A DNA stretch of 38,138 bases, taken from IMG/VR virus record IMGVR_UViG_3300042191_000039, positions 1 to 38,138 of that record, one strand, 5' to 3'. Within the stretch, counting starts at the first letter, position 1; each line of letters begins with the position of its first letter. The notes under the pieces were generated by a model, which saw nothing but the letters and a program-made list of their open reading frames with translations, was not told the DNA's origin and searched no databases. Of the stretch, positions 1-38,138 are shown piece by piece. A program made the position numbers and the translations under genes. This DNA comes from a virus (taxonomy: Duplodnaviria > Caudoviricetes).

Positions 1-30
1 GGATGTAAATCCCCGATCATCCCCCAGCAC
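1..30. repeat. Terminal direct repeat, left copy (circular assembly overlap)
   Basis: ggatgtaaatccccgatcatcccccagcac at 1-30 is identical to 38108-38137. Confidence 0.95.
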
Positions 31-103
31 CCCACGGCCACCCCCACGTGCGGCTCCGATGGTTTCGACGCCTCAGCCGCCAATATTCGGGGGACCCGAT
101 GAC

Positions 104-592
104 GTGGCAGGTCCTGGTCGCCGCGGTCCGGCTCCCGCGCCCGTTGAGGACAAGCGCCGGCGGGGTAATCCTGGCAAGCACGCGCTCCCCGCGCCAATCA
201 TCGCGCTCGCGCCGGTTTCACGGCTGCCGGCCGGCCGTCTCCCTGACTCCGGCGAGGCACTCATCGAGCAGATCCTCGACGGCCCGGCCTCGACTTGGAT
301 TGCCGACCCTGACCGCCTGGCGCTTCTCCAGCTTCTCCGGGATGGCTGGGACGAGCGTCTCCGGCTCCGCGAGGCGATCGACAACCTCGGCGACGAATGG
401 ATCAATGGTCGCTACACCCCGGCCGTCTTCCTCCGTCTCGAGCGGGTTGAGAAGGGCCTGACGACGTGGCTATCGCTACTCGGCCTGACGCCTTCCGACC
501 GGTCCCGACTCGGAGTAGCGGAAGTGAAGGCCCGAAGCCGTCTCGAAGGACTCCGCGCCCGTCGCGACGCGGCTCGGAACCGCGCTGGATGA
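104..592 (+). CDS. terS: Terminase small subunit (P27-like)
   Basis: N-terminal GRRGPAP..KRRRGNPGK and C-terminal LGLTPSDRSRL pattern; immediately upstream of terL. GTG start at 104 preferred, but the frame is open from 59. Confidence 0.85.
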   Translation: MAGPGRRGPAPAPVEDKRRRGNPGKHALPAPIIALAPVSRLPAGRLPDSGEALIEQILDGPASTWIADPDRLALLQLLRDGWDERLRLREAIDNLGDEWINGRYTPAVFLRLERVEKGLTTWLSLLGLTPSDRSRLGVAEVKARSRLEGLRARRDAARNRAG

Positions 593-2094
593 CCACCGTG
601 CCTGTATCCGAGATCCGAGCTGGGGATGGCCCGTTTATCCGCGAGTTCATCGCTGACCATTGCCGGATCACGAAGGATTCATTCGGCGGCCCTGCCGGGG
701 AGATCCTCAGCCTCCGCCCCTGGCAGGACTCGATGCTTGATCGGCTGTTCGCCCGCCGGCCTGACGGGAAGCGTAGGCACCGTACCGCGCTCATCGGCAT
801 CCCGCGCAAGAACGGGAAGACTGCCGTCATCGCCGGGGTGGCCCTGTACGGCCTGACGATGGAGGACGAGGGTGCCGAGGTCTACTCCGTGGCTGGCGAT
901 CGGGACCAGGCGCGGTTGGTGTTCGGGACGGCCAAGCGGATGGTCGAGCTCGACCCCGAACTGTCGGGCGAGTGCAAGCTCTATCGCGACGCTATCGAGG
1001 TGGTCGAAACCGGCTCCGTCTACCGCGCCCTGTCGGCCGAGGCACCTCTCAAGGAGGGCCTGTCGCCGACCCTGACCGTCGTCGACGAGGTTCACGTCAT
1101 CGACGAGGACCTGTGGAACGTCTTCGCACTGGCGATGGGTGCCCGGATCGATCCGCTAATGGTCGGGATCACCACGGCCGGGGCGAGATTCGACACGCGG
1201 GGCCGTGAAACCCTTTGCTACCGGATGTGGGACTACGGTCGGCGGGTCGCGGCGGGCGAGATCGTCGATCCGACGTTCTACTTCGAGTGGTGGGCAGCTC
1301 CCGAAGACCTGGATTACCGCGATCCACGGACATGGGGCATCGCCAACCCCGGTTACGGTGACATTCTCGACCCCGAGCAGCTCGCGTCGAGCGTTGGGCC
1401 GACTCCCGAACCCGAGTTTCGCACGAAGCACCTCAACCAGTGGGTGACGAGCCTCGCGTCGGTCTTCCCGACAGGCTCTTGGGATGCGATCGGCTGGGAC
1501 GTGCTGCATCCCGACGTGTCGCGGGTCATCTCGCCTACCGAACCGGTCGTACTGGGCCTCGACGGTTCGTGGAACGGCGACTCTACGGCCCTTGTGGGCT
1601 GCGCGGCGACTGATCTGCACCTGTTCGAGGTCAATGCCTGGGAGCGCGAGCCGAACGATCCCCACTGGCGGGTCGAGGCTGAGGACGTGGACACTGCGGT
1701 AGAAGCCGCCCACAAGCGGTACAACGTCGTCGAGATGGCCTGCGACCCCCACGAGTGGCGGGCGCAGATGCAGAAGTGGGAGCGGGAGCGATACCGGATC
1801 ACCGAATGGCCGACCAACTCCCTCGATCGCATGATCCCGGCCTGGAAAGAGTTCTACGGCGCCGTCATGGACAAGCTGATCTCACACGACGGCTCGCCGG
1901 GGCTCGCCCGCCACGTTGCGAATGCCGTTCTCAAGGTCGACCAGCGCGGCGCTCGGCCGACGAAGGAATACAAGTCGTCCGGGCGGAAGATTGACCGCCT
2001 GATCGCGGCCCTCATCGCCCGTGACCGGGCCGCGTGGCACCACACGAGGCTCGGCCAGGAGCGCAAGCCGCGCCGCATCGTGGGGTTCCGATGA
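589..2094 (+). CDS. terL: Terminase large subunit
   Basis: LRPWQ motif, Walker A IPRKNGKT, Walker B VVDEVH, ITTAG coupling motif, nuclease LGLDGSWNGDSTAL and KID; ATGA overlap with terS. Confidence 0.97.
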   Translation: MTTVPVSEIRAGDGPFIREFIADHCRITKDSFGGPAGEILSLRPWQDSMLDRLFARRPDGKRRHRTALIGIPRKNGKTAVIAGVALYGLTMEDEGAEVYSVAGDRDQARLVFGTAKRMVELDPELSGECKLYRDAIEVVETGSVYRALSAEAPLKEGLSPTLTVVDEVHVIDEDLWNVFALAMGARIDPLMVGITTAGARFDTRGRETLCYRMWDYGRRVAAGEIVDPTFYFEWWAAPEDLDYRDPRTWGIANPGYGDILDPEQLASSVGPTPEPEFRTKHLNQWVTSLASVFPTGSWDAIGWDVLHPDVSRVISPTEPVVLGLDGSWNGDSTALVGCAATDLHLFEVNAWEREPNDPHWRVEAEDVDTAVEAAHKRYNVVEMACDPHEWRAQMQKWERERYRITEWPTNSLDRMIPAWKEFYGAVMDKLISHDGSPGLARHVANAVLKVDQRGARPTKEYKSSGRKIDRLIAALIARDRAAWHHTRLGQERKPRRIVGFR

Positions 2095-3539
2095 TCGACC
2101 TCCGCACGCCCGCCATTCAGACGCCTGAGTGGTGGCTGTCCCGGCTTCTGGCCCGTCTCGAAGCTCGCGCCATCACGCTCCGGCGCTGGTCCGCCTATTA
2201 CGAGGGCGACCAGCCGATGCGTTTCGCGTCGGAGGCGTGGAAGGAGAACTTCCGGGACCGGTTCCCGCACTTCTCGTCCAACTTCTGCGCCCTGATCGTC
2301 GATGGCACCCGCGAGCGCATGGAGGTGCAGGGGTTCCGGTTCCGGGACCAGGACGGGGACAAGGATCTGTGGGAAATCTGGCAGGCCAACGACCTTGACG
2401 GCGGTTCGCAGCTTGCTCACACCGAGGCGTTGGTCAAGGGCATCGCGTATGCCCTCGTGGAGCCCAATGGACAGGACTTCCCGACGATCACCGTCGAGGA
2501 TCCGCTCGACTGCATCGTGGAACTCGCCCCGAAGGACCGCCGGAAGCGATTGGCCGGCCTCAAGCGGTGGATCGATGAGGACGGCCGGCTCGTCGCCTAC
2601 GTGTACCTCCCCGATGCCGTGTACAAGTACCGCACCGCGAGGCCGGTCGACACGAACTCGACCTACACCCCCGATCTCGCGTGGATCACGGCCCAGAACT
2701 TCGGCAAATGGCAGCCGGCGGATGAGGAGTGGCCGCTCCCGAACCCACTCAATGAGGTCCCGCTCGTCCCGCTCCCCAATCGACCCCGAATCAAGGCTCC
2801 AGATGGGCAGTCGGAGATCGCGCCGGTCATGTCGAACCAGGACGCGATCAACAAGTACCGTGCCGATGCGCTCGTGGCATCGGAGTTCGTCGCCTACCCG
2901 CAGCGGTGGGCCATCGGGGTCGAAACGGAGACGGACGACGACACGGGCGAGCAGAAGCAGCCGTTCAAGGCCGCCATCGACCGCCTGTGGGTCGTCCCGC
3001 CGGGTGATCCGAACGACCCGAACCCTCCGAAGGTGGAGTTTGGTCAGTTCGCGGCAGCCTCACTCCAGCCGTACCAGGACATGATCGAGGGAGAGATCGG
3101 TCAGATGTCCTCGATCTCGCGGATGCCGTATCACTACCTCTTGGGCCAGCCGCAGTCGGTTCCACCGTCGGGCGAATCGCTCAAGTCGTCGGAGGCCGGC
3201 CTCGTTGCCAAGGTCCGCACCGCTCGCATCCATCTCGGCGAGGGCTGGGAGGAGACGATGCGCCTCGCTCTCCGTGCCATGAACGATGCGCGGGCCGATA
3301 TTCGCACCGCCGAGACGATCTGGCGCGACCCGGAAACGCGTAATGAGGCCGTCAGGACCGATGCGGTTATCAAGCAGTTCTCGGCCGGCCTCATCTCCAA
3401 GGAGGTGGCCCTTGAGGCGCTGGGCTATTCCCCCGAGCAGATCCAGCGCATGGCAATGGAGCCGCCGGCAGTCGAGGCATCGACCAACGGGACGATGCGG
3501 CTGCCGGTCCTTGCGGGAGGTGCGACCAATGGTCAGTGA
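2091..3539 (+). CDS. Portal protein (SPP1 gp6-like)
   Basis: YYEGDQ, NFCALIVD, IWQANDLD, PSGESLK motifs; about 480 aa directly after terL. Confidence 0.93.
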   Translation: MIDLRTPAIQTPEWWLSRLLARLEARAITLRRWSAYYEGDQPMRFASEAWKENFRDRFPHFSSNFCALIVDGTRERMEVQGFRFRDQDGDKDLWEIWQANDLDGGSQLAHTEALVKGIAYALVEPNGQDFPTITVEDPLDCIVELAPKDRRKRLAGLKRWIDEDGRLVAYVYLPDAVYKYRTARPVDTNSTYTPDLAWITAQNFGKWQPADEEWPLPNPLNEVPLVPLPNRPRIKAPDGQSEIAPVMSNQDAINKYRADALVASEFVAYPQRWAIGVETETDDDTGEQKQPFKAAIDRLWVVPPGDPNDPNPPKVEFGQFAAASLQPYQDMIEGEIGQMSSISRMPYHYLLGQPQSVPPSGESLKSSEAGLVAKVRTARIHLGEGWEETMRLALRAMNDARADIRTAETIWRDPETRNEAVRTDAVIKQFSAGLISKEVALEALGYSPEQIQRMAMEPPAVEASTNGTMRLPVLAGGATNGQ

Positions 3540-3855
3540 CAAGCCGTGGGGTGATATCAGCGAGGCCGACTACGCTTCCACGGAAGCCTTCTGCCAAGCC
3601 TGCCTCATCAACGGCAACGACGCGCCGAACCCTGTCGACTGGTCGAAAGGGCTTTGCAAGCTCCCCGTCAAGGAGCCGGGCGGTGCCTTGAACCGCAACG
3701 GCGTCCACGCCGCTGCGGCGGCATTGTCCGGGGCTCGTGGTGGGGTCAAGGCGCACCCGGCCGAGAAGCGATCCGCCGCGAAGAAACTCATGGGTCTCTA
3801 CCACGAGATGGACGAGATGGCACCCGATTCGGTCCGCCGAATGGCGGGCATGTGA
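3529..3855 (+). CDS. Head-morphogenesis-region hypothetical protein
   Basis: GGAGG RBS, ATG at 3529; CKLPVKEPGGALNRNGVHAAAAALSGARGGV segment; lies between portal and scaffold. Confidence 0.7.
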   Translation: MVSDKPWGDISEADYASTEAFCQACLINGNDAPNPVDWSKGLCKLPVKEPGGALNRNGVHAAAAALSGARGGVKAHPAEKRSAAKKLMGLYHEMDEMAPDSVRRMAGM

Positions 3856-3891
3856 CCAGCGGCCCTAGACAAGAGGTGGTGAAGGACTATC

Positions 3892-4464
3892 ATGGCTGAC
3901 CAGATCACAGGCGCGGCCGGAGCCCAGGCGGCATCGGACACGCAGCCCCCGGCGGGCGACCCTCCGACCCAGGCGGACGGCGGGACGGTAGAGCAACCAC
4001 AGCCGGAGACGATCTCCTTTGAGGAGGCCCGCAAGCTGCGGTCGGAGGCGAACAGTCTCCGCAAGCGGCTCAAGGAACTCGAGGAAGCCCAGTCAAAGGC
4101 CACTGAGGCGAAGCTCTCCGAAACCGAGCGACTGACGAAACGTGCGGCCGACCTTGAGCGCGAGCTCGCCGACCGCGACCGGCTACTCCAGGAGCGGACT
4201 GTGAGCAGCCGGACCGTCGAGACAGCAGCCCGGCTCGGATTCCGTAACCCGGAACTCGCTTACCGGTTGCTCGACCAATCCGAACTCGACTTTGGAGAGG
4301 ATGGTCAGCCCAAGAACGTGGAACCGCTCCTGCGGGCATTGCTCGACAAGGAGCCGTACCTGGCGAAGACGCCGGGCGACTTCGGCGGTGGAAACCGCGG
4401 GACGACCCCCAGCGGGACGCCCGACATGGATGGCCTGCTCCGAGCCGCCGTGCGAGGCGGATAG
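3892..4464 (+). CDS. Capsid scaffolding protein
   Basis: Acidic/Pro N-terminus, coiled coil (KLRSEANSLRKRLKELE), KEPYL, GGGNRG and MDGLLRAA tail; directly before the major capsid gene. Confidence 0.85.
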   Translation: MADQITGAAGAQAASDTQPPAGDPPTQADGGTVEQPQPETISFEEARKLRSEANSLRKRLKELEEAQSKATEAKLSETERLTKRAADLERELADRDRLLQERTVSSRTVETAARLGFRNPELAYRLLDQSELDFGEDGQPKNVEPLLRALLDKEPYLAKTPGDFGGGNRGTTPSGTPDMDGLLRAAVRGG

Positions 4465-4476
4465 AACCGAATAGAA

Positions 4477-4541
4477 CCCGACCGGCCTGAGATGCGAGTG
4501 GTGGCCGGACCCGGATCTCCCCTACTCGCAGGGAGACCTAT
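4477..4541 (+). promoter_or_regulatory. Structured leader of the major capsid gene (two hairpins with complementary loops)
   Basis: ccggcc/ggccgg stem with tgcgagt in its loop; tctccc/gggaga stem covering the SD with actcgca in its loop; related element at 10142-10207. Confidence 0.6.
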
Positions 4542-5471
4542 ATGGCTGATATCAGCCGATCCGAGGCGCTGGCCCTCATCAACCAGCAGAACATGGCCGA
4601 GATCTTCCAACAGGTCGCCGAACAGTCGGCGGCCATGCGGACATTCCGCACCGTGCGGATGAGCGCGAAGCAGGCCCGGATGCCCGTCATCGACGCCCTG
4701 CCGACCGCGGGCTTCGTCAACGGTGACACCGGGACGAAGGCCACCGCTCAGCAGGTTTGGGCGTCCAAGACGCTCGAGGCCGAGGAGATCGCGGTCATCG
4801 TCCCGATCCCGGAGAACGTGTTCGACGACACCGCCTTCAACGTGTGGGCAGAGGTCCGACCGCGCATCGCCGAAGCGGTCGGTGCCGTCATCGACGCCGC
4901 GGTGTTCTTCGGTACCAACTCCCCGGCAAGCTGGGCGGATTCGCTCGTCGAGGGCGCCATCGCGGCTGGCAACACGTACACCCGCGGCACGTCCACGGTG
5001 GACCTCGCGGAAGACCTGAACCAGACGATCGCCCTCGTCGAGGCCGACGGCTTCGATCCGAACATCGTCTACGCCGCTCGCTACCTGCGTTCCTCGCTCC
5101 GCGGCCTCCGCGATGACAACGGCCAGCCGATCTACTCCTCGAACCTCCGACGCGACGGCGGGACCGATGCCATCTACGGCATCGACCTCGATTGGGTCAC
5201 GAACGGGGCGTGGGATGCGACGGACGCCGACGCCATCGTGGGCGACCGGAGCAAGGCGATCCTCGGCATCCGCCAGGACATCACCTTCAAGATCCTCGAT
5301 CAGGCCACCCTGACCGATGGCGCCGGCAATATCGTGTTCTCGCTCGCCGAGCAGGACATGATCGCCCTCCGGGCGAAGTTCCGGGCGGGCTTCCAGGTCG
5401 CCGACCCGACCACCATCGAGGGTGGATCGGGCGCTTATCCGTTCGCGGTTCTGCGGCCGGTCGGCAGCTAG
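4542..5471 (+). CDS. Major capsid protein (HK97 fold)
   Basis: 309 aa after the scaffold; EEIAVIVPIPENV, IDAAVFFGT, LRGLRDDNGQPI, GIRQDITFKIL, LAEQDMIALRAKFRAGF. Confidence 0.95.
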   Translation: MADISRSEALALINQQNMAEIFQQVAEQSAAMRTFRTVRMSAKQARMPVIDALPTAGFVNGDTGTKATAQQVWASKTLEAEEIAVIVPIPENVFDDTAFNVWAEVRPRIAEAVGAVIDAAVFFGTNSPASWADSLVEGAIAAGNTYTRGTSTVDLAEDLNQTIALVEADGFDPNIVYAARYLRSSLRGLRDDNGQPIYSSNLRRDGGTDAIYGIDLDWVTNGAWDATDADAIVGDRSKAILGIRQDITFKILDQATLTDGAGNIVFSLAEQDMIALRAKFRAGFQVADPTTIEGGSGAYPFAVLRPVGS

Positions 5472-5816
5472 TTGAACGACCGAGCGATCTCGGTCAAGGA
5501 GGAGGCGCCGCGGGCAACCCGGCGCCCTCCTCGAATCTTCATCAAGGAGGAGGAGCGCGTGGCAGGGCAGACGTATCGACTGATGCACCCGAGCGGTCGG
5601 TTCTCGATCGCCGTGGTCGGTGACGCCCGCCGCGACACATTCCTCCGTCGCTTCTACACGATGGCCCGGATCGCCGATCCCGGACCCATCGTCGTGTCCA
5701 AGGCGCCCGGCGGTGCGACGCGTGCGGCCCTGATCGCTAGGGCGAAGGAACTTGGCATCCCGGCCAAGGGCACCAATGAAGCACTGGCAGCGGCTATCGC
5801 GGAGGCCGAGGCGTGA
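5472..5816 (+). CDS. Small virion-region protein with C-terminal HeH/Rho-N-like helical motif
   Basis: TRAALIARAKELGIPAKGTNEALAAAI tail; follows the major capsid gene; start uncertain. Confidence 0.6.
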   Translation: MNDRAISVKEEAPRATRRPPRIFIKEEERVAGQTYRLMHPSGRFSIAVVGDARRDTFLRRFYTMARIADPGPIVVSKAPGGATRAALIARAKELGIPAKGTNEALAAAIAEAEA

Positions 5817-6667
5817 CCCAGGCCGCTCGCGGCACGACGTACACTTGGTCGGCCTACTTCCGCAACGCCGCGGACGAGCTGGTCGACTGCGCGGACCTGA
5901 CCCTGACCGTCGCTGACCCCGATGGGGATGTGCTGACCGGGTTCCCGGTGTCCGCCCCGGCCATCGTCCGGGTTTCGCTCGGCACCTACACCTACGCTTG
6001 GGCCGTCCCGTCCGGCTCTGACCTCGGCAGATACGATGCCGACTGGGCGGGTACAGGTGATATCGATGGACTCGCCTACGGCGGGTCGGATTCGGTCGAG
6101 ATCGTCGAGGTCGGATCGGTAACCCCACATGTAGTGGCGACCGATGACGTTCGAGCACTTGTCTCGACGGACCTGACCGATGACCAGTTGGGCGACGTGA
6201 TCGGCCGCGAGGAGGCATGGCTCGTCCGCCGGATCGGACAGTTGATCGGCGAGCGGACCCAAACCTTCCTCGATGTCACCTCTGACCAGATCATGCGTCT
6301 CCGGCGACCGACTGATAGCGTCACGGTCGAAGACAACGACGTGGCCGTGACGACGATCGAGATGCGCCGTAGGGGTTTCGCTGTGGCCCGGACCTCCGGG
6401 ACATGGACGGGTCCAGTCGAGGTGACCTACACCCCAAATGATGCCGAGGAGGTTCGGTCCGGGGTAATCGAACTTGTCGAGATCCGCCTGTCAGAGAGCG
6501 GCTACAAGTCCGAACGGATCGGCGAGTACAGCTACGACAAGGGCGACAAGCCCAAGTCGCGGATGAGCGTCGTGCGCGGCCTCCTGGAGCCGCAGACGCC
6601 CACCAGCGTCAGGATCCCGACCACGGCTACTCCGATCACGAGCGAGATCGTCGTGGTGACCTCGTGA
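5813..6667 (+). CDS. Head-to-tail connector with N-terminal beta-rich extra domain
   Basis: VATDDVRAL and GYKSERIGEYSY adaptor-type motifs in the C-terminal part; about 100 aa beta-rich N-terminal domain. Confidence 0.7.
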   Translation: MTQAARGTTYTWSAYFRNAADELVDCADLTLTVADPDGDVLTGFPVSAPAIVRVSLGTYTYAWAVPSGSDLGRYDADWAGTGDIDGLAYGGSDSVEIVEVGSVTPHVVATDDVRALVSTDLTDDQLGDVIGREEAWLVRRIGQLIGERTQTFLDVTSDQIMRLRRPTDSVTVEDNDVAVTTIEMRRRGFAVARTSGTWTGPVEVTYTPNDAEEVRSGVIELVEIRLSESGYKSERIGEYSYDKGDKPKSRMSVVRGLLEPQTPTSVRIPTTATPITSEIVVVTS

Positions 6668-7737
6668 AGGTGTTCAACATCGCGGCCGGGCTCGACACTG
6701 GAGGCCAGATGGTCGGGATGCAGCGGGCATTCAGCCGTCACTCGAAGACGTGGAAGATGTCTTCGCTCGCCACGACGCCCCACCGCTTCGGCTATCCACA
6801 GCACATCAAGCCCGGTCCGACCAGCCGGGAGACTCGAGCGGTCATGGAGCGGCTGTGGGTCGAGGCCGATGTCGTCCACGTCCACCGGAACCTGCTGTGG
6901 TTTGCCCCGTTCGATGCCAAGGCACGGCGCCCAATTGTCCTCAACCATCACGGTACGGCGTTCCGGGCGGCGCCCGAAGATGCCATGCGGTTGGCGAAGT
7001 CGATCGGTGCGGTGAGCGTTGGGTCAACGATCGATCTCCTGAACTACAGCCCGGACGTAACGTGGCTTCCGGCGCCGTTCGACGTGAATGCCATGCTGGA
7101 GATCCGCAGAGCCACCAGGCGGTCAAGCAAGGTCGTTCGCATCGCCCACGCGCCCAGCGACCGTCGGATCAAGTCCACGCCGGCTGTCGAGGTTGCGGTC
7201 AGGCGTTTGGCCGAGCGGTATCCGATCGAGTTCGACCTGATCGAGAACGTCCCGTGGGCCGAGTGCCTGAGACGGAAGGCCCGCGCTGATATCGTGGTCG
7301 ACCAGCTCACCCTCGGTTACGGCTGCAATGCGGTCGAGGCGTGGAGCATGGGCATCCCGGTCATTGCTGGAACGACCAACCCTGAGACGCGCGAGCGGAT
7401 GGTCGACATCCTAGGTTCGCTGCCGTTCTATGAAGCGACTGAGGCGAACCTATACGACCGGTTGGAGGAACTGGTCGCGGACAAGGAACTTCGGGTCAAG
7501 TGGGGCCGCAAGGGACTTGCCTACGCCAGACGTTGGCATGATGACCGGGTATCCGTTCCGCGGATGGAGGCGCTCTATGAGCGGGCGGTCGCCGAACGGT
7601 TGCCGGTTCCGCTCGCTGCCATTCCGACTCCATCTCCGAAGAACCGACTAGTCCAGGTTCGCGATCACCTTGGCCGCATCCGGTTGATGACCCCGGTTCG
7701 AGCCAAGATCCGTGGCTTCGAGGTGGTCGCGGCGTGA
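6664..7737 (+). CDS. Glycosyltransferase, GT-B fold (GT4-like)
   Basis: ADVVHVH, HHGT, RIAHAPSDRRIKST, ADIVVDQLTLGYGCNAVEAWSMGIPVI. Confidence 0.85.
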   Translation: MKVFNIAAGLDTGGQMVGMQRAFSRHSKTWKMSSLATTPHRFGYPQHIKPGPTSRETRAVMERLWVEADVVHVHRNLLWFAPFDAKARRPIVLNHHGTAFRAAPEDAMRLAKSIGAVSVGSTIDLLNYSPDVTWLPAPFDVNAMLEIRRATRRSSKVVRIAHAPSDRRIKSTPAVEVAVRRLAERYPIEFDLIENVPWAECLRRKARADIVVDQLTLGYGCNAVEAWSMGIPVIAGTTNPETRERMVDILGSLPFYEATEANLYDRLEELVADKELRVKWGRKGLAYARRWHDDRVSVPRMEALYERAVAERLPVPLAAIPTPSPKNRLVQVRDHLGRIRLMTPVRAKIRGFEVVAA

Positions 7738-8282
7738 CCTACGATCCGGTCGCCCACTGGCAGGAGCGCGGTGCGCGGTACGAGCGCGAGTTCCGGCGCA
7801 AGCCCGCCTTCGACGCCCAAGAGGCGGCCATCCTCGACGTACTCGACGGACTGTCCTTCCGGTCGATCCTCGAAGTCGGCTGCGGCTTCGGTCGGGTCAC
7901 CCGGCTGGTAGCGGAACGTTGGCCCGATGTCCCGATCACTGCTCTCGATCTGTCGACAGAACAACTGGCTTCGCTCCAATCTGCGGTCCCGCGCGTCCAG
8001 ACGGTCGAGTCGACCATCCAGGGCTTCACATCCCGACGCAAGTGGGATCTGGTTCTCGCGGTGGAGGTGCTGATGCACGTCCCGCCCGACCAGATCGAGA
8101 AGGTCGTCGGCAAGCTGCGCCGGCTCGCTCGAACAAACCTCGTCTCGGTCGATTGGGCCGTGCCCTACGGTGATACGAGGGAACTTGGCGGGACCGACTT
8201 CTGCCATGACTACGCGGCGCTGTACGGGGATGCCGATGTGGTCGAACTCGGCGCCCAGCGGCTCTACCGGGTGACGATATGA
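7734..8282 (+). CDS. Class I SAM-dependent methyltransferase
   Basis: ILEVGCGFGR motif I, ALDLS, WDLVLAVEVLMHV. Confidence 0.9.
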   Translation: MTYDPVAHWQERGARYEREFRRKPAFDAQEAAILDVLDGLSFRSILEVGCGFGRVTRLVAERWPDVPITALDLSTEQLASLQSAVPRVQTVESTIQGFTSRRKWDLVLAVEVLMHVPPDQIEKVVGKLRRLARTNLVSVDWAVPYGDTRELGGTDFCHDYAALYGDADVVELGAQRLYRVTI

Positions 8283-9331
8283 GAGTCCTCATCCACTCGA
8301 CCGGCCAGGACACCGGAGGCCAGGGTTCCCGGATCAAGGAACTCCTCGAGCGTCACGTCGAGGGCATCGAGGTCCGCTCGGCGATCGTCAAGGAGACGTA
8401 CATCGGCTATCCGACCGATGTTCTGATCCGAGATTCTCGCCATGCGCAAGAGTTGTTCGATTGGGCGGATGTGCTCCATCTCCGCCACCGCCTGATCGCG
8501 TGGAAGCAGTGTTCAGGCGATCGAGCTCGTCCGACGATCCTCCACCACCACGGCACGTTCTTCATCGAGAACCATCGCTGGTTCTACCCCGAAGTCGACG
8601 GGCTGGGCATCCGCCAGTTCGTGTCGGGGCTGGAGATGCAGGAGATGGAGCCAGGCTGTACGTGGCTGCCGCAGCCACACGATATGGATGCCCTCTCAGC
8701 GATCCGACGCAAGGTCTACCGCCGCCACAGCACGCTCCGTATCGTCCAGTGCCCGACCCGGCCGTCCAAGGGCACCGCGATAGTCAGGGAGGCCGTCGCT
8801 CGATTGGCTGAGCGGTACGACTTCGATTTCGAGGTCATTTCGGGCGTGTCGTGGGCCGAATGCCTCCGTCAGAAGGCCCGTGCCGACATCTTCATCGATC
8901 AGATCGGCCCCGGCGCGTGGGGCTACGGCAACAACGCCGTCGAGGCGTGGGCGATGGGGATGCCGGTGATCTCCGAGGCGCCCGATCCGAAGGTCCACGC
9001 CCGGATGCTGAATGCGTGGGGTGAACTGCCGTTCCTGTCCACGCATGGCTCGACGGTGGAGGTCCAGCTCGAACGGCTCATCACCAGCAAGGCGCTGCGC
9101 GAGGAATACGCCGCCCGCGGCGAAGCGCATGGCCGGGCGTTCCACGACTACCCGGTGGGGGCCCGGCAACTCGATGAGACGTATCGCTCGCAACCGTCGA
9201 CCGTGGGTGCCCGACTCATGCCTCCGTCCCCGACTAACCGGCTGATCCAGGTCGTCGATAACACGGGCCGGGTTCGCTTGATGACGCCAGTCCGCGCGAA
9301 GCTGCGCGGCTATGCCCCGGTGACGGCATGA
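8279..9331 (+). CDS. Glycosyltransferase, GT-B fold (paralogue of 6664-7737)
   Basis: DTGGQ, WADVLHL, HHHGT, ADIFIDQ..GYGNNAVEAWAMGMPVI. Confidence 0.85.
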   Translation: MRVLIHSTGQDTGGQGSRIKELLERHVEGIEVRSAIVKETYIGYPTDVLIRDSRHAQELFDWADVLHLRHRLIAWKQCSGDRARPTILHHHGTFFIENHRWFYPEVDGLGIRQFVSGLEMQEMEPGCTWLPQPHDMDALSAIRRKVYRRHSTLRIVQCPTRPSKGTAIVREAVARLAERYDFDFEVISGVSWAECLRQKARADIFIDQIGPGAWGYGNNAVEAWAMGMPVISEAPDPKVHARMLNAWGELPFLSTHGSTVEVQLERLITSKALREEYAARGEAHGRAFHDYPVGARQLDETYRSQPSTVGARLMPPSPTNRLIQVVDNTGRVRLMTPVRAKLRGYAPVTA

Positions 9332-9681
9332 GCTACTCCGGCCTCCTCCGCCACGATCTGACCCTGCTCACGCCGCCGGATCCTGACAACGACGATTGGG
9401 ACTCGATCCCGACGTGGGCCGAGGGTTCAAGCGTTCGCGGGCTCGTTCAGGACCGGTCAGGCGAGGCGATCGAGGGGCCTGATCTCGGCGGGACGCTCGT
9501 GGCGAATGCGGTCATCTTCCTACCGGCCGGGACCTCCGTCACGGAACAGCACAAGATCCGCCGGGAGGACACCCAGCGGGTCTATCGCATCCTGCACGTC
9601 CGCGATGCCGCTGGGCAGGGGCACCACATCGAGCTCGCCGCCAAGCTGGTCGAGCCGGTCCCGGCAGAGGAGGCATCGTGA
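9328..9681 (+). CDS. Head closure / head-tail adaptor (stopper)
   Basis: IFLPAGTSVTEQHKI..VYRILHVRDAAGQGHHIEL pattern; 117 aa. Confidence 0.8.
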   Translation: MSYSGLLRHDLTLLTPPDPDNDDWDSIPTWAEGSSVRGLVQDRSGEAIEGPDLGGTLVANAVIFLPAGTSVTEQHKIRREDTQRVYRILHVRDAAGQGHHIELAAKLVEPVPAEEAS

Positions 9682-10118
9682 CGACCTTCGAGAATGAGGC
9701 GCCCGACGTGCTCGACTTCCTCAAGGATCTGATCGTCGAGTTCGGGACGGGCACCGGCATTGCGGGTCTGAGCGTGCGTCGTGGCCGACTAGCCTCGTCG
9801 GACGACCCCATGACGGAGGCCGTGATCCTGCTCGAGGAAGCCGGCTCGCTCGAAGCCGTCACGTACCGCGTCTACCTCCCCTTCCGGGTCGAGATCACCG
9901 TGCTCGCCGCGACCGAGGGCGAGGCATCGCGGCTCCTCAGAATCCTCATGCGTATTCTCACCGGCCTGACCAACGTCATCCGCTCTGGCGTTGCGCTGGG
10001 CTGCGTGCTCGACGAGACGGGGCCGCAACCCCGCCAGGACGCCGACACGGATTGGCCGGGTCGATCGACGATCGCGGGCCTTTACATGCCGTCCGTCCTG
10101 CTATCGGAAGCCAGTTAG
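9678..10118 (+). CDS. Putative tail terminator
   Basis: 146 aa immediately before the major tail gene; RVEITVLAATEGEASRL pattern. Confidence 0.6.
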   Translation: MTTFENEAPDVLDFLKDLIVEFGTGTGIAGLSVRRGRLASSDDPMTEAVILLEEAGSLEAVTYRVYLPFRVEITVLAATEGEASRLLRILMRILTGLTNVIRSGVALGCVLDETGPQPRQDADTDWPGRSTIAGLYMPSVLLSEAS

Positions 10119-10141
10119 CTCATGTAACCGTTGTCCGCAAC

Positions 10142-10207
10142 CCCGTTCGGCCCGAGTGCGAGTGAAGGCCGGTTAGCGGGTCCCCTTACTCGCAGGGAGT
10201 ACGCCTA
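10142..10207 (+). promoter_or_regulatory. Structured leader of the major tail gene, homologous to the capsid leader
   Basis: cggcc..tgcgagtg..ggccg followed by tccc-cttactcgca-gggag. Confidence 0.6.
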
Positions 10208-10717
10208 GTGGTCACCTCAATCAACCCCGAGCAGTTGTTCTTCGGAACGGTTGCTTCCCTCACCTACGGCGGGACCGACGTCGGCGCGACCGTTGATCCG
10301 CCGGTCGTCACGATCACGCCCACCAAATACGCGCCCGAGTTCCAGAATGCGATCGGGCCGGTCACGGGTGCAGTGTTCATCACGGCGGTGGAAGCCAAGT
10401 GCGAGCTGACCGTCAACGAGATCACCGCCGAGAAGCTGGCCTGGGGTCTCCCCGGTGCCGAAGTCGCCGGCGATGTCATCACTTGGACTCCCGGTCGCGT
10501 CGCATCGACCGCGTTCAAGGATCTCGTCCTCACGGGCGAGGGTCTCGATGGGCGGTCACTGATCTTCACCCTGTTCAACGCTCTTCCCGAGGGCGCCCTG
10601 TCGATCCCGTTCTCCAAGTCGGAGATCTCGGGTATGAAGCTGACCTTCATCGGCTACGTGGACACGGCGACGCCGACAACGGCGCCGTTCGCCATCGAAC
10701 TCGATCTGGGCAGCTAA
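10208..10717 (+). CDS. Major tail (tube) protein
   Basis: 169 aa beta-rich protein (YGGTDVGAT, ELTVNEITAEKLAWGL); between terminator and chaperone. Confidence 0.8.
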   Translation: MVTSINPEQLFFGTVASLTYGGTDVGATVDPPVVTITPTKYAPEFQNAIGPVTGAVFITAVEAKCELTVNEITAEKLAWGLPGAEVAGDVITWTPGRVASTAFKDLVLTGEGLDGRSLIFTLFNALPEGALSIPFSKSEISGMKLTFIGYVDTATPTTAPFAIELDLGS

Positions 10718-10723
10718 TCCTGG

Positions 10724-10776
10724 GCCGGGGCGGTGGACAGAGCCGCCCCGGCACCCTCTCTGTCAGGAGCAAGTGA
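10724..10776 (+). promoter_or_regulatory. GC hairpin whose loop pairs with the sequence abutting the SD of the tail chaperone
   Basis: Stem 10724-10733/10743-10752; gacagag at 10736-10742 is complementary to ctctgtc at 10758-10764; AGGAG at 10765. Confidence 0.55.
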
Positions 10777-11349
10777 ATGACAATCGAGATGCGCAACGGA
10801 CAGACGCCCACCGATATGCTCATGCGGCACGGTATCCCGCTGATGTTCGGGACCGAGACCTACCGCGTCCGTCCGCGGACCATGAACCGCGACAAGGAAT
10901 GGCTGAGCGTCGTCTTTCAGCGCGTGTTCGGCAAGGCATCGCTGCTCGACGACCCCAACCCGATCCCGGCCATCATCGCGGCGCTCGGCGATTCGACCGA
11001 CGACATGCTCGACATGATCGTGGCCTACGAAGACAACGACGAGGGCCTGTCGCGTCAGCTTCCCCCAAGGGAATGGTTCGAGTCCAACGCCTACACCCAG
11101 CAGATCACGACCGCCTTCACAACGCTCCTGGAGGTGGCGCACCCCCCTTTCGCGGTGAGCCGGAGGCTCCTGCCGGCGGACAAGGCGGCGGCGATCATCG
11201 GGAACCTGATCGAGTGGGTCATGCGCGACTTCCTCAAGGTGATGGCCTCAACACCGCCCGAGCCTTCGCCCTCTGCCTCAGTACCTTCGGGTTCCGAACG
11301 CCCCAAGAGGTCGAGGAAGCCTGGACCAACGGTCAGTTTGAAGTCCTGA
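10777..11349 (+). CDS. Tail assembly chaperone (gpG-like)
   Basis: Follows the major tail gene; AGGAG RBS; overlapping -1 frame open to 11567. Confidence 0.75.
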   Translation: MTIEMRNGQTPTDMLMRHGIPLMFGTETYRVRPRTMNRDKEWLSVVFQRVFGKASLLDDPNPIPAIIAALGDSTDDMLDMIVAYEDNDEGLSRQLPPREWFESNAYTQQITTAFTTLLEVAHPPFAVSRRLLPADKAAAIIGNLIEWVMRDFLKVMASTPPEPSPSASVPSGSERPKRSRKPGPTVSLKS

Positions 11350-11567
11350 TGAATGCCGTCGTGGATCAACGCAAGCTGGAGTCCGAGGCGCTGGTGGCGA
11401 ACATTGCCACGGCCATCGGGATCAGCTTCTCACAGGAGGCGTTGACCGCGTGGCAGTCGTCACATGGCTCGTCCGGCCCCGACGCGGGCGCTGTGGCGGC
11501 CTACAAGGGCACCGTGGGCCGGATTGCATCGATGTTCCCCGGCGCGGTTCGAGTGAGGTCGAACTAG
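11145..11567 (+). CDS. Tail assembly chaperone -1 frameshift extension (gpGT-like)
   Basis: In-frame slippery heptamer C CCT TTC at 11145-11151; the -1 frame reads ...TPQEVEEAWTNGQFEVLMNAVV... to a stop at 11567. Confidence 0.6.
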   Translation, partial: PFRGEPEAPAGGQGGGDHREPDRVGHARLPQGDGLNTARAFALCLSTFGFRTPQEVEEAWTNGQFEVLMNAVVDQRKLESEALVANIATAIGISFSQEALTAWQSSHGSSGPDAGAVAAYKGTVGRIASMFPGAVRVRSN

Positions 11568-12052
11568 TGGCCGGCTTCCAGTACGACGAAGCCGCCCTTC
11601 TCCGGTTCGAGGCTGCCCTGGCCGAAGGCATCCACGACTGGGCGGCGAATGAGGCCGTATCCGCGATTGCTGCCCTCGCTCCGCGCGGCGACGGGCGACG
11701 GGACCGAAAGAAGTGGCCCGTGCCGTACCACCGGACCATCCGGGCGACGACCTTCCACCGGGGTCGGATCGTCGGCGGGCGCCCGGTCAGGGGCCGCGCC
11801 GTGCGCTCCAAGGCCGAGATCTGGACGATCGTCTACACTGGGGATGCCCGAGGCGTGTGGCTGGAGCGCGGTGTCCGGCCCCATGACGTGTCTAGGCGCG
11901 ATGCCGTCGTGACGGCACGAGGCAACCGGCAGCGGGTCAAGCATCCGGGCGCTCGTCGCCGGCCGCACTTCGGCATCGGCATCCTCGCCGCCCGATCCCT
12001 GATCGCGCCGTCGATGCGTGGCGCGGTCGTCCGCAGGTTCGAGGTCCGCTGA
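11567..12052 (+). CDS. HK97 gp10-like tail-completion/neck protein
   Basis: Basic protein with APRGDG, WLERGVRPH and VKHPGARRRPHF; coupled to both neighbours. Confidence 0.65.
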   Translation: MAGFQYDEAALLRFEAALAEGIHDWAANEAVSAIAALAPRGDGRRDRKKWPVPYHRTIRATTFHRGRIVGGRPVRGRAVRSKAEIWTIVYTGDARGVWLERGVRPHDVSRRDAVVTARGNRQRVKHPGARRRPHFGIGILAARSLIAPSMRGAVVRRFEVR

Positions 12053-14763
12053 TGGCTGCCGGAGCCGTGACCGTTGCCCGGCTGGCGACGCTCATGGAGA
12101 TGGACCTCGCCGCCTACCGGCAGGGGCTCAAGACCGCCAAGACCGAGGGCGATGCTGGCGCCAAGAGCATCGGTCAGTCGTTCAAAGAGGCGTTCCGTAA
12201 GTCCGCGTCCGCTGAGAACCTGCTCAACTTTCGCGGGCTGATCGACCAGGCCCGAAACCAACGGACTCCGCTCCGGGAGGTGTTCGCGGGTGTCGCCCTT
12301 GACGCTGGACGCGATCTTCGGACGGCGATTACGTCGGGCATCCAGATCGCCGGTCAACGGGGAGCCTCGTTCCTCAAGCAGACGTTCGGTGGCATCGCTT
12401 CGGCGGCCAAGTCCGTCCTCCAGGGAGTGTTCATCGGCATCGGATTTGCGGCCTTCCAGGCGGCGACACGGGCGATCAGCGATCTCATTCACCTGATCCC
12501 CGACCTCATCACGCGCGGCCGCGAGTACGGCATCGTCGTCGATCAGATCGGCGACGCCACCGGGGCATCCGCGGAGGCATCGTCACGACTTGCCGGGACC
12601 CTTGTCTACCTAGGGGCACCGATCGGGTCCATCGTCAACCTCCTGGGGCAGATGTCGCGCAACCTTGACGAGAACGAAGACCGGCTCAACGCCGCCGGCG
12701 TCGCGACCCGCGAGAACTCGGGCGCACTGCTCAACCAGGTGCAGATCCTCGAAAACGCCCGACAGGCGTTCAGCCGGTACGGCGACGGCACGGCCAAGGC
12801 CGCCCTGATCGCACGCGAGTTCGGGCGCGGCGGGCTCCAGGTGCTGGTCGACTACCTCAAGCTGACCGACGAGCAGGCACGACAGGTCACCGCTGATCTC
12901 GAAGCGCAAGGGCTCATCATCAGCGAATCCCAGCGCAACATGGCCGAGACGGCGCAACGCGAGGGCAACCGCTTCCAGAACGCCCTGACTGGACTTGGGC
13001 AGACGCTGTTCACGGTCATCGGGCCGCAGATCACCGCGTTCTTCTCGAACCTGTCGGACACGATCACCGCGCACGCAACCGAGATCGCCACCGCCATCTC
13101 GAGCGTCGTGTCGTTCATCCTCGGCATGGTGTCGAGCCTGACCGGCGTGTCTACGGGGCTGGACAGCTTCTCCGGCGGGATCGCGCGGGGTAATCGGGTC
13201 GTCTCGCCGTACTCGGCGCAGCTCCTCCAGCTCAACGTCGAGCTTGCCGACCTGAATGACAAGCAGAAGGCCGCGACCAACTCGACCGACGCCCAGCGTA
13301 AGGCCATCGACCGGCAGATCGATGCCGTACAGCGGGAGATCACCGTCCTCCAGCGGCAGGAGAAGGCCCAGGACACCCTGTTCAGGCGGGCCATCTCCGG
13401 GCTGTCGCGGGTCTACCAGCTCCGCCTCGATGCTCTGGATCTGGCGGAACGCGAACGGGAGAACCTCGAACGCCAGCGCGACTTGAATGAACGGCTCAAT
13501 GAGGCACAGCTCGCGTTGGCCGAGGCGCAGAGGGGCGAGCCCCAAGGTGGTCAGCGGGTCGTCGATGCCGAGGCCGTCGCGGACGCGATGCAACAGGTTA
13601 CCGATATCCAGCAGCAGCAGGCCGAGAACGCACGCAAGATCGAGACTGACCAGCAGCGGGCATCGCTCGAAGCGACGCAGGCGTACATCGAATCGATCGG
13701 CGAGCTGTTGGAGAAGGCTGAGAACAAGCGAGCCGCACTCAACACGTTGCGTCGCCGAAGGTCTGTCCTGGAGGAACGTCTCGCGGCTCAGGAGGCCGCA
13801 GGCGATACGGAGGGAGCCACTGACACCCGCGCCCGCATCGAGGCTATCGCCACGGCCGAGGTCAGGGCTCAGGAGCAGATCCGCAACCAGGCCAAGGAGG
13901 ATTCGCTCCAGCGCCAGAAAGCACTCCTGGAAGAGGAGAAGGCGGCCGTCAAGGCGGCGGTTGTGGACACGACAGCTATCCGCAGGCGCGAGCTGGAGAA
14001 GCAGATCAAGGATCTGGAAGCTCAGAACGTGGAGTGGTCGAAGCTGACCGGCAAGCAGAAGGACGACCTGTACGACGTCACGTTCGCCATCACGGGCGAA
14101 GGCGGTCTGACCGCGGCAATGCGGGAAGCGCGCGATGCCGGGGTCGAGATGGGCGAAAAGATCAAGGCGGCATTCGAGGGACTGAAGGATCTGATCGACG
14201 GCATCATCACGGGCTTGGGTGAGATCGGGGCCAGCCTCGACCATCTCAACGGCTTTGCCGCCCTGATCGCGGACCTCATCGCTCTCACCAAGCTCGGGGC
14301 CGGGGCCGGCGGGGTCGTTGCGGCGCCGTTCACCTTCGCCGGGGACACCCCGCCACGAGTCGGGACGCAGAGCCAAGCCGTCATCGACAGGCTCCGGGAT
14401 CAGAACCCAAAGGGCACAGTCGACCTGTCCATGCTCGGCGTCTACGCCAGCCTGCTCAAGCCGGGGATGACAAACGAGGAGGCTGTAGGCGCCCTGATAA
14501 AGGCCGGTTACGGTAAGGGGGAAGGTGGCTGGATTGGCTTGCGGGGACCGGAGTTGTTCCTCGGCGGCGAGCGTGGCCGGGAGTACGTCCTCGACAACAA
14601 GCTCTCCGAGAAGTTCAATCGGATGGCGGATGTCTTCTCAACGATGCGGATGCCCGAGATGGTCCCGGCGGGCGATACCGTCGTCTACACCACGGTCAAC
14701 CTCGACGGTCAGCCGTTGATCCGGCTCGTTGAGCGACATCAGGCCGACCGGCGGCGATTCTGA
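12052..14763 (+). CDS. Tape measure protein
   Basis: 903 aa Ala/Gly-rich helical/coiled-coil protein; C-terminal GGWIGLRGPELFLGGERGREYVL and TVNLDGQPL. Confidence 0.93.
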   Translation: MAAGAVTVARLATLMEMDLAAYRQGLKTAKTEGDAGAKSIGQSFKEAFRKSASAENLLNFRGLIDQARNQRTPLREVFAGVALDAGRDLRTAITSGIQIAGQRGASFLKQTFGGIASAAKSVLQGVFIGIGFAAFQAATRAISDLIHLIPDLITRGREYGIVVDQIGDATGASAEASSRLAGTLVYLGAPIGSIVNLLGQMSRNLDENEDRLNAAGVATRENSGALLNQVQILENARQAFSRYGDGTAKAALIAREFGRGGLQVLVDYLKLTDEQARQVTADLEAQGLIISESQRNMAETAQREGNRFQNALTGLGQTLFTVIGPQITAFFSNLSDTITAHATEIATAISSVVSFILGMVSSLTGVSTGLDSFSGGIARGNRVVSPYSAQLLQLNVELADLNDKQKAATNSTDAQRKAIDRQIDAVQREITVLQRQEKAQDTLFRRAISGLSRVYQLRLDALDLAERERENLERQRDLNERLNEAQLALAEAQRGEPQGGQRVVDAEAVADAMQQVTDIQQQQAENARKIETDQQRASLEATQAYIESIGELLEKAENKRAALNTLRRRRSVLEERLAAQEAAGDTEGATDTRARIEAIATAEVRAQEQIRNQAKEDSLQRQKALLEEEKAAVKAAVVDTTAIRRRELEKQIKDLEAQNVEWSKLTGKQKDDLYDVTFAITGEGGLTAAMREARDAGVEMGEKIKAAFEGLKDLIDGIITGLGEIGASLDHLNGFAALIADLIALTKLGAGAGGVVAAPFTFAGDTPPRVGTQSQAVIDRLRDQNPKGTVDLSMLGVYASLLKPGMTNEEAVGALIKAGYGKGEGGWIGLRGPELFLGGERGREYVLDNKLSEKFNRMADVFSTMRMPEMVPAGDTVVYTTVNLDGQPLIRLVERHQADRRRF

Positions 14764-16403
14764 TGGCCCTGACCGTCGAACTCGTCACCGAAGACGTGAC
14801 CGCCGCCCTGTTGTGGGAATCGCTGCGCGTCACCGAATCAATCGGCCAGCCCGACGAACTGTCGGTCGACGTGATCGGTATCCTCACGAGCCCCGATTTC
14901 ACCCAGCCGGTCATCGATGCCTTCGCGAATCCGCAGGGGCAGCTAGGGGCGGTCGTTAGGCTCGGCAGCGATGTGCTGTTCTCCGGGCCGGTGCGTCTCT
15001 CGGAGGAGGAGAAACCCGCCAAGGGCGTGCTCAAGCGGTCGCTCAAAGGGACCGGCTGGGAGTTCCTCGCCGCAAGACGGTTGGTTGGGGTTCCCAATGG
15101 GTCCAACTTCTTGATCCAGGGCGAAGATGAAGTCGATCGACTGCCGACCGCCGTGGCGATCGACCCAGCCGCGATCGGGCAGCCGACGGCAGGCTCCGTT
15201 ACGTCCCTGTGGACGAACTACTGGATCTGGCCCGGCATCGACCTCACGACCTACGTCTCGGACATCCTGCCGGTCGGAGTATCGGTCGAGGACATCACCT
15301 GGTCAGGGACCGACCTCGACGGAGCAACCTCGGACCTCGCTGCCTATGGCTCGGCTTCTGCATTGTGGTGGCTGGCGAACGATTCCCCGGACGCACAGTT
15401 GGCCGACGCGCCGAACCTCGCGCTCCACTTCGGGGTGCTCGTGCTTCCTGACCCCGGTGAGACGGAGGACGACCTGTTGGCGGGTTTCCCGATGGCCGAC
15501 CAGCCGACGGTCGTTGCTCCGTACGAGATAGACAACGACACCCCGAACGGCACGACGCGGATCATGCCGAACCTAATCCGGCGGTCGGTCGATCACGGTG
15601 GACGGACGGACGGCTTTTACGTCCGGGGTGCGACCGGGTACACAGAGGAAGTACTCGAAGCCCCGCCGGGCTGGCCGGTCCCCTACCAGATCGGGCTTGT
15701 CATCGAAGGCGGGACGGGCTGGGCCTCGGCCGGCGCCAACGGGTTTTCGGGTGGTCGGTACGGTGAGGAGTACCTCGACGCGCCCGCGGCTACCACGAAA
15801 GAGCAGCGGGATTCCTTTGGTCTCGCGAGCCTCCAGGACAAGATCTTCGCCAAGTCCACCTACACTATCGTCGTCACAGCCTACGACGGCTGGCACAAGG
15901 GCCAGGCGGTCAAGGTCACGGATGCCGACTTCGGCCTCGACGAAGCGTGGCTGCTCATCCGGTCGGTCGAGATGACCGCCAAGTCACCGCTTTCCGACGC
16001 CTTCCAGTACACCCTCACCTGCGGCGACACGCTGTCGGCCCAACTCGGCTACGCGCTCCGCAAGCAGCGGCTCGCCGAGCAGCGCAAGGAGATCGCGCCG
16101 GCGACTCAGTTCGTCATGTACGTCGGCGACCTGCTGCTCGCTCCGGGCGAGACGGCACCCATAACGGGGCAACTCGCCAATGATGCCGGGAAAGCGATGC
16201 CGGTCAAGGGCGTTCCCGCGCAGTGGTTTCTCATGGTCAACGGGGTCAACCTGACCAACCCCGAGGACACCGGGTCGGCGTTCTACCTGTCGGCCCTCGT
16301 CTCTGTGACGGATGCGGCAGGACAGATCACCTGCACTCTCAATGCCGGTGCGGGAGCGACGGCCGCGGATGCCGCGGCGCCGTTCGCGAAGGTCGCGCTA
16401 TGA
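14763..16403 (+). CDS. Minor tail / tail-tip hub protein
   Basis: 546 aa directly after the tape measure gene; GWHKGQAVKVTD..LIRSVEMT..YTLTCGD OB-like segment followed by an Ig-like C-terminus. Confidence 0.75.
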   Translation: MALTVELVTEDVTAALLWESLRVTESIGQPDELSVDVIGILTSPDFTQPVIDAFANPQGQLGAVVRLGSDVLFSGPVRLSEEEKPAKGVLKRSLKGTGWEFLAARRLVGVPNGSNFLIQGEDEVDRLPTAVAIDPAAIGQPTAGSVTSLWTNYWIWPGIDLTTYVSDILPVGVSVEDITWSGTDLDGATSDLAAYGSASALWWLANDSPDAQLADAPNLALHFGVLVLPDPGETEDDLLAGFPMADQPTVVAPYEIDNDTPNGTTRIMPNLIRRSVDHGGRTDGFYVRGATGYTEEVLEAPPGWPVPYQIGLVIEGGTGWASAGANGFSGGRYGEEYLDAPAATTKEQRDSFGLASLQDKIFAKSTYTIVVTAYDGWHKGQAVKVTDADFGLDEAWLLIRSVEMTAKSPLSDAFQYTLTCGDTLSAQLGYALRKQRLAEQRKEIAPATQFVMYVGDLLLAPGETAPITGQLANDAGKAMPVKGVPAQWFLMVNGVNLTNPEDTGSAFYLSALVSVTDAAGQITCTLNAGAGATAADAAAPFAKVAL

Positions 16404-16879
16404 GCCCTCTCGGACAGAAGGTAAAGATCAGGAGCGGCGGGTCCGGCTCGAGCGTCGGCGCGCGCATTTCCGATACCGCTGGGACGACCATTCCCTCCAG
16501 TATCGACACAAGTTTGATCTTGGGAGATACCGACCGCGATTCGACTCCCTCATTTATTGACGCAGCGAACTCGAATGCGCTGACCATTCCCGTTGGTGGT
16601 GCAGGCAAGTACATCGGAGTCGGTCGTTTCAGGATGACCACCCTCGCCTCGGGCTACGCTCAGATCCGGATCGACCAATACCGAGCATCGGTCCGGCCGA
16701 GTACCAATATTCCCGAGGTCCGGGACAGCTTCATTCCGGGTGGGGCTGTCGAACTCAGCGTCTCTGACCTATTCGCTGGCGAGGAGGGTGACTGGTTCAT
16801 GCTTACAGCATTTCAGACATCGGGGAGCGACAAGGTTGTGACGGAGGCATATCTCAGCCTTGAACTGATCGGGACCTAG
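16400..16879 (+). CDS. Minor tail protein, C1q/TNF-like beta sandwich
   Basis: ALTIPVGGAGKY, GDWFMLTAFQTSG pattern; ATGA coupling. Confidence 0.55.
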   Translation: MSPLGQKVKIRSGGSGSSVGARISDTAGTTIPSSIDTSLILGDTDRDSTPSFIDAANSNALTIPVGGAGKYIGVGRFRMTTLASGYAQIRIDQYRASVRPSTNIPEVRDSFIPGGAVELSVSDLFAGEEGDWFMLTAFQTSGSDKVVTEAYLSLELIGT

Positions 16880-16893
16880 TGGAGTAAGAAAAG

Positions 16894-17390
16894 ATGGCAA
16901 ATCCAGTTGCTCCCACCGAAGGCGGCGGACGCCGCATCCCGTTCCTGGCGGATCCGGACAACACGAGCGTCGCCTACCTGCCGTTCGGTATCGGCGCGGC
17001 CAACCTCGGAGCCGGTGTCACCCCCGGCGCCGCGGAGGCGGTCACGCCTTGGGGTGTCGGCTCCGATGGGGTGATCCTGCGTCCCTACGTCGCAGACACG
17101 TTCGTCCCGTTCGACCTGACCACGGTCACCACAGAGCAGCTCATCTGGAACCCAGCGGCGGGCAAGTCGTTCCGACTCCTTGGGCTGGTCATCAAGAGCA
17201 CCGTGGAGGCAGACCTCAATCTCCTCGACGGGACGGGCGGCTCGGTCATCTTCACCATCGGAGCCGGTGATTCGGTGGCGCTCCCGCTCAATCTCGGGCC
17301 GAACGGGATCCTCGGGACGGTGGACGCTTCGCTGTACGTCACGTCGAGCGCAAGCGCGGACATCGCCGGGACGGTCTGGGGCTGCGTCGA

Positions 17391-17394
<4 letters not shown>
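16894..17394 (+). CDS. Putative minor structural protein
   Basis: Beta-rich, IWNPAAGKSFRLLGLVI; GGAG RBS; in the tail module. Confidence 0.55.
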
Positions 17395-21118
<3,724 letters not shown>

Positions 21119-21212
21119 TCCTAATCACGATACGCTCAGTATCGCTGCGTGAGGGCGTTTGTGTCCGAGCTCGACCCGGCGATCATCGAGACATGGCGGA
21201 CTGTCGCGGCGC

Positions 21213-21641
21213 TCATCCGTTTGGCGCGCCTGATCGAGTCCGGGCTGTGGCCGCCTTCACCCGATCGCGGAGCATGTCGGCGACGACCTCCCCCAGAGGA
21301 CCAACGAAGGAATCTAGTCGTTCCACGAGAGCGTTGATCGCCTCCGTCTGGGCTGTGAGTGCAGCCACCAGCGCATCGGCCGGCTCCGTCGGTTCTATGA
21401 GGTCTGGGAGGTCGTCAGGGCTCTTGCCGAAGAAGCCGACGATGAACTCTTGTTCGGCGATCGTTGGTATGCGCGTTCCGATATCGAGGGCGCGGTAGGA
21501 CGCGCGGCTCTTTGGCCCGAACTGGAGACCAAAGCGCAGCTCCTCAAAGGCGCGCTGCTGGCTCCAGCCGCGGTCCTCGCGCATCCGTGTAAGGAACGAA
21601 GCCCATCGTCCCCGAGGCTTCGTTCGTGGCCGGTACGACAC
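21213..21641 (-). CDS. XRE-family HTH repressor (CI-like)
   Basis: LTRMREDRGWSQQRA..YRALDIGTRIP; divergent from the cro-like gene. GTG 21641 chosen from promoter spacing; ATG 21665 is an alternative. Confidence 0.75.
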   Translation of the reverse strand: MSYRPRTKPRGRWASFLTRMREDRGWSQQRAFEELRFGLQFGPKSRASYRALDIGTRIPTIAEQEFIVGFFGKSPDDLPDLIEPTEPADALVAALTAQTEAINALVERLDSFVGPLGEVVADMLRDRVKAATARTRSGAPNG

Positions 21642-21677
21642 GTAATCACTATGCGCGTCTGTCATGACAGTTGTCAA
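21642..21677 (-). promoter_or_regulatory. Leftward sigma70-type promoter for the repressor
   Basis: TTGACA-18 nt-CATAGT-6 nt-GTG; perfect palindrome ctgtcatgacag (21659-21670) in the spacer. Confidence 0.6.
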
Positions 21678-21716
21678 CGGGTCACGCACAAACGCGGTGA
21701 CACCTGACAAAACGAT

Positions 21717-21760
21717 GCGAACGGCTTGACATTCGTTATGCCGTTCGCTAAGTTTATCCC
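21717..21760 (+). promoter_or_regulatory. Rightward early promoter with overlapping inverted repeat (operator candidate)
   Basis: TTGACA(21726)-17 nt-TAAGTT(21749)-6 nt-ATG; gcgaacggc 21717-21725 and gccgttcgc 21740-21748. Confidence 0.75.
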
Positions 21761-21958
21761 ATGCCAATCACAGGACGCGATCTCCGGGTTGAGCGAAGGC
21801 TCGCCGATGTCACCGTTGTCGATGTAGCCGCACGAATGGGCCTCTCCCGCCAGGCACTCTGGGCGATGGAGCGGTCCGCAGTCGTCAAGCCCGAGCGGGC
21901 TGCCGCCTACCGCGAGGCCCTCCGAGCCGTCATCGAGACGGCAGCGAGTGCCGCGTGA
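21761..21958 (+). CDS. Cro-like XRE HTH protein
   Basis: LRVERRLADVTVVDVAARMGLSRQALWAMER; 65 aa. Confidence 0.85.
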   Translation: MPITGRDLRVERRLADVTVVDVAARMGLSRQALWAMERSAVVKPERAAAYREALRAVIETAASAA

Positions 21959-22578
21959 TGGCTGCAAATCTTAGTAGTGAATGCAAGTTATGTCTGACTT
22001 GTGCTGAGACAGTCGCCAGCACGCATGTCAACGGTCGTCAAGGGTTCGTCACGACGACTGTCTCGGGCGACCCTGTTACGTCTGCACACTGCGACCGCTG
22101 TCGGTTCCTCAAGTACGTCCTCATCACGGATGGCTGCTGGCTCTGGACCGGCACCACGTATGCCATGGGCGGCAAGGCGACATACGGTCAGTTCTACTTC
22201 CGCGGCAAGCGGACCGGTGCCCACCGCGCCTCGTATCTCATGCACATCGGGCCGGTCGCTCCGGGCCTCGATGTCATGCACGAGTGCGATATCAAGCTCT
22301 GTGTCTGGCCGGAGCACCTGAGCCAAGGGACGCGGAAGAAGAACATCAACGATGCGCGGGACCGCTACGGCAACTGGTCCCCCTACGGCGAGCGGCACGG
22401 ACGATCGAAGCTGACCCAAGTCCAGGTTGACGCGATCCGGGCCGAGCTCGCGGTCGGCACCTACGGCGTCAAGGCTCGTCTCGCGCGCCAGTACGGCGTG
22501 ACCGCCGCGTCGATCAGCGCCATTGGCACTGGGAAGCACTGGGCCAAGCGGACTGAGTCCGCGGAGGCCGCCGCATGA
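21955..22578 (+). CDS. HNH endonuclease with C-terminal HTH (homing-endonuclease type); start uncertain
   Basis: GCWLWTG, YGQF, AHRASY, VMHECDIKLCVWPEHL..GT...N, GERHGRSKLT. Confidence 0.85.
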   Translation: MMAANLSSECKLCLTCAETVASTHVNGRQGFVTTTVSGDPVTSAHCDRCRFLKYVLITDGCWLWTGTTYAMGGKATYGQFYFRGKRTGAHRASYLMHIGPVAPGLDVMHECDIKLCVWPEHLSQGTRKKNINDARDRYGNWSPYGERHGRSKLTQVQVDAIRAELAVGTYGVKARLARQYGVTAASISAIGTGKHWAKRTESAEAAA

Positions 22579-22778
22579 CCCCCACCGGCCTCGCAGCCCG
22601 CCTCGCAGCCCGTCGCCCCCCTCCCCCCCCGAAGCCGGAGCTACCCAACAACGGACCAGAGCTTGCCTCGATCGACCTTCGGTCCTATTCACCGGACTAC
22701 TTCCCACCCGAGCCGAAGTTGCCGGAGTGGCGGAAGCGGCTCGTGGGGCGGGATGAGACGGGGAGGGTGATGGCGTGA
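22575..22778 (+). CDS. Hypothetical Pro-rich protein
   Basis: GGAGG RBS; 4-nt overlaps with both neighbours. Confidence 0.5.
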   Translation: MTPTGLAARLAARRPPPPPKPELPNNGPELASIDLRSYSPDYFPPEPKLPEWRKRLVGRDETGRVMA

Positions 22779-23032
22779 AGCGGCACGAGCAACACGGTGA
22801 GGTTTGGGATGGAGCCGACCGCCTTGACTCCGGGGGCTACTGCACCGTCGATCACCAGGAATGGCCGTGCGACGCCTTCGTGCTATCGGAGGCGTTGGCT
22901 CAGGTCGGAACGGAGTACGACAAGTGGAGTCGGTCGCCGAACCTGACGCTGTTCCCGGAGTCGCTGTACCAGGCCCTGCTGCGAGCCGACCGGGTGCTCG
23001 TTATCGATGACACCACACGAGTCCCGGCGTGA
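22775..23032 (+). CDS. Hypothetical protein (H..C..D...WPC motif)
   Basis: YCTVDHQEWPCDA; GTGA coupling. Confidence 0.6.
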   Translation: MKRHEQHGEVWDGADRLDSGGYCTVDHQEWPCDAFVLSEALAQVGTEYDKWSRSPNLTLFPESLYQALLRADRVLVIDDTTRVPA

Positions 23033-23133
23033 CCCGCCGCTGTATCACCCCGTCCTGTGCCCGCGAGCCTCTGCCGCACTTCGCCCACTGCGAACGTTGC
23101 CTCCGGGAGCTGTTGGCGAGGGTTTTCGCATGA
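23029..23133 (+). CDS. 34-aa Cys-rich peptide (not in the ORF track)
   Basis: MTRRCITPSCAREPLPHFAHCERCLRELLARVFA; 4-nt overlaps at both ends. Confidence 0.55.
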   Translation: MTRRCITPSCAREPLPHFAHCERCLRELLARVFA

Positions 23134-23630
23134 GCGACCTCGCCGGGATTGTGGCGCGAGACGCTGATGTGCCGTGGACCGCTGCATTGCGGCCGCTTCA
23201 GGTCACCGACGAGTTCGTTTGGACGGCGCTCTACGACCGCCGCGCCCTGCTGGCCCTGCTCCGGGAGACGCGGGACGCGCTGGCTGAGGTATGGGCCAGC
23301 ATCCCGGCTTCCTTCGATGTCGCCGACCCGATGGTCCAACGTCACAGCCGCGCGCTGATCGCACTCGGGCCGCTCCTCTCCGCTCTCGCAGCCCTCGACG
23401 AGCCGACGCCAATGAGGCCGTTGTACCTGAGCCCGAGCGAGGCCGTCGTATTGCGCCACGCGCTGATGAGCTATCGAAACCACATCGCCGAGCGCAATCG
23501 AGATGACGCGCCATATCCGATGAGCGACGGCTTCGAGCTGGCCGCAGCGGATGTACTCGTCGAACGGCTGGACATCATGAGTGAGGCCATCCTGCGGGAC
23601 GACCAGCGGACCGCGAACCCTAGGCCATGA
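23130..23630 (+). CDS. Hypothetical protein
   Basis: ATG at 23130, coupled to neighbours; helical. Confidence 0.6.
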   Translation: MSDLAGIVARDADVPWTAALRPLQVTDEFVWTALYDRRALLALLRETRDALAEVWASIPASFDVADPMVQRHSRALIALGPLLSALAALDEPTPMRPLYLSPSEAVVLRHALMSYRNHIAERNRDDAPYPMSDGFELAAADVLVERLDIMSEAILRDDQRTANPRP

Positions 23631-23746
23631 ACGACCCCTACCACTTCAGCGTGCGCGAGTACGTCATCGCCGGCGTCGCCGCCGTCATCGCCGCGCCTGT
23701 TCTGTGGCTAGTGCTGGTGGTTTTCCTGACGGCGCTGCAGCCATGA
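23627..23746 (+). CDS. 39-aa single-TM membrane protein (not in the ORF track)
   Basis: MNDPYHFSVREYVIAGVAAVIAAPVLWLVLVVFLTALQP; ATGA overlaps at both ends. Confidence 0.6.
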   Translation: MNDPYHFSVREYVIAGVAAVIAAPVLWLVLVVFLTALQP

Positions 23747-24003
23747 ACCACTTCATCCGGGTCGACGACTCCGGCCGCCACCAACCATTCAGGCTTGTCA
23801 ACGGCCGCTATTCCCTCGATGTCGGGCCGTCATTCGCCACGCCGCGCGAAGCCATGGCCTACACCGACGCCCTCAATGCCCCGGCCACGCGGCCGTCAGT
23901 CGATGACCTTGCACGGGATCTGGGGAACGTCCCGGATCGCAGGGACGCTCGACTGACGCCCGGGTCGCCGGAGTCCGCAAACCCCCTGCGTCACCGGGGC
24001 TGA
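23743..24003 (+). CDS. Hypothetical protein
   Basis: MNHFIRVDD...; ATGA coupling. Confidence 0.55.
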   Translation: MNHFIRVDDSGRHQPFRLVNGRYSLDVGPSFATPREAMAYTDALNAPATRPSVDDLARDLGNVPDRRDARLTPGSPESANPLRHRG

Positions 24004-24009
24004 CCCATT

Positions 24010-24081
24010 CGGCCCTCGCGTCGCGCCTGAACGGCGCGGGGGCCGCATTCAGGCATTCAGGCGAGATAGGAGTTCAGGCAC
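24010..24081 (+). promoter_or_regulatory. Hairpin plus three loop-complementary repeats around the RBS (element A)
   Basis: 14-bp stem, loop cgcctgaa; ttcaggc at 24048, 24056 and 24073. Confidence 0.65.
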
Positions 24082-24390
24082 ATGAGCGAGATCGAACGTA
24101 GGGTGACCGTCGATATCCACACGGACGATAAGACGGGCATGTACGAAACGACGCCGCGGGGGCGAGCTTCACGAACCTTCCCGCCCGCGGCCACCCCGCG
24201 AGAGATCGGTCTGTGGGTCGCACGGACAGCGGTTTCTCAGGTTAGAGACGCCCAGAGTTCCTACCCGCTGCCCACCGTCGAAGCCGCGGCCGCGCCGATT
24301 GATTTGGCCGCGGTCATTGCCAAGCCCGCCGATCAAGTGACGGCAGCCGAGAGCGAGGCTTTCGACTCGACTGACGACATCCCGTTCTAA
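24082..24390 (+). CDS. Hypothetical protein with SSB-like acidic tail (DDIPF)
   Basis: AGGAG RBS; ends FDSTDDIPF. Confidence 0.7.
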   Translation: MSEIERRVTVDIHTDDKTGMYETTPRGRASRTFPPAATPREIGLWVARTAVSQVRDAQSSYPLPTVEAAAAPIDLAAVIAKPADQVTAAESEAFDSTDDIPF

Positions 24391-24397
24391 CCCCCTA

Positions 24398-24468
24398 CCC
24401 GGCGGCGGCTGCCCGTGTCGTCGCCGGGGTTCGTACTCAACGGGCAACGGGCAATAGGAGAACGGGCA
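24398..24468 (+). promoter_or_regulatory. Hairpin plus three loop-complementary repeats around the RBS (element B)
   Basis: 12-bp stem, loop tgcccgt; acgggca at 24440, 24447 and 24462. Confidence 0.65.
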
Positions 24469-24678
24469 ATGAGGTTCGTATTCACAGTCGAGGTCGAGTT
24501 GGACAGGGACGCTGGGCCGTTCGCGTCCAAGGACGAGCTAGCCGACGAACTGATTGAGGCCATCGAAGGCGCCGATCCCAGTCAGGTCGATATCGACGAG
24601 TCCAGCTACAGCGTCAGTGACTGGTCCGTCTCCCGTGACACCGAGGCCGAGAAGCCACGGAAGCGGGTTCCCGCATGA
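24469..24678 (+). CDS. Small acidic hypothetical protein
   Basis: AGGAG RBS, ATG at 24469; MRFVFTVEVELDRDAGPFASKDEL. Confidence 0.7.
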   Translation: MRFVFTVEVELDRDAGPFASKDELADELIEAIEGADPSQVDIDESSYSVSDWSVSRDTEAEKPRKRVPA

Positions 24679-25049
24679 CCCCCACCATCGCCCAAGCCAT
24701 CGCCGTCACCCTCGAAGCTCGCGCACATCAGCTTTGGGAACAGGAGGTACGCGACCGCCGCTGGATGCGTGCCGACTGGACACCGGCCCGCCACAACCGC
24801 GTGATGCTTCTGCGCGAGCTGCTGGCGATCAGGCGGACGGCGCGGCGGCTGGCGCGGGAGACGGTCGAACGGCAGGACCCGTTGACGGCTGCGAAGGCGT
24901 ACGCGGACCTCGGCTATCACGCGGCTCAGGCGGCGTATGAACCCGCCGCCGGTCCGATTACCGAGGCCGAACTGTGGGGTGGGTACGGCGCTAGCCGGAT
25001 TGCCGGGGAGTCTCCTGACCTGAACCGCGAATGCGAGCCGACGTGGTAG
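24675..25049 (+). CDS. Hypothetical protein
   Basis: ATGA coupling; high GC at third codon positions. Confidence 0.6.
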   Translation: MTPTIAQAIAVTLEARAHQLWEQEVRDRRWMRADWTPARHNRVMLLRELLAIRRTARRLARETVERQDPLTAAKAYADLGYHAAQAAYEPAAGPITEAELWGGYGASRIAGESPDLNRECEPTW

Positions 25050-25393
25050 CCGTGGCATGGGTCTGCTCGGAATGCGGTGGCGAACAGGCTGCCCCAATCG
25101 AGGCTCGGCCGTCGATTGACGACAGGTACGCCGTCGGCTACTGCATCCGATGCTCGCCGATCCCGATGATAGACCCGAACGACCACACGAAGACCAAGCC
25201 CCTGAATCGCAAGACGGTACAGCTTGTGCGATCAGACGTGTGGGACCTAGCCGTACTCGAACGCCGTCGGCAACTGGCTCGACAACGCCGGCTGTTCAAC
25301 GGCAAGCGGCTTGACGATAAGGACGATGCCGAGCGGCTGGAGCTCCGGCGGCGCTGGGATCGAGAAGCCGCAGAACGCCGGCGGCCGGCATGA
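25043..25393 (+). CDS. Zinc-ribbon hypothetical protein
   Basis: WVCSECGG...YCIRCSP. Confidence 0.55.
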   Translation: MVAVAWVCSECGGEQAAPIEARPSIDDRYAVGYCIRCSPIPMIDPNDHTKTKPLNRKTVQLVRSDVWDLAVLERRRQLARQRRLFNGKRLDDKDDAERLELRRRWDREAAERRRPA

Positions 25394-25593
25394 CCGTGAT
25401 CCGTCGCAACGCCGTGACGTGGGTCGCCTACAAGGACGGCCTCGCCCACGCCCGGCGCGGACTCGCGCCGCGGACGCTGTGCGGCGCCGTGCCGACCCCC
25501 GACCGCTACGCCTGGCCGATCCGCGAGATGTGCGGAGTCTGTCGGGCACTCGAGGCGGGGCTCAAGGCTGAACGTCGAACTGGTGCTGCCTGA
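25390..25593 (+). CDS. Small zinc-binding protein (H..TLCG..CxxC)
   Basis: AHARR..RTLCG..MCGVC; same motif at 35724-35915. Confidence 0.55.
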   Translation: MTVIRRNAVTWVAYKDGLAHARRGLAPRTLCGAVPTPDRYAWPIREMCGVCRALEAGLKAERRTGAA

Positions 25594-26234
25594 TGCCGCC
25601 ATTGACGCCACGCAACAGGGAAATCCGCGCCGAAAATGTGACCGCCTCCGAGGTCGGCGCGCTGCTCGCGGAGCACCCGTACACCGATCCGGCTGGCATC
25701 TGGGACCGCCTGCTCAACCCGTTCGCGCCGACCGAAGCGCCGAGCGAGGCGATGGAAACCGGCAGTTTCATGGAGCCGGCGATCGCCGCCCTGGCTGCGC
25801 GCCGGCTGGATCTGCGGATCCGCGCTAACTCCAAGACCTACGTCCACCCCAAGGTTCGACTGTCGGCGACCCCCGACTACTTGGTCATCGCCCAACCACC
25901 GGGCCTGCTCGAGATCAAGATGTCCGGCCGCCCCGAGATGTGGCCCTATCGCGGCTCGATGCCTGCCCATGTCGAATGGCAGGTCCGGGCGCAGATGGCT
26001 TGTGCGCGGCGCTACACGGCGGCCGTGTGTGTCCTGGTCGGTGTGGGGCTCCGCACCTTCCTCATTGAACGTGAGCTCGACAAGGAGGCCGAGATGCTCG
26101 CGGCAGTCGAACGCTTCTGGGTTGACCACGTTGTCACCCGGATCAGGCCCGGCGCGAGTAGTCCGTGGCCGTCCATTCCGACATTCAGCTTTGAGGCTGA
26201 CCCGGCGATCCGGGAGAAAGAGGCAATCGCATGA
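25593..26234 (+). CDS. YqaJ / lambda-exonuclease family nuclease
   Basis: VTASEVGALL, AMETGSFMEP, LSATPDY, LLEIK, WQVRAQM. Confidence 0.9.
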   Translation: MPPLTPRNREIRAENVTASEVGALLAEHPYTDPAGIWDRLLNPFAPTEAPSEAMETGSFMEPAIAALAARRLDLRIRANSKTYVHPKVRLSATPDYLVIAQPPGLLEIKMSGRPEMWPYRGSMPAHVEWQVRAQMACARRYTAAVCVLVGVGLRTFLIERELDKEAEMLAAVERFWVDHVVTRIRPGASSPWPSIPTFSFEADPAIREKEAIA

Positions 26235-26734
26235 GCGACGAGTACGAGATCCCGGTCGGAGATACCGGCCACGAGACAGGCACCTTCCTGATGACACTGA
26301 CGGCGCTCAAGCCGTTCACCCTGTACGAGACGACGAAGGGCTGGACGCGGGAGAAGCCCGAGGACGGCAACGTCGTCGAGGCGTACAACAAGATCGAGTG
26401 GGTATTCGCCGACGAATATGGCGAGTACGGCAACGGCACCACGAGCACCGCCCGGAGCGAACGCTCGACGCTATTCGCCTGGGCCACAGGGCTCGGGATG
26501 CCCGCCCCGGTGGTGCTTGACCGAAGCAAGCCGATTCCGGCATCGCAGTTGGTCGGGCGCGAGGCGATGGTCACGTTTGCGGCCGACAAGAACGGCTACA
26601 GTCGGATCACGAGCGTCGTGCCGGCCCCGAAGGCACGGGTCGCAGCGCCGGCAGCACAGCCGGGTGAGTTCAGCGGAGCGCCTGCAACTCCAGCAATGAC
26701 CGCACCGGGCGCCAGCAACGACCTTCCCTTCTAG
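26231..26734 (+). CDS. Putative ssDNA-binding/annealing protein
   Basis: Follows the exonuclease; beta-rich core, QLVGREAMVT, Ala/Pro linker, SNDLPF tail. Confidence 0.6.
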   Translation: MSDEYEIPVGDTGHETGTFLMTLTALKPFTLYETTKGWTREKPEDGNVVEAYNKIEWVFADEYGEYGNGTTSTARSERSTLFAWATGLGMPAPVVLDRSKPIPASQLVGREAMVTFAADKNGYSRITSVVPAPKARVAAPAAQPGEFSGAPATPAMTAPGASNDLPF

Positions 26735-26758
26735 GCCAATGCAGCACCCACGGGCCGC

Positions 26759-28849
26759 ATGGAAGCGGTGATGGCGACGGCCAGTGCCGTTCGCCCATCG
26801 CCGGAGGACCGCATCCGTGCGGCCCTGTGGTTCGCCGAGCAAGGCTTCGGCGTGTTCACGGTGTGGAGTACGACCGCCGAAGGCGTGTGTCGTTGTCCCC
26901 TCGGCAAGCCGTGCGACAACGCCGGCAAACACCCGATCACGATCAACGGGTTCAAGGATGCGACACAGGACCCACAGCGGATCCGCACGCTGCTGTCGGC
27001 CGGGTCTGAGCCCAACTACGGGCTCGTGCCGCCCGATGGTGTGTTCGCTCTCGACGTTGACGGTACCGGCATCGAACGCCTGGCCGAGCTCCAAGCAAAG
27101 CATGGCCCGTTACCCGACACGCTCCTGACCAAGACCGCCAACGGCGAACACATCTTCCTGCGCTGGCCAGCCGAGCTACCACGCCCGATTGGGCAGCTCT
27201 GGGGCTTCGTCACTCGATGGGGATCAGGCAAGGGAGCCGGCTACGTCATCGGCCCCCGATCGGTCCATGCCTCCGGCGCCGTCTATGCACCCGGCACGAG
27301 CTTCGAGATCGCGGACCTGCCCGACGCCTGGGCTCAGTCGGTCATCGCAGCCCCCGAGCAAGCTGACGGTGAGTACGAGATCCCGGCCGGTGGTTACCAG
27401 CTCCCCGACTACGGTTACCAGGGCAGTCGGTACAACGAGATCCTGCGCTACATCGCCTCACGCTACATGCGTGGCATCTCGGTCGACGAGATCTGGGCTG
27501 GCGTGCTGTCCGTGCTCGCGCCCCGGTTCGAGGAGCCGCTCAGCCAACCCGATCTGCGGAACCGCTTCGATCGGGCATGGGCCGAGACGCCTGAGCGGCT
27601 GGGCAAGCCCGAGGCAGCACCCGCGATCGAGATCGCCAGTGTCCCCGCCAATGCCGTCGCCGTAGCGCTACCCGAGTGGCCGGCTGAGCCTGACGCTGCA
27701 GCGTACCACGGCGTGCTAGGCGAGATCGTCCACGCCGTGGTGCCGATGACCGAGGCCGACCCTGTTGCCATTCTGGGTAGTCTGCTAGCCGCCACGGGCG
27801 CGTGCATGGGTCACATGCGAACGATCTACCAGGGCTCGACTCAGGCGGCCAACCTGTTCGTCGCGCTGGTGGGCGACAGCTCTACCGGGCGCAAGGGCAC
27901 CGCCGCGTCCATTGCGCGCGACGTGATGACGGCGGCCTATCCCGACTGGCAGAACCTCATCGTGGCAGGACTGGGATCCGGCGAGGGACTGATCGGGCAT
28001 CTCAAGCGCGTCGAGGAGACCGAGCATCGGGCGCTGGTTCTCGAGTCGGAGTTCGGTCGCCTGCTCACCGTCATGGCCCGCGAGGGATCAACCCTGTCGC
28101 CAGTCGTGCGCGATGCCTGGGATGGTGTGCCGATGGGGCGCTTCCTCGCCCGCGAGCAATCGCTGGTGACATGGCATCACGTCTCGATCGCTGCCCATGT
28201 GACCAGCATCGAACTGCAATCGAAACTGACCAGCACCGATGCGGCCAACGGCTTCGGCAACCGATTCCTGTGGTTGGCCGTGCGCCGGACGAAGCTCGTG
28301 CCATTCCCCGAGTCACCGAAGGCGCTCGTGACACCGTACCTCGACAGCCTGTACCGCGCGATCGAAGAGGCGCAGACCGCCTGCGAGATCAAGCTGAGTT
28401 CAGCCGCTGCGGAACGGTGGGAGACGCTCTATGCAGCCTCCGCAACCCGCCAGCGACCGGGGATGCTGGGCGCGATGCTCGCTCGAGCGGAGGCGCAGAT
28501 CATCCGGCTGGCGCTCCTCTACGCCCTGCTCGATCGCTCGACAGAAGTGGGCGCCCAGCATCTAGAGGCCGCCGAGGCACTGTGGTCGTACGCCGAGCGA
28601 AGCGTAGTCCACATCTTCGGGATCTCGACTGGCGATCGCCACGCTGATGCCCTCCGGGAGTACCTGCGGGAAGGTGCCCTGGAGTGGGAATCAGCCAAGC
28701 GTGCGCTGGGTCTGCGGTCTGCCGCTGACCTATCCGATGCCGTAGCGGTGCTGGTTTCACTAGGCATCGCAGAGGTTGTCACTGCGCCGCGTGACGGTGG
28801 CGGGCGTCCGCGGCGGGTTGTTCGATTGACAGGAAAGGGGCCTACATGA
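26759..28849 (+). CDS. Bifunctional primase-polymerase fused to a DUF3987-like helicase/ATPase
   Basis: CRCP..C..AGKHP, GFKDAT, PNYG, ALDVD, TANGEHIFL, GYVIGPRSVHASG; C-terminal LVGDSSTGRKGT, GSGEGL, NGFGNRFLW. Confidence 0.9.
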   Translation: MEAVMATASAVRPSPEDRIRAALWFAEQGFGVFTVWSTTAEGVCRCPLGKPCDNAGKHPITINGFKDATQDPQRIRTLLSAGSEPNYGLVPPDGVFALDVDGTGIERLAELQAKHGPLPDTLLTKTANGEHIFLRWPAELPRPIGQLWGFVTRWGSGKGAGYVIGPRSVHASGAVYAPGTSFEIADLPDAWAQSVIAAPEQADGEYEIPAGGYQLPDYGYQGSRYNEILRYIASRYMRGISVDEIWAGVLSVLAPRFEEPLSQPDLRNRFDRAWAETPERLGKPEAAPAIEIASVPANAVAVALPEWPAEPDAAAYHGVLGEIVHAVVPMTEADPVAILGSLLAATGACMGHMRTIYQGSTQAANLFVALVGDSSTGRKGTAASIARDVMTAAYPDWQNLIVAGLGSGEGLIGHLKRVEETEHRALVLESEFGRLLTVMAREGSTLSPVVRDAWDGVPMGRFLAREQSLVTWHHVSIAAHVTSIELQSKLTSTDAANGFGNRFLWLAVRRTKLVPFPESPKALVTPYLDSLYRAIEEAQTACEIKLSSAAAERWETLYAASATRQRPGMLGAMLARAEAQIIRLALLYALLDRSTEVGAQHLEAAEALWSYAERSVVHIFGISTGDRHADALREYLREGALEWESAKRALGLRSAADLSDAVAVLVSLGIAEVVTAPRDGGGRPRRVVRLTGKGPT

Positions 28850-28856
28850 CTTGGCT

Positions 28857-29030
28857 GTGCTTTGCAGGGTTTGCTTTTCGAGAGGGGGCTAACCATGCAA
28901 ACAATGCAGAAAACGCATACCCCGCGCAGCGAAAAGGCTGCGCGCCTAGTACGTGCTTTGCATGGTTAGGTGCTTCCTGCGGACTCTTACGCGGGGTATC
29001 CGTTTTTTGCATTGTTTGCATGGTTAGCCC
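28857..29030. repeat. 41-bp inverted repeat with iterated TTTGCA/ATGGTTAG motifs; origin of replication candidate
   Basis: 28886-28926 matches 28990-29030 as a reverse complement at 39/41; AT-rich; directly after the primase-helicase. Confidence 0.75.
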
Positions 29031-29048
29031 TGTCGATGGAGTCAGGGC

Positions 29049-29513
29049 ATGACCCGGGTCCTCGCCATTGATCCGGGTTCCGAGCGGTCCGCGTGGCTGT
29101 TGTGGGCTGGCCGTGTTGAAGCGTTCAGCATCTTGGACAACACCGACCTGCTGGACGCAGTCCGCCACCACCGTTCGGCAGCCGATGTCGTCGTCATCGA
29201 GCAGATCGAGTCATACGGCATGGCGGTCGGCCGCGAAGTCTTCGCTACCGTCCACTGGGCTGGCCGGTTTACCGAGGCCGCCTACCCGACCCCCGTCGTC
29301 CAACTCCCGCGCCGGGCCGTCAAGCTCGCTATCTGCGGCGACACTCGAGCTCGAGACGCGAACATCCGCCAGGCGCTGCTCGATCGGTTCGGCGGCAAGG
29401 ATGCAGCCGTTGGCTGGAAGGCGGCGCCTGGCCCGCTGTACGGGATCAGCAAGGATGTCTGGTCGGCGCTGGCGATCGCGGTCACCTACGCGGACAGCGA
29501 GGCGGCGGCATGA
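29049..29513 (+). CDS. RuvC-like Holliday junction resolvase
   Basis: VLAIDPG, VVVIE, VKLAICG, DVWSALAIA. Confidence 0.8.
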   Translation: MTRVLAIDPGSERSAWLLWAGRVEAFSILDNTDLLDAVRHHRSAADVVVIEQIESYGMAVGREVFATVHWAGRFTEAAYPTPVVQLPRRAVKLAICGDTRARDANIRQALLDRFGGKDAAVGWKAAPGPLYGISKDVWSALAIAVTYADSEAAA

Positions 29514-29704
29514 GCCGGACCGTCACCGGCTACCTCAACGGCCGGCCCCTCTATCGCGACGACGGACCCGCGGTCGCCCGCCGGCAGGGCTTCGGCGGAT
29601 CCGCGATGGGCTGGTTCAGCGGGACGGTTGTCACTTGTGACGACAGGCCGGCAGCGGCTACTGCAGCAGCCGTTGGCCCGCCGGCCGGCCACTCCGGCTT
29701 GTGA
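29510..29704 (+). CDS. Hypothetical protein
   Basis: GAGG RBS, ATGA coupling. Confidence 0.4.
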   Translation: MSRTVTGYLNGRPLYRDDGPAVARRQGFGGSAMGWFSGTVVTCDDRPAAATAAAVGPPAGHSGL

Positions 29705-29733
29705 GGACCGTGTATTCACCAGGAGGGAACCCC

Positions 29734-29970
29734 GTGAGTGAGCCGCGAACGAAAACCGGCCAACGATTGGATCTGGCATGGCCGTCGACGATGGACCGTC
29801 TGGAATGGCGAGCCGCCATCGTCGCCATTGAGGATGAGACATTGGCCTTGTCGCAGGAAGTAGCTCGTGACGCGCTCGGGCTGCTCGATGCCGCGCGACG
29901 TGCCAACGTTCGATTGGCTCCTACGGAAGCTAGGGACCTCGCGGCGGCTCTCCGTGAGTCCGTCCGATGA
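29734..29970 (+). CDS. Hypothetical protein
   Basis: AGGAGG RBS, GTG at 29734 (MSEPRTKTGQRL). Confidence 0.6.
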   Translation: MSEPRTKTGQRLDLAWPSTMDRLEWRAAIVAIEDETLALSQEVARDALGLLDAARRANVRLAPTEARDLAAALRESVR

Positions 29971-30380
29971 CTCCCCTACCCCACCCCACACCGGAGCCGC
30001 TGAGCGAAGAGGAGCTAGACCGGCTGGAGGAGCTGGCCCGCGCCGCCGCGACGCTTCGGTACGGACGCGACATGGTGACATGGCTGCGCGAAAGCAATGT
30101 CCCGGAAGCATTCGTAATGGCTCTCTCCCCCGACGTAGTCCTCCGCCTGATCGCGGCAGCACGCCGAGAGACGGGGCTGGACGAGGCGTGGGCGGAAGCG
30201 GAAGCGGCGTTGCCGAAAGGGTGGGAGCTTTTCATTAGGCGTGTCGATGCCAAGTGGAGCGCCATCGCAGATGAGCCGTGGCGGGGATTCCTAGTTCCAC
30301 GAACGCAGCATCAGACCTACGAGCCGACCCCCGCCGCCGCCCTTCACGCTCTCGCCACCGCTCTCCGGGAAGCACCGTGA
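29967..30380 (+). CDS. Hypothetical protein
   Basis: Coupled ORF; LSEEELDRLEELARAAT..ALSPDVVLRLI. Confidence 0.6.
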   Translation: MTPLPHPTPEPLSEEELDRLEELARAAATLRYGRDMVTWLRESNVPEAFVMALSPDVVLRLIAAARRETGLDEAWAEAEAALPKGWELFIRRVDAKWSAIADEPWRGFLVPRTQHQTYEPTPAAALHALATALREAP

Positions 30381-30640
30381 CCCCGCCTACCCGCCCGCAG
30401 TCGCCGCTAGACGATGCGGCCGCCCAGGTCTGGGCGGAGCTGGAGCGGCTCCAAGGGTTCAGTGAGCGCGTGGCGAAGGGCCGAGCCCAGCTTGCCGCTG
30501 GCCAGCGCATTCCGCTCGACCCGGACCCCCTCCGCCCCGACGACGACCGCATCCCCCGCCATGAGCGGCGCGAGCGTCGGCGTGCCGGCTGCTCGATCTT
30601 CGTCCTGGCGGTCGTGGTGCTGTGGAGGTTGGGACGGTGA
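30377..30640 (+). CDS. Hypothetical protein with hydrophobic C-terminus
   Basis: GTGA overlaps at both ends. Confidence 0.5.
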   Translation: MTPPTRPQSPLDDAAAQVWAELERLQGFSERVAKGRAQLAAGQRIPLDPDPLRPDDDRIPRHERRERRRAGCSIFVLAVVVLWRLGR

Positions 30641-31203
30641 GCGGTTACCGGACCATCGTCGTTGACCCGCCGTGGCCGCAAAAGGGTGGTGGGTCTCTCA
30701 AAGGGCGGGAGGGCTTCCTTGATGCCGGCGGTCCGAGCCTGCCGATGCCGTACCGGACGATGTCGCTTGTTGACATCGCCGCGCTGAAACTTCCGGCGGC
30801 AGCCGACGCCCACGTCTACCTATGGACCACGAGCGGGTTTCTCTGGGAAGCGTTCGATGTGCTCCGGCTCTGGGGCGTCACGTACTCGACGACGCTCGTC
30901 TGGGCCAAAGCACCGATTGGGAACGGGCTGGGCGGCGCATACGGCATTGCGACGGAGTTCGTCCTGTACGGCCGGTTCGGCTCGCTGGCGCCGTTGCGAA
31001 GGGAGGGCCGCAACTGGTGGACATGGAAACGACCCTATGACGAGCGCGGCAAGCCGCGGCATAGCGCGAAGCCGCCCGAGTTCTACGCGATGGTCGAACA
31101 GGTGTCCCCGGGGCCGTACCTGGAGATGTTCGCTCGAGACTTCCGGCTCGGCTGGGATGCGTGGGGCGACGAAGCGCCGAACGCCGTGGACCTGCCCGCA
31201 TGA
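30637..31203 (+). CDS. MT-A70 family adenine methyltransferase
   Basis: TIVVDPPW, YRTMS, VYLWTT, LVWAK, TEFVL, HSAKP, YLEMFAR, GWDAWGDE. Confidence 0.92.
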   Translation: MSGYRTIVVDPPWPQKGGGSLKGREGFLDAGGPSLPMPYRTMSLVDIAALKLPAAADAHVYLWTTSGFLWEAFDVLRLWGVTYSTTLVWAKAPIGNGLGGAYGIATEFVLYGRFGSLAPLRREGRNWWTWKRPYDERGKPRHSAKPPEFYAMVEQVSPGPYLEMFARDFRLGWDAWGDEAPNAVDLPA

Positions 31204-31778
31204 CCCGCCGCATCCTCGTCCTCCTCGCCATCCTCTCCCTGTCGAGCCTCGTCGGAGTTGCGGCGCCGCAGGGAGCGCCGGAAGGTTCCCCCGCTTTTCG
31301 CAGCGGGTTGTCGTCGGCTTACGGTCCGGCGTCCGTCCATCCGGCTCTCCCTGGGGCGGCTCACCCCGTCCCGGCTCCCTCCTTGCCGGTAGCTCCCCTG
31401 GAGTTCGTAGCCGGAACGTCCGGCACGCCCGTACCGGCACTTGAAAGCGGCGTGTCGTCGACGATGACCGGCCTCGCCACCTGGTATGCCGCATCGGGTG
31501 ACATCGCCGCCGCGCCGTGGTGGAGATGGGGCGACGACCCGGAATGGGCGACCGTCTCGTATTTCCACGAAGGGCAGACGCTCAGCGTCACGGTCCTCGT
31601 CCAGGATCATTGCCAGTGCTTCGTAGGCACCCCTGACGAGCGGGCCATCGATCTTTCGGATGACGCCTTCCGTCAGCTCGCGCCGCTGGGCGTTGGGAGG
31701 ATCCGCGTGACCATCGAGATACCGGGACAGGGGCCGCGAGTCACCCTGCCACCCACCGACACAGGAGGAGACCGATGA
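31200..31778 (+). CDS. Secreted RlpA-like double-psi beta-barrel protein
   Basis: Signal peptide MTRRILVLLAILSLSSLVGVAA, Pro-rich linker, GLATWY, VLVQDHCQC, AIDLSDDAFRQLAPLGVGRIRV. Confidence 0.8.
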   Translation: MTRRILVLLAILSLSSLVGVAAPQGAPEGSPAFRSGLSSAYGPASVHPALPGAAHPVPAPSLPVAPLEFVAGTSGTPVPALESGVSSTMTGLATWYAASGDIAAAPWWRWGDDPEWATVSYFHEGQTLSVTVLVQDHCQCFVGTPDERAIDLSDDAFRQLAPLGVGRIRVTIEIPGQGPRVTLPPTDTGGDR

Positions 31779-32113
31779 CCACCTATCCGCGCCGAACGAT
31801 CGCTCTCGGCCCGCCCTACGACGATGGAACCTACTGGGAGGATGGTCAGATGAAGCGGCTCCCAAAGCGTGACGAACGGCTCACGGTGAGCGATATCTCG
31901 GAGTCCCTCTGGGTTGAGATGAACGCCTACGGGGTGAGGATGGAGGTGGACGAACAGGTCGCCATCGCACGCTCGATCCATCAGCACTCCCACCCCACCC
32001 CGACCAGCGATGCGATCAACCGCGCCTTCCGTGAGATCGGGTTGCACGCCCCGCGGGGACTCGCTATTGCGGTCCGCGGACGCCTCGATCGCCTTCATGG
32101 AGGCGAGCGATGA
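31775..32113 (+). CDS. Hypothetical protein
   Basis: AGGAGGAG RBS; ATGA coupling. Confidence 0.6.
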   Translation: MTTYPRRTIALGPPYDDGTYWEDGQMKRLPKRDERLTVSDISESLWVEMNAYGVRMEVDEQVAIARSIHQHSHPTPTSDAINRAFREIGLHAPRGLAIAVRGRLDRLHGGER

Positions 32114-32331
32114 CCAGGAGCGAGCCAGATGAGACGACGGCAATTCAAAAGCTCGCGGACCTGACCGTGGAGCACCGACGGCTGCGTGACTACGAGGTGA
32201 GTCGTCGCCCCGAAGGCTTGGCGGTTGGTGACTGGCATTGCAAATGCGGTTGGTTCGGCAACCACGGCTGGGAGGGCTACGCCGGCCATCTACAGGAAGT
32301 CATCCGGCTCGCTGCTGCGGCTCCCCGATGA
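32110..32331 (+). CDS. Small protein with H..C-x-CG..H motif
   Basis: EHR..WHCKCGW..YAGHLQE; GGAGG RBS. Confidence 0.6.
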   Translation: MTRSEPDETTAIQKLADLTVEHRRLRDYEVSRRPEGLAVGDWHCKCGWFGNHGWEGYAGHLQEVIRLAAAAPR

Positions 32332-32882
32332 CCCCCCGAGCACCGGCCAGTGAGCGAGAGGCGGCGCTGGAAAGCCTGCGCGCGTACATCAGCGACCACA
32401 CCAGCGGCGATGACCGCGAGTCGCTGCACACTTCCCTCGACCTGCTTGCCGCCCACCCCACCCCGCCACCGCCGCTACCGGATGAGGACTTGCCGGGATA
32501 CCGGGCGCCGTTCACCGGGCCGCTCGGCAGTCGCGGCGACCCGTCCGTTGATCTGCGACCCACCCCGCCACTGCCGCTGGACGTGGAGGCGCTGTACGAG
32601 GCGATGTGGAACGCCAGCAGCTTCAACCCGGCCTCGCAGTACGTGGACGTGAAACGTGTCGAGGTCCGCGAGTTCACGGAGACGGTCGCCGCTGAATACG
32701 CCCGCCTCCTCCCTGCCGCCACCCCATCACCGGACGCCGGGGAGCCGCAAGGCGATCAACCCGACCAAATCACGGTGCAAGGCCATATGTTCGTCCATGT
32801 CGCGGCCTGTCCCTGTCCTCGCATTCAAGGCGAGGTCGCTCGTCTCGCCGCGCAGAAAGGATCAACCGATGACGACCAGTGA
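32328..32882 (+). CDS. Mosaic hypothetical protein
   Basis: Shares linker and LDVE..YARL modules with the next gene. Confidence 0.55.
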   Translation: MTPRAPASEREAALESLRAYISDHTSGDDRESLHTSLDLLAAHPTPPPPLPDEDLPGYRAPFTGPLGSRGDPSVDLRPTPPLPLDVEALYEAMWNASSFNPASQYVDVKRVEVREFTETVAAEYARLLPAATPSPDAGEPQGDQPDQITVQGHMFVHVAACPCPRIQGEVARLAAQKGSTDDDQ

Positions 32883-33621
32883 GCTAGAGGCGGCGCTGCG
32901 AGAGGCGCTGGACAGCGAGGCGAGCCGGTTGGTTACACACCCCGACTGTCACTGGCACGACTCGGGCGAGGCTGACAAGGAAGGCCCCGTGCCTGCTAGT
33001 AGGTGCATTCCGGTCAGGGAGGCCATTCACTCGATGAATGTGCTTGCCGCCCTTGCCGGCCACCCCACCCCACCACCGCCGCTGGACGGCTGGATCGTTC
33101 CGGCGACCGCGAAAGGCGTGGCGATCAACGTGGACGAGTGGGGCCGCTCGCTCTACGTGTTCACGACAGACCGACCTCACCCTGACGCGGGCGCTATTGC
33201 CGTCTCGCGTCTCCCTGCCCCCACCCCATCACCGGACGCCGGGGAGCTACTCCGAGAAGTTCTGGCGTTGCTGGAAAGAGGCAAGCCATTCGAGGCACGA
33301 GCCTGTCTCCGCACCGCTATCCTCGACCGCTCGACGGCAGCACCGGGACTGGACGTGGAACGGCTGACGGAGGCGCTCTTCCAGATCCACCATGTGCTCC
33401 CGTGGCGCTGGTGGGACGGCGCGGACGTGACCGGCACGAGCGTCGAGTTCGCACGCGAGATTGCGCGCCAATACGCTCGCCTCGCCCCAGCCGAACCGAG
33501 CGCCCTCCACGGATTCACTTGCGGGCTCTGCCAATGGGGCCGGGACAGCGTTCACGAAGAGGCGGCGTACAGGGCGCACATGGCCCACGTTCACCCGTCA
33601 GCCGAACCGAGCGCTGAGTGA
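32869..33621 (+). CDS. Mosaic hypothetical protein with C-terminal C2H2-like motif
   Basis: AAAGGA RBS; FTCGLC..HMAHVH. Confidence 0.6.
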   Translation: MTTSELEAALREALDSEASRLVTHPDCHWHDSGEADKEGPVPASRCIPVREAIHSMNVLAALAGHPTPPPPLDGWIVPATAKGVAINVDEWGRSLYVFTTDRPHPDAGAIAVSRLPAPTPSPDAGELLREVLALLERGKPFEARACLRTAILDRSTAAPGLDVERLTEALFQIHHVLPWRWWDGADVTGTSVEFAREIARQYARLAPAEPSALHGFTCGLCQWGRDSVHEEAAYRAHMAHVHPSAEPSAE

Positions 33622-33707
33622 CCGCCCTCGTCGCCTTCCTGGGCTTCCTGGCCGGCACCGCGTTCGCCGGGGTCATCGCGTACGTCGAGCGGGCGCGTCG
33701 TGGGTGA
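33618..33707 (+). CDS. 29-aa membrane peptide (not in the ORF track)
   Basis: MTALVAFLGFLAGTAFAGVIAYVERARRG; GTGA coupling. Confidence 0.45.
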   Translation: MTALVAFLGFLAGTAFAGVIAYVERARRG

Positions 33708-33921
33708 ACGTGTTGTGAGACTACCGCCGTGCTATGACGGGAGGCGCCATCGCTGGAGGGTGCGTGGTATCTATTCCCAACGCGCCAACCTACCGGATGC
33801 GTGGCAGCGACACGGGCAGACGTATGACCGTTGGTGCGAACGATGTGGACGCTGGTATGCGCCGACCCTCGCTGCCGCCCGTGCCGCCCTAGCCCACCAG
33901 GAGGCCGGAACCGATGACTGA
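33700..33921 (+). CDS. Small Cys-containing hypothetical protein
   Basis: PPC..RHRW..WCERCG. Confidence 0.5.
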   Translation: MGERVVRLPPCYDGRRHRWRVRGIYSQRANLPDAWQRHGQTYDRWCERCGRWYAPTLAAARAALAHQEAGTDD

Positions 33922-34216
33922 ACCACGACTCCCGGAGTTCACGCAAGGTGATTGCGTCGCCGGCGACATGGACACCCACGAATGGCAGCCCCTCTCGTTC
34001 GTGTTCGAGACACAGCTACTCGACAAGGATGGCCGGGTCAACGTTCGACAGCCTGATATCGACGCCGGCCGGGTCTACTGCGTCTGCATGCGCTGCCACC
34101 AGCACACCTACATCGTCACGAAATGGGCTGGGTTCTTCCTCCCTGATCCGTGGGTTCTGCAGGCCGAAGATGACGACTCGAAGACCGCCCACCAGGAGGC
34201 CGGAGAGGAGCCGTGA
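33914..34216 (+). CDS. Zn-ribbon-like hypothetical protein
   Basis: AGGAGG RBS; C..HEWQP..VCMRC. Confidence 0.65.
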   Translation: MTEPRLPEFTQGDCVAGDMDTHEWQPLSFVFETQLLDKDGRVNVRQPDIDAGRVYCVCMRCHQHTYIVTKWAGFFLPDPWVLQAEDDDSKTAHQEAGEEP

Positions 34217-34497
34217 GCCGCAGCGTGAACCGTGGCGAATGGCGGGCCACATTCAGAGTCGAGGCGATCACGCTGGCTGAGCCGGAGGTCGATGGTTGGC
34301 TGGCCTACGATATCGTGCTCCGGCCGCTCGACAGGCGTGGACGCGTCAACGGGCGGACACGAAATCTCTCGACGCTGAAAGTCGGTGGGCCGCCGGAGTC
34401 TATGAGCCTTGCTGGTTTGGTGGTTGGTCGCAAGGCCGAGTTCGCCTATTGGGATGGGCCGGCCCCGACCAACCGCGCAGTCATCAGGCCCGCGTGA
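34213..34497 (+). CDS. Hypothetical protein
   Basis: GAGGAG RBS; GTGA coupling. Confidence 0.55.
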   Translation: MSRSVNRGEWRATFRVEAITLAEPEVDGWLAYDIVLRPLDRRGRVNGRTRNLSTLKVGGPPESMSLAGLVVGRKAEFAYWDGPAPTNRAVIRPA

Positions 34498-34697
34498 CCC
34501 CCACCGACCAGCCCACCCCCGCGGAACTCCGGGCGCTCCGGGCGTACCTCGCGTGCGGCTCTGTCCGGGATGCGGCGCGGTCGATCGGTCTCGCCGAGTC
34601 CACCGTCAAGGGCGAGTTAGCGTCCATCCGTACTAAAGTCGGAGCCCGGACCACGGCTCAAGTCGTGTTCCTGCTGCACGACAAACTCGTCGCCTAG
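34494..34697 (+). CDS. Stand-alone LuxR/GerE-type HTH regulator
   Basis: PTPAELRAL...SVRDAARSIGLAESTVKGELASIRTKVGARTTAQVV. Confidence 0.85.
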   Translation: MTPTDQPTPAELRALRAYLACGSVRDAARSIGLAESTVKGELASIRTKVGARTTAQVVFLLHDKLVA

Positions 34698-34799
34698 TAC
34701 CAAAGGCGGTAGCTAACCGCCGCGAGTCGGCGCACCCTAATCCCTGTGCGCGTTTGAGCAGCCGTTTCTCCGTGTCCAGAACCCATATCCGGCCAACTG

Positions 34800-35249
34800 G
34801 TGAGCGATGAGCATCCCGGCCGGCCACTTGCCGACGCGATCGGTCTTGGCTTTCAGACACTCATCGAAGGGCTCCGTGATGATGTCCGCGAGGACATCCG
34901 CGAGGTCAAGGTCGAACTCGGCAAGGTCGAGGAACGGGTGAGCGCACGGGTCGCCGCTGTCGATGTCGCGCAGCGCGATACCCGCGCCTACCTTGAGAGT
35001 TTCGCCAATGGCCACGGCGTCGAGCACGAGAAGGAAGCCGAGGAACGCCGCGCGACGCATGGCCTGTTCTACGACTTCATTCGCAAGGCCGAGCTCGACG
35101 CAGCGAGGCGCGACGGCGCGCTCGGGGTTGCCCGTTACAGCATCGAGCTGGTGTCAAAGCACGCCGGCCGGATCATCGCCATCCTCACGACGCTCGGCCT
35201 GTTGGGCGGACTCGCCAGCGGCAACATCTCGATCGGGATCGGGTCGTGA
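34800..35249 (+). CDS. Coiled-coil protein with C-terminal TM (lysis-region, holin-like candidate)
   Basis: Coiled coil followed by IIAILTTLGLLGGL. Confidence 0.55.
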   Translation: MSDEHPGRPLADAIGLGFQTLIEGLRDDVREDIREVKVELGKVEERVSARVAAVDVAQRDTRAYLESFANGHGVEHEKEAEERRATHGLFYDFIRKAELDAARRDGALGVARYSIELVSKHAGRIIAILTTLGLLGGLASGNISIGIGS

Positions 35250-35434
35250 CCACCGAGACGCGCCACGACCCCCGCGAGGCCGTCCTGCGCCGTCTGGCCG
35301 CCGCGTACGACAAGCACACCGAAGAGGAGCAGATCCTCGTCTACGAAGGCCGCTACGCCGAGGCTGAAGTCGCCCACGCGGTCTGCCTCGCCATCCTCCG
35401 GGCGTACAAGGCCGAAGACGGGCGGACCACATGA
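35246..35434 (+). CDS. Hypothetical protein
   Basis: 4-nt overlaps at both ends; high GC at third codon positions. Confidence 0.55.
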   Translation: MTTETRHDPREAVLRRLAAAYDKHTEEEQILVYEGRYAEAEVAHAVCLAILRAYKAEDGRTT

Positions 35435-35727
35435 CGGCGCCGGCGAGCTATCTAGGCTTCGAGAGCCCCGTGGTTGCGACGATACCGGCGCCGTTACTTC
35501 GTGGCGAGAGCCGGCCGACGGACCGGGAGTACGCGATCCTCGCCGCGGTGGTGCAGCACGCCGGCTATCGCGGGGCAGCCGAGGCGCTCGACGTGTCGAT
35601 CTATCGGGTCCGGGAGGTCTTGGAGCACCTGCGGGAATGGCACGGGGCGAGCACGACGACGCACCTTGCCGCGCTGGTCATGCGCGACGTGGGCGACATC
35701 TTCGGCGCTGAGTGGAGGGCCGCATGA
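35431..35727 (+). CDS. Second LuxR-like HTH protein
   Basis: PTDREYAIL..GYRGAAEALDVSIYRVREVLEHLREWHGASTTTHL. Confidence 0.65.
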   Translation: MTAPASYLGFESPVVATIPAPLLRGESRPTDREYAILAAVVQHAGYRGAAEALDVSIYRVREVLEHLREWHGASTTTHLAALVMRDVGDIFGAEWRAA

Positions 35728-35915
35728 ACTACCGCTACGGCCGCATCGTTTCCTGGCACATCGTCAAGGCCCCCACCCGCGTCGAGGGCCGCTACACGAC
35801 GTTGTGCGGACGCGAGGTCCAGGGCGACATCCTCGACGACCTGCGGCTGTCTGAGAAGTCGTGCGAGACCTGTACCCGGCTGGCGGTACGGCTGGCGGAC
35901 GGAGCGTCTGCCTGA
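35724..35915 (+). CDS. Small zinc-binding protein (WHI..TLCG..CxxC)
   Basis: GGAGG RBS; same motif as 25390-25593. Confidence 0.6.
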   Translation: MNYRYGRIVSWHIVKAPTRVEGRYTTLCGREVQGDILDDLRLSEKSCETCTRLAVRLADGASA

Positions 35916-36463
35916 TGGCCGCGTACGCCTTTGTCCATGCCGCTTTCGATGCCTACGGCGTCCGCAAGGCGCCGGCGCTTGCTCTCGTCACGCACATGGC
36001 CGAGGGCGGGAACACAGTCGGCTACCTGGCCCGCGACCCCAAGCGCGGCGTGTCCGTCCACTTCGTGATCCAGTACGACGGCGACATCATCCAGATGCTC
36101 AAGCTCGAGCGGATCTCCGGCTCGATCAATCCGGGCCTGTTGCGCCGATCCGATGACGCGCCGTTCGTCGGATACAACGGCGAGATGATCCGCTTCGGGG
36201 CCACCGCCCGAAAGGCCGTGCTCGGTGTGTGGGCGACCAACCCGAACCCGGCAGTCATCACGGTCGAGGTCGAGGGCTTCGCGCTCAAGGGGCCGAACCT
36301 TGCGCAGCGGAAGTCGCTGGTGCTCCTGTCGCGGGACCTCCGCAAGCGCCTGCCCACCCTCCGCGGCAACCTCGGCCACCGCGACTTCGCGGCCTACAAA
36401 CGCTGTCCAGGAAAGCTGGTCCCGTTCGCCAACATGGGCGGCCACGGGCTGTATTCGGACTAG
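35915..36463 (+). CDS. Endolysin, N-acetylmuramoyl-L-alanine amidase (Amidase_2 type)
   Basis: LVTHMAEG, VSVHFVIQYDGDIIQM, ITVEVEG, LGHRDF...KRCPG (His/His/Cys Zn ligands). Confidence 0.88.
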   Translation: MAAYAFVHAAFDAYGVRKAPALALVTHMAEGGNTVGYLARDPKRGVSVHFVIQYDGDIIQMLKLERISGSINPGLLRRSDDAPFVGYNGEMIRFGATARKAVLGVWATNPNPAVITVEVEGFALKGPNLAQRKSLVLLSRDLRKRLPTLRGNLGHRDFAAYKRCPGKLVPFANMGGHGLYSD

Positions 36464-36473
36464 GAGGAAAGAC

Positions 36474-36938
36474 ATGGCAGACCGTCGCGCAGTTCTCGAA
36501 GCCGCCATCGCCCGGCGCAAGGAATATCTCGTCAACCTGAACGCCCTCGACGACTACGAGGCCATCCGCCGATTCGAGGCCGAACTCGCGCTGCTCGATG
36601 CTGGTGGAGCCTCGATCTCGCAGATCCCCGGCCTTGCCGACGTGGACGAAGAGCTCCAGGACTACTGGCTGTCCAAGCTGGGCGGCGACTTCACCAACAC
36701 CGGCAACCCCGAGCCCGCCAAGTCGCTCGTGCAGTGGCGCGAGGTCGCCCGGACAGGTACGTACCTGCCGGCCCGCAACACCCTGACCCCCAACGGCGAC
36801 CCGACCCGCTACCCCATCCCACCGAACGACGCGGCGATCGGCCTCGCATGGGCCGAGGCATACGCCAAGGAAAGCGGCGTTACGGACGCGCAGATCGCGG
36901 CGGCCGAGGCCGAGCTCGCGGCCACCTACGGGCTCTGA
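36474..36938 (+). CDS. Hypothetical protein in the lysis cassette
   Basis: Strong AGGAGG RBS; ATG at 36474. Confidence 0.7.
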   Translation: MADRRAVLEAAIARRKEYLVNLNALDDYEAIRRFEAELALLDAGGASISQIPGLADVDEELQDYWLSKLGGDFTNTGNPEPAKSLVQWREVARTGTYLPARNTLTPNGDPTRYPIPPNDAAIGLAWAEAYAKESGVTDAQIAAAEAELAATYGL

Positions 36939-36941
36939 CCG

Positions 36942-37235
36942 ATGCAGACCCTCATCACCAAGGTGCGCGATCTCCTGCAGGGCGAGCCGCTGCGGGCCAT
37001 CGTCTACGGCGCGGGCGTCGTGATCTGGCTCACGATCAGCATCGCTAACGCGCTGGGCGTAACCCGCTTTGGACCGGAGATCAGCGTCGAGGATGCGTTG
37101 ACTCAGGCTACTGCGGCATCGGTGCTCCTGACCGAGATCGCGCGCCGCTTCACTTACTCCACGAACACCGTGGAGCGGGTCGCGGCGCAGGCGGCAGCGA
37201 CGGGCAGCCCGACCGTGACGATCCCGCCGCCATGA
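36942..37235 (+). CDS. Putative holin
   Basis: EPLRAIVYGAGVVIWL hydrophobic helices and IARRFTY tail; close to the endolysin. Confidence 0.6.
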   Translation: MQTLITKVRDLLQGEPLRAIVYGAGVVIWLTISIANALGVTRFGPEISVEDALTQATAASVLLTEIARRFTYSTNTVERVAAQAAATGSPTVTIPPP

Positions 37236-37342
37236 ACCTCCCTTCCTCGATCACTCAGGCCATCGTCTGGGCGATCGTCATCGTCGTCCTGGTCTGGGCG
37301 TTTCTGCAGGTCTGGCCGGTGCTGGTCGGGACGTTCACCTGA
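37232..37342 (+). CDS. 36-aa membrane protein (not in the ORF track)
   Basis: MNLPSSITQAIVWAIVIVVLVWAFLQVWPVLVGTFT; coupled at both ends. Confidence 0.55.
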   Translation: MNLPSSITQAIVWAIVIVVLVWAFLQVWPVLVGTFT

Positions 37343-37578
37343 TGGGACCGTACAAGTGCCCGGACTGCGGCGTCTGGTGGGCCGGTCTGGAGCATCGCTG
37401 CCATCAGGTAGCACCCTCTGTCGGGACGGTGCCGGTCGTATGGCCGGGCGTCCCCTACCCGATTGACACGAGCGGGTCTACTTCGCCGCGCTGTACGTGT
37501 GGCGAGTCATCCGCCATCGGAACACCGTATTGCCCGATCCACAACGTGACGATCATGTACACCGGTTGGTCAGCCTGA
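37342..37578 (+). CDS. Cys-rich hypothetical protein
   Basis: CPDC..HRC and CTC..CPIH. Confidence 0.55.
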   Translation: MGPYKCPDCGVWWAGLEHRCHQVAPSVGTVPVVWPGVPYPIDTSGSTSPRCTCGESSAIGTPYCPIHNVTIMYTGWSA

Positions 37579-37700
37579 TGGACACCCCCTTCGTCATCGC
37601 CATCCTCGCCGTCATCGCCGTAACGGGGCTCGACCTCGTGGTGTTCGCGGTGCTGGACTGGCGACGGCCGGCGACATCATTCACGTACAGGAGCCGATAG
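37578..37700 (+). CDS. Small membrane protein
   Basis: TGATG coupling; FVIAILAVIAVTGLDLVVFAVL. Confidence 0.5.
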   Translation: MDTPFVIAILAVIAVTGLDLVVFAVLDWRRPATSFTYRSR

Positions 37701-37706
37701 GTCGGT

Positions 37707-38072
37707 GTGGCCCTTCGTCCCTGCCTTTGCCGCCTTCTCGGCCACGGTCATGGACAGCCGTGTGGTGAGCCCACGCCTGCTACACGGTGCCCGGTCTGCC
37801 GAAGGCCGCTCGAGCGCGCGCACCATAACCGAGCCTACGACAGCCCAGCGTGGAGGCGGCTTCGTACCCGCATCCTCGCCGAGCATCGAGCCCGGTTCGG
37901 TGACTGGTGTCCAGGTGCAGAGGGCCATGCGTCGCACCAGTCGCGCGATCTCACGGTGGACCACACGTTGCCCCTTGTCGATGGCGGGGCGATGTTCGAT
38001 CGGTCGGGGCTCAGGGTCTTGTGCCGGTCGTGGAACGGTCGGCTGGGCGGGCTGAGGTCATGGCAACAGTGA
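37707..38072 (+). CDS. Terminase-associated HNH endonuclease
   Basis: LRPC..RCPVC, YDSPAWRRLR, LTVDHTLPLVDGG, LRVLCRSWN; directly upstream of terS on the circle. Confidence 0.82.
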   Translation: MALRPCLCRLLGHGHGQPCGEPTPATRCPVCRRPLERAHHNRAYDSPAWRRLRTRILAEHRARFGDWCPGAEGHASHQSRDLTVDHTLPLVDGGAMFDRSGLRVLCRSWNGRLGGLRSWQQ

Positions 38073-38107
38073 CCGCTCGTCAGTGCTCCGTAGTGGGTGG
38101 GTGGGGA

Positions 38108-38137
38108 GGATGTAAATCCCCGATCATCCCCCAGCAC
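38108..38137. repeat. Terminal direct repeat, right copy
   Basis: Identical to 1-30. Confidence 0.95.
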
Positions 38138-38138
38138 A

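Follow-up and report, generated by a model that had tools for sequence, protein, structure and literature searches.

The window, a whole virus contig record of 38,138 bases with 66% G+C, contains two leaders, A and B, in which the loop of a hairpin behind a stop codon is complementary to three short repeats grouped around the Shine-Dalgarno (SD) sequence of the next gene. Leaders of this type form a real and conserved RNA family that is not catalogued in Rfam, and their function, read here from sequence, would lie in the control of translation initiation. All coordinates that the sequence-only reading had given for A and B proved correct base for base. On the + strand, hairpin A (24010-24023/24032-24045) has a 14-bp stem with two G-U pairs and no mismatch, closed by the loop CGCCTGAA (24024-24031) and starting 6 nt behind the stop codon of the preceding ORF. 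Copy 1 of the complement, TTCAGGC (24048-24054), lies 2 nt 3' of the stem; copy 2 (24056-24063), an 8-nt complement, ends 4 nt 5' of the SD and is the strongest target (-12.1 versus -9.7 kcal/mol). ATAGGAG then begins at 24066, with the SD AGGAG at 24068-24072, and copy 3, again TTCAGGC (24073-24079), occupies the interval between the SD and ATG 24082, where pairing would constitute a blocking register. The A-headed ORF (24082-24390, + strand) encodes 102 amino acids ending in DDIPF.

Hairpin B (24398-24409/24417-24428, + strand) starts 7 nt behind its stop codon and has a 12-bp stem, likewise with two G-U pairs, and the loop TGCCCGT (24410-24416). Copies 1 and 2 of ACGGGCA follow in tandem (24440-24446 and 24447-24453), the second ending 2 nt before the SD; ATAGGAG begins at 24454, with AGGAG at 24456-24460, and copy 3 (24462-24468) fills the interval up to ATG 24469, again as a potential blocking register. 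The linker GTTCGT and copy 1 (24429-24446) are predicted to form a small hairpin, as in B types generally, and a similar one is predicted in the G002 family. The three registers of B are equal in calculated energy, at -11.6 kcal/mol each. The B-headed ORF (24469-24678, + strand; 69 amino acids) is the first gene of an overlapping chain. The initial description of A and B as unrelated in sequence was too strong, since TTCAGGC and AACGGGC in register are identical at four of seven positions, with a common C-GGC core; the two loop/repeat codes do not cross-match within the genome.

The design of A and B is not explained by chance. When both strands of the window were scanned with back-reference, requiring a perfect stem of at least 8 bp and at least two complementary copies of at least 6 nt, A and B were the only sites returned. 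At a strict setting (stem of at least 10 bp, three copies of a 7-mer), no site appeared in 300 order-4 Markov genomes simulated to keep the window's 5-mer composition, compared to two in the window, and a looser setting (two copies of a 6-mer, stem of at least 8 bp) gave 0.175 sites per simulated strand. Elsewhere in the window there are three further copies of TTCAGGC and five of ACGGGCA, none of them 3' of an SD; one of the three TTCAGGC copies lies upstream of A at 23788, a single occurrence that cannot be told from chance, and no ACGGGCA target occurs upstream near B.

Seven related contigs or lineages carry the same design. Between them they have four loop sequences, their stems are compensated and the genes that follow are unrelated; the loop and the repeats change together across lineages, bearing out for the wider family the covariation first noticed between A and B. 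Exact-loop scans of viral contigs, with 37 and 30 matches, yielded the full design in L011 (A type) and L045 (B type) and a two-copy form in L046/L062; a B-pattern match in L063 abuts its gene and was left uncounted. In a metagenome scan in which loop and repeats were each free to take eight forms, 108 matches were obtained. Of those with a perfect stem of at least 10 bp, 7/8 showed agreement of the two upstream copies with the loop as well as a third copy following AGGAG; in matches lacking such a stem, these two features occurred in 2/100 and 0/100, respectively. The seven full-design matches represent three lineages, namely G001, L141 and five G002-like sequences. An approach blind to the motif, in which 17 loci were fetched by recombinase alignment and then scanned by back-reference, gave four more elements of the multi-copy kind whose loops were new: L345 (loop GTGCCCAG, two copies, one on each side of the SD), L348 (three short copies, all 5' of the SD), and L358 and L360 (two copies around the SD, with one compensated pair distinguishing the two elements). 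Multi-copy elements, including A and B, make up 6 of 77 sites with the order stop, hairpin, SD and start, compared to a mean of 0.2 and a maximum of 2 in 500 loop-swap trials over the same sites and to 0, 1 and 0 for three wrong orientations. In 16 of the 17 tabulated elements a target lies within 5 nt of the 5' side of the SD or overlaps it.

Other routes added little. Single-protein scans of viral contigs returned no relatives, and an alignment scan returned one true locus (L107, on the same contig as L011) and three loci without the element. An SD-anchored scan gave 31 matches, two of them real and neither of these new, and a loose scan of about 9/64 parts of the collection gave 120 matches and no new element. 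Separately, L359:6743 has a loop similar to that of L358 and L360 with one adjacent target, and a group of viral contigs of 16-18 kb and 50-54% G+C (L349-L356, L361) with a common recombinase has many perfect intergenic hairpins before SD sites and no multi-copy element. The element, not recognised as a described one in the sequence-only reading, also had no counterpart in Rfam, where nothing reached gathering score in the window or in G001-G004 and ranking by E-value gave weak unrelated matches only. The element sequence had no DNA match in the databases searched, and we did not find the design described in the portion of the open-access literature covered, which included passages from a paper on 224 motifs (PMC5737381).

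Several features place the element on the mRNA (+) strand, as originally proposed. The G-U pairs of stems A and B exist on the + strand only, both hairpins are present in the minimum free energy (MFE) fold of that strand, and most stems of the family contain G-U pairs and show compensatory changes. Among three A-type elements, four stem pairs are changed on both sides, 98% of cells are paired and the loop is invariant, a comparison of three sequences that is weak when taken alone. Substitutions in the repeat core of G001 copy 2 and L345 copy 1 are C-to-T changes opposite a loop G, so that a G-U pair is kept. These observations bear on the idea that the sites act as DNA, either as direct and inverted operator sites or as microhomologies left by gene-cassette exchange. 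The element does mark exchange points, as in the relative described below, and operators are plausible in L358 and L360, where an extended -10 box stands between the hairpin and the repeats. One-strand G-U pairs, compensated stems and wobble-preserving repeat changes nevertheless argue for RNA, the inverted copy is always centred in a loop, at variable distance, and no internal promoters were found at A/B-type sites, so that we consider a DNA-level explanation improbable. Transcripts from the -10 boxes of L358 and L360 would be without the loop, and these two are treated separately as a possible promoter-bypass or operator subtype.

The position of the leaders in the genome is equally distinctive. 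The gene order runs from terminase, portal, capsid and tail genes through a divergent gene facing a small HTH gene to an HNH nuclease, followed by small ORFs, a YqaJ recombinase (25593-26234), an SSB-like gene (26231-26734, with the C-terminal end NDLPF) and a primase. In this early operon, 14 of 17 junctions overlap by 1 or 4 bases, and the exceptions are a 24-nt gap and two 78-nt gaps, the latter being A and B. Because they occupy both long gaps of an otherwise overlapping chain, A and B represent fresh SD-led starts, and the chain beginning at the B-headed gene extends through the recombinase to the SSB-like gene. No integrase was present among the 50 ORFs scanned in the window, capsid relatives in GTDB are only 39-47% identical, and the recombinase is 28% identical to those of cultured phages. 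Temperate-looking phages need to time their recombination and replication genes, and here a protein-free leader of 78 nt stands at a fresh translation start before just such a chain and travels as a cassette. Further upstream, the divergent gene (21213-21767) and the HTH gene (21761-21958) have sigma-70-like promoters placed back to back between them (window 21640-21760), and a hairpin covers one -35 box; a 51-nt stretch (window 21085-21134) is 92% identical to G001 (L100:1533-1582), beside a terminator-like hairpin (21053-21072) between convergent-side genes.

The genes behind the elements are unrelated, mostly small proteins without assigned function; the product of that in L114 resembles, by its motifs, a phage adenine methylase. 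The A-headed ORF is missing from the equivalent site in one relative and its protein had no usable atlas match. A soil contig matches window 23962-24006 exactly; 30 differing letters follow, with a B-type arm and loop among them, before the match to the window resumes at 24422, and the genes beyond are different ones. As this single contig joins 24006 to 24422, A together with its gene looks inserted before B. A third code follows a homologous ORF tail in L345, which is closely related and has its genes in the same order. Homologous upstream ORF tails thus precede an A-type element in the window, a B-type element in the soil contig and a third type in L345, with repeats that always match the loop, and from these sequence comparisons each element appears as a portable leader built on a GC-rich hairpin.

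The ORF upstream of A (23743-24003, + strand; 86 amino acids) has a folded-looking N-terminal half and a variable C-terminal tail, and matched no Pfam or PHROG family. The segment encoding this tail is predicted to form a long irregular hairpin (23881-23971, + strand) ending in GGGTCGCCGG, which is invariant in the alignment of the window, L345 and L011, and this long structured tail is part of element A. Compared to shuffled sequences, the 150 nt 5' of the stem fold strongly in window A (z = -3.3), L345 (z = -3.9), L141, L045 and L348 (range -3.2 to -4.5) and moderately in L136 (z = -1.7) and L128 (z = -2.1); the equivalent stretch of window B is not structured (z = -0.95). A candidate alternative stem, noticed by eye and not part of the MFE structure, pairs GGGTCG (23962-67) with TGACCC (24001-06) on the + strand and would hide the upstream stop codon; both arms are invariant in 3/3 aligned loci, which gives no covariation support.

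A link to termination of the upstream ORF, suspected from the window, extends to the family. Among tabulated elements, 2-9 nt separate the stop codon from the stem, and the frame leading to that stop is maintained through N-terminal swaps and indels, those of +3 and +12 keeping the frame to the same stop. Hairpins in intergenic regions often start directly 3' of stop codons, and since such hairpins are common, the spacing alone proves little. The spacing also resembles that of recoding signals, and both window gaps measure exactly 78 nt with B open in frame, as might be expected of a readthrough or frameshift stimulator fusing two ORFs. Homologous gaps, on the other hand, measure 74, 76, 77, 78, 81 and 82 nt and fall in all frames, the frame varies between near-identical elements, and two in-frame stops occur in A, which leaves this explanation hardly credible.

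The sequence-only reading described the leaders as multi-register pseudoknots. Complementarity between loop and repeats is borne out, and the three registers in A are not supported in the form proposed. A-form geometry, roughly estimated, calls for a linker of ~5 nt or ~3 opened pairs, and with only 2 nt separating it from the stem, copy 1 of A could pair only after opening or refolding of the stem base. At this distance it probably could not form a pseudoknot on the closed stem, even though it is perfect, 2 nt 3' of a 13-14 bp stem, in three distant phages. If 3-6 nt at the start of the 5' arm of window A are kept unpaired, the loop, the 3' arm and copy 1 are predicted to refold into one hairpin, so that copy 1 is a probable partner in a refolded hairpin rather than in a pseudoknot. 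More generally, with 3-8 nt of the 5' arm blocked, most multi-copy elements are predicted to flip from the hairpin to a loop:repeat helix. In these nested models, which leave pseudoknots out, blocking 6 nt in the ten elements with a copy behind the SD shifts pairing to an upstream copy in three (window A, L141, L122) and to the blocking copy in five (window B, G001, L200, L358, L360), with one mixed and one remaining closed. The models thereby predict opposite signs for A and B.

With one loop, mutually exclusive partners and one of these partners between the SD and the start codon, a switch of initiation in cis is the simplest reading. The loop would hold one repeat at a time. In nascent RNA the upstream repeats would emerge first and capture it, leaving the SD and start codon free (ON), and with time the loop would settle on the copy located between SD and ATG (OFF). 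When a ribosome terminates on the upstream ORF, 3-8 nt before the stem, it may then force the base of the stem apart and thereby reset folding, in which case the downstream gene and the overlapping chain would be translated mainly during translation of the upstream gene. We think it likely that the leaders control initiation in cis in one way or another; the version with ribosome reset and positive coupling is put forward tentatively, somewhat short of being probable. Counting against a cis switch, the predicted direction is inconsistent among elements, L348 has all copies before the SD and thus no blocking register, copy 3 is weakened in 4/5 G002-family sequences, G001 has ATC at the expected start position, and window B is without a structured tail. 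Reset in particular is called into question by frameshift signals, at which a ribosome halted 6-8 nt before a stem may abut it unopened. If switching does occur, the leaders would represent a compact natural multi-state RNA device with orthogonal variants, comprising at least four codes, two of them in one genome.

The near-equal energies of the registers, and a balance that varies between phages, would also fit a fixed rheostat or timer that needs no outside trigger. The loop would then distribute among registers, and the number and strength of upstream decoys relative to the blocking copy would set the initiation rate or allow one burst per mRNA. Copy numbers of two to three and unrelated downstream genes are in line with such an arrangement. 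It offers no reason, though, for a perfect copy 1 of A in three distant phages despite its probable failure to reach the loop, and it leaves the conservation of the upstream tail frame unexplained, so that we regard it as unlikely.

The targets outnumber what one loop can fill in cis, which raises the possibility that the hairpin acts in trans. Excised with its structured tail, or left as a stable 3' end, the hairpin would accumulate and its loop would occupy unpaired repeats on further mRNA molecules and so shut their ribosome-binding sites, as feedback or immunity. The early-operon position before replication genes, the structured 150 nt upstream of window A, L141, L045, L345 and L348, and the lack of cross-matching between the A and B codes all agree with this. 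However, the 600 nt preceding each of A, B, L345 and L348 showed no sigma-70-like promoter, no further targets are apparent, window B is without the structured tail, and loops are conserved rather than diversified between distant phages, making a trans-acting RNA rather unlikely. Doubtful as well is a joint reading, a counting switch, in which the element's own loop, parked on an upstream decoy repeat, keeps the gene on for as long as spare hairpins are scarce. Such hairpins could be supplied by transcripts that were processed or terminated, or by a prophage already resident; once accumulated, they would occupy the repeat that separates the SD from the start codon, and the whole overlapping replication chain would be shut down. 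If this reading is true, the codes would be orthogonal channels, stacked and swapped by phages as cassettes, and the leader would constitute an RNA-only timer or immunity determinant of a new kind.

The closest parallels for action in trans are P1/P7 c4 and P4 CI RNA (PMC5320573, PMC4825925). Like these, the leaders stand in a phage early operon ahead of replication genes and have several short targets on their own transcript, one of them at the ribosome-binding site, with loop and targets co-varying between phages. However, c4 consists of three stems with two loops, is processed by RNase P and acts in trans (PMC5320573), and CI RNA pairs with up- and downstream sites, also in trans (PMC4825925), whereas A/B-type leaders have a single loop 2-34 nt from all targets. 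The Rfam C4 model had no gathering-score match in the window or G001-G004, and none at E <= 10 or 5. In OppZ and CarZ, too, the RNA follows a stop codon and matches a translation start of its own operon, but they are described as RNase E-processed chromosomal sRNAs acting in trans, while the targets of A and B are adjacent (PMC7398697).

For the preferred cis switch, the closest functional relative appears to be the pseudoknot of ColIb-P9 repZ, although the leaders are not members of that family. In the IncI-alpha plasmid ColIb-P9, and also in IncB and IncL/M rep leaders, a loop pairs directly before the SD, and the trigger proposed is a ribosome located at an upstream stop codon (PMC4705826). 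The A/B-type loop similarly complements bases just 5' of the SD in 16/17 elements. There are several differences from repZ: its leader stop lies downstream of the loop, inside the inhibitory structure, whereas the A/B-type stop precedes the hairpin; it has a single target in place of two or three with one between SD and start; its SD is weak and buried and its start GUG, compared to AGGAG and ATG in A and B; and it heads a plasmid replication initiator gene, whereas A/B-type leaders head small unrelated phage genes. A competing antisense RNA acts on repZ. For A or B, a scan limited to the promoter consensus found no sigma-70-like antisense promoter.

A protein operator, in which a phage or host protein binds the pseudoknot or the repeats, would find its precedent in the T4 gene 32 leader, where a pseudoknot before the start codon is likewise joined to short repeats (PMC3014915). 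The T4 repeats described there are unpaired, A+U-rich protein sites of a self-regulating gene; those of A/B-type leaders are GC-rich, complementary to the loop and placed before unrelated genes, which leaves no room for self-regulation, and they change along with the loop, as a protein site would not need to. This explanation is quite improbable in our view. One point in its favour is the acidic end of the A-headed protein: DDIPF (24376-24390) resembles the C-terminal tail of SSB, and from its sequence the protein is possibly an SSB-tail mimic. In STAXI (RF01728), too, pseudoknot pairing occurs repeatedly, close to the DNA-handling genes that mobile elements carry (PMC2864571), but STAXI repeats the whole pseudoknot, whereas A/B-type leaders repeat the target alone, around the SD, and have no Rfam match.

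A stricter scan revealed a third element in the window, with a single target (10722-10769, + strand), located behind the major tail gene and ahead of the presumed tail chaperone gene. Its stem (10722-10733/10743-10754) closes the loop TGGACAGAG, and the target CTCTGTC (10758-10764, + strand) abuts AGGAG at 10765-10769. Counterparts with other loop sequences occur at L346:1241, L347:1671 and in L062, the last with two copies and a B-type loop in a phage of 58% G+C. As a class, single-target sites show a modest excess, five against about 1.8 expected by chance, and because the excess is only modest the case for the third element rests on its shared position. The single-target form behind a major tail gene suggests that pairing between a loop and a translation start behind stop codons is a general and under-described way for phages of setting gene ratios. 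In the region behind the third element (window 10777-11567), a tape-measure-like gene is preceded by two overlapping frames, which fits what is expected of a tail chaperone frameshift.

Further arrangements were noted in the related genomes. A+T-rich sequence at L103:18600 and L106:4541 (G003 and G004) contains GTGACAG as three direct repeats and once in inverted orientation, probably as replication-origin iterons. In G001 (L100:13562-13630), an 18-bp hairpin with the loop CTAGGCC has its sole complement between GGAG and ATG, within a small hairpin that hides the SD. At L347:9519, a hairpin in the early-operon position has a loop, CTCCACTGG, that pairs imperfectly with the SD region itself.
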